A stretch of DNA of 64,000 bases from Squalus acanthias. Lineage: Eukaryota. The position numbers and the translations under genes are program-made. The stretch covers positions 36,148,001 through 36,212,000 of the forward strand of contig CM059432.1 of the NCBI GenBank assembly GCA_030390025.1, given 5' to 3'. Positions 1 through 64,000 of this stretch are shown piece after piece. Numbering within the stretch: position 1 is the stretch's first letter; the number at the start of each line of letters is the position of its first letter. The notes beneath the pieces were generated by a model. The model was not told the origin of the DNA, searched no databases, and saw only the letters and a list, made by a program, of their open reading frames with translations.

Positions 1-129
1 CCCTCTCCTCCTCGTGGTGCTCATTCTTGCTGTCAAGTGGAGCAGTTACAAAGAATATCAGGTTAGAAACAGGCTGATTGATTTTACCCTTGTAACCTAA
101 GTATCAAATGATTCCAGGGCTTCACCCTC

Positions 130-557
130 ACCACCCTGGATGGGTGCAGCTGCAACAACACTCTACTAGTCCAATTATCCACTCCCTCCACCACAGGTGT
201 ACCGCGGCTGCAGTGTGCACTGTCTACAGATGCATTGTGCAAGTCGCCAAGGCTTCTTTGGCAGCAGCTCCTAAACCCACGACCTCCACAACCTCGAAGG
301 ATAAGGGCAGGCAGGTGCATGGGAACACCATCACCTCCAAGTTCCCCTCCGAGTCACACACCATCCCGACTTGATCGTCACTGGGTCAAAATTCTAGAAC
401 TCCCTACCTAACAGCATTGTAGGAGCGCATTCACCAAACGGACTGCAGCCGTTCAAGAAACAGGCCCACAACCACCACCTTCTCAAGGGCAACTAGGGAT
501 GGGCAATAAATGCCAGCCTTGCCAGCGACTCCCACATCCCAGGAATGAATGTAAAAA
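130..557 (+). mobile_element. 3' fragment of a second non-LTR (CR1/Jockey-group) LINE family, 'family B'
   Basis: Same ORF2 C-terminus and 3' UTR (CACCTTCTCAAGGGCAACTAGGGATGGGCAATAAATGCC) as the copy at ~33000-33645 and the fragment at ~34430-34500; boundaries approximate. Confidence 0.7.
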
Positions 558-768
558 CCCTGCCCAGAAGTCTCTTTCATGTGAGATTCTGCACATAAAG
601 GGGCTTCTGGGCAGGGTAGTGGAGGCAAAAAACTCTGAATCATTTAAGAATGAGTTGGGTGATGTGTTGGGAGAACTCTTGGTTAATCTAGATGAACAAG
701 CTAAGATGGGTCAAATGGCTTTTTCTTGCTCTAGACTTTAAAACAAGCTCTTTTTTTAAATAAAACAG

Positions 769-1155
769 GTTGAATGTTATAATCATCACACCACTACCTG
801 GTACCCCATGCCGAGTATGCTCAATAAACGCTGTCGCCATGGGGCTACGTCCCTGGGCAGCCAGATGTACGTCTGTGGCGGTTATGATGGCTCGGGTTTC
901 CTGAGTATCGTGGAGGTTTACAACTCTTCTTCGGACCAGTGGTATCCGCTCGTCCCCATGAACACTCGCCGCAGTCGGGTGTCCCTCGTGTCGAACTGCG
1001 GCCGCTTGTACGCCATCGGTGGCTACGACGGACAGTACAACTTGAACTCGATGGAGATGTACGACACCGATACGAACCGCTGGACATTCATGGCCCCCAT
1101 GGTGTGTCACGAAGGTGGGGTTGGCGTAGGGTGCATCCCACTCCTCAGCGTGTAA
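769..1155 (+). CDS. klhl18: Kelch-like protein 18, terminal coding exon (last Kelch repeats)
   Basis: Acceptor taaaacag|GTT at 768/769; reads [11 protein letters not shown]...MLNKRCRHG...GGYDG...[11 protein letters not shown]...GGYDG...[21 protein letters not shown], recognised as the KLHL18 C-terminus. Confidence 0.93.
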
Positions 1156-2535
1156 GGCAGTCATCGTTCTCCCAGTCACTGGAGTCTACTGCTTGGAAGC
1201 GGTGTGAAACAATGGTACATTTGTGGGGGCAACAAATGAACCCCAGTTTTTAGTGGCCCGCTGGTTGATATCCAGTGGCCAAAGACTATGCAGTGACCAT
1301 TACATCCTCCCAACAGAGATTGATAACTGTTACCAGTACTCAGTAGAGTCTGCGGATGTTTTTAAAGGCAGACATTTAAGTAAAATGATAATACTTTATA
1401 AATTACACTTTTTAAAAATGAATTCGAATGTTAACTTATGAATAACTTGTTTCAGTGATTACGCGAATGCAGAGCAGTGTATTAATAATGAAGACTGTCG
1501 GACTGGGTGTTACCATTGGTTAGACACTGTCCCTTCACCAGTGAGATCTGGGTTATGGTGTGGGAAATGGAAAACTGGCATACTAGGGGGTGCTCTTGTA
1601 GAGAGTTTTGCATCTGACCTATGCTGCACCTTACCTTTGAGTGCTTGCTGCTGACACTGGGTGTCTGAAATGGAAATGTTCCATTTCCCAGAGCTCACAT
1701 CGCCCCCACCTTAGTGAAAGGAGGAGGTTGAACGCTCACTCAAGTCCCCGGCTGATGGCCTGTCTTTCTGCAAAGGCTGATTATTCAGTGCGTGTGTGTT
1801 TAACCTGTTACTGGTCCGAGTAGTGTGTTGAATAGAACGTTTTCTCCTGTTCATTTATGTTAGAAAACCCTAATTCTAGGATAAATGGGTTGGTGTCTGT
1901 ATATATGGAAGGTTCTGATTGTTTTACATTTCTAGGATGGTATAATAATTAGTTCTTTATATACTGTGATAGTGCAGTCTGCTGCTGCCCCCAACCCAAG
2001 TAAAACCAGCACTCTTTCTGGTAATTATTAATTGTTAGCTCTCCTGGCCCCGGCCCTCACTCTCCTTTCTCCTTCCCCTACTCCTACCCTACTCTATTGT
2101 GCTGTTTGTCCTTTGGAGCTTCTAAACATAATCAAGACTATTGAGATTTTTAACGTTTACAGCAATCATGATATGGGAGAACTACCTGATAGTTAATATG
2201 GGTCTTTGCTTATCACTACCTTGTCTATTATAGCATCACTGAGAGTAATGGATCTCTGGGAGTGAATTAAGTTAGTGGTTATGCCACTAGTGGTGGGTAT
2301 GTAAAATTTTCCTGCTATATTCTGCTAAACTGTGGAAAACAGAATTTCTAATTGTAAGTATGGGTTGTATCTGAAGAGATTATTAGAGCTGAAGGGTGAA
2401 ATATGGGTGGGTATAGGTTTGTCACTGATGGGGGAAAGTTAGAGTATCCCACAAGAAACATATTGCACAACATTAAATTGTATTGTCTAAAGTGACATTT
2501 TATTCCCAATATTGTATTGGTATCTACTGTATGCT

Positions 2536-2541
2536 AATAAA
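2536..2541 (+). terminator. Candidate klhl18 poly(A) signal
   Basis: AATAAA at the end of an AT-rich, repeat-free stretch ~1.4 kb after the stop codon, just before repeats resume. Confidence 0.4.
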
Positions 2542-2554
2542 CTATATGACAATA

Positions 2555-2690
2555 CAGGGTAGAAATTTAATCGAGTGGTTCGGATGATTTATATATAGAA
2601 TAACAGATACCCAGGAGTGAGTTACAGGATGGAATCTAATCGAGGGGTTCAGTTGGTTTATATATAGAATATAATGGATACCCAGAGTGA
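2555..2690. repeat. Two degenerate copies of a ~70-bp tandem repeat
   Basis: TAATCGAG...TTTATATATAGAAT...GATACCCAG occurs twice in tandem. Confidence 0.6.
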
Positions 2691-5600
2691 TGGACCTGAA
2701 GGCTACAATCTAGTTGACAGATTTCAGGTAACATGACAGACTGTGAGATGGAGATGAAGTTGTTGCATTGAAATTGCTCTGCTGTATTTTGTTTGTTTCT
2801 CCTCTCCTGTAGTCGCTGGCTCTCGCTGTGATATGGTGCTGCAATTAGTCCCTGTCTTCTGCTATTACCACCATGTAGCCATCCTTCATGTATGTCAACA
2901 GTAAATCTCAGCTGTTTAAACCAAGTGGAGGCATAGCATGTCCTCCCCCTGCTTTCCCGCACATGCACTTTACAGCAGGAATCATTGGATAGCCATTTCC
3001 CTCTCTCTAATCTAGTGGTACTGAGGCTACTGCTGCCACAGCTAAGCTCAAACCTGGGACCTCGGGTCTGAATAGCTCATTTGCGGAGGGCTGGAAATAT
3101 GGTTAATCCACACCATGTGGTCCATTTGTTCCAAGTTATTGACACCTGCTACAAGCTGTCTGAGCCCTGTTAAAATACAACGCAGCCAAACACTGCATCA
3201 TTGAGCAAAATGACCTGTGTTTCACTTTAAAAACAATGCATATCAAAGAATCCTAGAATTTTACAGCAGAGAAGGAGGCCATTCAGCCTATCGTGGATGT
3301 GCAGGCTCTTTGAAAGAGCTGTCCAATTAGTCCCATTCCCCTGCTCTTTCCCCATAGCCCTGCATATTTTTCCTTTTAAAATATATCTCCAATTCCCATA
3401 TAAAGAGAGAATAAAAGCAAGTGAATTCTTTGTTGTGAAAATAGTGTCAACGTCACAGGCTCTGCTCATTCACTTTACCAGTTACTAAAAACCTTAAGCA
3501 GTTCCATTGTCAGACCCAAAAATAAGACGGGGAAAGACTTCTGCCAAATATGTTGCAATGTGGAATAACCGGGTAAAGCACTTAAAAAAAAAAAACTGTT
3601 GCTCTCTGCTCAGTTATCCCCGGCAACTATTACTGAGCCAAAAGATCGCATATCACTGGTGCTCACAATCTGTGTAATGTAATTTTATTGTAAGACCAGG
3701 ATGTTGTCTCCAAATCTAATTGAGGATCCCATGCACACTTGCTTTCCCATGTTTAATCAGTAGAACGTTTGGTTCTCAAAGACCTGGGAGTCTATGTATG
3801 TGTTATGCAACTATAACCCTATGGACCAGCCTCTCGAGTACCTTGTGTCTCTTAATATGGTCATGGTTGATGAAGAGGTACTGGCCCAATGCAGTTTCCA
3901 CTGGGCCCCTTACCCCAGTCCTGAGACATTGACTTCTGCTGGGCTCCAATGGGGCTGGAGAGAATCACTGGCACAGAGCTACTTTTTGATTAGTGTTCCA
4001 CTTTTCAAATGTCCTAAATTCTGAGTTTGGGCTCTGCAGTTCAGGCTGTGATCCTTCTTCTGGTGCCTTGGGATGTTTTACTACATTAAAAGCGGTATAT
4101 AAATGCAAGTTGTTGTCTAGGCGATGGTTAGCGCCCTGTGAGATGAGTTATGTTGACCAGATCTTTGCCGTTGGATTTAAGTTCCTGGCCTGACTCTCTC
4201 CACAGAAAGAACTTTATTCCAGTAAGAGAAGGAGCCAGGGTCCCTGGACTTCCAACCTTCTCACCACATCCAGTGTGAAATCTAGATTCCTAACTTGTGA
4301 AGAGTAAAAGATAGGAACAGGAATAGGCCACTCAACCCCTTGAGTAGGTCACCATCGATAAGTGGTTAATAGAAATTTCCATCTGCGATGTGGGGGATCA
4401 TGATAATCTATTTCCATTCATCCATCCATTAGAGCAAATCTCTAGCAACTGATAGGTCAAACTTCAATTCATGAATCTAAGGTACATATTGTCTGAGGTG
4501 TAAACAGTATCTTAATTACCAGGTTATTTTGGAACACATGAATATTTTTAATGTAAAACTGTAATAAATTATGTACATCCATACTGAACCCAATCACGGG
4601 AGCCTGCGTTTCATTTATCAATACATTGAAGTTACCAAGATTTTCATCTCTTGCACTCGTCATATGCTGTGTACATTATTACACGTTCTTTGATAGATTT
4701 GCTGCTACCTTTGATGCCAAAGTCCCTCAGATATTTTCTGTGACCGTGCTGCAGGTTTATGAAAACGTCTGCTCCAACTCAAGCTCGTTGACAAGCTCTG
4801 GTGCAACTGGGACTGTGGTGTCTGTGTGTTTGGGCTTCACAACACCAGCAGCTAAAGTGGCCGTCTCAGAAGTCCCTTTAGTGCCATTTGATGGAAAGTT
4901 AGGCGAGTCTTGCTGGCAACTTTTCAGTTCCCTCCTCTTCAGCTTAGCTGCCAGGCTACAAGGTGTGTTTGGCATTAGTGTCTCACAAGCAGAACAACAA
5001 AAGGATGGGGTAGCTGTTCTATCAATCCATGCACACACAATTCATCACACGCATGCAGTGTCATCTGAGTTTTGCTCATTCAATCTTTTGATTAAATTGG
5101 TACAGAGGCTCTGGCACATACCTTAGAAAGAGATTTGCTCTGATTGTGGTTTTTGTTGCTGCTGATAGTTGTAACTTGGTCATTCGAGTTTCAAAAAAAT
5201 GCTCTGATAAAATCAAGTAGCTTGCCTTGCTGACTATAGCTGTTTGTGATTTGTCCATTTAACTCGCCAATGGATCTATACATGTCATAACATTAACCAC
5301 AGACATTGTATTTGGATATTTTGGAATTATTTTATGTCTGAGGCATTTCAATCAACTCATTGAAACTGTGGAACTCCTCATCATCTCAATCCTACAATTT
5401 ACAGGCTTTTAAAACTCAAGCTTGATGCCAAGTAATCACTACATCCTGATCAGCTTGTCTTTTCTCATACTTTTTTCAACCTAGCTGGTGTCCTGCATTG
5501 TGGACCTTGGTTTCTGAATTGGGAGCAGCAAAATTCCTATTACAGTACAATGATTTTACCTGGTGTATACTTATTCCAATTTCTAGCCATTTTTAGCTTC

Positions 5601-7287
5601 TTTGACAGGTATGTTTTTTATCTCACTTTTTAAGAAACTTATATGATGTTAGAGCTGGGGGAAAAGGATTGGTTTCCAATATTGAGCATGTAGCTCTAGC
5701 ATCAAGCTCTCCCAGGCTGGATGTTGCATGTTTAAAATGCCAAGTAAATCTCCCTCTACTCTGCCCACCCTTATCAATAGCTCATGCCCTATTACATGCG
5801 ACATTGTCTAATTCTGACACCAACCACTTCTCTCAGTGAGAATTGGTACCCAGTTTAGGGCAGTATTGTGCTGTGGGTTCATGGACACAAGGTAATAGGT
5901 TGAGACTCAATTCACAGAGGACCCTTACAGTCAAATAGAGAGAAATCTTCCCTCAGTCACTCATTTAATGATGGGTGCTGGACAGGGATATAAACCAACC
6001 CATACTCTCGAGAGGTAAAGATGAAAGTACATATTATATGTAAGGGCTTTTCTTTTTGCTTTGCTCTTCTATTATCTACAAGGTGGAAGAACTGCAGAAG
6101 ATATATGGCATTTCTGTGTGCCAAAAAGAGCCAATGTAATTAAATCATCCACATTGGAGTTAGGTGCTAGAAAGACGAGCTTGGAGCTGTTGTCTCTGTG
6201 CCAGGAATGAGGGTTCTAGATGCAGCCTATGCTTATAGATTTATTAGAGGGAATGATACAGATAACGTACATGGCGATGCGAAGGCCTTGCGTTAATAGT
6301 TGCTGAGCTCAGTCGCAGCGTGATTAGCCCTTGGGTCTTCCCTCCCATCTCTTATGAGTATCCAAGTTTGCTGATGATACAAAGCTAGGTGGGAAAGTAA
6401 GTGTGAGGGGGATGCAAAGGGATATAGGCAGGTTAAGTGGTTGGGCAAGAACATGGCAGATGGAATATGTGGAGAAATGTGAGGTTATCCACTTTGGTAG
6501 GAAAATAGAAAAGCAGAATATTTTTTAAATGGTGAGAGATTGGGAAATGTTAGTATTCAGAGGGACCTGGGTGTCCTTGCACACGAATCACAGAAAGTTA
6601 ACATGCAGGTACAGCAAGCAATTAGGAAAGCAAATAGATGTTAGCTTTTATTACAAAAGGATTGGAGTATAAGAGTAAATAGGTCTTACTGCAATTATAT
6701 CAGACCTTGGTGAGACCACACCTGGAGTACTGTGTACAGTTTTGGTGGTCTTACCCAAGGAAGGATATACTTGCCTTAGAAGGAGTGCAATGAATGTTCA
6801 CTAGACTGATTCCTGGGATGGGGGAAATTGTCCTATGAGGAGTGATTGAGTAGACTAGCCCTATATTCTCTAGAGTTTAGAAGAATGAGAGGTGATCTCA
6901 TTGAAACATATAAAATTCTTAGGGGGCTTGACAGGGTAGATGCAGGGAGGATGTTTCCCCTGGCTGGGGAGTCTAGAACTAGAGGTCGCAGTCTCAGAAT
7001 AAGGGGTCGGCCATTGAGGAGAAATTTCTTCACTCAAAGGGTTGTGAATCTTTGGAATTACATAAGAACATAAGAAATAGGAGCAGGAGTAGGCCAATTG
7101 GCCCCTCGAGCCTGCTCCGCCATTCAATAAGATCATGGTTGATCTGATCCTAACCGCCAATCTACTATCACAGAACCATCTCCTGAACCTAACAGAATTG
7201 GACACACAAAATAGGAGCAGGATCAGGCTACACGGCACCTGGGCCCGCTACGCTACCCACAGGGCCATGACCGATCCGAACCTAGAC

Positions 7288-10236
7288 TCATGTCCAAATT
7301 CCTGCCCGCTCCCCGTAACCCTTAATTCCCTTTACTTCTAGGAAACTGTCTATTTCTGTTTTAAATTTATGTAATGATGTAGCTTCTACAGTTTTTTGGG
7401 GCAGCATATTCCATGGACCTACCACCCTCTGAGTGAAGTAGTTCCTCCTCATCTCAGTTTTGAAAGAGCAGCCCCTTATTCTAAGACTATGCCCCCTAGT
7501 TCTAGTTTCACCCATCATCGGGAACATCCTCCCCGCATCCACCCGATCCAACCCCTTCACAATCTTATATGTTTCAATAAGATCGCCTTTCATTCTTCTG
7601 AGCTCCAATGAGTAGAGTCCCAATCTACCCAACCTCTCCTCATATGTCCATCCCCTCATCCCCGGGATTAACCGAGTGAACCTTCTTTGTACTGACTCGA
7701 GAGCAAGTATGTCTTTTCTTAAGTATGGACACCAAAACTGTATGCAGTATTCCAGGTGCGGTCTCACCAATACCTTGTACAACTGAAGCAATACCTCCCT
7801 ATTTTTATATTCTATCCCCCTAGCAATGAAAGCCAACATTCCATTGGCCTTCTTAATCACTTGCTGCACCTGCATACTAACCTTTTGAGTTTCGTGCACC
7901 AGGACCCCCAGATCCCTTTGTACTTCAGTACTTTCCAGTTTCTTGCCATTAAGATAATAACTTGCTCTACTATTTTTCCTGCCAAAGTGCATAACCTCAC
8001 ACTTTCCAGTATTGTATTCCATCTGCCAAATCTCTGCCCACTTACTTAGCCTGTCTATGTCCCCTTGCAGATTTTTTATGTCCTCACTCACTACTTTCCC
8101 TCCCATCTTAGTATCATCTGCAAACTTTGATATGTTACACTCGGTCCCCTCCTCCAAATCGTTAATATAGATTGTAAAGAGTTGGGGACCCAGCACTGAC
8201 CCCTGCGGAACACCACTAGTTACCGATTGCCAGTCTGAGAATGAACCATTTATCCCAACTCTCTGCCTTCTGTTAGATAGCCAATCCTCTATCCATGCCA
8301 GAATATTACCCCCATCCCATGATTTTTTTATCTTAAGCAATAATCTTTTGTGTGGCACCTTGTCAAATGCCTTTTGGAAGTCTAAATACACCACATCCAC
8401 TGGTTCCCCTTTATCTACCCTGTATGTTACTTCCTCAAAGAACTCCAGCAAATTTGTCAAACATGACTTCCCCTTCATAAAACCATGCTGACTTTGTCCT
8501 ATTAAATTATGATTATCCAAATGTCCTGTTATTGTCTCCTTAATAATGGACTCCAAAATTTTACCTACCACAGATGTTAGGCTAACCGGTCTATAGTTTC
8601 CAGCCTTCTGTCTACTGCCCTTTTTAAATAAGGGTGTTACATTAGCAGTTTTCCAGTCTGCCGGGATCTTTGCTGAGTCCAGGGAGTTTTGGAAAATTAT
8701 TACCAATGCATCCACAATCCCTACCGCCACTTCCCTCAAGACCCTCGGATGTAAGCCATCAGGTCCAGGTGATTTATCCGCCTTTAGTCCCATTATTTTA
8801 CCGAGTACCACTTCCTTAGTGATTTTGATCGTGTTTAGCTCCTCCCCCCCTTTAGCCCCCTGTTTGTCCAGTGTTGGGATATTCTTAGTGTCCTCTACTG
8901 TAAAGACTGATACAAAATATTCATTCAGTGTATTTGCCATCTCCATATTTCCCACCATTAATTTCCCGGTCTCATCCTCTAAGGGACCAACATTTACTTT
9001 AGCCACCCTTTTTCTTTTTATATAACTATAAAAACTCTTACTATCTGTTTTTATATTTTTTGCTAATTTACTTTCATAATCTATCTTCCCTTTCTTAATC
9101 AATCTTTTTGTTATTTTTTGCTGTCTTTTAAAGTTTTCCCAATCCTCTATCCTCCACTAGATTTGGCTACCTTATAAGCCCTTGTTTTTAGTTGAATACT
9201 ATCCTTAATTTCTTTACTTAGCCACGGATGACTGTCTTTTCTTTTACACCCTTTTCTTCTCAGTGGAATATATATTTTTTGGAAGTTGTAAAATAACTCC
9301 TTAAATGTACACCACTGATCATGTATCGTCTTACCCTTTAATCTATTTTCCCAATCCACTCTACTCAATTCTGCTCGCATACCTTCATAGTCTCCTTTAT
9401 TCAAGCTTAGCACGCTTGTTTGAGATCCAACCTTCTCACCCTCTAATTGAATATGGAATTCAACCATGTTATGGTCACTCATTCCAAGGGGATCCTTTAC
9501 TAGGACATTTTTAATTAATCCTGTCTCGTTACACAGGACCAGATCTAAGGTTGCTTGCCCCCTGGTCGGTTCAGTTACATACTGCTCAAGAAACCCATCC
9601 CTAATACACTCAATGAACTCATCCTCAAGGCAGCCCTGCCCAATTTGATTTGTCCAATTAATATGATAGTTAAAATCCCCCATAATTCTAGATGTTCCCT
9701 TATTACAAGCCTCAACTATTTCCTGATTGATACTCTGTCCAACAGAGTTGCAACTGTTCGGAGGCCTATAGACTACGCCCACTAGTGTTTTTTTTCCCCT
9801 TATTATTCCTTATCTCCACCCAAACTGTTTCATTATCCTGATCTTTTGACCCAATATCATTTCTCTGTATTACAGTGATTCCTTCCTTTATTAACATAGC
9901 CACCCCACCTCCCCTTCCTTCCTGCCTGTCCTTCCTGATCGTTAAATAACCTGGTATGTTTAATCCCCAGGCATTGTCACCCTGCAGCCATGTTTCTGTA
10001 ATGGCCACAAGCTCATACCCATATGTAGTTATTTGTGCCATTAACTCATCTATTTTGTTACGAATGCTACGTGCATTCAGATAGAGAACTTTCAAATATG
10101 TTTTGTGACACTTAGTTCCTGCTTTTGCCCTTTTTATTACTTTACCTTTTACTCCATACCTTCTGCCCCTTCCTGACACACTCTGGTTTTTAATTTCCCC
10201 ACTGCTACCTAAGTCTATGACCTTCTCTGTTGTCAT
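7288..10236 (-). pseudogene. CR1 ORF2 (endonuclease-reverse transcriptase), frameshifted
   Basis: Three consecutive pieces 9766-10236 (YLNARS, ITETW), 9147-9782 (MGDFN, SDH) and 7288-9102 (604-aa RT and C-terminus). Confidence 0.92.
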
Positions 10237-10274
10237 TTTTATTATTTGCTCTCTAGGAACCTCCCCCCCACTGG

Positions 10275-11217
10275 TTAGTTTAAAGCCCTCTCTACAGCCC
10301 TAGTTATATGATCCGCCAGGACTCTAGTCCCAGCACTGGCCAAGTGAAGCCCGTCCCAACGGAACAGCTCCCTCCTGCCCCAGTACTGGTGCCAGTGTCC
10401 CAGGAAGCAAAACCCATTTCTCCCACACCAGTCTTTGAGCCACTCATTTAACTCTCTAATTTTATTTGTCCTAGCCAAATTCGCTCGTGGCTCAAGTAAT
10501 AATCCAGAGATTAATACCCTTGAGGTTCTGTTTTTTAATTTGACCCCTAGCTGCTCATACTCCTTTAACAGAACCTGCTTCCTTGTCCTATCTACGTCGT
10601 TTGTACCAACATGGACCACGACAACTGGATCCACCCCCTCCCACTGCAAGTTTCTTTCCAGCCCAGAGGAGATGTCCTTAACCCTGGCACCGGGCAGGCA
10701 ACACAGCCTACGGGACTCTCGCTCTCGGCTGCAGAGAACTCTATCTATCCCCCTAATAATACTATCCCCTACCACTACAACATTTCTATTTACTCCCCCC
10801 TCTTGAATGGCCCCCCATTCCACGGTGCTGTGGCCAGGTTGCTCATCCTCCCTGCAGTCCCCGCTCCCGTCCCCACAGGGAGTAAGAACCTCGAACCTGT
10901 TGGACAAGAGCAAGGGCTGCGGCTCCTCCAACACTACCTCCTGGATCCCCGTACCTGCCTCACTCGTAGTCACACCGTCCTGTCCCTGACCATGGGCTAC
11001 ATCTGAATTAATTAACTTCATAGGTGTGAAACACAAAGTCCAGGTACTTCTTCCCCACCCTGATGTGTCGCAGTGTCTGAAGCTCAGACTCCAGCTCATC
11101 AATACAGAGCTGCAGTTCCTGTAGCAGCAGACACTTGTCACAGATGTAATCACTGTGAGCCTCAATGGGGTCCACCGGTTCCCACATCTCGCAACAGTAA
11201 CACATCACCTGCTCCAT
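10275..11217 (-). pseudogene. CR1 ORF1: Cys zinc finger, leucine zipper and SGNH/GDSL esterase, with a frame break near 11040
   Basis: CYCC...CDKC followed by a heptad Leu segment (11008-11217); VGDS, LPGA, HVGTND and DGLHL blocks in the 10275-11165 frame. Confidence 0.9.
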
Positions 11218-11944
11218 TCTATGTAATTAATAAAAAATTTTATTGTTAGTTATGGACACTCTCTGCCCGATTATAGATGCTAGTATCCCCTCTAATTAAT
11301 TGGATTTAAATTAAATCAATCCTCTAAATTACACCAGTTAAATGGTTTACCAACAGTCACTCTGCACCAGAAAGGCCTTATTAACTACAATCCAGAGTTT
11401 AAGTTTAAAAAGAGAGAAATACTCACCAACCAATTACTTACCTGCTTTCTGGTGACGTCACACCTCGATTATTTTTACCTCTCTCCCTCCCTCCGAGTTC
11501 GGAGACTGGTCCCGCCTTACCTGGTCTCTGGAGCCTTTTAAACCCTCTGCCGCCGCCTCGCCTCACGCAGGTCCGCCGCCGCACCAGGAAGCTGACAAAG
11601 ATGGAAAAAGGAAGGCACACCTCCCTCCCCGAATTCCCTCACTCACCAAACTCACAGCTTAGCACTCTGTTCCAAATCTGCACTCCGTGGCAAACTGCAC
11701 TCTAGTCTCTACCCTAGAAGGCTGTGAATGCTCAGTTGAGTATATTCAAGACCGAGATCGATACATTTGGTAGAAGGGGATAGTGCGGGAAGATAGAAGA
11801 TCAGTCATGATCCTATTGAATGTCGGAGCAGGCTTGAATGGCCAAATGGCCTACACCTGTTGCTATTTCTTATGTCCTTATGTTCATAGAACGGTCTCTC
11901 CTTTAATCCTCCAGCTGAAAGTCTATTACATCATGTCCTGCATC

Positions 11945-12055
11945 ATTCCCAGGGCAGGTACAGCTCGGGTTAGAAGCAGAGTAAAGCTCCCTCTACACTG
12001 CCCCATTAAACACTCCCAGGGCAGGTACAGCACGGGTTAGGTGCAGAGTAAAACA
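11945..12055 (-). repeat. ~1.6 copies of the 67-bp tandem repeat also found at 58255-58558
   Basis: CCCAGGGCAGGTACAGC.CGGGTTAG..GCAGAGTAAA repeated at 67-bp spacing; reverse complement of the 58.3-kb unit. Confidence 0.8.
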
Positions 12056-12572
12056 TACTTAACACTGCTCCAGCAATGTTCCCTATCCTAACTTCAGAAG
12101 AGCGCTCCCTTATCACACCTCTGTTGGAATTTTTCCCACACTCACTGTCCTATGGCCTCTGAACGGAATTGCTAATTGGTTCAATTTAGAGTCAAGTTTT
12201 GTACTCTAGGTCTGTGCCTCCCTCGGGAATGGATCTACAGCCTAATCACATTACATGTTAGACCGTTACACCTAATAGCGAGCATCTTGCCAATCTGGAC
12301 TGGATTTTGAATGCAGAGTTGAAAGGTCAGTATTTAATCCATTACAGCAGGTTTTATAAATGACACCAGATAATTATATAAAAAATAGGCCTGCACCTGA
12401 GGGGTGTGTATAGGACATTAGGCAAGATCTTCATCAACTAGAATGTTTGAGAAAAACAATGTTTTCAAACACCACACTCATCCAGTGGAAAAGTTCATGT
12501 GGCAAATTCAGTTTACTGGTTATCAATCCCTGTACCAAGTCACTTCATTACAAATCACACATGGAGATGCAT

Positions 12573-15500
12573 CATAACATAAGAACATAAGAAATAGGAG
12601 CAGGAGTAGGCCATTTGGCCCCTCGAGCCTGCTCCACCATTCAATAAGATCATGGCTGATCTGATCTTGGCCTCAACTCCACTTTTCTGCCTGTTCCCCA
12701 TAACCCTTGACTCTCCTGTAGTTCAAAAATCTGTCAATCTCCGCCTTGAATATATTCAATGACTCCACCTCCACAGCTCTCTGGGGTAGAGAATTTCAGA
12801 GATTCACAACCCTCTGAGAGAAGAAATTCCTCCTCATCTCCGTCTTAAATGGGCGACCCCTTATCCTGAAATTATGCCCCCTCGTTCTAGATTCCCCCAC
12901 GAGGGGAAACATCCTCTCAGCATCTACCCTGTCAAGCCCCCTCAGAATCTTATGTTTCAATAAGATCACCTCTCATTCTTCTAAACTCCAATGAGTATAG
13001 GCCCAAACTTTCCTCATAAGACAACCCCTTCATCCCAGGAATCAACCTAGTGAACCTTCTCTGAACTGCCTCCAATGCAAGTATATCCCTCCTTAAATAA
13101 GGAGACCTAAACTGTACACTGTACTCCAGGTGTGGTCTCACCAATGCCCTGTACAGTTGTAGCAAGACTTCCCTACTTTTATACTCCATCCCCCTTGCAA
13201 TAAAGGTCAATATTCCATTTGCCTTCCTAATTACTTGCTTTATGCTAACCTATTGTGTTTCATGTACGAGAACACCCAGATCCCTCTGTACCGCAGCATT
13301 CTGTAGTCTCTCTCCATTTTAATAATACTTTGCTTTTTTATTCTTCCTATCAAAGTGGATAACCTCACATTTTCCCACATTATACTCCATCTGTCAAATT
13401 TTTGCCCACTCACTTAACCTACCTATCCCTTTGCAGACTCTTTGTGTCCTCACAACTTGCTTTCCCACCTATCTTTGTATCATCAGCAAATTTTGCTACA
13501 GTACACTCTTCATCCAAGTCATTAATATAGATTGTAAATAGTTGAGGCCCCAGCACAGATCCCTGTGGCACCCCACTAGTTACAGTTTGCCAACCTGAAA
13601 ATGACCCATTTATCTGTTTTCTGTTAGTTAGCCAATCCTCTATCCATGCTAATATATTACCCCCAACACCATGGGCTCTTATCTTGTGCAGTAACCTTTT
13701 ATTTGGTACCTTATCGAATGCCTTTTGGAAATCAAAATACACTACATCTACTGGTTCCCCTTTATCCACCCTGCTCGTTACATCCTCAAAGAACTCTAAT
13801 AAATTTGTCAAACACGATTTCCTTTTCATAAAACCATGCTGACTCTGCTTGATTGTATTATGATTTTCTAAATGCCCTGCTACTACCTTAATAATGGATT
13901 CCAGCATTTTCCCAATGACAGATGTTAGGCTAACTGGCCTATAGTTTCCTACTTTCTGTCTCCCTCCTTTCTTGAATAGGGGTGTTACATTTGCGGTTTT
14001 CCAATCCGCTGGGACCTTTCCAGAATCTAGAGAATTTTTGAAAGATTACAACCAATGCATCCACTATCTTTGCAACCACTTCTTTTAAGACCCTAGGATG
14101 CAGGCCATCAGGTCCAGGGGACTTGTCAGCCTTTAGTCCCATTAGTTTGCCTAGTACTTTTTCTCTAGTGATAGTGATTGTTTTAAGTTCCTCCCTCCCT
14201 TTTGCCCCTTGATGTTCCACTATTATTGGGATGCTTTTAGTGTCTTCTACCGTGAAGACAGATACAAAATATTTGTTCAAAGTCTCTGCCATTTCGTTGT
14301 TTCCCATTATTAATTCCCCAGTCTCATCCTCTAAGGGACCAACATTTACTTTAGCTACTCTCTTCCTTTTTATATAGTTGTAGAAGCTCTTACTGTCTGT
14401 TTTTATATTTCTTGCTAGTTTACTCTCTCAATCTATTTTCTCCCTCTTTATTTTTTTTTAGTTATCCTTTGCAAATTTCTAAAAATATCCCAATCTTCTG
14501 GCCTACCACTAATCTTCACAACATTGTATGCCTTTTCTTTCAATTTGATACCCTCCTTAACTTCCTTAGTTAGCCACGGATGGTTCATCCTTCTCGTAGA
14601 GTCTTTCTTTCTCACTGGAATATATCTTTGTTGAGAGTTATGAAATATCTCCATTAAAAGTCTGTCACTGCTTATCTACCGTCTTACCTTTTAATCTATT
14701 TTCCCAGTCCACTTTAGCCAACTCTGTCTTCATACCCTTGTAATTGCCTTTATTTAAGTTTAAGACACTAGTTTCAGACCCAAGTTTCTCACCCTCAAAC
14801 TGAATGTGAAATTCTATCATGTTATGATCACTCTTCCCTAGAGGATCCTTTACTATGAGATCATTAATTAATGCTGTCTCATTACACATTACCAGATCTA
14901 AAATAGCCTGTTCCCTGGTTGGTTCCACAATGTATTGTTCTAAGAAACTGTCCTGAATACACTCTATCAACTCGTCCTCAAGGCTATCTTTGCCAATTTG
15001 ATTTGTCCAATCTATATGAAGATTAAAATCACCCACGATTATTGCAGTACCTTTCTTACAAGCCCCCATTATTTCTTGATTTATACTCTGTCCTACAGTG
15101 TAGCTACTGTTAGGGGACCTATAGACTACTCCCACCAGTGACTTCTTTCCCTTATTATTTCTTATTTCCACCCAAACTGATTCTACATCTTGATCTTCTG
15201 AGCCAAGACCATTTCTCACTACTGCACTGATCTCATCCTTTATTAACAGAGCTACCTCACCTCCTTTTCCTATCTGCCTATCCTTCCGAAATGTCAAATA
15301 CCCCTGAATATTCAGTTCCCAGCCTTGGTCACCTTGCAACCACTTCTCTGTAATGGTTATCAGATTATACCCATTTATTTCTATTTGTGCCGTCAATTCA
15401 TCTATCTTGTTATGAATGCTGCGTGAATTCAGATAAAGAGCCTTTAATTTTGTCTTTTTACCATTTTTCCCTACTCTTACCCTATTTGCTGGTGCACTCT

Positions 15501-16850
15501 TATGCTTGTATGCTCTGTCCCTTCCTGTCACACTCTGGTTATCATTACCCTGTACTATTGCCTTGTCCTTTCTCTTTAACTTTCTAAGTTTCCCCTCACC
15601 TGAACCCTCCCCCCCACTATTTAGTTTAAAGCCCTATCTACAGCCCTAGTTATTCGATTCGCCAAGACACTGGTCCTAGCATGGTTCAAGTGAAGCCCAT
15701 CCCAACGGAACAGCTCCCTCTTTCCCCAGTACTGGTGCCAGTGCCCCATGAATCAAAACCCATTTCTCCCACACCAATCCTTGAGCCACGCATTCAGCTC
15801 TCTGATCTTATTGACCCTATGCCAATTTGCTCGTGGCTCAGGCAGTAATCCAGAGATTATTACCTTTGTGGTTCTGCTTTTTAATTTAGCCCCTAGCTGC
15901 TCATACTCCCTCAGCAGAACCTCTTTCTTAGTCCTACCTATGTCGCTGGTTCCTACGTGGACCACGACAACTGGTTCCTTCACCTCCCACTCCAAGTTCC
16001 TCTCCAGCCCCGAGGAGATGTCCTTAACCCTGGCACCGGGCAGGCAACACAGCTTTTGGGACTCACGCTCTTGGCTGCAGAGAACAGTATCTATCCCCCT
16101 AACTATACTGTCCCCTACCACTACTACATTCCTTTTTACTCCCCCAACTTGAATAGCCCCCCACACCACGGTGCTGTGGTCAGTTTGCTCAGCCTCCCTG
16201 CAGTCCCTGCTCTTGTCCACACAGGCTGCAAGAACCTCGTACCCGTTGGACAAGTGCAAGGGCTGAGACTCCTCCAATGCTACCTTCTGGATCCCCATAC
16301 CTGCCTCACACATAGTCACACCCTCCTGTCACTGACCACGGACCAAATCTGAAGTATTTAACCTAAGGGGTGTGACTGCCTCCTGGAACAAAGTGCCCAG
16401 GTAACTTTCTCCCTCCCCGATCTATCGCAGTGTCCGAAGCTCGGACTCCAGCTCAACAAGTCTGAGCCAAAGTTCCTCGCGCTGCAGACACTTACTGCAG
16501 ATGTGGTTGCTGTGGATCACACTGGTGTCCACCAGTTCCCACATGCTACAGCTGCAGCACTTCACCTGCCCTGCCATCTCTATTGTATTTTATTTAACTA
16601 ATTAGGTTTTCAAGTTTTGAAATACTTAATTGTCTATTAATAGTTTTTAATCTAGGTATAAGCTTGTTTAATTTATTAAATTTAGTTATATGCTTTAGAT
16701 CTTTAATGTAACTTAGCCCACAGTCCTAATTTAACTCTAGTTGTTTTTATATTTTTTATGTATCAAGCAGCACCTCTTACTCCCACCTCACCGAATTCCC
16801 GAGTTTAGTACTCTGTAGAAGCAGTAGAACTGGACTCTGTGCTACTTACC
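12573..16850 (-). mobile_element. Near full-length decayed CR1 LINE
   Basis: ORF1 from ATG 16577 (CCSC...CSKC; VGDS esterase in 15753-16319); ORF2 pieces 14665-15531, 14448-14654, 13939-14307, 13419-13907, 12950-13210; octamer tail; 5' limit approximate. Confidence 0.92.
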
Positions 16851-17312
16851 CTCCTGATCAGCACTCTCCAGCCAGCAGGTGGCAGTCACTCATGCTGCTG
16901 TTACCGTAGCGACATTGAGAGTCTCTCCAATCAGGATGTAATAACTAAATGAACCCTTTAAAAAGCAATTCTGATTGGCTTGAACATATTTTTTGTTCTT
17001 TCCTGTTCTCCGCACCTTTTCCTCTGCAAATTTTCTCTCTCAGCCTGCTCTCCTGAAAGCAGGGACTTCTTGCTTGGTGCCTCATCCAAGTTCTCAATCT
17101 CTGAGCCTAGACAGTGAGTACCATCAAACTAATCAATCCGGTCGTTGATCATAGCCGAGCCTGATCCTGTCCTTACCCAATATCCACATGCCGTTTCCAA
17201 CAAGGCCCATTGGATAATGATCAGGAGCAAGAACTTGAGATGATTTCTAACTCCCTGGGGCGCTGGGACTAGAGATCTGTGTGGCTCAACCGCCATTTCC
17301 GCCACCTCCAGC

Positions 17313-17849
17313 GTGATCCCACCACCAAACGCATCTTCCCCTCACCTCCCCTTTCAGCATTCCGCAGGGACCGCTAGTCCACTCCTAGTCCACTCCTCTA
17401 CCACCTCCAGCACCCCTTCCCCTTCGCCCGGCACCTTCCTGTGCAAGCGCAGGAGATGCAACACATGCCCTTATACCTCCCCTCTTCCCACTGTCCAGGG
17501 CCCCAAACACCCCTTCCAGGTGAAACAGCGATTTACTTGTACTTCCTGCAATTTAGTATACTGTATTCGCTGCTCACGATGTGGTCTCCTCTACATTGGG
17601 GAGACCAAACGCAGATTGGGTGACCGCTTTGCGGAACACCTCCGTTCAGTCCGTAAGGGGGACCCCGAGCTCCCGGTGGCCTGTCACTTTAATTCTCCAC
17701 TCCACTCCCACTCTGACCTCACCGTCCTCGGCCTATTACACTGTTCCACAGAAGCGCAGCGTAAGCTCGAGGAACAGCACCTCATCTTTCGTTTAGGCAC
17801 GCTACAGCCCTCTGGACTCAATATCGAGTTCAACAATTTTAGATCATAA
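17313..17849 (+). pseudogene. Penelope-like GIY-YIG endonuclease domain (C-terminal fragment of the RT-EN ORF)
   Basis: CKRRRCNTC linker knuckle; LVYCIRCSRCGLLYIGETKRRLGDRFAEH; VACHF; EEQHLIFRLGTLQPSGLN. Confidence 0.88.
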
Positions 17850-17964
17850 CCTCGGCCCCTATCACATTTATATTTTATTTTTTCATCTACCCTTTTGTTT
17901 GGCCCCCCCCTTTTTTTTCCTCCCAGAAGCTGGCAGCTGTCCTTCATTCTGCCAGTGCATTTCA

Positions 17965-18703
17965 TAAGAACATAAGAAATAGGAGCAGGAGTAGACCAAT
18001 CGGCCCCTCGAGCCTGCTCCGCCATTCAATGAGATCATGGCTGATCTGATCCAACCTCAACTCTAAAGAACACAAGAAGTAGGAGCAGGACCAGGCCACT
18101 CGGCCCCTGGGCCCGCTCCGCCACCCACAGGGCCTTGACCGATCCGAACTCAAACTCATGTCCAATTTCCAGCCCACTCCCCGTAACCCCTAATTCCCTT
18201 TACTTCTAGGAAACGGTCTATTTCTGTTTTAAATTTATTTAATGAAGTAGCTTCCACAGCTTCCTGGGGTAGCAAATTCCACAGACCCACTACCCTCTGA
18301 GTGAAAAAGTTTCTCCTCATCTCAGTTTTGAAAGAGCAGCCCCTTATTCTAAGATTATGTCCCCTAGTTCTAGTTTCACCCATCATTGGGAACATCCTCA
18401 CCGCGTCCACCCGATCAAGCCCCTTCACAATCTTATATGTTTCAATAAGATCGCCTCTCATTCTTCTGAACTCCAATGAGTAGAGTCCCAATCTACTCAA
18501 CCTCTCCTCGTATGTCCACCCCCTCATCCCTGGAATTAACCGAGTGAACCTTCTTTGTACTGCCTCGAGAGCAAGTATGTCTTTTCTTAAGTATGGACAC
18601 CAAAACTGTATGCAGTACTCCAGGTGCGGTCTCACCAATACCTATACAACTGCAGCAATACCTCCCTGTTTTTATATTCTATCCCCCTAGCAATAAAAGC
18701 CAA
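17965..18703 (-). mobile_element. 5'-truncated CR1 inserted in the Penelope UTR
   Basis: ORF 18156-18638 is the CR1 ORF2 C-terminus; flanked by the direct repeat CATTTCA (17958-17964, 18704-18710). Confidence 0.9.
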
Positions 18704-18863
18704 CATTTCACACTTCATTTAGCCTCAACCTGTTACATCAACACCTCCTCTTGCCTTGATTATCTCTCAATGTCTCTTAATCTCTCCTTTTGTTCTTTCA
18801 TCTCCTCCCCCTTTTCCCAGCTTTATACTTGCTTTAAATTTATTTCATTTCCTACTTTTTTCC

Positions 18864-18900
18864 AGTTCTGACGAAAGGTCTTCGACCTGAAACGTTAACT
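18864..18900 (+). ncRNA. Minimal type I hammerhead ribozyme motif
   Basis: AGTT-CTGACGA-A-AGGTC/TTC/GACCT-GAAAC-GTT-AACT: core CUGANGA and GAAA, stem II, palindromic ACGT stem III, 4-bp stem I. Confidence 0.75.
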
Positions 18901-19159
18901 CTGTTTCTCTCGCCACGGATGCTGCCTGGCCTGCTGAGTTTTTCCAGCGTTTTCTGTTGTTATTACACACTGGACAAACCCAGTTTCACCTTTTCTGTAT
19001 TTTTTTTAAATAATCCTTATTGAAACGTCTGTTGCCAATTTGATTCTTTGGGCTTCAGCCTGTTACTTTATAGTTGCTGGTTAATGTCAGTATAGCTCTA
19101 CTGACAGATAACAGAATTGCATGGTGCTTTACTGAACAGGGAGAGTGCTGGTGTTGTCC

Positions 19160-20008
19160 TTGGCTCGGTGGTAGGACTCTTGCCTCTGTGTGAGTATGTT
19201 GTGGGTTCAAGCTCCAATCCAGAGATTTGAGCATATAATCTAAAATGACACTCCAGTGCAGTACGGAGGGATTGCTGCACTGTTGGAGGTGCCGTCTTTC
19301 GAATGAGATGTTAAGCTGAGACGTCTGCCCTCTCAGGTGGGTGCGAAAAGATCCTATGACACTATTCAAAGAAGAGTAGGGGAGTTCTGGTGTCCTGGCC
19401 AACATTCATCCCTCAACCAACACCTAAAAGCAGATGATCTCATTTATCTCAAATTGGCTGCAGCATTTCATAAGAACATAAGAAATAGGAGCAGGAGTAG
19501 GCCAATTGGCCCCTCGAGCCTGCTCCGCCATTCAATAAGATCATGGCTGATCTGATCCTAACCGCCAATCTACTATCACAGAACCATCTCCTGAACCTAA
19601 CAGAATTGGACACATGAAATAGGAGAAGGATCAGGCTACACGGCCCCTGGGCCCGCTCCGCTACCCACAGGGCCATGACCGATCCGAACCTAGACTCATG
19701 TCCAAATTCCTGCCCGCTCCCCGTAACCCTTAATTCCCTTTACTTCTAGGAAACTGTCTATTTCTGTTTTAAATTTATGTAATGATGTAGCTTCTACAGC
19801 TTTTTGGGGCAGCATATTCCATGGACCTACCACCCTCTGAGTGAAGTAGTTCCTTCTCATCTCAGTTTTGAAAGAGCAGCCCCTTATTTCCTATATTTCA
19901 ACAGTGACTACACTTTAAAGTACTTCACTCACTGGCTGTAAAGCTGTAAAGCGCTTTGGGACATCCTGAGGTCATGAAAGGTGCTATATCAATGCAAGTT
20001 CTTTCTTT
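19160..20008 (+). mobile_element. tRNA-derived Deu-domain SINE (SacSINE1-like) with L2-type tail, split by a CR1
   Basis: A box TGGCTCGGTGG, B box GGTTCAAG, central GGAGGTGCCGTCTTTC...AAAGATCC...GGTGTCCTGGCCAA, tail GTAAAGCGCTTTGGG...GCTATAT.AATGCAAG. Confidence 0.75.
19470..19885 (-). mobile_element. Short CR1 3' end, same subfamily as 7061-11705
   Basis: Nearly identical to 7062-7480; flanking duplication ATTTC (19465-19469, 19886-19890). Confidence 0.9.
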
Positions 20009-20360
20009 CCTGGTCGGTGTTGACTTAGCTGATCTACAGTTGGCTTCAGAGCCCCTGGGTCAGGGAGGAAGAAAAACATTCAGCCAGGGTTCTTGTCGCT
20101 GATTATTATCCACTGATCAATGTGTGTGAGTGGAGGTCAGTTGAGGACACGATAGTAGGGGCAATTGTGATGCCAACCATAACCAAATAGCCTGACAAAA
20201 CTCACGTGAAGAATAGCCATATTGGATAGGCAAAGTATTGGAAGAGAGCTGGTATCTGTGGAACCAAACCACAGTAAGGGTGAGTACCTTCAGGAGAGGA
20301 CACCAAAAAATTAGTTTTTTTTGACACTCATTGCCCCAATTATCTGCGAAGTTTCTGCGC

Positions 20361-20502
20361 GGATGAATTTCTCGAGCTTCTCCCGCTCCACATATGTAAC
20401 TTTGGCGGAAACCTAGTTTACCCGCTGTAAACGGGGTTTTCGCCTAAGTTCAGCTGAATTTACAGCGGTGGAGTGGAAGAAACTCGGAGAAAATTAAGCC
20501 CC
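20361..20502. mobile_element. Foldback/MITE-like imperfect palindrome
   Basis: AATTTCTCGAGCTTCTCCCGCTCCAC pairs with GTGGAGTGGAAGAAACTCGGAGAAAATT; inner AACTTTGGCGGAAACC pairs with GGTTTTCGCCTAAGTT; right end AATTAAGCCCC resembles the Harbinger-type termini in this window. Confidence 0.55.
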
Positions 20503-20753
20503 CCCTCTACCCAATGGTTTACAAGGTTCTGGAACACTGGGCCCTGTAGCTAATGTTGAACCAAACATGGCAATTGTCTGGGCCAGAAACCAAACAGAGG
20601 TGGCTCGAGGGATGAGGCAAGCCTCATCTGGAACCCTGCACAGACTTTCCAACATAAAGTTACAGCTGTTTAAATTCAGATACTTTTAACTTTAACCAGC
20701 TGCCTGATTTTTCTATTCCCGACTAACCGGGGCAATGTGAGGGAGGGCGTCCT

Positions 20754-22516
20754 GCTGAATTCCAGAGGTGAGATGAGAGTGACTGTCCTTGACATCAAGG
20801 CAGCATTTGACCAAGTGTGGTATCAACGAGCCCTAGTAAAATTGAAGTCAATGGCAATCAGGTAAAGCTCTCCACCACCTCCCCATGACATTCAATGGCA
20901 TTACCATCGTTGAATCCCCCACTATCAACATCCTGGGGGTCACCATTGATCAGAAACTTAACTGGACCAGCCACATAAATACTGTGGCAACAAGAGCAGG
21001 TCAGAGGCTGGGTATTCTGTGGCGAGTGACTCATCTCCTTACTCCCCAAAGCCTTTCCACCATCTACAAGGCACAAGTAAGGAATGTGATGGAATACTAT
21101 CCACTTGCCTGGATGAGTGCAGCTCCAACAACACTCAAGAAGCTCGACACCATCCAGGACAAAGCAGCCCGCTTGATTGGCACCCAATCCTCCACCATCT
21201 TAAACAATCACTCCCTCCACCTCTGGCGCACCCTGGCTGCAGTGTGTACCATCTACAAGACGCTCTGCAGCAACTCGTCAAGGCTTATTTGACAGCATTT
21301 CCCAAAGCCATGACCTCCACCACCTAGAAGGACAAAGACAGCTCTTTTTTTCATGTTTGGACCCAGGCTGTAATGAGGTCTGGAGACAAGTGGTCCTGGC
21401 GGAACCAAACTGAGCATCGGTGAGCAGGTTATTGGTGAGAAAGTGCTGCTTGATAGCACTGTCAACAACACCTTTCATCACTTTGCTGATGATTGAGAGT
21501 AGGCTGATGGGTATTTGGCCGGATTAGATTTGTCCTGCTTTTTGTGGACAGGACATACCTGAGCAATTTTCCACTTTGTCGGATAGATGCCAGTGTTGTA
21601 GCTGTACTGGAACAGCTTGGCTAGAGGCGCGGCTAGTGCTGGAGCACAAGTCTTCAGCACGACAGCTGGGATATTGTCAGGGCCCATAACCTTTGCTGTA
21701 TCCAGTGCACTCAGCCATTTCTTGATATCACATGGAGTGAATCGAATTGGCTGAAGACTGGCTTCTGTGATGGTGGGGACTTCAGGAGGAGGCTGAGATG
21801 GATCATCCACTTGACACTTCTGGCTGAAGATGGCTGCAAACGCTTCAGCCTTGTCTTTTGCACTCATGTGCTGGGCTCAGCCATCATTGAGGATGGGATC
21901 TTAATGGAGCCCCCTCCTCCCGTTAGCTGTTTAGTTGTCCACCGCCATTCACGACTGGATGTGGCAGGGCTGCAGAGCTTTGATCTGATCTGTTGGTCGT
22001 GGGATCACTTGGCTCTGTCTATAGCATGCTGCTTCCGCTGTTTAGCATGTATGTAGTCCTGTGTTGTAGCTTCACCAGGTTGGCGCCTCATTTTTAGTTG
22101 CGCCTGGTGCTGCTCCTGGCATGTTCTTCTACTCTCCTCATTGAACCAGGGTTGGTCCCCTGGCTTAATGGCAATGGTAGCGTGAGGATATGCCGAGCCA
22201 TGAGGTTACAGATTGTGGTGGAATACAATTCTGTTGCTGCTGATGGCCCATAGCACCTCATGGATGCTCAGTTTTGAGCTGCTAGATCTGTCCTGAATCT
22301 ATCCCATTTAGCACGGTGGTAGTGCCACACACCACGATGGAGGTTGTCCTCAGTGTGAAGACGGGACTTCGTCTCCATAAGGACTGTGCGGTGGTCACTG
22401 CTACCAATGCTGTCATGGACAGATGCATATGCGACAGATAGATTGGTGAGGACGAAGTCAAGTAGGTTTTTCCCTCATGTTGGTTCTCTCACCACCTGCC
22501 GCAAGCCCAGGCTGGC
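20754..22516. mobile_element. Family B LINE ORF2 fragment with its 3' part inverted
   Basis: Minus-strand piece 22516-21339 (GPDNIP, WKIAQVCPVHKK, QFG) stops at ...KEL; plus-strand piece from 20754 continues LNSRGE...LDIKAAFD...YKAQVR. Confidence 0.75.
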
Positions 22517-23792
22517 GTATTATATAATCTCATATGATTAAAGTTTTTGCTTTCTTTTGACTTATAGCTTGTAGATTTGTACTGTAGCTAGAAATAATGA
22601 AATGGTTAAGCTGTTCATTCCCAGGATGCTTCAGGGTATGGATTGCATTTAGAAAGAGCGAGCTTTGTCAGCAAGGAGAGGGTCTTTTGTTGGCAAGGAT
22701 TGCTTAATAGGGTATTGAGATATGAAACAGGACAATTGGGCCCAAGACGGTAAACAATTTGTCCATCTGATGTTTTGTCAGGAAACACCTAATTTCTGTG
22801 AGCCACAATAATTCTTATCACGCCATAATGAATCATCAAGGACAGTGCGTGACTAGAGGCCTATAAATATCTTGAGGTTTCCTTCACAATTTATAGAACA
22901 TAAGAATTAGGAGCAGGAGTAGGCCATATGGTCCCTCGAGTCATGGCTAATCTTCGACCTCATCTCCACTTTCCCACCCAATCCCTTGATTCCCCATGAG
23001 TTCAAAAATCTGTCTATCTCAGCCTTGAATATACTCAACAATTCAGTATCCACAGCCCTTTGGGGTAGAGAATTCCAAAGATTCACAACCCTCTGAGTGA
23101 AGAAATTCCTCCTCATCTCAGTCTTAAATGGCCGACCCCTTATGCTGAGACTATGCTCCCTAGTTCTAGACTCTTCAGCCAGGGGAAACAACCTCTCAGC
23201 ATCTACCCTGTCAATCCCCCTCAGAATCTTATGTGTTTCAATGAGATCACCTCTCATTCTTCTAAACTTCAGAGAGTATAGGCCCAATTTACTCAATTTC
23301 TCCTCATAGGACAACCCTCTCATCCCAGGAATCAATCTAGCGAACCTTTGTTGCACCGCCTCTAAGGCAAGTATATCCTTCCTCAGATAAGGAGACCAAA
23401 ATTGTGCACAATACTCCAGGCGTGGTCTCACCAAAGCTCTGTACAATTGTAGCAAGACTTCCTTACTATTGTACTCCAACCCCCTTGCAATAAAGGCCAA
23501 CATGCCATTTGCCTTCCTAATTGCTTGCTGTACCTGCATGCTACTCTCAGTGTTTCCTAACCTAAATCTCTCTGAACACCAACATTTAATAGTTTCTCAC
23601 CATTTAAAAAAATTCTGTTTTTCTATTCTTCTTACCAAAGTGAATAACCTCACATTTCCCCACATTATACTCCATCCACCACCTTATTGCCCACTCACTT
23701 AACCTGTCTATATTCCTTTGCAGGCTCTTTGTGTCCTCCTCACAGCTTCTTTCCCCACCTAGCTTTGTATCGTCAGCAAACTTCGATACATT

Positions 23793-25929
23793 TCAGTGGG
23801 TTGAGATGGATCTGGCTTGGGTAAATTTGAATCAAAGATTGGCAGGCAAAACTGTAATCGAACAATGGGCTGCTTTTAAAGAGGAGATGGTTCGGGTACA
23901 GTCAAGGTACATTCCCACAAGGGGAGAAAGGTATGGCAACCAAAGTCAGAGCTCCCTGGGTGACGAAAGAGATAGTGAGTAAGATGAAGCAGAAAAAGGG
24001 GGCGTATGACAGATGTCAGGTTGAGAATACAAGTGAGAACCAGGCTGACTATAGAAAGTTCAGAGGGAAAGTGAAAAAGGAAATAAGAGGGGCAAAGAGA
24101 GAGTATGAGAATAGATTGGCAGCTAACATAAAAAAGAATCCAAAAGTCTTCTATAGGCATATAAATAGTAAACAGGTAGTAAGAGGGGTGGGGGTGATTA
24201 GGGACCGAAATGGAGAGCTGCGTATGGAGGCAGAGGGCATGGCTGAGGTACTAAATGAGTACTTTGCATCTGTCTTTACCAAGAAAGAAGATGCTGCCAA
24301 AGTTATAGTGAAAGAGGAGGTAGTTGAGATACTGGATGGAATAAAAAATTGATAAAGAGGAGGTACTAGAAAGGCTGGCTGTACTTAAACTAGGTAAGTC
24401 ACCAGGACCGGATGGGATGCACCCTAGGATGCTGAGGGAAGTAAAGGTGGAAATTGTGGTGGTACTGGCCATAATCTTCCAATCCTCCTTAGATACGGGG
24501 CTGGTGCCAGAGGACTAGAGAACTGCAAATGTTACACCCTTGTTCAAAAAAGGGTGTAAGGATAAACCCAGCAACTATAGGCCAGTCAGTTTAACCTCAG
24601 TATTGGGGAAGCTTTTAGAAATGATAATCCAGGACAAAATTAACAGTCACTTGGACAAGTGTGGATTAATTAAGGAAAGCCCGCACAGATTTGTTAAAGG
24701 CAAATCGTGTTTAACTAACTTGATTACGTTTTTTGATGAGGTAACAGAGAGGGTTGATGAGGGCAATGCGATTGATATGGTGTACATGGACTTCCAAAAG
24801 GCGTTTGATAAAGTGCCACATAATAGGCTTGCCAGCAAAGTTGAAGCCCATGGATTAAAAGGGACAGTGGCAGCATGGATACGAAATTGACTAAGTGACA
24901 GGAAACTGAGAGTAGTGGTGAAAGGTTGTTTCTCGGACTGGAGGAAGGTACACAGTGGGGTTCCCCAGGGGTCGGTACTAGGACCACTGCTTTTCTTGAT
25001 ATAGGCACAATTTCAAAATTTACAGATGACACAAAACTTGGAAGTATAGTGAACAGAGAGGAGGAGAGTGATAGACTTCAAGAGGACATAGACAGGCTGG
25101 TGAAATGGGCGGACACATGACAGATAAAATTTAACGCAGTAAAGTGCAAATTGATACATTTTGGTAGGAAGAACAAGGAGAGGCAATATAAACTAAAGGG
25201 TACAATTCTAAAGAGGGTGCATGAACAGAGAGACCTGGGGATATGTGTGCACAAATTGTTGAAGTTGGCAGGGCAGGTTGAGAAAGTGGTTAAAAAAGCA
25301 TACGGGATCCTGGGCTTCATAAATAGAGGCATAGAGTACAAAAGCAAGGAAGTTATGATGAACCTTTATAAAACACTGGTTCGGCCTCAACTGGAGTATT
25401 GTGTCCAATTCTGGGTGTGGCACTTTAGGAAGGATGTGATGGCCTTAGAGAGGGTGCAGAAAAGATTTACTATAATGGTTCCAGGGATGAGGGACTTCAG
25501 TTACATGGATAGACTGGAGAAGCTGGGATTGTTCTCCTTAGAGCAGAGAAGGTTGAGAGGAGATTTGATAGAGGTGTTCAAAATCATGAGGGGTCTAGAC
25601 AGAGAGAAACTTTTCCCATTGGCGGAAGGGTCGAGAACCAGAGGACACAGAATTAAGGTGATTGGCAGAAGAACCAAAGGCGACATGAGGAAAAACTATT
25701 TTACTCAGCGAGTGGTTAGGATCTGGAATGCACTGCCTGAAAGGGTGGTGGATGCAGATTCAATCGTGGCTTTCAAAAGGGAATTGGATAAGTACCTGAA
25801 GGAAAAAAAATTGCAGGGCTACAGAGAAAGGGTGGGTGAGTGGGACTAGCTGAAGTGCTCTTGCAGAGAGCTGGCACAGGCTCGACAGGCTGAATGGCCT
25901 CTTTCTGCGCTGTAACCATTCTATGATTC
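23793..25929 (+). mobile_element. 5'-truncated CR1 of a different subfamily with (ATTCTATG)n tail
   Basis: ORF2 pieces 23933-24352, 24540-24890, 25151-25849; TSD TACATT at 23787-23792 and 25930-25935. Confidence 0.9.
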
Positions 25930-26271
25930 TACATTACACTTGATCCCTTCATCTAAGTCATTAAGATAAATTGTAAAAAACAGGGCCAAGCACTGATCCT
26001 TGTGGCACCCCACTAGTTACAGCCTGCCAACCTGAAAATGACCCGTTTATCCCTACTCTCTGTTTTCTGTCCGTTAACCAATCCTCTATCCATGCTAATA
26101 TATTACCCCAACCCCATGCGCCCTTATCTTGCGTAGCAACCTTTTATGTGGCACCTTATTGAATGCCTTTTGGAAAACCATTGATTCCCCTTTATCTACC
26201 CTGCTAGTTATATCCTCAAAAAACTAATAAATTTGTTAAACACGATTTCCCTTTCCTAAAATCATGTTGAC

Positions 26272-26465
26272 TGTGGTAACACAATACAGCTTCCTGTGAC
26301 TCGAACTTTATTGCATCACTTCCTGTGATTAGTCCAGGATAAATACTGGACTGATCAGTTGGATCCTGGAGAGGCATAGAGTAAGACCTCTTTTGTATGT
26401 AGCACCTTTTTAGTTGATTAAAGCTTACTTTAAGTTCACCACGCGTAAGGCTCATTCTTACGACA
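26272..26465 (+). repeat. 5' LTR (194 bp)
   Basis: TGTGGTAA...TTACGACA (7/8 terminal inverted match); two CTTCCTGTGA repeats; ATTAAA at 26417-26422; identical to 30541-30734. Confidence 0.97.
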
Positions 26466-26466
26466 A

Positions 26467-26477
26467 TTTAATCAACT
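26467..26477 (+). promoter_or_regulatory. Non-tRNA primer-binding site complementary to the element's own LTR (putative self-priming)
   Basis: TTTAATCAACT, 1 nt after the LTR, is the exact reverse complement of AGTTGATTAAA at 26412-26422; no TGG-initiated tRNA complement at this position. Confidence 0.7.
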
Positions 26478-26543
26478 TTGGAAAACTTCGCACTCAAACT
26501 TTTTGGACGAACTCGGAACTAAGGATCCAGGGAATCACCCATC

Positions 26544-29500
26544 ATGGAAAACATCCTTAAACCATCGCGTCTTGACTTGGACCCAAACACCCCAGCAGCC
26601 GGTAAGGTGTGGAAACACTGGTATCGCACGTTTGACAATTTTCTTGAATATTGTAAGGCTGATGATAACTCAAAGTTACGGATACTCATCAACTGTGTCA
26701 CCCCGAATGTATTTCAGTATGTGGAGAAATGGGACAGTTACAAGGAGGCAATTCGGACGCTTAAGAGACTATATACTAAGACACCGAATGAGGTCTATGC
26801 CAGACATCTACTAGCTACAGCCCAACAAGGGCCAGAGGAATCCATTGATAAATTCCTCCAAGAGCTTCGCAGACTTAGTATGGACTGTAACTTTCGGGCG
26901 GCCTCAGCTGAGCTGTACCATGAAGAAATGATCCGTGATGCTTTCATCTGCGGGCTTGCCTCCCCATTTATACGCCAGCGTCTACTGGAAAGTAAGACAC
27001 TTGAGCTTCAGAGAGCTTATGACATGGCTTGCTCTCTAGATCTGGCAAAAAGAAATGCAGACCTTTATACAGTGCCCAGACCTCGGTCTACTGCCTTAAC
27101 TACAGTCAGGCAATTTAAGAGGCCACAGGTGAACTCTATTAGGGAGGTCTTTATCCCTGACGATCAATCTGATGACTTCACTGATGAAGAGGATGATGAC
27201 CCCACTGTGGCAGCCTCTTGGCAATCTAAGAAATGCTTCTTTTGTGGTGATGAGTTCCACCCTCGGAAATTCTGCCCTGCTCGCAATGCGTTTTGCAGTC
27301 ATTGCAACAAAAAGGGTCATTTTGCAAAGGTTTGCCTATCAAGAGCCTCTACGAGGGCTTATCAAGCTAAGTCCTACCGAACTGCCCCGGTAAGGGCCTA
27401 TCAAGATGTTCCGGCTAAAATCTATCGTGCTTCCTCTCGAAGAAACACACCTAGAGTTTCAGCCACTCTTTGTGCAACGACACCAACTGCTTGTCCTCAG
27501 AACCTATTCCATGCAGCTACAAAAGCATCAATTAATGGACATACTTTAGATGCCTTAATTGACTCAGGTAGCACTGATAGTTTCATTAGGGAACAGATTG
27601 TTGCAGAGTTAAAGCTACATGTTTTCCCATCGGACCAGGCAGTTGCGATGGCTCAGTCATCACTTAATACCAGAATTTCTGGCTTTTGTATGGTTGAAAT
27701 AACACTTAATGGCCGCAGGTATCCCTCCACCCGGCTTTCGGTGCTCAAGGACTTATGTAGTGATCTTATCTTAGGGCTGGATTTTCAAAAGCAGCATAAG
27801 AAGCTCACCATTGAGTTCGGCGGATCCAAACCTGAACTCACTATTTCTAATATACTACCTCGATTACCGTTCTGTGCATTGTCAGCAGCTTCACTGGATG
27901 AACCCTCACTGTTTTCCAGTATCCCTCCTCGATGCAAACCGATTATAACAAAGTCACGACGTTTCAGTCAGGAAGACCAGTCTTTTATTGCGGCTGAGAT
28001 TTCTCGGCTTTTAGCAGAGGATATCATCGAGCCTTGTTCGTCGCCATGGCGCGCCCAGGTCGTTTTTGTTAAGAACCCTCTACAACCTCACAAGAAACGG
28101 CTGTGCATTGACTATTCACAGACCATCAATCAATATACGGACTTGGACGCATACCCATTGCCGCGCATCGATGATATGGTTAATAAATTGGCTGAGTACA
28201 CGGTGTTCTCAACATATGATCTAAAAAGTGCCTATCATCAGATACCCTTGAAGGTCTCAGACAAGCAGTATACGGCCTTTGAAGCCAATGGACGGCTGTA
28301 TCAATTTCGTTGCCTCCCCTTTGGGGTCACTAATGGAGTGGCTGTCTTCCAGCGAGCAATGGATGACCTGGTCAAACAGGAAGACTTGAAGGATACGTTT
28401 CCTTATCTGGACAATATTACTGTCGCAGGTCGCAATCAGCGGGAACATGACGCCAATCTCCAACGATTTTGGGACGCACTCCAGCACCGTAATTTGACAT
28501 TAAATGCGGCTAAATCCATTGAGTCACAACCAACCATCAACATCCTTGGCTATTGTGTGGGCAATGGCATCATTAAACCTGACCCTGAAAGGCTTCGCCC
28601 ACTCCAAGAACTCCCGCCACCTAAGAATCCGGCCTCCTTGCGCCGGGCCCTCGGCCTGTTTGCATACTATGCTAAATGGATTCCTAACTTCTCGGACCGA
28701 ATCCAACCTCTACTGAAGGCCAGCACATTCCCACTAGACACAGCGGCTGTTGCAGCCTTTAACCTCCTGAAAAAACAGTTGGAGAAAGCGACTCTTCACT
28801 CCATCGATGAGAGTCTTCCTTTTGTCGTTGAGTGTGATGCCTCGGAGGTGGCGATCTCGGCCACTCTGAATCAGGAAGGTCGTCCGGTGGCATTTTTGTC
28901 CAGGACTTTTCAAGGGGCTGAGCTACATTATCCTCCAGTCGAGAAAGAAGCTACAGCCATCATAGAGGCAGTACGGAAGTGGAGTCATCTCCTAGCTCGC
29001 CAGCACTTTACCTTAATCACGGACCAGCGATCGGTCGCCTTCATGCTCGATAATCGAAAACGGACCAAAATTAAAAATAATAAAATCCAGCTTTGGCGGT
29101 TGGAATTGGCCTCTTTTGGTTACACCATCCACTATCGACCTGGCAAGGAGAATGTGGCTCCGGATACCCTCACACGAGCATTCTGCTCCGCCATGGCACC
29201 CTCTATGCTCGTAGACATCCATGATGGGTTGTGTCATCCGGGCGTTACTCGCATGCTACACTTCGTGCGGTCCCGAAATCTCCCATTCTCTACCGGGGAT
29301 GTAAAGAAGACGTGCTCGGACTGCAGAGTCTGTGCGGAATTGAAACCTCGGTTTTTCCGCCCCTCGGGTGGTATACTCATACATGCGACCCAGCCAATGC
29401 AACGGCTTAGCATCGATTTTAAGGGGCCGTTGCCCTCTTCAACTCGCAACACTTATCTATTGACCATGGTCGATGAGTATTCCCGTTTTCCGTTTGCCTT

Positions 29501-30476
29501 TCCCTGCCCCAATATGCTGACGACCACGGTTATCAGCTGCCTTGAGCAGGTATTTGCTTTCTGTGGCATGGCATCCTATGTTCATTCGGATCGGGGCCCT
29601 TCTTTTATGTCAGGAGAACTCAAGGCCTATCTCTCGGAACGGGGTATTGCTGCCAGCAAAACGACGCCTTATCATCCGGTCGGGAATGGGCAAGTCGAGC
29701 GTTTTAACGCTATCATCTGGAATGCGGTACGTCTGGCTTTGAGATCTCGGGGCTTACCCAACCAGCAATGGGAAGCAGTGCTTCCAGACGCATTACACTC
29801 CACACGGTCCCTCCTTTCGACCGCCACAAATACGACGCCTCATGAACGGTTCTTCCGATTTCAGCGTCGCTCATCCTATGGGATATCTCTCCCGTCGTGG
29901 CTGACTGCACCGGGACCAGTGCTACTCCGAAGATATGTCCGGGCGTCTAAGAATGACCCCCTGGTAGATGAGGTTGAGCTCACTGACGTCAACCCTACCT
30001 ACGACTATATTCGGTATCCTGACGGTCGGGAATCTACCGTGTCATTGCGGGATCTGGCTCCCTGCCCGCCGAAACATAGAGGGACACCAGGGGATGATAT
30101 TGTACCAGGCACATCTCTGGGCTCGCCAGGTGCCTCTCATCACGATCTGGATCTGACGCCGGCTGGTACCTCACTCCAGCGTGCCGACCTGGGGCAGACT
30201 GACTATGAGCCCGTCGGGGCTCACACGCGCAGCCACGATCCACCCTGTACCGTACGCTCGGAAACGGATCTGCCACAGCCCTGCCCGACACCCGTTCGGG
30301 CACCAGTACACAGTCAGGATCGTCCTGACCCCTCACAGAGCGGGCTGGATCGCTCGGACTCTGGTCCACGGCCCGCGGCGGGTAAACGGGCTAGGGGCCC
30401 TCTACCGCTACGAGAACCCAAACGGGTGCGGCTCTCCCTCGTCCAGCGGCTACGAAATGGAGGGAGAATGTGGTAA
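26544..30476 (+). CDS. Single-frame Gag-Pol polyprotein, 1310 aa
   Basis: Two CCHC knuckles (CFFCGDEFHPRKFC, CSHCNKKGHFAKVC), protease LIDSGS, RT (YDLKSAYHQ, LPFG, YLDN), RNase H (CDAS, EKE, TDQ, PDTL), integrase HHCC and DD35E; no stops or frameshifts. Confidence 0.96.
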   Translation: MENILKPSRLDLDPNTPAAGKVWKHWYRTFDNFLEYCKADDNSKLRILINCVTPNVFQYVEKWDSYKEAIRTLKRLYTKTPNEVYARHLLATAQQGPEESIDKFLQELRRLSMDCNFRAASAELYHEEMIRDAFICGLASPFIRQRLLESKTLELQRAYDMACSLDLAKRNADLYTVPRPRSTALTTVRQFKRPQVNSIREVFIPDDQSDDFTDEEDDDPTVAASWQSKKCFFCGDEFHPRKFCPARNAFCSHCNKKGHFAKVCLSRASTRAYQAKSYRTAPVRAYQDVPAKIYRASSRRNTPRVSATLCATTPTACPQNLFHAATKASINGHTLDALIDSGSTDSFIREQIVAELKLHVFPSDQAVAMAQSSLNTRISGFCMVEITLNGRRYPSTRLSVLKDLCSDLILGLDFQKQHKKLTIEFGGSKPELTISNILPRLPFCALSAASLDEPSLFSSIPPRCKPIITKSRRFSQEDQSFIAAEISRLLAEDIIEPCSSPWRAQVVFVKNPLQPHKKRLCIDYSQTINQYTDLDAYPLPRIDDMVNKLAEYTVFSTYDLKSAYHQIPLKVSDKQYTAFEANGRLYQFRCLPFGVTNGVAVFQRAMDDLVKQEDLKDTFPYLDNITVAGRNQREHDANLQRFWDALQHRNLTLNAAKSIESQPTINILGYCVGNGIIKPDPERLRPLQELPPPKNPASLRRALGLFAYYAKWIPNFSDRIQPLLKASTFPLDTAAVAAFNLLKKQLEKATLHSIDESLPFVVECDASEVAISATLNQEGRPVAFLSRTFQGAELHYPPVEKEATAIIEAVRKWSHLLARQHFTLITDQRSVAFMLDNRKRTKIKNNKIQLWRLELASFGYTIHYRPGKENVAPDTLTRAFCSAMAPSMLVDIHDGLCHPGVTRMLHFVRSRNLPFSTGDVKKTCSDCRVCAELKPRFFRPSGGILIHATQPMQRLSIDFKGPLPSSTRNTYLLTMVDEYSRFPFAFPCPNMLTTTVISCLEQVFAFCGMASYVHSDRGPSFMSGELKAYLSERGIAASKTTPYHPVGNGQVERFNAIIWNAVRLALRSRGLPNQQWEAVLPDALHSTRSLLSTATNTTPHERFFRFQRRSSYGISLPSWLTAPGPVLLRRYVRASKNDPLVDEVELTDVNPTYDYIRYPDGRESTVSLRDLAPCPPKHRGTPGDDIVPGTSLGSPGASHHDLDLTPAGTSLQRADLGQTDYEPVGAHTRSHDPPCTVRSETDLPQPCPTPVRAPVHSQDRPDPSQSGLDRSDSGPRPAAGKRARGPLPLREPKRVRLSLVQRLRNGGRMW

Positions 30477-30527
30477 CACAATACAGCTTCCTGTGACTCG
30501 AACTTCATCCCGGCCTCCTAATCTTTT

Positions 30528-30540
30528 GGGGGGGGGAGAA
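30528..30540 (+). promoter_or_regulatory. Polypurine tract
   Basis: GGGGGGGGGAGAA directly before the 3' LTR. Confidence 0.9.
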
Positions 30541-30734
30541 TGTGGTAACACAATACAGCTTCCTGTGACTCGAACTTTATTGCATCACTTCCTGTGATTA
30601 GTCCAGGATAAATACTGGACTGATCAGTTGGATCCTGGAGAGGCATAGAGTAAGACCTCTTTTGTATGTAGCACCTTTTTAGTTGATTAAAGCTTACTTT
30701 AAGTTCACCACGCGTAAGGCTCATTCTTACGACA
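30541..30734 (+). repeat. 3' LTR (194 bp)
   Basis: Identical to the 5' LTR by eye; followed by TSD TTGAC. Confidence 0.97.
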
Positions 30735-31479
30735 TTGACTCTGCCTAATCATATTATGATTTTCTAAATGCCCTGTTACCACACCCTTAATAATGGATTG
30801 CAGCATTTTCCCAACAACTGATGTCAGGCTAACTGGCCTGTATTTCCTTGTTTCCTCTCTCCCTCCTTTATTGAATTAGCGGGGTTACATTTGCTACCTT
30901 CCAATCCACTAGGACCGTTCTCGAATCTAGGGAATTTTGAAAGATCACAACCAATGGATCCATTCTTTCTGCAGCCACCTCTTTTAGAACCCTAGGCTGT
31001 AGGCCATCAGGTCCAGGGGATTTGTCAGCTTTTAGTCCGATTAGTTTCTCAATTACTTTTTCTCTACTGATCTTAATTAATTTAAGTTCCTCACTCTCGT
31101 TAGCCCCTTGGTTCCCCACTATTTTTGGTATGCTTTTTGTGTCTTCTACTGTGAGGACAGATACAAAATATTTGTTTAAAGTCTCTGCCATTTCCTTATT
31201 TCCCATTATAATTTCTCCTGTCTCAGCCTCTAAGGGACCAACGCTTACTTTTGCTACTCTTGTAGAGAGAGACAAGAACGAAAGATTCAATGATGGTTAT
31301 GACTCTACTCAGAGGAAAAGCGGGGTAATATCATTTATTCCTCTGTATACCTGCTGCTTAGACATTGAGTGCGTCAAGACTTGGTCGAACACAATAAACA
31401 ATTTAGTTGCAACCATATTTGGTGTCAGATTCGAATTCTCTTACACCTCCTCCCACCTCAATGTCAAAAAATGACGGCA

Positions 31480-31815
31480 CATATGGTACTGAGCCATAAA
31501 GCACAGGTCACGGGGAGTCTCAGGTTGAATCCCCAGCTGGTACCGAGCTAGCTAATCTCAGCGAGGATGGCAGTGGGGGCTGATAATATTATTCTCAATG
31601 ACTCTGGGTTGGGGAGGGGAAGATTTACTTTGGAACATGAGTGTGCATAGTTTGTCAGGTGAGGACAGGATCGGACTCCGCTGTATGCTTCTGCTGCGAT
31701 CGAATAGCTTTCCAGCACTCATTGCCTAGAGGCTCACAAATGAAGAATGGTCACTAGGGGTAAGGTCGCAGAGGGCGATTCACAGCAACAAGATTCAGCG
31801 CCTTATGGAAAGGAA
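31480..31815 (+). mobile_element. Old unclassified SINE-like repeat (other copies ~16995-17270 -, 20010-20300 +, 33910-34080 +, 46905-47290 -, 56122-56220 +, 61740-62050 +)
   Basis: Shared core CTCA(C/T)TGTCTAG...CACATGAAGAAT(A/G)GCCAC; B-box-like GGTTGAATCCC near the 5' end. Confidence 0.55.
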
Positions 31816-32439
31816 GTGGGTAAGCGGGGGGTGTGGATAGAAGTTGTTCCTCATACTCAAGCACATAAGGAGCTGAGGCTAGTTGATAGTACCCCAGCCT
31901 GACTGCACAGATCAGGAATCAATTCTAAGAACCTTCACCAACTGAGCATTTGGGGGACCGGTTTAAAAAATATAGATTTGCCTTTATATCGCACTTTATT
32001 ATCACGTTTCTGATAAGAGTCTCAAAGTGCTTCGCAAGCATTACATTTGAACTGCTACACCTGTTATTATGCAGCAGGTGCAGCAGCCAATTTGCACACA
32101 GCAAGATACCACAAGTGGCAATGGCCAGTTAATCTGTTTTTGGCAGTGTTGATTGAGGGAGAAATGCTGGCCGGGGCATGGGGAGACCTCTTCAAATAGT
32201 GCCGCAGGATTTTAACACCCACCTGAAATACTGTAATCAGCAGAAGGGGTTTCAGCTTAACATCTCATCCAAAGGATGACACCCCTGACAATGCAGAATT
32301 TACATAGAGGGTTGTTGGAGCATGGAATGCTTTGCATAGGGAGTTTTTGAGGTAGAGACCATTGCATTTTTGGGGAAAAGGAAATAAATATTTGAAGCAG
32401 AGGAAAATACAGGATCATGGGCAGTGGGATTAGTTTCTT

Positions 32440-33645
32440 ATTGGCCCAACTATCTTCAAATATTTTGTCAATGACTTTCCCTCCATCATAAGGTTGGAAG
32501 TAGAGCTGTTCGCTGATTGCACAGTATTCAGCTCCATTCACAATTCCTCAAATAATGTAGCAGTCCATGCCCGCATACAGGAAGGCTGATAAGTGGCAAG
32601 TAACATTCGTGCCACACAAGTGTCAGGCAATGACCATCTCCAAGAAGAGAGAGTCCAACCACATCCCTATGACACTCAATGGCATTACCATTGACAAATC
32701 CCCCACCATCAACATCCTGGGGATCACCATTGACCAGAAACTCAACTGGACCAGCCACATAAATGCCATGACTACCAGAGCATGTCAGAGGCTGGTTATT
32801 CTGTGGTGAGGAGCTCACCTCTGACTCCCCAAATTCTCTCCACCACCTAAAAGGCACAAGTCAGGAGTGTGATGGAATACTCTCCACTTGTCTGGATGGG
32901 TGAAGCTGCAACAACACTCAACATGCTCGACACCAACGAGGAAAAGCAGTCCGCTTGATCGACAGTCTACCCACCATCTTAAACATTAATTCCCTCCACC
33001 ACGGACACCCCGTGGCTGAAGAGTGTACTACCTATAGGATGCACTGCAGCAACTCGTCAAAGCTTTGACAGCACCTCCTAAACCTGCTACCACCTAGAAG
33101 GACAAGGGCAGCAAGTGCATTGGAATGCCATCACCTCCAAGTTTCCTTCCAAGTCACACACCATCCTGACGGATATATTTCGCCGTTCCTTCATCGTCAC
33201 TGGGTCAAAATCCTGGAACTCCCTACCTAACAGCACTATGGGTCACTGGTGTTGAAATGGTTTGTTCTTTGTGGAGTTAACTTTGAGATTTATTATTTTA
33301 AATCTAAAAAGTTGTGTGGAATTGCTTAAGGGTATTTGTACTGTAAACATTATTGATTATTTGTAAAAGTAATCATTGCATTTATGTTAATTATAAGGCT
33401 GTTTTTAAGGCTTTATTTTTTACTGTGATGGATGAATGTAATGGATTTACTATGTAATGGATTTACTATGTAATTGATGAGTTGTACAGGTATTATTGTT
33501 TTTTAAAAAAAAAACAGCACTATGGGAGTACCTTAACCAGCAGTTCAAGAAGGCGGCTCACCACCATTTTTCAAGGGCAAATAGGGATGGGCAATAAATG
33601 CTGGCCTTGTTACCGACACCCATATCCTAAGAATGAATAAAAAAA
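32440..33645 (+). mobile_element. Family B LINE 3' part (decayed RT end and 3' UTR)
   Basis: LFADC (YADD equivalent), WQVTFVPHKCQ, INILGITIDQKLNWTSHI; 3' UTR as at 300-557; interrupted at 33243-33512. Confidence 0.8.
33243..33512 (+). mobile_element. AT-rich poly(A)-tailed retroposed fragment with 14-bp TSD
   Basis: AACAGCACTATGGG at 33229-33242 and 33513-33526; insert ends in an A run; internal 16-bp tandem TGTAATGGATTTACTA. Confidence 0.7.
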
Positions 33646-34589
33646 AGTGGAGGATAAACACCAACATGGGCGGGTTGGGCCAAATGGACTTATTCCATAT
33701 TGCAATTTCTATGTAATTCTCCTGCATGTCCTTGTGGAGCAGGTACAGAGCTGCACTCGCTGAAACCGGGGGACTGCTTTATATTCTACCGTATTGTGGT
33801 AAACAAGAGAGTTGGGGAAGGGCAAAAAATGGGCACAGAATAAAAAAGAAAGTTAAGGCTTGTTGAAAGTGGAAACAAAATATTGGAAAAGAACTGTAAG
33901 GTGTGCCGGCACAGTGAGGACAGGATTGGGCACGGGTGTGATGTTCCTGCAGTCGAATAGCCTTCAGCTACTCATTGCCGAACACATATGAAGAATAGCC
34001 ACCTGAATAATGAGGGTGGCCGTACCTGTAGAATCCATACCCCAGTGAGAGTCAGTGCATACAGGATAAAGGAGAACATTTGTTTCACATCACAAAGAAA
34101 GGGTACGGTAAACCACAGGACTGCACTAATAATACAGAAAACATTGAGTTCAAATCCCACCATAGCAGTTTAAGATTTTGAATTCAATTTAAATAATCTG
34201 GAAATAAAAACATGGTATCAGTATAAGTGACCAATGACCATGAATCTGTCGGGTTGTTGTAAAACCCAACTGGTTCACTAATGTCCTTACCCGCTGTGAC
34301 TTACATGTGACTCCAGTCCCACTGTGGTTGACTCTCATCTGTCCTCCGAAGTGGCCGAGCGAAATACTTAGTTGTATCAAAAACCACTACAAAGAAGAAC
34401 ACCTTCACCGCAGAGGTTCAAGAATGCGACCCATCACCACTTTCTCAGGGCAACTAGGGATGGGCAATAAATACCAGCCTTGCCAGCGATGCCCAATTCC
34501 AGAGAATGGAAAAAAAAGAAAAAGGGGATGAAATTTCTCTTGCATAAATTTCAGCAAAAGCAATCAGCAGGAGCACAAACAGGCACCAT

Positions 34590-35070
34590 AGAAGTACAGC
34601 ATAGAAGGAGGCCAATCAGTCCATCGAGTCTGCGCCGGATCTTTCAAAGAGCAACCAATTAGTCCAACTCCCCGACTCTTTCCCCATATCCCTGCAATTT
34701 TTTCTCCTTCATGTATTTATCTAATCCACTTTTGAAAGCTCCTATTGAATCTGTATCCATCACCCTATCAGGTAGTGCATTCCAAATCCTAACCACTCGT
34801 TGCATAAAAAAGTTAATTTTACCTCCTGTTGCCTCTGGTTCTTTTGCCATTCACCTTAAATCTGTACCCTCTCGTTATTGACCCTTCCGCCAATGGGAAC
34901 AGTTTCTCCTTATTTACTCTATCTAAACCCTTCATGATTTTAAAAATTTCTATCAAATCTCCTCTTACCCTTCTCTGCTCTAAGGAGAACATCCCAGCTT
35001 CTCCAATCTATCCATGTAACTGTAATTCCTCATCCCAAGAACCATTCTAGTAAATCTCTTCTGTACCCTC
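34590..35070 (-). mobile_element. CR1 3' fragment
   Basis: FFMQRVVRIWNALP...LDKYMKEKKLQGYGE in ORF 34659-34850. Confidence 0.8.
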
Positions 35071-35071
35071 C

Positions 35072-38000
35072 CTAAATAAACACTTTGTTTCTGTCTTCAT
35101 GGAGGAAGACACAAAAACCTCCCAGAAATACGAGAAAACCAAGGGTGTGATGAAAATGAGGAACTTAAAGAAATTATTATTAGTAAAAAAACAGTACTAA
35201 CAAAATTAATGGGACTAAAAGTCGATAAATCCCAAGGACCGGATGACCTACATCCTAGGGTTTTGAAAGAGGTGGCCATTGGAATAGTGGACGCATTGGT
35301 CGTCATCTTCCAAAATTCTATAGATTCTGGAACGGTTCCTGCAGATTGGAGGATAGCAAATGTAACCTCGCTATTTAAGAAAGGAGGGAGAGAGAAAATG
35401 GGGAACTGCAGACCTGTTAGCCTCACATCAGTAGTTGGGAAAATGCTGGAATCTATTTTAAAGGATGCAATAACTGGGCACTTAGAAACTAATAGTAAGA
35501 TTGGGCAGAGTCAACATGGATTTATGAAAGGGAAATCCTGTTTGACAAACTTATTGGAGTTCTTTGAGGATGTAACTAGTGGAGTAGACAAAGGGGAACC
35601 GGTAGATGTGGTGTATCTGGATTTTCAGAAGGCCTTCGATAAGGTCCCACACAAGAGGTTGGTGAACAAAATTAGGGCACATGGAATTGGGGGTAATATA
35701 CTAGCATGGATTGAGAATTGGTTAACAGACAGAAAACAAAGAGTAGGAATAAACGGGTCTTTTTCAGGATGGCAGGCTGTGACTAGTGGGGTACTGCAAG
35801 GATCGGTGCTTGGGCCCCAGCTATTCACAATCTATATCAATGATTTGGATGAGGGGACTAAATGTAACTTTTCCAAATTTGCTGATGATACAAAGCTAGG
35901 CAGTGTCAGTTGCGAAGAGGATGTGAAGAGGCTTCAAGGGGATCTCGACAGGCTCAGTGAGTGGGCGAGAACATGGCAGATGGAATATAATGTGGATAAA
36001 TGTGAAGTTATCCACTTTGATAGAAAAAACAGAAAGGCAGCGTATTTCCTAAATGGTGAAAGATTGGGGAATGCAGATGCTCAAAGGGACCTGGGTGTCC
36101 TTGTACATGAGTCACTGAAAGTGAATGTGCAGGTGCAGCAAGCCATTAGGAAGGCAAATGGTATGCTGGCCTTCATTACAAGAGGATTTGAGTACAGGAG
36201 TAAAGAAAACTTACTCCAATTATATAGGGCCTAGGTGAGACCACACCTTGGAGTACTGTGTACAATTTTGGTCTCCTTACCTAAGGAAGGATATACTTGC
36301 CATAGAGGGAGTGCAACGAAGGTTCACGAGATTGATTCCTGGGATGGCGGGACTGTCGTATGAGAAGAGATTGAGTAAACTAGGCCTGTATTCTCTTGAG
36401 TTCAGAAGAATGAGAGGGGATCTCATTGAAGCATACAAAATTATTACAGGGCTTGATAGGGTGGATGCTGGGAGAATCCTCAATCACCTTCTCCCAGTGA
36501 CTGAAGAGCTCCTCCCAGAGTCGCAATGCGGATTCCGCCCACTAAGGTGCACAATGGACATGATCTTCACCGCACGTCAATTACAAGAGAAATGCAGGGA
36601 ACAGCACCAACCACTGTACATGGCCTTCTTTGATCTCACAAAGGCCTTCGACACTGTCAACCGTGAGGGATTATGGAGTGTCCTCCTCAAATTCGGCTGC
36701 CCTCAAAAGTTTGTCACCATCCTCCGCCTGCTTCACGACGACATGCAAGCCGTGATCCTGACTAATGGTTCCACCACAGACCCAATTCACGTACGAACCG
36801 GGGTCAAGCAAGGCTGTGTCATCGCACCAACGCTCTTCTCGATCTTCCTTGCTGCAATGCTCCATCTCACTCTCAGTAAGCTCCCCGCTGGAGTGGAGCT
36901 AATTTACAGAACAAACGGGACACTGTTCAACCTCCGTCACCTCCAGTCCAGATCCAAGGTCGTCCCATCCTCTGTCGTCGAATTACAGAATGCAGACGAC
37001 GCTTGCGTCTGCGCTCACTCGGAGGTCGAACTCCAAACCATCGTCAACACCTTCACCGAAGCATACGAGAGCATGGGCCTTACACTAAACATCCGTAAGA
37101 CAAAGGTCCTCTACCAACCTGCCCCCGCCACACAGTACTGCCCCCCGATGATCAAAATCCACGACAAGGCCTTGGACAACGTGGATCACTTTCCATACCT
37201 CGGGAGCCTACTGTCAACAAGAGCAGACGTTGACGACGAAGTCCAACACCGCCTTCAGTGTGCCAGTGCAGCCTTCGGTTGCCTGAGAAAGAGAGTGTTT
37301 GAAGACCAGGACCTCAAACCCAGCACTAAGCTCATGGTCTACAGAGCAGCAGTGATACCCGCCCTGCTGTATGCCTCAGAGACATGGACCATGTACAGCA
37401 GGCACCTCAAAGCACTGGAGAGGTACCACCAACGCTGCCTCCGCAAGATCCTGCAAATCCATTGGCAGGATAGGCGCACCAACGTCAGTGTTCTTGCTCA
37501 GGCCAACATCCCCAGCATCGAAGCTTTGACCACACTCGATCAGCTCCGATGGACGGGCCACATTGTCCGCATGCCCGACACGAGACTCCCAAAACAAGCG
37601 CTCTACTCGGAGCTCCGGCACGGCAAGAGAGCCCCAGGTGGGCAGAGGAAACGCTTCAAGGACACCCTCAAAGCCTCCTTGAAAAAGTGTAACATCCCCA
37701 CCGACACCTGGGAATCCCTGGCCCAAGACCACACAAAGTGGAGGAGAAGCATCCGGGAAGGTGCCGAACACCTCGAGTCCCTTCGCCGGGAGCAAGCGGA
37801 AGCCAAGTGCAGGCAGCGCAAGGAGCGCACATCAACCCAAGCACCCCACCCACCCGCCCCTTCAACCACCGTCTGCCCCACCTGTGACAGAGACTGTAGG
37901 TCCCGCATTGGACTCATCAGTCACCTGCGAACTCATTTTTAATGTGGAAGCAAGTCATCCTCGGTTCCGAGGGACTGCCTAAGAAGAAGAAATGGTATGC

Positions 38001-38643
38001 TGGCCTTCATTACAAGAGGATTTGAGTACAGGAGTAAAGAAGTTTTACTCCAATTATATAGGGCCTAGGTGAGACCACACCTGGAGTACTGTGTACAATT
38101 TTGGTCTCCTTACCTAAGGAAGGATATACTTGCCATAGAGGGAGTGCAACGAAGGTTCACGAGATTGATTCCTGGGATGGCGGGACTGTCGTATGAGAAG
38201 AGATTGAGTAAACTAGGCCTGTATTCTCTTGAATTCAGAAGAATGAGAGGGGATCTCATTGAAGCATACAAAATTATTACAGGGCTTGATAGGATGGATG
38301 CTGGGAGAATGTTTCCCTTGGCTGGGGAGTCTAGGACCAGGGGCCACAGCCTCAAGGTAAAGGGTAGGCCATTCAGGACTGAGATGAGAAGAAATTTCTT
38401 CACACAGAGGGTGGTGAATCTTTGGAATTCTCTATCCCAGAGGGCTGTGGAGGCTCAGTCATTGGGTATATTCAAAACAGAAGTCAATAGATTTCTGACT
38501 AGTAAGGGCATCAAGGGATATGGCGATAGGTCCGGTGAATGGAGTTGAGGCAGAAGATCAGCTATGATCTCATTGAATGGCAGAGCAGGCTCGTAGGGCC
38601 GAATGGCCTACTCCTGCTCCTATTTCTTATGTTCTTATGTTCT
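35072..38643 (+). mobile_element. 5'-truncated CR1 interrupted by an RTE
   Basis: ORF 35209-36234 (RT, FADD) and 38069-38548 (C-terminus); (TTCTTATG)n tail at ~38625-38645. Confidence 0.92.
36478..37989 (+). mobile_element. 5'-truncated RTE-clade LINE with (AAG)n tail
   Basis: LPESQCGFR, QLQEKCREQ, FFDLTKAFD, GVKQGC, NADD, LRWTGH, C-terminal CPTC...H...H, short 3' UTR and AAGAAGAAG; flanked by a ~321-bp duplication. Confidence 0.92.
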
Positions 38644-39154
38644 TAAGCCTTCATGTACTTCCTAAAATGTGGTGCCCAGAATTGGACACAATACTCCAGC
38701 TGGGGCCGAACTTGTCTAATATATTTTAGTATAACTTCCTGGCTTTTGTCCTCTGTGCCTCTATTTATAAAGCCCAGGATCCCATATGCTTTATTAACTG
38801 CTCTGTTATCCTGTCCTGCCACCTTCAAAGATGTGTGCACAAACACCCCCACGTCTCTCTGTTCCTGCAGCCCCTTTAAAATTGTACCATTTAGCTTGTA
38901 TTTTCTCTCCTCATTCTTCCCACCAAAATGTATCACCTCACAATTTTCTGCGTTGAATTTCATCTGCCATGTGTCTGCCCATTCTACCAGTCTGTCTATG
39001 TCCTCTTGAAGTGTATTACTATCTTCCTCACTATTTAGTATACTTCCAAGTTTTGGTCACCTGCAAATTTTGAAATTGTGCTTTGTACTACCAAGTCCAA
39101 GTCATTAATTTATATCAAAAACAGCAATGATCCTAGTATTGAACGCTTATATTA

Positions 39155-39612
39155 GCCGATGCTCAGTTGGTAGCACTCTCGCCTCTGAGTCAGAAGATTG
39201 TGGGCTCATAGTCCCATTCCAGGGACTTGAGCACAAAAATCTAGGCTGACACTCCAGTGCAGTACTGAGGGAGTGCTGGACTGTCAGAGGTGCCATCTTT
39301 CAGATGAGATGTTAAACCTAGGCCCTGTCTGCTCTCTCAGGTGGACGTAAAAGATCCCATGGCACTATTTCAAAGAAGAGCAGGGGAGTTAACCTGGTGT
39401 CCTGGCCAATATTTATCCCTCAATCAATATCACTAAAAACAGATAATCTGGTCATTATCACATTGCTGTTTGTGGGACCTTGCTGTGCACAAATTGGCTG
39501 ACGTGTTTCCTACGTTACAACAGTGCCTACAATTCAAAAGTACTTCATTGGCTGTAAAGCACTTTGGGACGTCCTGAGGTTATGATAGGCATTATATAAA
39601 TATTTCTTTTTT
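39155..39612 (+). mobile_element. Deu-domain SINE copy
   Basis: Colinear with 19160-20008 once the CR1 insert is removed. Confidence 0.78.
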
Positions 39613-39640
39613 TTGGAGAACACCACTGTATACCTCCCTC

Positions 39641-39781
39641 CAACGTTCCCTCTCAACCGGTCCCGCGCAGCCCGGGACCGGCTTTTCAAATGTTAAATTT
39701 CGTACATGCGCGAAACTGTGAATGAGCTGTGCAACCCCTTAAAGGGGCCACGCATCCCAAAAAAAATTTAGGGGAACATTG
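39641..39781. mobile_element. 141-bp hAT-type MITE
   Basis: TIRs CAACGTTCCC / GGGAACATTG (9/10); 8-bp TSD CCTCCCTC at 39633-39640 and 39782-39789. Confidence 0.8.
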
Positions 39782-40522
39782 CCTCCCTCCAGTCCGAAAA
39801 ACAGCCATTCACCACAACTCTGTTTTCTATCCCTTAGCCAATTTTGTATCCATGTTGCTACTGCCCATTTTATCCCATGGGCTTCAATTTTGGTAACTAG
39901 CCTATTATGTGGTACTTTATCAAATGCCTTTTGAAAGTCCATATACACAACATCAACTGCACTGCCCTCATCCACCCACTCTGTTGCCTTATCAAAAAAC
40001 TCAATTAAGTTAGTCAAACATGATTTGCCTTTAACAAATCCGTGCTGGCTCTCCTTTATTAGTCCATGAAGATGTGTACTGTTGTGTGATAGATTTGGTC
40101 TTGACATCAATATGGTTACCAGTGATTTTTAATGATTTCCAATCCAAACATTTAACACACTTAAGGGGCAAAATTCATTATCGCCCAGGAATGGGCGCTA
40201 ACATCTGAAAAGTTTGAGATTTAGCGCCAGGCGCTAATGAATCTCGCTGCACGCTAAATTCAGTATCATCGCTCAAAGAAAGGATGGGAGCGCTAAATCA
40301 AATGCTAGCGGCCTAGCTCAGTGGCGATAGACTCAAAGTGCTAAGCAATTTCAGGTGCAGTCTAATCACTAGTCATCATTGCCGCAGGCTTTTTCCAGTT
40401 CTTAAAGGGGAGATTAAATCATGCTGCAGAACCTCATTCTCAGCCTTGCTGGTTCTGCAGCTGTCTCAGCCAGCAGCAGAAGGCCAAGGAGAAGGAACCC
40501 GACCACTGAAGAAGGTGTCATT

Positions 40523-42403
40523 ATGGCAGCTCAACGGCCCAGGGAGAGAGCTCGCAGATTCTGCGACCAAGCATTGGAGGCGTTGGTCTTCGCTGTGGAG
40601 AGACGGAGGGCGGTGCTGTACCCGGCAAATGGCAGGAGGCCTTCACCCCAAGTCTTCCGTGCCATGTGGAGGGAGGTTGCCCAGCAGGTCTCGGGCAGCA
40701 CTGTGGTCCCCAGGACCCACACACGGTGCAGGAAGAAATTTAACAACCTCACTCGGGTGGTCAGGGTGAGTCAATCCTTCAACAAATGCTACATACCACC
40801 ATCTGAACCTCAGTCTGCACACACTGCCCAAAGCACCACACCCCAGCACTCACCCACCAACAATCTCCACCTACCAACACTCACACCCACATCTCACACC
40901 TTGCACACAATGACAGCTATTCAACTATGGCAGGCACATCACCCAAACACATTGCTCCACACTCACTCACACACTTTCCTTTCTCTTGCAGGCCAAGGTG
41001 GCTCACAACAGGAGGGAGCAGGAGCGCACAGGCGGGGGACAAGCTGACACCCAAACACTTTCTGAGCTGGTGGAAAGAGTGCTGCGAATCATTGGGCGCC
41101 AGGTGGTGGGCGCTGTGGCCACCGGCGACGTTGCAACAACAGTATGTTCATCCCTACTCCTTCTTCTCACATCCCATTTGACCCTCAACCCACAAGCTTT
41201 TCCCACTTTCCAGCTAATCATGCTGTGTGCATGCCTTTCTCCCTTCCTGCCCCCCTCTCGTCACCTTAACCTGACTCTTGTGCCTTTATGCTTTCAGATA
41301 ATGAGCAAGCAGCTGAGCAGCCTGTCCCTGAGGGCACCATAGAGAGCGAGGCGGGAGAAGAGGAGGAAGAACACACCGTGTCACTGCATGTCTCACCCGC
41401 AGGCACCAGCTCAGATACTGGCACTACACATTCTTTAGAGGCTAGTATAGTAGTGGGATCTGCACAGGGTGAGGCACCGGGAACGAGGGGGCTGCAGCAA
41501 GGCCAGGGGGAAAGGATATCTCGGGAGTCAGCTCCCTGGAGAGCGAGTTTGCGTGTGTATTCTGCTGCACAGGACTCAGATGAATACATCGATGGGGAAG
41601 CCTTTAGAAGAAGGGTGATGGGCATGCACATGGAGATGATAGATGCAATGGCAAGGGTGCTTGAGAGCCTCTCAGCAATGGTAAGGAGCATGGAGGAGTC
41701 CGCCTCCAACATTGCACAGAGCTCTGCACACACCATGGAGCCCATCATTTGAAGTCTGCAGAGGATGGTGGCCTCCCAGAGAGACCGTGGCGACCCAGAC
41801 CTCATGTTGGGCAATGTCGCAGCATCCATTGCAGCACAGGCAGAAGCCACGCAACTTCTTAGTGCTGTAATGCAGTCTATGGTTGGTGCCATCCAATCTC
41901 AGACTGCTCTCGTGCAGTCTCAGCTTGATGCCACGCAAGCTCTGACTGCTGCCATTATGACTGGGTCGACCTCCGTCCAACGGGGCTTTCACGGTGTCGC
42001 AGCAGGCCAGCAATCTGTGCTCCAGTAGATTGATAGTGATGCTGAGGTGCTGCCCCGGGGGAGTGGCCGTGGGTCAGTGGAGCAGGAAGCTGCTGTCCTC
42101 TCTCAGGATGACAGCATTCCTGCTCCCACCGCTGCTGCTCCACCATTGCCCTTGTCTCTGCCTGTCATCCAGCCAGCCCAGACTGCTGCCGCCCATGCTG
42201 AGGTGGTGCAGTCTACAGCCGGGCCTTCCAGGCCCAGAGCTGGTCGAGGGCGTCCTGCGAGGCCATCTGAAGTCTCCCACACGGACACTCAGCAGCCTTC
42301 CACCCGCCGTGCTGCAGCCACTGGGCCAACACTTCGTAGGAGCACTAGAGTAGGCAAAGGCACAGTAACGACAGGCACTAAGGGATTGCACAAGGGTGAA
42401 TAG
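40523..42403 (+). pseudogene. Harbinger Myb/SANT-like DNA-binding protein, 3 exons (40523-40765, 40992-41141, 41298-42403)
   Basis: RF..ALEALV..V..RRAVLY...WREVA...RT...CRKKFNNL and RTGGG motifs; GT-AG sites; exon 2/3 phase off by 1 nt; two in-frame stops (41750, 42026). Confidence 0.8.
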
Positions 42404-42568
42404 CTAATATTGTTGTTGTAAATATGTGTTCACTGATTATTGATAAATTTATTAATTGGCTTTGGATGATTTTGTGGTGTCTCTCATTTCAGTTGTGCGC
42501 TGTGATATGGCCTGTGACAGGGATGGAATGATGGGGATGTGGTGAGCAACGGGGATCTGGGGTTTAAT

Positions 42569-43773
42569 TTATTGGAACCGCAGTCTGATGAGGCAGTCAC
42601 GAACCGCCCTTCCAAAAGGCTGATTGAGTGGCTGCCTCCTCCCTCGCTCTTGTTCCTCCTCCTCCTCCTCCTCCTCCTCCTCGTCTTCCTCTTCCTCCTC
42701 CTCCTCGTCCTCCTCCTCCTCTCCCTCTTCCTCCTCCTGAGATGGTCCCGCAATCCCTGGTGGCAAGGGATGGGCCCTCATGATGGCCTAGTTGTGGTGC
42801 ATGCAGCAGACCACGACGAAATGGGACACCCGCTCCGGCTAGTACTGGAGGGCTCCTCCCGAGCGGTCAAGACAGCGGAACCATTGCTTGAGCACCCCGA
42901 TGATCTGCTCGATGATGTTCCTGGTGGCAGCATGGCTCTCATTATATGAGTGCTGAGCAAGAGTGTTGGGGTTGCGGAGGGCAGTCATGAGCCAGGTGGA
43001 GAGCGGATAGCCCTTCTCTCCGAGCAGCCGGCCGCGAGCTTGATGTGGCGGCTGGAAGAGTGCTGGCACACCGGTCTGGCACAGGATGAAGGCATTGTGG
43101 CTGCTGCCAGGATAGCGGGCATTCACATTGAGGATTCGCTGTCTGTGGTTGCAAACCAACTGCACATTAAGTGAGTGGTAGCCTTTGCGGTTACGGAAGA
43201 TCTCAGGATTGTTATGTGGTGCCTGCAAAGCCACGTGGGTGCAGTCAATGGCGCCCTGCACCATGGGGAAGCCCGCTATCCTGGCAAAGCCACATGCACA
43301 TTCGTCCTGCTTCTCTCTGGTGATGGGGAAGGAAATGTAGTCCCTTCTCCTACTGTAGAGAGCCTCTGTGACCTCCCATATGCAGCGATGGATGGCGAAC
43401 TGCGAGATGTTAGCTATATATCCTGTTGCAGACTAGAGGAACTGCTGGCGAAGAAATTGAGGGCAACGGTGACCTTGACTGCCACTGAGAGCGCTGTGGT
43501 CGACCTGATCTGAAGCTCGAGGTCTGGTTGCAGGAGGTGGCAGAGTTCTGTGACCACATCCTTGTTGAAGCGGAGCCTTCTAATGCACTGCTCCTCGCTT
43601 AATTGGAGGCAGGAGAAGTGCTCTCGGAATACCCTCGGAGGGTAAGGCCTCCTGTTGAGAGCCCTGATGGCCCTCCTCCTCCCTCTGGCCACATCTTGCA
43701 ATCTTTCTCGCTGCCTCCGCTCCCTCCACAGTAGATCCTGGAGGGCGAGGTCGACTGCCAGTACAGCGCCCAT
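42569..43773 (-). pseudogene. Harbinger (HARBI1-like) DDE transposase, disrupted
   Basis: RRLRF, VALNFFA, VQGAIDCTHV, NRKGYHSLNVQ, YPGS, LLGEKGY (GD changed to GE), YNESH..TRNIIEQ..GVLK.WFRCL; poly-Glu tail; frameshifts and stops. Confidence 0.88.
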
Positions 43774-44374
43774 TAATGTAACGATGTGTAGCACTTTGAA
43801 AATGTTGTCAGAATAAATGTAACAAACTTTTAGCAGCCACAACACTCCTGATACTAAAAAAACCTTTAAATGACTGAATTAAATTCTTGCACAATCGCAA
43901 ACTGACAAGGAAGCAGTGAAACAGCACGAACCTGACAGCTGTGACTGGTCCCTTTAAATATCGGCCCTGGAGCCGCCATCTGCCTGCTTGACACCTCCTC
44001 TTCCTGTCGTTGTCGGGGTGAGGCACTAAGGCAGGGGGCGATAATCAATTTGGCAGATCGGGCGCTGAGTGAGCATTGCACGCTCACTGACGCCACGATC
44101 TGCCTGGTGCTAAAGCCCAGGCGCTAACTGTTAGCGGCGGCGCTAAGGGGCAACAGGATTTGGCTTGCGGCGCTGGATTCGCCTCGCCCCGGCGCTACTT
44201 CATTAGCGCCCCGTTAGCTCCCCCGCCAGGCGCTAACGGGAGGCGCTAACCAACCGAATTTCTCCCTCTTAATGTCTAAGCAAGAACATATACAGAGATT
44301 TGAACCCGTTATAAAAAACTTTTGCGATTACAGCTTTATTTCTGAAACTTTCGCTAATACTACATATTTAAAAT

Positions 44375-44436
44375 GAAAGAAAGGGTGCCAAAATGCAAGT
44401 TCGCCCAGGGCGCCATTTTCCCTAAGGCCGGCCCTG
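44375..44436. mobile_element. Possible hAT transposon end fragment
   Basis: Ends in CCTAAGGCCGGCCCTG (reverse complement CAGGGCCGGCC, a hAT-like TIR); partner end not found. Confidence 0.4.
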
Positions 44437-44471
44437 CTTGCTTAAAACCTGTTACATCTCTAACTTTTTCC

Positions 44472-44508
44472 AGTTCTGATGAAAGGTCATCGACCTGAAA
44501 CGTTAACT
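44472..44508 (+). ncRNA. Minimal hammerhead motif in a short Penelope pseudo-LTR fragment (44437-44572)
   Basis: AGTT-CTGATGA-A-AGGTC/ATC/GACCT-GAAAC-GTT-AACT. Confidence 0.75.
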
Positions 44509-47500
44509 TTGTTTCTCTCTCTACAGATGCTGCCTGACCTGCTGAGTACTTCCAGCATTTTCTGTTTTTATTTGGCTTCTTACTGTTTGTCACAGTACAT
44601 TCAGGCTTAAATGTAGGTTTACCCACAGAAAATAGGCATGGTATCAGGCCTTGATTGTTTGCTGTATTCTGAGGAGTGCTAGTGAAGCCTGTAACTAATA
44701 TAAATCTACAGTCTATCGTTTCCACTGTATGCATTTACTGTTTAATAAATCCGTTTAACAAGTGACTATTCTATTGCCTTTCAAAAGCAAGGAAGATCAC
44801 AAAGGGAAAGTGATACAACCAGTAACCCAAAATACAGTGGCAAGGGTTTTCTGTTTGACCCCTGGGTGCACTATAAGTTACCGAGGCATTGGACAGGTAA
44901 AGGCATACTCCAGCTTGGAGGGAGTGACAGGTCACCCACAGCACTGGTCTGAGCCTCTGAATCTGAGAAAAAAAATCTCTCGAGTAAAAATGTAACACTT
45001 GGGTTTTGAAAGCCTATAGATTGTAGTAGGAAAGAAGGACTGAGGGAAGTGAAGAGTTTCACAGCTTTGAGGACCTGGGAAAGAATGAGTCGGAGTTGAT
45101 GCAGGGAGCCCAAAGGGTAAATTCAGTAATCGGATGCTCCCAACAGGAGCCACACTAGATGGGAGCACGGGTTGGATAACTTTGTAGCCCAATCTCTCAC
45201 CCGTGCCCGTGTAGCTCCCACTGAAATTTTCCTTTGATTTCAACACAGGATATAAAGCAAAGGATGGTGTATTTAGAGCTTTGCAGGAATAAAAGAGTTC
45301 AGAGAAACACTGAGCATAGTGGTGTCAATAAAATCAAGAAATATGAAAAACCCGGAGGAATCTGTTGGTGCTTGAGTTCTGAATGCTTTACTTTGCATCT
45401 ATTCGGTACTTCGGACAAGACAGAGCCTGTTCGCACAGTAAGTTCCAGAATATTCTACTTAAAATAAAAGGTCATTTACTGTGGGGGTGGGGGAGTAACC
45501 ACTGTTGTCGTCAATCTCAATGTCTTTGAGAGGACAAATGCCAGGTGCCTCCCAGGGGAAAGTCCAGAATTGGATTGAGGATGTGGAACAAGCTATTTAA
45601 ATAGCTTTCATCAGGCATGTCACAGACACCAAGGGAGGGGAAGGAGAGAGGAGGGGCATTTTGTGCCAACATTTTGATGATTCCAGCTAGCTTTGGATGA
45701 CTTTGGTGTGACATCACATTGAGCTGAAAGAAACTTAACACATTTGAGGTCTCTGGCTCAGTCCTGCTGTGAGGCATTAACCATTGCAGGGCTGGCTAGT
45801 TCAACCATTTGAATTGTGTTTCTCATCTTAAAAGATATACCAGGACATGCATAATAGAATGCAATGTTCTGAATATTCTGTGAGAAGTCGCACAACATCA
45901 GGTTATAGTCCAACAGCTTTATTTGAAATATTCTGTACAGTTTTGATCACTTTAGCCTTCGAAAAGACATTCCTGCATTGGAGAGGGTTCAGAGACAGGA
46001 TGACGCCAGGATTCAGTGCTCTCAGTTGTAAGGAGAGACTCACAGAACTGAACTGGTTTTAGAGAATAGATGGATGATGATGGATGATCCCGGTTATTTT
46101 GGTGTCTGAGAAGAATGTAAATGCAAGTAAGTTATTTAACTGGGTCTCTGAGCACAAAACAAGAGGACGGGGTCCAAAATTAACAAGCACTAAATGAAAC
46201 ATGAAAATTAGAAGGCATTTTTTTTACTTCCACAGGTCAACCAATAAATGGAATAGACTCAGATAAAGCAGTTATTGCCATGTCGATTAACAACTTCAAT
46301 AAAGATCTGGATGGTTATCTAATTAGGAATTGGGATTTATGGCTATACTGAAAAGCACAGACAGAGGTGACTCAATACCGCTTGGAACACGTGGATCGGT
46401 GTCAAATTTTGTTTGATTACACTCCTGTGAAGCACCTTGGGAGGTTTTTACTACATTAAAGTCGCTATATAAATGCAAGTTTTTGTTGTTGCTGCTGAGA
46501 GCATGGAAATGTCATGTCAAAGGTGGGAACTTGTCTGAGATGAATAATGTAGGAGGCATTCTGGAGTTTTGCTTGACTTACCTCTGGCGACTGGGAGAAG
46601 TTTCACAGAATCTTTCTTAAGGAGAAAAGGTATGTTGGGGTAGAGTCCAGATCACCTTTGGAAGGAGGCTTGATGAGCTGAGTGGCCATTTCTCATTCCT
46701 TGCTTTATTATCTTCAGGTAGAATTCCTGATCCAATTAAGTTTCACATAAAATCCCAGTCCAGTTCTACAGTTATCCAGATTTGAGAGCCCACCCACTGA
46801 ATTTGGTCAGTGCGCTGGCTAATTCCTACCTAGAGACTTTTACCCATTGAAAAAATAGGATCGCCAAGCACCAAATGCGTCTGTTCAGTGTGTTGATCTC
46901 CAAGTTGTCTCTCCTGTTCTCCTGAGGGTGCTGCCTTGTGCTGGGTTATGATTCTATGGGCCCTGGAAATCCTCCGATACCTTTTCTAAGTGGCCATTCT
47001 CCATGTGTGGGCCTAGACAGTCTTGGCAGGCTATTCAACCATGGAAGGCATTAGAGCTGACTCTGTTTCTGGCCTTTCCTGTAATCTACACACATATTTT
47101 CCAGCAAGAGTCACTACTAGATAGTGATCAGGAGTGGGAACCTTGGCTGAATCGTCACCTCCCTAGCCCAGGAATATTGGGTTCAAGTATAGAGCTCCAA
47201 CTGCTGACTCCATGAAGGTCAGTTAACTCCGCACAGAGCATAGACTTTCTGGTCTGTGCAGATCAGCACATTTGCCTCTCAGCTATCAAGGGAGCCCTTT
47301 AACCAACAGTTTTTACTTTCTAAGTTGATGTTGCAAAGCAGTGCTGACTGCCCCTCTGTGGTTGAATATCTGGCCAACATAATAAAAATAACACTTGCAA
47401 TAATCACATCAGAGGATCTTTTCACATTTCAGAATTTCAGACTATTCTACTACAGGATTATCTTGGTATAATACATGTTAAAATGCTATTATTGAATTAA

Positions 47501-47524
47501 ATGTAGCTCTCAGGTGATTAAATA

Positions 47525-49295
47525 TCATAGGACATTGTGGTTGATAGTGGGGAAGAAAGCTGTAGACTGCAGAAAGATATCAATGGACTGGTCAGGTGGG
47601 CAAATGGAATTCAACCCAGAGAAGTGTGAGGTAATGCATTTGGGGAGGGCTAACAAGGCAAAGGAATACACAATAAATGATAGGATACTGAGAAGTGTAA
47701 AGGAACAGAGGGACCTTGGAGTGCATGTCCACAGATCCCTGAAGGTAGCAGGACAGGTAGATAAGATGGTTAAGAAGGTATACGGGATACTTTCCTTTGT
47801 TAGCCAAGTCACAGAATATAAGAGCAGGGAGGTTATGCTTCAACTGTATAAAACACTAGTTAGGCCACAGCTAGAGTACTGCGTTGCAGTGGGGAAAGAG
47901 TTAAAATGACATTGCTGGCAGTTTCACTGAATAGTGTAAAAAGACAGGGACTAACATGAAGGGCCACATCTATAAAGATGCGGTCAAAGATAGCTGACTT
48001 TTGGAGAGATATAAAACAATTAAATGGAGACAGGATGTCCAGCATTTCAACTGCCCGTGGGAACTTTATTACCTAGGTCGCATTCCAAGGTATCTTTTAA
48101 TTAGCATTCAACAGTTTGAGTGATTGATTGAAGAGGCAGCTTATACATGTTTATATTAAGATTCGTAACCAATCCGTGAAGGTGCATGCGGGCCAAGATC
48201 CAATCAGGTGGCAGGAATGAATTTAGCATGAGCTGAACATCTTTATTGTAATGTATAAAAATGTAGTGTTTGCTGTAACAATTTGGAGAAGTCTGGCTAA
48301 GACAGAGCAGACTGTTTCCCCACCGGTGCAATAAAGACAACTTGACTATCGATCTAAAACCTTGTGTCGAGTGTTGGTTTAAAATACTCCACAACAATGT
48401 ACAGTTCTGGTCACCATATTACAGGAAAGATGCGATTGCACTAGAGAGGGTACAGAGGAGATTTACGAGGATGTTGCCAGGACTGGAGAATTTTAGCTAT
48501 GAGGAAAGATTGGATAGGCTGGGGTTGTTTTCTTTGGAACAGAGGAAGCTGAGGGGAGATTTCATTGAGGTGTATAAAATTATGAGGAGCCTAGATAGAG
48601 TGGATAGAAAGGACTTAGCAGAGAGGCCAATAACATAAAAACATAAGAAATAGGAGCAGGAGTAGGCCATACGGCCCATCGAGCCTGCTCCGCCATTCAA
48701 TAAGATCATGGCTGATCATCGACTTCAACTCCACTTTCCCGCCTAATCTCCATATCCCTTGATTCCCCTAGAATCCAAAAATCTATCTACCTCAGCTTTG
48801 AATATACTCAAAGACTCAGCATTCACAGCCTTCTGGGGCAGAGAATTCCAAAGATTCACAACCCTCTAAGTGAAGAAATTCCTCCTCATCTTGGTCATAA
48901 ATGGTCTACCCCTTATCCTGAGACTATGCCCCCTAGTTCTAGACAATCCAGCCAGGGGAAACAACCTCTCAGCATCTACCCTGTCAATAACCATGGGGCA
49001 TAGATTTAAAGAAATTGGTAGAAGGATTAGAGGGGAGTTGAGGAGAATATCTTTCATCCAGAGGGTGGTGGGGAGCTGAAACTCACTGTCTGAAAGGATG
49101 GTAGAGGCAGAAACCCTCATCGCAGTTAAAAAGTACTTGGATATGCACTTGAAGTGCCATAACCTAGAAAACTACAGACCAAGAGCTGGAAGGTGGGATT
49201 AGGCTGGATAGCTCTTTTTTGGCCGGCACAGAAATGATGGGCCGAAGGGCCTCCTTCTGTGCTGTAAACTTCTATGATTCAATGATTCTATGACA
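47525..49295 (+). mobile_element. CR1 3' part interrupted by an LTR-like insert and an antisense CR1 (~48635-48985)
   Basis: LVRPQLEYC continues as VQFWSP across 47882-48396; CAATAAC is duplicated around the antisense insert; (ATTCTATG) tail. Confidence 0.8.
47882..48396 (+). mobile_element. Probable solo LTR (~515 bp)
   Basis: Discrete insert within a CR1 codon run; starts CGTTG (TGTTG-like), ends CAACA; two CCAATC boxes, TATAAAA at 48254, AATAAA at 48330; TSD unclear. Confidence 0.6.
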
Positions 49296-49429
49296 GCAGG
49301 GCTGGCAGATAACTATTAGATTTCATACGGGATGTCTGCCCCATTTCCTGGAGACAATGAAGGATAATTTGATATTGCAGCAACTGTTCACACTCATTGC
49401 TGCTCCAACAATCCTATTCATATTCCTCT

Positions 49430-52400
49430 AGGGCATAAAAACCCAAAAGGAAAAGTGATCCAACATGGCTAACAAAAGAAATTAAAGCTAGTATTAAGTA
49501 AAAGGAGGAAGCTTATAAAGTTGCCAGAAAAAGCGGTCAGCCTGAGGATTGGGATCTTTTTAGAAATCAGCAAAGGGGGACCAAGAAATTGATAAAGAAA
49601 GGGAAAATGGAATATGAGCACAAACTAGCGAAAAATATAAAAACAGATTGTAAAAGCTTCTATAGGTATGTGAAAAGGAAAAGACTGGCGAAGGTAAATG
49701 TAGGTCCTTTACAGTCAGAGACGGGAGAATTTATAATGGGGAATGAGGAAATGGCAGAGAAATTAAATAAATACTCTGTTTCTGTCTTCACGGAGGAAGA
49801 AATAAAAAACCTCCCAGAAATACGAGAAAACCAAGGGTGTGGTGAGAATGAGGAACTTAAAGAAATTACTATTAGTAAAAAAACAGTACTAACAAAATTA
49901 ATGGGACTAAAAGTCGATAAATCCCAAGGACCGGATGACCTACATCCTAGGGTTTTGAAAGAGGTGGCCATTGGGATAGTGGACGCATTGGTTGTCATCT
50001 TCCAAAATTCTATAGATTCTGGAACAGTTCCTGCAGATTGGAGGATAGCAAATGTAACCCCGCTATTTAAGAAAGGAGGGAGAGAGAAAACGGGGAACTA
50101 CAGACCTGTTAGCCTCACATCAGCAGTTGGGAAAATGCTGGAATCTATTATAAAGGATGCAATAACTGGGCACTTAGAAACTAATAGTAAGATTGGGCAG
50201 AGTCAACATGGATTTATGTCACTGCTGGTCAACATGAAAGGGAAATCCTGTTTGACAAACCTATTGGAGTTCTTTGAGGATGTAACTAGTGGAGTAGACA
50301 AAGGGGAACCGGTAGATGTGGTGTATCTGGATTTTCAGAAGGCCTTCGATAAGGTCCCACACAAGAGGTTGGTGAACAAAATTAGGGCACATGGAATTGG
50401 GGGTAATATACTAGCATGGATTGAGAATTGGTTAACAGACAGAAAACAAAGAGTAGGGATAAACAGGTCTTTTTCAGGATGGCAGGCTGTGACTAGTGGG
50501 GTACCGCAAGGATCGGTGCTTGGGCCCCAGCTATTCACAATTTATATCAATGATTTGGATGAGGGGACTAAATGTAACATTTCCAAATTTGCTGATGATA
50601 CAAAGCTAGGTGGCAGTGTCAGTTGGGAGGAGGATGTGAAGAGGCTTCAAGGGGATCTCGACAGGCTCAGTGAGTGGGCGAGAACATGGCAGATGGAATA
50701 TAATGTGGATAAATGTGAAGTTATCCACTTTGATAGAAAAAACAGAAAGGCAGAGTATTTCCTAAATGGTGAAAGATTGGGGAATGCAGATGCTCAAAGG
50801 GACTTTGGTGTCCTTGTACATGAGTCACTGAAAGTGAATGTGCAGGTGCAGCAAGCCATTAGGAAGGCAAATGGTATGCTGGCCTTCATTACATAGAAAC
50901 ATAGAAGATAGGAGCAGGAGTAGGCCATTCGGCCCCTCGAGCCTGCTCCGCCATTCGATGAGATCATGGCTGATCATCCAAACTCAGTACCCTGTCCCTG
51001 CCTTCTCCCCATATCCCTTGATACCTTTAGCCTTAAGAAATATATCTAACTCCTTCTTGGATATATTTACTGACTTGGCCTCAACTGCCTTCTGTGGTAG
51101 AGAATTCTACAGGTTCACCACTCTCTGGGTGAAGAAATTCCTCCTCATCTCTGTCCTAAATGGCTTACCCCTTATCTTTAGACTGTGACCTCTTGTTCTG
51201 GACTCACCCGCCATCGGGAACATCCTTCCTGCATCCAGTCTGTCTAGCCCTGTTAGAATTTTATAAGTTTCAATGAGATCTCCTCTCATTCTTCTAAACT
51301 CCAGTGAGTATAAGCCCAATCGACCCAATCTCTCCTCGTACGTCATTCCTGCCATCCCAGGTATCAGTCTGGTGAATCTTCGCTGCACACCCTCCATGGC
51401 AAGAACATCCTTCCTCAGATAAGGCGACCAAAACTGCACACAATACTCAAGGTGTGGTCTCACCAAGGCCCTGTTCAGCTGCAGCAAGACATCCTTGCTC
51501 CTATACTCGAATCCTCTCACTATGAAGGCCAACATACCATTTGCCTTCTTAACCGCCTGCTGTACCTGCATGCTTACCTTCATCGACTGGTGCACAAGGA
51601 CACCCAGGTCTTGTTGCACTTCCCCTTCTCCCAATCTATTGCCGTTCAGATAATAATCTGCCTTTCTGTTTTTGCCACCAAAGTGGATAACCTCGCATTT
51701 ATCTACATTATACTGCATCTGCCATGCTTCTGCCCAATCACCCAACCTATCCAAATCATACTGGAGTTTCTCGGCATCCTCCTCGCAGCACACACGCCCA
51801 CCCAGCTTTGTGTCATCTGCAAACTTGGAGATATCACATCTAGTTCCCTCGTCTAGATCATTAATATATATTGTGAATAGCTGGTGTCCTAGGACCGATC
51901 CCTGCGGAACCCCACTAGTCACTGCCTGCCACTCGGAAAAAGACCCGTTTATTCCAACTCTTTGCTTCCTGTCTGCCAACCAGTTCTCTATCCAAGTCAG
52001 TACCTTGCCCCCAATCCCATGTGCCTTAACTTTACACGCTAATCTCTTATGTGGGACCTTATTGAAAGCCTTCTGAAAGTCCAAATACACCACATCCACT
52101 GGTTCTCCCTTATCTATTCAGTTACATCCTCAAAAAATTCCAGTCGATTAGTCAAGCACGATTTACCTTTTGTAAATCCATGTTGACTTTGTCCAATCCT
52201 GTCACTGTTTTCCAAGTGCTCTGCTATTACATCTTTTATAATGGACTCTAGCATTTTCCCCACAACCGATGTCAGGCTTACCGGTCTATAATTCCCCGTT
52301 TTTTCTTTACCACCTTTTTTGAACAGTGGGGTAACATTAGCTACCCTCCAATCCATTGGAACTGTTCCAGAGTCTATAGAATTTTGGAAGATGACCAGCA

Positions 52401-54367
52401 ATGCATCTACTATTTCTAGGGCCACTTCCTTAAGTACCCTAGGGTGTAGATTATCAGGCCCTGGGGATTTATCGGCCTTTAATGCCGTAAATTTACCTAA
52501 CACCATTTCCCTACAAATACTGATTTCATTCAGTTCCTCCCTCTCATTAGACCCTATGTTCCCCGACATCTCTGGGAGGTTATTTGTGTTCTCCTTTGTG
52601 AAGACAGAGCCAAAGTATGTATTTAATTGGTCTGCCATTTCTTTGTTCCCCATTATAAATTCCCCTGATTCTGACTGCAAGGGACCTACGCTTGACTTCA
52701 CCAATCTTCTTCTCTTCACATATTTATAAAAGCTTTTACATTCAGTTTTTATGTTCCCTGCAAGCTTACGCTCGTACTCTATTTTCCCCCTCTTAATTAA
52801 TCCCTTTGTCCTCCTTTGCTGAATCCTAAACTGCTCCCAATCCTCAGGTTTACTGCTTTTTCTGGCCAATTTATATGTCCTCTCCTTTGATCTTATACTA
52901 TCCCTGATTTCCCTTGTCAGCCATGGTTGAGTCACCTTTTTTGTTTTATTTTTATGCCAGACAGGGATGAACAAATTCTGTAGTTCATCCATGCGATCTT
53001 TGAATGTTTGCCATCGCCTATCCACCGGCAACCCTTTGAGAAACATTCCCCAATCTATCCTACCCAACTTGCGCCTCATACCATCGTAGTTTCCTTTATT
53101 TAAATTCAGGACCCTAGTCTCTGAGTCAACTATTTCATTCTCCATCTTAATGAAGAATTCTATCATATTATGATCGCTCCGCCCCAAGGCGCCCCGCACA
53201 ACAAGATTGCTAATTAATCCTTTCTCGTTATATAATACCCAGTCTAAGATGGCCTGGTCTCTAGTTGGTTCCTCGACATATTGGTCCAGGAAACCATCCC
53301 GTATACACTCCAGGAATTCCTCCTCCACAGTATTGTTACTAATTTGGTTAGCCCAATCTATATGTAGATTAAAGTCACCCATGATAACTGCTGTACCCTT
53401 ATTGCATGCGTCTCTAATTTCCTGTTTAATGCCATCCCCAACCTCTGCATTACTGTTTGGGGGTCTGTATACCACTCCCACTAACGTTTTCTGCCCCTTG
53501 GTATTTCTCAGTTCTACCCATACGGATTCCACATCATCAGAGCTAATATCCTTCCTTACAATTGTGTTAATCCCTCTTTAACCAGCAATGCTACCCCACC
53601 TTCTTTTCCTTTTTGCCTGTCTTTCCTGAATATCGAATACCCCTGGATGTTGAATTCCCAGCCTTGGTCACCCTGGAGCCATGTCTCCGTAATCCCAATC
53701 ATATCATATCCGTTTACCTCTATTAGTGCAGCTAATTCATCCACCTTATTACGAATGCTCCTCGCATTAAGAGGATTTGAGTATAGGAGTAAAGAAGTCT
53801 TACTCCAATTATATAGGGCCTTGGTGAGACCACACCTGCAGTACTGTGTACAATTTTGGTCTCCTTACCTAAGGGAGTGCAACGAAGGTTCACGAGATTG
53901 ATTCCTGGGATGGCGGGACTGTCGTATGAGAAGCGATTGAGTAAACTAGGCCTGTATTCTCTTGAATTCAGAAGATTGAGAGGGGATCTCATTGAAGCAT
54001 ACAAAATTATTGCAGGGCTTGATAGGGTGGATGCTGGGAGAATGTTTCCCTTGGCTGGGGAGTCTAGAACCAGGGGCCACAGCCTTAGGATAAAGGATAG
54101 GCCATTCAGGACTGAGATGAGAAGAAATTTCTTCACACAGAGGGTGGTGAATCTTTGGAATTCTCTATCCCAGAGGGCGGTGAAGGCTCAGTCATTGGGT
54201 ATATTCAAAACAGAAGTCGATTTCTGACTAGTAAGGGCATCAAGGGATATGGCGATAGGGCCGGTGAATGGAGTTGAGGCTGAAGATCAGCCATGATCTC
54301 ATTGAATGACGGAGCCGGATCGAAGGGCCGAATGGCCTACTCCTGCTCCTATTTCTTGTGTTCTTAT
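49430..54367 (+). mobile_element. CR1 (same subfamily as 35072-38643) split by an antisense CR1
   Basis: ORF 49589-50896 stops at MLAFIT and resumes RGFEYRSK at 53770. Confidence 0.9.
50892..53768 (-). mobile_element. CR1 covering nearly all of ORF2
   Basis: ORFs 53556-53744, 52114-53532, 51107-52099; (TTCTATGT)-type tail at 50892; CATTA at both junctions. Confidence 0.92.
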
Positions 54368-54591
54368 TTGAACTCAGCAGGGGTCATTGCCAAGTTAAGG
54401 CTGGTGGACTCTGCTCTGGGGGCGGGGGGGAGTAGTTGGGGGAAGGGGGTAAGTCAGTTTTGACTAAATGTTGACACTGAAGTCAGGCTTCAAAAAAAAG
54501 AGACACAGACACCAAAAGGCAGTCTGGCTTTCGGAAAGCAGGACTCTGCACAGGCAATCTGATTGAAAAAAGGCTGAGAAAAGAGGAGAAA

Positions 54592-55002
54592 TAACAACAG
54601 AAAACGCTGGAAAAACGCCAGGCAGCATCCGTGGAGAGAGAAACAGAGTTAACGTTTCAGGTCGAAGACCTTTCGTCAGAACTGGAAAAAAGCAGGAAAT
54701 GAAATAGATTTAAAGCAAGTATAATGCTGGGAAAAGGGGGAGGGGATGAAAGAACAAAAGGCAAGGTCAGTGGTGGGATAGAAAGCAGGAGAGATTAAGA
54801 GACATTAAGAGATAATCAAGGCAAGAGGAGGTGGTAATGTGACAGGTAGAGGCTAGATGAAGTGTGAACTGCGCTGGCAGAATGAAGGACAGCTGCCAGC
54901 TTCCTTGGCCTCTATCACATATTTATATTTTTTTATTTTATTTTTTCATCCACCCTTTTGTTTGGTCTTTTTTTTCCCTCCCAGAAGCTGGCAGCTGTCC
55001 TT
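54592..55002. mobile_element. Penelope pseudo-LTR fragment with an internal inversion
   Basis: 54592-54903 is the reverse complement of 17926-17964 joined to 18711-18965; ~54905-55002 is a + copy of ~17852-17944. Confidence 0.75.
54647..54683 (-). ncRNA. Minimal hammerhead motif
   Basis: Exact reverse complement of 18864-18900. Confidence 0.75.
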
Positions 55003-55212
55003 TAGCGCCAGTCGAAAACACCGACAGCTGCAGGAGGCGGAAATCAATTTCAGGTCCGGGGCGCTACCGGGGTGATGTGCACGGCGATGACGCCATGATC
55101 TCCGGGCGAAGGCGATCGGCGTGCAACGCCATAGCGCCGCTGCAATACTCCCGCCGAATATGGCGGGAGTCGATGTCAGCGCCGCGCCCGGTCGCGAAGC
55201 AATTTGCGCCCC
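55001..55212. mobile_element. CpG-rich Harbinger-type MITE end fragment
   Basis: TTAGCGCC and GGCGCTA motifs; GCACGGCGATGACG shared with 59710; ends AATTTGCGCCCC. Confidence 0.55.
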
Positions 55213-56289
55213 GTTAACGTGCCCGCAAAGGCACCCAGTTTCACCCCCACAGTTCCCAAAGCTCTCCACCACTGGGGGGTTTCCTCACCTCATGTCTGTA
55301 TTTATTGGAAACTAATTGATAGAGATTAATTGCTATGATTAGTCAACATCTCCATTATCGTTGTATCATGTGACTACCAGGAGGGTAGAAGACGAACTAG
55401 ATAGACCTTGGTCTTTTTTCATCTAGCAATTCCTTTGCTCCTATGTGTCTCCTTGCTGTGGAATACAGCAGCTTTCAATTCAAACCAAACTTCGCCTCAT
55501 CTAGTGTTAACTCAGTCCACCTTTGGAAAGATTGAAGAAGCACACATGCAAAAGGCATGAGTATCCAGACAAAATTGCAAGGAGATGCTCTTGTTACATC
55601 CTTTAGTCACGCTATCGAGCAAGTAGATATAAGGCAGTGTGAGTCAACTCCTATAAAAGTAAAACACTGAGACCGTCTAAGGGAGCAGCTGATGCCACTG
55701 AACCTAAGAAGGTATCTATAGCAGAATTTATAACAATCTTACACGACACACAATGAATTACTTTTGATATGTAGTAATGTAAGGCAGCTGCATTTCACAC
55801 ACTACAAGATCCCATAAATTGCACTGAAGTGAATGACAGTTAATCTGTTTTTTGCGGGTGTAGGTTAAGGGAGGAATGTTGATCAGTACATTGGCAGAAC
55901 TTCCCCGCTCTTCTTCAAATAGTGTCATGGGATCTTAAACATCTACCTGAACTGCTGGAATAGGCATAAGGTCTCACCCTAAAGACGGCGCCTCTGACAG
56001 TGCAGCAGTCCCTCAGTATTCCACTGGAGTGTCGTCCTGGATTACGTACTCAATTCCTGGAGTGGGGCTTGAACCCACAACCTTTTATCCAGAGGGGTCA
56101 ATGTTACCAACCAAGTAAACACTCACTGTCTAGGTCCTACCTACAAAGAACGGCCAGGAGGTACTGGAAGGGGGTTGTCTGAACCGTGGAACTGTACCCT
56201 AGCATGAGTCAGGAGAGCAGGGGACAAAAACTAGGAGAAAAAACAATTAATACGAACTTTATTTTGCAAGAGGCTGCTGTTTAATGAGC

Positions 56290-56545
56290 ACCGTTAAATA
56301 TAAAAGAATCTGAAGAGACTGCTGCTGTGACTGACAGTCTGGACTGTGACTTTGTCACCTCTGTGATTTGTTGACTCAAAGTCTTTTCTATCCCAAGACT
56401 GATCAGTAACAATACTAAGTACAGCTGCTTTTAAATAGCAACATATGCTTTTTCCATTTATAGTGAAGGCTGCATTGTCAGGCCTGGAATGTATGGAGAA
56501 ATGATACTGTGGCATGCCTGGGAGAGCTGAGCGGAGATAAAAGGC
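56290..56545 (+). promoter_or_regulatory. Muscle-type proximal promoter of the myosin light chain gene
   Basis: MEF2 consensus TTAAATATAA 56294, E-box CAGCTG 56422, MEF2-like TTTTAAATAG 56429, CArG-like CCATTTATAG 56454, MCAT GGAATG 56486, AGATAAAAG 56535 in TATA position. Confidence 0.65.
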
Positions 56546-56632
56546 CTCTGTCCCAGACATTGTGTGTCCATTCTCTGCTCAGCCTGTGTCCCTTCCCCTC
56601 GCTGTCCTGTCATCTCTTTCTGACACCCAAAC

Positions 56633-56740
56633 ATGGCGCCCAAGAAACCAGAACCCAAGAAAGAGGAGCCAAAGAAGGAGGTGAAGCCTCCTCCGCCAGA
56701 GATCCCTAAGGAGCCTGAGTTCGACCCCAAGAAAGTAATC
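56633..56740 (+). CDS. myl3: Myosin essential light chain (cardiac/slow), exon 1
   Basis: Kozak AACATGG; MAPKKPEPKKEEPKKEVKPPPPEIPKEPEFDPKKVI; donor GTGAGT at 56741. myl3 preferred over myl4 from linkage to klhl18 (inference). Confidence 0.85.
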
Positions 56741-58254
56741 GTGAGTACACCTCCCCCCATCAGCAAGGGGCCTGATCTGTATCTTTCACTGTAAGATTCA
56801 AAGCGGTACTGACTTGATGAAAAAACAAAATCTTTGACAAGGGAAAAACTGCAGCAAATGGAGAAATTCGTCATGTAAAGCATCTGAAAAGAAAAATAAT
56901 GAAGGCTTCAGGTAGAGACCCTTCCTTTTGGGTGAGATGCTTCCTTTCAGGGGTTGCAGAGGTGGGGAGGGGCAAGACCACAGAGAGACTTGTAGATGAG
57001 GACAAGGATTTTGAAGTCGATGGCAGGAGCAGAACTCAGTGTGGGATAGTTTGTAGACAGCAGAATTCTAGGCAAGCTGCAGTTTTACACTGTGGTGGTT
57101 ATGGTGCTGGACTAGCAGTTCAGAAGTTCAAATTCCACCATAGCGAGTTGTGAAACTGAATTCAACAAATTTCGTAACTTGTATCATGCAGCCAGGATGG
57201 TAGAAGGTGAACTAGATGGATCTTGTTTTTTTTTTCATTTAGTAATTCCTAGGGTTAGGTTGATTTGGCTATGATAAATTGGCCCTTAGTGTTAGGGGGG
57301 GATTAAATATGTGGGGTTACAGGGATAGGGTGGGATATGTGTCGGTGCAGGCTCGATGGGGATTCTGTGTGAGAAAGCAGGGACAGGGTACTGGATTTGG
57401 ATGATCAGCCATGATCGTATTGAATGGTGGAGCAGGCTCGACGGGCCGAATGGCCTACTCCTGCTCCTAGTTTCTATGTTTCTATGTTTCTATGTTGTGG
57501 GCTGGCACCAGAGAAATTACCATAAAAGCTGTCGGATTGTTGTGAAAACCCAACTGGCTCACTCACTAATGTCCTTCAGGGAAGGGAACCTGCCACTCCT
57601 ACCCGGTCAGGCCTACATGTGACTCCAGTCTGATTCTACCTCATTGACTCTTAATGCCCTCTGACGTGGCCTATCAAGCCACTCACTTGCAAAACCATTG
57701 CTGCTATTCAACAAGAAGGTCCCCCATAACTTTCTCAAAGAAACTAGGCAATAAATGGGACTTTGCCATGATTGCCCTCATATCTAAGAACAAATTTTTA
57801 AAAATTAAAATTACAGTTGCAGGTGGAGGCAAGATTAGGGGAACGTTGGGATAGTTGTGCCTGGAGATAGAGAGCTGTGGATAAGGGTTTCAACAGAAGT
57901 AGGGATGAAGTATGGGCAGAATGGGCAGAAATTGCAGAGGTGGAAATTAGGACTATTGCTGTGCTTATAATGTGAGGTTTGAGTTTGAAGATAAGCTCAG
58001 CCTTGAATAGGACATTGAGAAAGTGGAATGCTAAAGCAGTACTAAGTATCTATTGATGTCCATTGCTCCTCCTATGAGTTACCTTGGGATGTTTTGTTGC
58101 ATTAAAGGTCTGATTGAACATGTGACAAGGCCTATAATCATAGAATCATAGAATGGTTACGGCACAGAAGGAGGCCATTCGGCCCATCGAGTCCATTCCG
58201 GCTCTCTGTAAGAGCACTTCAGCTAATCCCACTCCCCCGCCCTTTCCCCGTAGC

Positions 58255-58558
58255 CCTGCCTAGAAGTATTTGATGGGTCAGTGTAGAGGGAGCTTTATTC
58301 TGTATCTAATTCGTGCTATGCCTGTTCTGGGAGTGTTTGATGGAGCAATGTAGAGGGAGCTTTACTCTGTATCTAACCTGTGCTGTACCTGCTCTAGGAG
58401 TGTTTGACAGGACAGTGAAGAGGGAGCTTTATTCTGTATCTAACTCATACTGTACCTACCCTTAAAGTATTTGTTGGGGCAGTGTAGGGGGAGCATTACT
58501 CTGTATCTAACTCGTACTGTAACTGCCCTGAGAATGTTTGATGGGACAGTGTGGAGAG
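58255..58558 (+). repeat. 67-bp tandem repeat, ~4.5 diverged copies
   Basis: GTGTAGAGGGAGCTTTA.TCTGTATCTAA unit starts at 58281, 58348, 58415, 58482 and (partial) 58549. Confidence 0.92.
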
Positions 58559-59136
58559 AGGACAGGTGACCAAAAGCCTGGCCAAAGAGGTAGGTTTTAA
58601 GGAGCGTCTTAAAGGAGGACAGAGAGGTAAAGAGGCAGAGAGGCTTATGGAGGGAATTCCATAGCCTAGGGCCCAGCAGCTGAGTTAGGTCAAAACAGTT
58701 CACAAACTAATTACAAATTCAGACACATAGGTGGGAGAGAGAAATGATTTGAAGTCTGTATTAAAGTTGAACTCCCTGTGGTGAAAGATTTTGCAATCAT
58801 ATCGCGCCTTTCACATCTTCAGGTCATCCCAAAGTGCTTTACAGCCAATTAATTACTTTTCTGAAGACCAGTCACTGTGTTTTTATATACAAATGCATCA
58901 ACCATTGTGTGTACAGCACAATCCAAAGCTTATTCCACACATTGATCACTTTTTATGTGAAGAAGAATTTCCTGACATCAGTCCAAAGATGACCTTTTAC
59001 AGGTTTGAATTGGTGTCCCCCTGCCTCAACTCTCGCAATTTAATTTAAAGTGATAATGCGAATTAGCCTTTTCAATTTGCTTAGCTATTTCATATACTTC
59101 TTTAAGATCACCTCCTTTCCAGGCTGTAAAGCCCAT

Positions 59137-59897
59137 GGGGTAAAAATTGAGTCGCGCCCCATTTGGGGCGCTAACCTCGCCGGGGCGCGACTTTTAGCGC
59201 CCCGAAAAAATTAGCGGCCCCGCGCCGGAACTTCAGTGGTTGCGCCCCAAGAGGGAAGCGGGGCGCAACTGGAAGCAGCCCGCATCCCTCTTGGGGCGCT
59301 GCGAGTGAATATCCTGGCGCTACGTGCCGCAGCGCCACGCGCTGCGGCACGTCGCGCCGCGGTATTGCAGGCCTTCCTCCCCTTCTTAAAGGGGAGGGAC
59401 CCTGCGCAGCGCGAACCGGGGCCCAGCTGGGCCCCCAGGGATCGGGAGTGCCGGCAAAAGAGCCCGGCACTCAAGAGAAGTGCCGGGCTCTTGGAGCGCA
59501 GCCGGCACTTCACGGTGGGGGGGCTTCACGGGGGCCGGGGGCAGGTGCTGGCAGGCGGCCAGCAACAAAAATGGCCGCCTGCCACCTCCGCTTTAAATAT
59601 CGCCGCCCCGGCCGCACGTACGCCTCCCTGAACCCGTCGGACATAGCGTCTGGCGGTAAATCAGGGGGCGCGACTGAAGATCACGGCCGGGGCGCGAGCG
59701 GGGTGCTGCGCACGGCGATGACGTCATCGCCGGCGGCGCAGCGCCACAGGACGCTACCGGCTGCCGCCGCCGCTAACCTCCCACTAAATTTTTCGGGAGG
59801 CGTGGGCGGCGCTGCGCCCGGGCGTTAGCTGCTTTACGCCCCATTAGCGCCCTCTTAAGGCGCTAACGGGAGGCGCAAGCAGCTGAATTTTTCCCCC
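59137..59897. mobile_element. Non-autonomous Harbinger-type element (761 bp) in myl3 intron 1
   Basis: TIRs GGGGTAAAAATTGAG / CTGAATTTTTCCCCC (13/15); 3-bp flanks CAT/CAA; GGCGCTAA motifs and three exact blocks shared with 40164-44268. Confidence 0.82.
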
Positions 59898-60296
59898 CAA
59901 GTCTCTCCAGCATTTCCTCATAACTCAGACCTCTGACACTGGGGGGGTCAACTCGTGGATTCTCTCTGCACCACTTGAGTAATGAGTATCCCTTTGTTTC
60001 TTGTCGGACCCACTTCCCATAAAGTTGGCCTTGACAGGCCTAAAAGGAGGGAGGCACCACAAGGAAAATGATTACAAGATAAATTGGGGAGAGGGGGTTA
60101 TGGCACACAGAGGTCATCTGAGTGTCAGACCCCAGAAATCCAATCAGAAAGGTAAAAAGGGCTTGTGATGTGACAGCTGGGAGGTAGTGAACTCGCACTA
60201 GCAGACTAATTATCTCCCTGCGACATTCATTGCTCACTATTTACACTTGGGTTAGGTCCTGTTGCTCTTTTCTATACTTTTTTTTAAGCTGTCAAC

Positions 60297-60755
60297 CATG
60301 ACTCAATGACAGCACTCTTGCCTCTGAGTCAGAAGGTCAGGGGTTCGAGCCCCATTACAGAGGTTTGAGCACAAAACCTAGACTGACATTTGAGTGCAGT
60401 ACTGAGGGACTGCTGCACTGTCAGAGGTGCCACCTTTAGGATGAGCCGTTAAACTGATGCATTCTCTGTCTTCTCAGATGGACATAATAGATTCCATAGC
60501 ATTATTTGACAAAGAGCAGGGGAGTTCTCCCCATGTCCTAGCCAACATTTATCCCTCAACCAACATCACCAAAATGGATTATTTGGTCATTTATCTCATT
60601 GGTGTTTGTGCGAACTTGCTGTAAGCAAATTGGCTGCCATGCTTCCCCACATTACAGCATTAACTACACTTCAAAAAGTACTCCATTGGCTGTAAAGCGC
60701 TCTAGGATATCCTGAGGTCGTGAAAGGTGCTATATAAGTGCAAGTTCTTTCTTTC
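60297..60755 (+). mobile_element. Deu-domain SINE copy
   Basis: B box GGTTCGAGCC, central domain and L2-type tail as in the other copies. Confidence 0.78.
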
Positions 60756-61146
60756 TTTCCGATTTTTATTGCTCCACCATTGGTAGCTGTGCCTTCATCT
60801 GCTTAGGCCCTAAGCTCTGAAATTCCCTCCCACCTCTCCATCTTTCTACCGCTCTCTCCTTTAAGATGCTCCTTAAAACCTACCTCTCACCTATCATAAT
60901 ATCTCCTTATGTGGCTCGGTGTCAAATTTTGTTTGATAATGCTCCTGTGAAGTGCCTTGGGATGTTTTTCTACATTAGAAGGCGCTATATAAGTGCAAAT
61001 TGTTGTTGTTGTTGTTATTAATCAGGGACATAAATACCACTGTGCTACTGTGTCTCTTTTTCATTTTTAGAAAGCTTGATTTTTTTTTTGTAGAGGAGCA
61101 GGTTTGGTAAAATTTCCACCTGACACAAGTATTCTTTTCTTTCCAG

Positions 61147-61174
61147 GTTGAATTCACTGCCGATCAGCTTGAAG
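61147..61174 (+). CDS. myl3: Myosin essential light chain exon 2 (28 nt)
   Basis: ttctttccag|GTTGAATTCACTGCCGATCAGCTTGAAG|gtgagg = VEFTADQLE plus 1 nt; phases fit exons 1 and 3. Confidence 0.88.
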
Positions 61175-61319
61175 GTGAGGGTGCAGACACGACTGACACT
61201 GCATGATCTCAGCTTTGTTACATGAGAAAATAAATAACATGAGGCTGCTCTAATGAATAGGTGGGGTGAGAGCAGTACTGAAGTCCCAGGATCCAGACCT
61301 GGTCTGTGTTGAGTTAAAA

Positions 61320-61738
61320 TACATTTATATAGCACCTTTCATGACTTCAGGACATCAAATTACATTTTTAAGTGTAGTCACTGTTGTAATGTAGGGAAAC
61401 GTGGCAGACAACTTTTACACAGTAAGCTCACACAAACAGCAATGAGATAAATGACCAATTAAACTGTTTTGGTGGCGTTAGTTGAGGGATAGATGTTGGC
61501 CAAACACGAGGAGAACTCCCCTGTTCTTCTTTGAATAATGTCGTGGAAACTTTTATGTCCACCTGAGAGGGCAGACAGGGCCTCGGTTTAACGTCTCATT
61601 CGAAAGACCGCACCTCCGACAGTGCAGCATTCCATCAGTACTGCACTCAGTCTAGATTATGTACTCAAGTCCTGAAATGGGGCTTGAACCCACAGCCTTC
61701 TGACTCAGAGGCAAGTGCTATCACTGAACCAAGGATGA
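61320..61738 (-). mobile_element. Deu-domain SINE copy (antisense)
   Basis: Reverse complement of the SINE; more degraded antisense copies at ~55780-56120 and ~31970-32290. Confidence 0.75.
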
Positions 61739-62748
61739 CCCCTCTGTTAGTTGATCCCAGTAGCAGTTGGATCACTACCTGTTGGCCTCAGTGCCTACAG
61801 GCCTATGAAAGAAAAATTAGCCAGGGATTCCACTCCTAATCATTATCCAGTAGGAAAGTAGGGGTGTCAGACAAGAAGACGATTGGGCTTGACTGTGAAG
61901 CCCACCCACTGTTAAAAAGTCTGCTGGCACTCATTGTCTAGGGTCACACATGAAGGTTGGCCACTTGGGTGAGGTGCTGAAGGGCTGCTGAACAAGGGTC
62001 CCCTAGCTAGAGTCAGCACCTTCGGTGTGAGAGGAGGGAACAAATTGTAGAAAAAAAGGAGTGAGATGCTGTTTTGCCATCAACCTTTTTACTATTACCC
62101 CTCTCCACTCTGTTTTTCCTTGCTTGTCTCTTCTGCTACAGGAATGGTGCGGGCTGGGGTGGGGGGGTTGGTAGGGGTATGAGGGGGGTAACGTTAAAAA
62201 GGCCCAAACCATCAAAGCAGCCTCAGTCACTGCCCCAGTCAGCCGAGAGTCATGCTATGGAAAGCCCTGGAGCCTGAACTCCTTCTATACCTAGTTTGGG
62301 ACAGCCATAGTCAGACACAATGGGAGCAATTTTCAACTGCCAGCAGTTTCCCACCTGAAAAATGGAGGGTGGCAGAGGGTAGCAGATGAAAATCAAGGGG
62401 GAAGCACCACAGCCACCCCAATGACGCCCAATGTTCAGGCAGAAGGCTGCTTAAATATTCAAATCAATGTGCTCCGCTGGTTGTAGGACCCCATTTGCAG
62501 CTTTCAGGTACAAATGCACAGAGCTATTTTTCCACCGTCTCCACTGGTAACCATGTGCATTTCAGAGCGTCTCAGATTAGAGCAGGCACAGCCACATCTA
62601 CCTCTGTGCCTTCCACCTGCCCCACAAACACCGATACAACATACAGACATAGGCACACAGACCAGACCTACCAAGTCTCTGATTCAGTTGGAGTGAGACT
62701 CACTCACTTTGGGTCTAATAAAGTTTCCTATTTTGGCATGTCTTATTA

Positions 62749-63258
62749 CATAGAATTACATAGAATATACAGCACAGAAACAGGCCATTCGGCCCAACCA
62801 GTCCATGCCAGTGTTTGTGCTCTACTCGAGCCTCCTCCCATCCTTCCTCATCTAATTCTATCAGCATAACCCTCTATTCCCTTCTCCCTCATATGCTTAT
62901 CTAGCTTCCCTTTAAATCCATCTTTACTATTCGCCTCAACTACTTCCTGTGGTAGCAAGTTCCACATTCTCACCACTCTCTGGGTAAAGAAGTTTCTTCT
63001 GAATTCCCTATTTGATTTCTTGGTGACTATCTTATATCGATGACCTCTAGTTTTCCTCTTCCCCACTAGTGGAAACACTCTCTCTGTATCTACTCTATCA
63101 AAACTTTCATAATTTTAAAGACCTCTATTAGGTCACCCCTCAGCCTTCTCTTTTCAAGAGAATAGAGACCCAGCCTATTCATCCTTTCCTGATAGGTATA
63201 ACCTTGCTTGCAGTCCTTGTAAATCTTTTTTGCACCCTCTCCAGTACCTCTATATCCT
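62749..63258 (-). mobile_element. CR1 3' fragment
   Basis: ORF 62848-63078 TRGH...RRNFFTQRVV; CATAGAAT tail repeats at 62749. Confidence 0.82.
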
Positions 63259-63573
63259 TATTCTTGAAATTGAACATTGTCAGCAGTGCTGGTGCAAGTC
63301 AACCCCTAATCTAAGTGGGTCACTAGTCTGAGCCAGTCAACAAGAAGCATGTGACAATAGTCTGGGGTGGGGGACAATTTTGACACCAATTTTCCTTCCC
63401 CGCCCCCCCACCCCTCGCCACCCTGAAGGAAAATTACCTTTGATTCAGCAGCATCCTGCACCAGCATGACTAAAATCAGTAACTCAGTGGGGTGAGGGAA
63501 ATCACTAGCGTAGCACAGAATGTCCGTGCCTCCACAAGGCATGTTGCTCTTCTCTGATTGTTTTTTCTTTCAG

Positions 63574-63723
63574 ATTTCAAGGAGGCATTCATGCTGTTTG
63601 ACAGAACGCCCACCTCAGAGATGAAGATCACTTATGCCCAGTGTGGTGATGTCATGCGCGCTCTGGGTCAGAACCCAACCAATGCAGAGGTTTTGAAGGT
63701 CTTAGGAAGACCCAAACAAGAAG
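63574..63723 (+). CDS. myl3: Myosin essential light chain exon 3 (150 nt, EF-hand 1)
   Basis: ttctttcag|AT...; [50 protein letters not shown]; donor GTAAGT at 63724. Confidence 0.92.
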
Positions 63724-64000
63724 GTAAGTGTTTGAAAGAAAGACACAGACAGATGAAAAGCAGAATAACTCTGTCTGGTGAAAGAACAAGGATGGGGCCA
63801 TTAGATTCCCCCTTTTTGGGGGAACAGTGTGGTGTAGTTCTTTTTAATTCATTCTTGGGATGTGGATGTGGATGTGGATGTCACTGGCAAGGCCGGCATT
63901 TATTGTCCATCCCTAGTTACCCTTGAGAAGGTGATATGGGCCTTTTTCCTGAATTGCTGCAGTCCGTGTGGTGAAGGCGCTCCCACAATGCTGTTCAGTA

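Follow-up and report, generated by a model that had tools for sequence, protein, structure and literature searches.

A Mag-like Ty3/Gypsy element of Squalus acanthias pairs its primer-binding site with its own LTR: covariation across related animal elements points to Tf1-type self-priming

The described elements closest in layout to the one analysed here are Tf1 and Tf2 (Schizosaccharomyces pombe) and Tj1 (S. japonicus), in which the primer-binding site (PBS) likewise lies directly after the 5' LTR and can pair with part of that same LTR; a tRNA PBS is missing from them and probably also from the present element. In the case of Tf1, the primer reportedly consists of the first 11 nt of the mRNA (as credited to Levin, 1995/1996), and self-priming is said to have been proposed by Butler et al. 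in 2001 (as cited in PMC6317226 and PMC4600332) for the vertebrate Tf1/sushi group (sushi-ichi and relatives). Experimental demonstrations exist for Tf1 and Tf2 (PMC4600332, PMC5341516), while the LTR-derived self-primer of Tf2 and Tj1 is described as pairing with the PBS and being cut by the reverse transcriptase (RT) (PMC5341516, PMC4600332). Furthermore, self-priming has been proposed for Tj1, the fungal Maggy/Skippy group and the vertebrate sushi group (PMC4600332, PMC6934838, PMC6317226), and predicted for two plant lineages, namely Tcn1 (a Gypsy chromovirus) and TAR (Ty1/Copia) (PMC6317226). According to the passages of PMC6317226 and PMC4600332 that deal with the subject, the only elements shown to self-prime their reverse transcription are those of the Tf1 type in fission yeast, the mechanism being a prediction for their chromoviral relatives and the two plant lineages; moreover, all Gypsy cases of self-priming named in the corresponding passages of PMC4600332, PMC6934838 and PMC6317226 are chromoviruses.

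The window (i.e. the whole stretch of DNA that was analysed, 64,000 nt of contig CM059432.1 in the Squalus acanthias assembly GCA_030390025.1) contains a complete Ty3/Gypsy LTR retrotransposon (26272-30734, 4463 bp; Table 1). Its layout is that of the Metaviridae (the Pfam order protease, RT, RNase H and integrase between LTRs, together with a 5-bp target duplication), and the closest solved relative of its gag-pol is Ty3 Gag-Pol (E 7e-61 in a PDB search that otherwise returned retroviral enzymes). The insertion site is a high-copy host repeat, the uninterrupted (empty-site) form of which is present in contigs of public sequencing runs. The 5' and 3' LTRs show 0 differences in 194 nt, and within the 3.7-Gb assembly a first look produced 797 candidate matches, 40 of which were scored, each being 100% identical over 289 bases (LTR plus leader). 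Judged by these identities, the family to which the window element belongs is very young and abundant; seven further places in the genome (L055-L061) hold older copies of the same family. As a separate observation on the 3' part of the element, the gag-pol stop codon is situated inside the 43-nt duplicate listed in Table 1.

Table 1. Features of the Ty3/Gypsy element and its borders (positions are those of the window)
Feature	Position	Strand	Remark
TTGAC target-site duplication, 5' copy	26267..26271	+	same 5-mer outside both LTRs
5' LTR, 194 bp, TG...CA	26272..26465	+	direct repeat with 30541-30734
TATA-like ATAAATA	26339..26345	+	73 nt upstream of the 5' arm; putative role
TTAGTT	26410-26415	+	seen in the sequence
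5' arm AGTTGATTAAA, candidate self-primer	26412..26422	+	exact complement of 26467-26477; R may start here
ATTAAA, putative poly(A)-signal hexamer	26417..26422	+	innermost 6 nt of the 5' arm
Hairpin 1, GCUUA-CUU-UAAGU	26423..26435	+	directly 3' of the 5' arm; predicted minimum-energy fold
Hairpin 2 in U5, CGTAAG (26444-26449) / CTTACG (26457-26462)	26444..26462	+	sequence and predicted fold
Spacer, single base A	26466	+	between LTR end (CA) and PBS
3' arm TTTAATCAACT, candidate primer-binding site	26467..26477	+	complementary to the element's own LTR
gag-pol, single ORF, 1310 aa	26544..30476	+	two CCHC knuckles, protease, RT, RNase H, integrase; without chromodomain
43-nt duplicate (polypurine-tract end and first 37 nt of LTR)	30463..30505	+	identical to 30534-30576
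Polypurine tract GGGGGGGGGAGAA	30528..30540	+	abuts 3' LTR
3' LTR, 194 bp	30541..30734	+	direct repeat of 5' LTR
TTGAC target-site duplication, 3' copy	30735..30739	+	5-bp duplication

A sequence-only reading of the window had proposed that the PBS of this element is complementary to its own LTR, and the observation is confirmed: AGTTGATTAAA (26412-26422) and TTTAATCAACT (26467-26477) are perfect reverse complements, and the pairing spans exactly 11 nt, the neighbours beyond its two ends (T26411/T26478 and G26423/A26466) being unpaired. The 3' arm begins one base (A26466) past the LTR, which is the position of a primer-binding site. When the LTR was dinucleotide-shuffled with the downstream bases kept fixed and offsets of 0-5 permitted, a perfect complement of at least 11 nt was obtained in 8 of 20000 shuffles (4e-4). 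The same reading had seen no TGG-type tRNA PBS after the 5' LTR, and indeed no TGG abuts it; the nearest one (26480-26482) reads TGA in six of the seven older copies, as well as in all covering contigs of three of the four public sequencing runs examined (compared as Logan contigs that behave like genomic DNA, i.e. with breaks at LTR borders and many different flanks). The places that it gave for ATTAAA, TTAGTT, CGTAAG/CTTACG and ATAAATA are all correct, and its arithmetic for a strong-stop DNA of about 44 nt (26423-26466) holds. The RNA of positions 26412-26480 (69 nt) has a predicted folding energy of -15.4 kcal/mol (z = -3.7; none of 200 shuffles folds as well), and the predicted fold consists of the 11-bp helix closing a loop with two inner hairpins, of which the one in U5 (26444..26462) may be analogous to the U5-IR stem-loop.

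In comparison with the known systems, the structured loop with a U5 hairpin between the arms (predicted for the window element) is a further likeness to Tf1, Tf2 and Tj1. Unlike these, the window element resides in an animal host, carries two CCHC knuckles and no chromodomain, and has a self-primer predicted from its sequence; it also differs from them by an LTR of only 194 bp, a putative R of ~30 nt, and a poly(A) hexamer placed inside the primer arm. With the sushi group it shares the status of a vertebrate Ty3/Gypsy element with a predicted self-primer, but that group consists of chromoviruses, whereas the window element, as far as a comparison by features goes, stands apart from these in combining two CCHC knuckles with the lack of a chromodomain. 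The likeness to Tcn1 and TAR lies in the purely computational nature of the prediction and in a PBS that pairs with the element's own LTR (the trait thus being found in more than one lineage), while the differences are the kingdom of the hosts, the superfamily in the case of TAR, and a poly(A) hexamer within the arm, which is not mentioned in the passages of PMC6317226 devoted to these plant elements.

The window gag contains two CX2CX4HX4C knuckles, and the gag-pol gives no match to the Chromo domain (Pfam, E<=0.01), which bears out the tandem-CCHC gag without chromodomain that had been deduced from the letters; likewise, no chromodomain is present in the precomputed Pfam domains of the homologues, among the 120 listed. 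Two CCHC arrays are found in Mag and Micropia/Mdg3 elements, and chromoviruses usually have one (PMC2577118). These features support the view that the window element is Mag-like and not Tf1/sushi-like, and it is by its CCHC and chromodomain features that the earlier suggestion of a self-priming lineage separate from Tf1/sushi is upheld. The protein-atlas matches belong to generic RT/integrase clusters only, and the other ORFs of the loci collected include no chromovirus, being Gmr1-like (integrase before RT) or retrovirus-like instead. Jule of Xiphophorus, a member of the Mag family, measures 4.8 kb and has 202-bp LTRs. Compared by description only, the Mag C-clade (SURL of sea urchins, Jule) resembles the window element in its compact size of 4-5 kb, short LTRs, two CCHC knuckles and occurrence in marine invertebrates and vertebrates. 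The size, the short LTRs and the host range of the clade under study fit the Mag C-clade of SURL, which is listed with an LTR training length of 174 and as inhabiting "metazoans, including vertebrates" (PMC3601003), and is reported to be very abundant in molluscs (PMC6238403). By eye, the 3' end motif tabulated for Mag C LTRs (TGTNATRT ... AYANAACA; Table 3 of PMC3601003) agrees at 6-7 of 8 positions in the window element, L063 and L069, and at ~4 of 8 in L072, and the 5' end motif of the same table fits poorly. A full-text search of the literature (which did not extend to the first descriptions of SURL and Jule or to Butler et al. 2001) returned no report of self-priming for the Mag/SURL/Jule/C-clade lineage, and no paper containing both "self-priming" and "C-clade".

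Protein queries from other cartilaginous fishes revealed two more groups in the same genome (subfamily C and family B, the window element representing family A). Subfamily C is 95% identical to the window element overall and only ~85% identical in the LTR, and its arms (AAGTTGATTAAA / TTTAATCAACTT) pair over 12 bp in 12 of 12 loci. Family B shares ~70% nucleotide identity with the window element; the two U3 regions have no blastn similarity, and the similarity of the A and B LTRs starts exactly at 26412, from where it continues through R, U5 and the PBS. The arms of family B (CAAGTTGATTAAA / TTTAATCAACTTG) form 13 bp, again in 12 of 12 loci, and the 13th pair is C-G as against T opposite T in family A (i.e. 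a change on both sides). The pairs of the U5 hairpin are likewise retained, CGTAAG/CTTACG of the window element corresponding to CGTAGT/ATTACG in family B through one double change and one G-U.

Beyond this genome, homologues with 57-88% identity over the region from RT to integrase belong, among the matches listed, to crustaceans, a tunicate, cnidarians, mussels, a nematode, a shark and a ray, and are typically ORFs of ~1200 aa on contigs of ~4 kb. An alignment of 13 homologue proteins, used to scan metagenome contigs, recovered 80 loci (40-70% amino-acid identity). The stem search covered 44 of them (the match reaching the gag N-terminus in all except L092, L124 and L127), and, after setting aside five with too little upstream sequence, 39 loci in which gag is preceded by 90 nt or more were analysed. 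In 34 of the 39, a segment of the LTR pairs with the bases immediately 3' of the LTR: 29 loci have a perfect stem (11-18 bp, loop of 31-66 nt, adjoining the gag ATG), which in 27 cases attains a shuffle P of at most 1 in 300, and in another five the stem (13-17 bp) contains one mismatch or G-U pair. A convincing stem is absent from the five loci that remain (L073, L078, L092, L121 and L124), these being decayed, permuted or mis-delimited contigs (the L124 row is a scoring artefact); L078 has a TGG right after ...ACAA and may be tRNA-primed. In the 11 relatives whose LTR pairs could be delimited cleanly, the 5' arm is contained in the LTR and the 3' arm starts 0-2 nt after it. In many relatives the 3' arm stops 0-5 nt before the gag ATG (the L072 type, for instance, has the order LTR, A, 13-nt arm, AA, ATG), and thus fills nearly all of the space between LTR and gag ATG, which leaves no room for another primer site.

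The recovered stems represent 27 distinct sequence versions of the arm pair, and the partners have changed together. The longest perfect complement averages 13.1 nt for the arms of one and the same element, versus 4.85 nt for arms taken from different families, cross-pairing between families being restricted to close relatives. In an alignment of 23 families (A2, anchored on the inner arm ends and scored over an 18-pair helix), 84.8% of the cells are paired, compared with 66.3% after shuffling and 30-47% with the partner slid. Changes on both sides are seen in 16 of the 18 pairs, and the number of compensatory cells is 73, where shuffling yields 24.9 +/- 3.7 (none of 500 shuffles attains 73). 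Without being given a structure, RNAalifold predicts a 13-bp helix in which 11 of 13 pairs are compensatory; the helix is present in all 23 single-sequence folds and so are inner hairpins (23 of 23), with a hairpin directly 3' of the arm in the folds of most relatives. L068 and L072, which differ here at 4 of 79 bases, owe two of these differences to a matched change (G>T / C>A) in arm and PBS. The test of LTR/PBS covariation that the sequence-only reading had called for therefore came out in its favour: the pairing is kept in every family copy examined and covaries across the 27 versions, as self-priming predicts and as a tRNA primer cannot bring about. Moreover, several different arm/PBS pairs (L068, L069, L072 and L094) occur within contigs of one assembly prefix, so that one host tRNA set cannot account for them.

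As the boundary of an LTR is fixed by the point at which minus-strand synthesis starts, the bases just outside U5 must pair with the primer. We argue that the position of the arms, together with their covariation, marks a primer site and not merely a hairpin, and that Tf1-type self-priming is the best reading, and a probable one, for the window element as well as for the whole clade. Under this reading, the LTR-derived segment 26412-26422 would fold back over a 44-nt loop with two small hairpins and pair with 26467-26477, whereupon the element's own RT/RNase H would cleave the RNA 3' of the paired arm (as in Tf1 and Tf2), freeing a primer RNA that would end in ...AGUUGAUUAAA. The freed 3'-OH would then be extended through U5 and the rest of R (from 26466 back to 26423), giving a strong-stop DNA of ~44 nt that would jump to the 3' R by means of the ~15-20 nt lying between the arm and the presumed poly(A) site. 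Since the plus-strand strong-stop DNA would copy the primer, the PBS would be rewritten from the arm in every cycle; such rewriting would explain the near-perfect, fast-covarying duplexes, with perfect pairing in young copies and single mismatches in decayed ones (L067, L102, L112 and L116).

We consider it an even call that the RNA begins precisely with the 5' arm (26412). The shark families have in common a TATA-like motif ([A/T]ATAAATAC), which lies in otherwise unrelated U3 regions, 73 nt (A and C) or 90 nt (B, in the form TATAAATA) upstream of the arm, and these motifs favour a start that precedes the arm by 40-60 nt. A start ~30 nt past the motif would leave the arm 40-60 nt inside the RNA, which is not what one would expect from a plain Tf1 scheme, where the first 11 nt serve as the primer. 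Hints for a start at the arm itself are the exact onset of the A/B similarity at its first base, the abrupt end of the complementarity at differing lengths (11-18 bp) between families, the resemblance of the TTAGTT around this position to an initiator, and the lack of a TATA-like motif in the 110 nt before the arm in 20 of the 22 metagenome families examined. One contig (L139) begins at the first base of its arm, and was considered as a record of the transcription start; an assembly break at a point of subfamily divergence fits equally well, and we regard it as a weak hint only.

The poly(A) signal was the second subject of the sequence-only reading, which had coupled self-priming to the occlusion of this signal in the 5' LTR. 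The coupling is partly upheld: 14 of 23 families have a canonical hexamer as the inner end of the 5' arm (ATTAAA in 10, AATAAA in 4), but it is located in the loop in three families and absent from the region in six. With the hexamer outside the arm or absent in 9 of 23 families, occlusion cannot be the general reason for the helix, and the PBS side retains its ACAA followed by TTTAA also in families with a non-canonical hexamer. Concealment of the hexamer within the duplex, in its 5' copy only, would then be a by-product in many families, and in most families this copy may additionally be occluded. Promoter-proximal poly(A) sites are disabled by closeness to the cap. With an RNA that began at the arm, only 6 nt would separate the hexamer from the cap, and by that rule this alone should disable it.

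Other explanations of the helix have to be weighed against self-priming. That it is a conserved RNA structure with another job (masking of the 5' poly(A) signal, packaging/dimerisation or control of gag translation), priming being left to something else, seems unlikely to us. Such a role would suit the innermost placing of the canonical hexamer in 14 of 23 families and the 3' arm lying within 5 nt of the gag ATG in many relatives, where the helix could affect the start of translation, and it gains some room from the fact that the case for self-priming is built on sequence comparison. It is at odds with the 3' arm being exactly at the place of a PBS (0-2 nt past the LTR in the 11 clean cases), with the many relatives that have nothing else between LTR and ATG and hence no alternative PBS, with the retention of the helix in the nine families without a canonical hexamer in the arm, and with the lack of a TGG after the LTR in the window.

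Priming at 26467-26477 could also be the work of a host tRNA, of a fragment from within a tRNA or of some other small host RNA, with the match to the LTR being incidental, and priming by half-tRNAs is known or predicted for some Copia lineages (PMC6317226). We hold this to be very improbable, given that each of the 27 PBS sequences found across relatives is matched by its own LTR, that several of these versions co-occur in contigs of one assembly prefix, and that no TGG stands at the LTR border. When the PBS was compared with 20 tRNA-like host sequences, the longest match was 6 nt, a figure that applies to a far from complete tRNA sample comprising Lys(TTT)- and Cys(GCA)-like sequences only; an Rfam tRNA search of the genome listed 63 places, and aragorn, run on ~1 Mb of it, gave two doubtful predictions. 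Chance complementarity in an A+T-rich region might be invoked as well, the 11-mer itself being A+T-rich and many elements having been inspected in the sequence-only reading, but it is effectively refuted by the rarity of 11-nt complements among the LTR shuffles (8 of 20000), by the recurrence of the pairing with other sequences in 34 of 39 related loci, and by the failure of all 500 alignment shuffles to reach the observed covariation.

Taken together, these observations make self-priming as a trait of a whole non-chromoviral, Mag-like Ty3/Gypsy clade across many animal phyla, and not of this copy alone, the best explanation of what the comparison of families indicates. A more far-reaching version, which we put forward tentatively as a serious possibility somewhat short of probable, is that an old Mag-like Ty3/Gypsy clade without chromodomain, distributed from cnidarians to sharks, would have abandoned tRNA priming, with every family encoding its own primer in the LTR and the PBS being rewritten in each round of replication; in most families the inner six pairs would be the poly(A) signal, so that a single helix would serve in the priming of DNA synthesis and, at the same time, flag the signal in its 5' copy as unused.

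For an architecture so far demonstrated in fission yeast, the support now comes from an unusually clear covariation in a non-chromodomain Gypsy clade that is widespread in animals and of which one family, with identical LTRs, is present in a vertebrate genome in dozens of identical copies. The finding bears on the evolution of priming: the ancestor of LTR elements has been speculated to be self-priming (PMC3601003), and, if the more far-reaching version is true, self-priming would be either ancestral in Ty3/Gypsy or have arisen at least twice within it. Moreover, the ~70-nt region provides a small natural system where primer and PBS appear to be interlocked with the poly(A) signal and the start of R. 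As regards annotation, pipelines that demand a tRNA PBS will mislabel such elements. Furthermore, small RNAs that target tRNA primer sites have been described (PMC7472051), and elements with no need of a tRNA would escape those aimed at such sites; if the more far-reaching version is true, many of the Gypsy elements of animals would be insensitive to a defence based on tRNA fragments.

The LTR borders of the window element (a 4463-bp Ty3/Gypsy copy embedded in a very high-copy host repeat) are supported by an empty-site form found in public-run contigs, in which position 26271/26272 continues directly into the sequence 3' of the 3' target duplication. The sole TGG near its LTR is replaced by TGA in six of seven older copies and in all covering contigs of the public sequencing runs X1, X3 and X11 and therefore does not constitute a conserved tRNA-type site. 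At the 3' end, the end of the polypurine tract together with LTR nucleotides 1-37 forms a 43-nt direct repeat, whose extra copy lies 71 nt upstream and contains the gag-pol stop codon; this repeat may constitute a second plus-strand priming site or the relic of an aberrant jump.

Coordinates of features in the window element and in other loci (bare numbers refer to the window)
Feature	Coordinates
Host repeat around the element	26216-26271 and 30735-30770
Sole TGG near the LTR	26480-26482
43-nt direct repeat	30463-30505 and 30534-30576
Gag-pol stop codon	30474-30476
Duplicated motif 5' of gag, L075	L075:130-262
Contig ends within the 3' LTR	L064:5679-5805 and L065:4717-4843
Integrase-before-RT elements	L068:4785-7874, L068:18930-23618 and L097:16184-20521
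Relative with weak stem, L078	L078:1-95
Second Gypsy-type family (example)	G000:C1:6135675-6135839

At least half of the sampled 31-mers of 26272-27300 were found in runs filed under five organism codes (A-E), and near-identical copies are thus present under several species labels, a pattern that could reflect either close relatives or horizontal spread. Furthermore, residues 480-1080 of the gag-pol protein P0001 (RT to integrase) share 57-76% identity with proteins of shrimp, copepod, tunicate, soft coral, sea anemone and mussel. This identity is high given the distance between the hosts, and it raises the possibility of horizontal transfer among marine animals as one worth testing. The dogfish genome also carries a second, very abundant Gypsy-type family (open frames of 1335 aa), which returned dozens of identical Integrase_H2C2 matches.

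Among the relatives on metagenome contigs, L075 contains the motif CACAATTTAACCAACTT two times (spacing 65 nt), and its contig is terminally redundant, resembling a tandem or circular form. Two further contigs end within the 3' LTR, 22 nt (L064) and 9 nt (L065) past the 5' arm of the stem, at about the expected position of the poly(A) site; if these contigs are RNA-derived, their ends would mark the end of R. Elements with the integrase-before-RT (Gmr1-like) domain order are adjacent to these relatives on the same metagenome contigs (L068 and L097). The relative L078 (48% identity) carries TGGTCCTCCA immediately 3' of ...TTACAA, and its stem is weak (8 bp, shuffle P 0.17). We consider that L078, which may be tRNA-primed and either belong to the clade or be a neighbour of it, would represent a useful contrast.

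Follow-up and report, generated by a model that had tools for sequence, protein, structure and literature searches.

The textbook reverse transcriptase (RT) needs three aspartates. In yeast Ty1 RT, according to the passages of PMC2148107 that treat this residue, the Asp-to-Asn mutant D211N keeps polymerase activity (a Glu there loses it), neither of the two remaining aspartates is dispensable, and carboxylate mutants of Ty3 RT are cited as similarly flexible. The same passages give D211N a 223-fold lower kpol, a preference for Mn2+ and abolished transposition, with RNase H suppressors restoring 5–10% transposition. The preliminary description of the element reported here had stated that this change keeps the polymerase and blocks transposition, and those passages bear this out.

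Asn at the third position also occurs in nature. The relevant text of PMC554778 (citing Bowen and McDonald) lists C. elegans Cer7–Cer12, which belong to BEL/Pao (Belpaoviridae), as carrying YVDN, and states that biochemistry on whether YVDN RTs retain activity is still awaited. The YVDN of Ancylostoma Atlas virus is called a distinguishing feature where PMC9094657 describes that virus.

The element described here lies in a 64,000-nucleotide stretch of DNA (the window, to which all coordinates refer; every feature is on the forward strand). Very probably, an envelope-less Ty3/Gypsy retrotransposon with a single ORF inserted here recently, and it belongs to a marine-animal lineage with a natural two-aspartate RT. 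Its motif C reads YLDN, which is of the YxDN form seen in the BEL/Pao YVDN elements and departs from the canonical three-aspartate YxDD, a departure found lineage-wide. Position and substitution are those of Ty1 D211N, a mutant whose polymerase survives, but the Ty1 change was engineered, whereas the change here is natural and under purifying selection. With the nematode BEL/Pao elements, as far as their published descriptions reach, it shares a natural Asp-to-Asn change at the last YxDD position, intact elements and identical LTRs. However, BEL/Pao elements have a triple Cys-His gag and an integrase D–E spacing of 45–53 (in the comparison given by PMC554778), whereas we found two knuckles and a spacing of 35, together with a Ty3-like RT, no env, and Asn that alternates with Asp between sister families. 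Since the element belongs to a different superfamily from BEL/Pao, the Asp-to-Asn change would be convergent. The primer-binding site (PBS) shows complementarity to the element's own LTR, which is the self-priming layout of Tf1, Tj1 and sushi (as set out in the part of PMC4600332 on priming), but unlike Tf1 and sushi, this element has no chromodomain match and carries a twin-knuckle gag.

Homologues of the 1310-aa ORF include proteins of 1190–1260 aa. Cigr-1, with one ORF of ~1210 codons and short LTRs, resembles these homologues, and the element's twin zinc knuckles presumably resemble those of Mag-type gag; its clade may be Cigr-1 or Mag-related. The Cigr-1 clade and the Mag lineage both appear as metazoan Ty3/Gypsy clade names in the classification text of PMC6238403. 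The string YLDN is absent from the searched supplements of that paper, and the motif goes unmentioned in the searched portions of PMC2774666, PMC13524379, PMC3118150, PMC3601003 and PMC6934838. Our search covered the open-licence literature and found no report of a natural YxDN in Gypsy. A natural YxDN was therefore already known in nematode BEL/Pao and, as far as the open-licence literature was searched, is new for Ty3/Gypsy.

A Gypsy lineage that is evidently spreading with Asn means that the requirement for the third aspartate depends on context, and it adds a second, independent natural case to nematode BEL/Pao. Natural Asn/Asp sister pairs make the activity question, as worded in the relevant text of PMC554778, testable with unaltered enzymes. 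There is also a practical consequence: where an annotation pipeline treats YxDN as an inactivating change, such elements would be taken for dead in error.

Structure of the element

The insertion is bounded by a 5-bp target-site duplication (TSD; left copy 26267..26271, right copy 30735..30739), evident from the flanks and from the empty-site joint. This joint, 26266->30735 in sequencing runs X1 and X2, skips 4468 nt, i.e., 4463 + 5. The 5′ LTR (26272..26465) and the 3′ LTR (30541..30734) are 194 bp each, begin with TG and end with CA, and have 0 mismatches, so the earlier statement that they are identical stands. A polypurine tract (30528..30540) precedes the 3′ LTR.

Between the LTRs is a single gag-PR-RT-RH-IN ORF of 1310 aa (26544..30476; ATG at 26544, stop codon at 30474–30476). 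The gag part holds two CX2CX4HX4C zinc knuckles (27234..27335, read in translation), in which C231, C234, C244, C251, C254, H259 and C264 are invariant in the homologue alignment A1. Pfam places the remaining domains in the order protease, RT, RNase H, integrase zinc finger and integrase core. The aspartic protease (27522..27785; PF13975, E 2.4e-10) has its DSG at 27561 (D340), the RT core (28116..28553; RVT_1, PF00078, E 1.5e-22) has its first catalytic aspartate, D559, at 28218, and the RNase H (28809..29165; PF17917, E 2.2e-26) has D765, E802, D827 and D874. The integrase (29193..29699; PF17921 and PF00665) combines an HHCC finger with a D-D-35-E core whose catalytic triad, D958-D1016-(35)-E1052, is present. 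A chromo family is missing at the integrase C-terminus among the 9 Pfam hits at E <= 0.001. The element thus shows the PR-RT-RH-IN order, TG..CA LTRs, polypurine tract, short TSD, HHCC finger and D-D-35-E core of Ty3/Gypsy.

The best PDB sequence matches of its RT are to yeast Ty3 RT (4OL8, E 4.9e-39). An AF2 model of the RT-RNase H region (mean pLDDT 89.8) has a TMq of 0.70 to Ty3 RT (4ol8_A), and in a fold ranking CaMV RT comes first and Ty3 RT second; the model was built without metals or substrate, which puts catalytic geometry beyond its reach.

Motif C and its homologues

Motif C (28404..28415) is TAT CTG GAC AAT, in frame in the 1310-aa ORF, and its YLDN aligns to the catalytic YLDD of Ty3 RT in the same 4OL8 match, with Asn624 (28413–28415) at the third-aspartate position. 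The YLDN reported in the preliminary description is therefore confirmed, and its companion claim, that the other catalytic acids are intact, also held: D340, D559, D623, D765/E802/D827/D874 and D958-D1016-E1052 were all found.

In the 120 long homologues closest to the element, the motif ends in Asn in 98 and in Asp in 22, and the first catalytic aspartate is retained in 119. The best 120 shorter homologues are similarly divided (Asn 90, Asp 25, other 5). Representatives of 50%-identity clusters cover the site in 148 of 150 matches: at >=40% identity (n=96), Asn and Asp are equally common (47 each, other 2), and below 40% identity, all 52 have Asp. Both Asn codons occur in metagenome loci, where the motif is covered in 60 of 80 (AAT 26, AAC 14, GAC 11, GAT 7, other 2). 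However, many of these loci are near-copies of each other (e.g., L007/8/9/31/41 and L004/5/64), so locus counts overstate independence. Two related metagenome loci, L077 and L078, read xxEN at motif C and are probably decayed copies.

Named carriers of Asn include mantis shrimp, prawns, a copepod, corals, a sea anemone, a sea slug and catsharks. The nearest named proteins are from crustaceans and coral (67–70%), with catshark proteins at 58–60%. Two scans of viral contigs found no relative.

Clusters at 90% identity are close to uniform at this position. Among sampled members covering the motif, five clusters have Asn in 7/8, 10/10, 11/11, 6/6 and 9/9, the sole exception being one member that reads YLDI, and two other clusters are fixed for Asp (12/12 each). 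In these alignments, most of the lineage has Asn, which uses both codons and is fixed in multi-copy families. The preliminary description had offered two readings of the motif, a private GAT>AAT lesion or a natural two-aspartate RT lineage, to be separated by aligning copies and homologues. Alignment shows Asn across copies and phyla with AAT and AAC both used, and it strongly supports a natural lineage, given that Asn is fixed within multi-copy families and common to several phyla.

Phylogeny of the Asn and Asp families

A FastTree tree of 254 RT rows separates a 202-row ingroup from 52 distant Asp rows (support 0.935). The ingroup contains 136 Asn rows, 65 Asp rows and 1 other. A second tree left out the motif columns and retained six outgroup rows; on it, the ingroup needs 19 Asn/Asp changes, compared to 47–62 when labels are shuffled. 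An Asp-rooted reconstruction has 2–6 gains of Asn and 13–17 returns to Asp.

We also used a maximum-likelihood (ML) subset of 53 rows, whose groups were picked after the first tree had been seen. One clade (SH-aLRT 95) unites the full set of 25 Asn rows with 13 nested Asp rows, the 12 basal Asp rows fall outside this Asn-containing clade, and the starred branches force at least 7 state changes. Monophyly of Asn alone is rejected (p-AU 4e-63). Asn is thus not fixed across the sampled lineage sequences but alternates with Asp between sister families; examples of sister pairs that differ at position 624 are P0069/P0077, P0118/P0092 and P0067/P0114. The trees suggest that Asn was gained and that repeated returns to Asp followed, a direction of change that depends on the root.

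Among the columns listed, no RT column switches together with Asn/Asp, a comparison of low power with only 6 well-supported pairs. Raw residue differences between the Asn and Asp groups track kinship. At approximately 40 RT and RNase H positions, Asn members agree with Asp members against the outgroup, including near-invariant lineage residues of the fingers and RNase H that the outgroup is missing (e.g., R503, Q505, S525, Q828, K844 and N845). These ~40 lineage-wide positions are candidates for a permissive background.

Priming

The PBS (26467..26477) begins one base after the 5′ LTR, and its 11 bases are complementary to LTR positions 141–151, i.e., to the candidate self-primer at 26412..26422, which would be the 5′ end of the transcript. 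None of 500 shuffles matches this pairing. A self-complementary PBS is present in 23 of the 29 loci that include the ORF start, and L005 has a PBS-LTR match of 16 nt. Five loci have no pairing (L010, which starts too near the ORF, L033, L065, L077 and L078), and L059 gave an unrelated match in the PBS-LTR comparison.

Across 11 aligned elements, some of them near-copies, all 121 of 121 helix cells are paired and 6 of 11 pairs have two-sided changes. The covariation score of the self-primer helix is reached by 0 of 500 shuffles, and sliding the register destroys the signal. A single-sequence fold of 26360–26500 makes the helix, and overall this fold is no better than shuffles (z 0.11).

On this analysis, reverse transcription probably starts by self-priming of the Tf1 kind: the initial ~11 RNA bases would pair with the PBS, and RNase H would cut them free as the primer. 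By state, the self-complementary PBS is found in 18/22 Asn loci, 4/5 Asp loci (L017, L034, L069 and L073) and 1/2 unscored loci. Because Asp members share the self-pairing PBS, self-priming does not explain Asn one-to-one and does not require it, and the link between Asn and unusual priming that had been proposed for this element is not supported in that form.

The self-primer segment (26412–26425 and its relatives) has a conserved AAA at its end, with [G/A]C next, and it often resembles a polyadenylation hexamer. A poly(A) signal in the 5′ LTR could also be hidden when the segment pairs with the PBS.

Selection on the Asn families and their probable activity

Asn rows keep D559 in 132/134 and D623 in 135/136, whereas the median column is conserved at 0.70. 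Comparison of distinct Asn families gives a pN/pS of 0.07–0.13 in five pairs and, in more distant pairs, 0.19–0.38 with saturated pS. Five Asn loci (L004, L007, L008, L009 and L031) have distinct 5-bp TSDs and 0–2 LTR mismatches, and the same examination of LTRs and TSDs found no TSD at L002 and L051. Recent transposition together with selection on the polymerase site favours autonomous activity over help in trans. From these sequence patterns, we infer that the Asn-family enzymes are active.

The window copy and its near-identical contigs

Copies of the element's own family were compared through sequencing-run contigs. Contigs from runs X2, X3 and X12, filed under three other organism codes, extend across the motif without a change in it: all of their differences from this copy lie outside the motif (31/31 for X2, 24/24 for X3 and 11/11 for X12). 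X12 may be an RNA run. Run X1 may hold a minor Asp variant beyond the differences listed.

Between this copy and the X2 contig, 31 codons differ; 10 of the changes are synonymous and 21 non-synonymous, which for ~846 synonymous and ~2676 non-synonymous sites is close to neutral. A 39-nt duplicate of the LTR start (30467..30505; a third LTR-start match begins at 30469) contains the ORF stop codon. The X2, X3 and X12 contigs lack it and join 30466->30506. Lying before the true polypurine tract, the duplicate may be the trace of a strand transfer that went wrong as this copy was produced. The element had been called otherwise pristine, a slight overstatement in view of the 39-nt duplicate and the near-neutral changes. 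The window copy, which carries these near-neutral changes, is young and may itself be inactive.

Among the main contigs of X2, X3 and X12, just two differences are listed (at 28984 and 30252) in ~2.8 kb. In the gag-protease linker, in-frame length differences at 27433 and 27486 (12 and 6 nt) set the window and run X1 apart from X2, X3 and X12. More than half of the element's words are present in 19 runs under 8 organism codes. Near-identity between organism codes could reflect recent horizontal spread or simply close species.

Mechanism and alternative explanations

The natural pattern fits the Ty1 data: two aspartates are invariant, and the third position is limited to Asp or Asn. In our proposed mechanism, D559 and D623 would bind both metals and carry out the chemistry. 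Position 624 would need only a certain size and one carbonyl oxygen, both common to Asp and Asn, which would be why almost no third residue occurs there. The third residue would then have a role in positioning or in handling pyrophosphate, one that Asn can fill in the background of this lineage. Tolerance of Asn would come from the lineage-wide enzyme background, not from a single partner residue changing in step with position 624. Since Ty1 D211N is 223-fold slower and does not transpose, something in the natural Asn lineage must compensate. A fuller version of this proposal, which we offer tentatively and regard as rather doubtful in its entirety, is that RT and RNase H were remodelled along with RNase H-dependent self-priming as a natural counterpart of the Ty1 D211N suppressors, and that the third aspartate thereby became optional. 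The lineage would then form a branch of animal Gypsy elements, so far undescribed, that self-prime and use two aspartates, with actively transposing sister families that differ by Asn or Asp at a residue regarded as essential in vivo and at least 7 independent switches.

Other accounts of the Asn were weighed as well. Asp may have changed to Asn in this copy alone after insertion, inactivating it, and the copy does have other private-looking changes as well as its private 39-nt duplicate; but with Asn in 98/120 homologues, both codons in use and the X2, X3 and X12 contigs unchanged at the motif, the private lesion of the preliminary description is refuted. It is very unlikely that the Asn polymerase is dead or nearly so and that Asn elements are copied in trans by Asp relatives in the same genome. 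Asp families do sit inside the same clade, and Ty1 D211N fails to transpose (PMC2148107, same passages), but the near-invariance of D559 and D623 and a pN/pS of ~0.1 across saturated synonymous distances would be unexpected for a dispensable polymerase, and Asn is fixed in multi-copy clusters.

Two further accounts make Asn itself advantageous, and we consider each of them unlikely. Asn could be an adaptation tied to self-priming, in which the polymerase, slowed or re-tuned, would suit the primer-making RNase H step. The lineage has both traits, along with fingers and RNase H residues of its own that are missing in the outgroup, but its Asp members self-pair equally and have the same lineage residues. 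Tf1-type fungal elements keep YxDD, which also counts against such a tie, and the nematode YVDN elements are a separate group. The part of PMC4600332 on priming describes self-priming in Tf1-type elements. In favour of the adaptation, the suppressors of Ty1 D211N map to RNase H according to the PMC2148107 passages. A permissive link, in which the background allows Asn, is possible; an obligatory link does not fit. Alternatively, Asn could be a selected attenuation (a lower copying rate or an altered metal preference), with the Asp families as bursts of activity, and this is improbable too. The slower, Mn2+-preferring Ty1 D211N (PMC2148107, in the sections on its kinetics) is in line with attenuation, as are the two largest clusters among those listed (444 and 242 members), which are nested Asp families; however, cluster size depends on sampling, and Asn clusters of 137, 78 and 46 members exist.

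Surrounding sequence

The element is inserted within a LINE fragment. Across much of the window from 6000 to 54000 there are many LINE RT remnants that carry FADD motifs, which we take to be of the CR1 type typical of cartilaginous fishes. Judging by their translations, ORFs at 40418–43878 presumably resemble a Myb/SANT-type protein and a Harbinger-like transposase.
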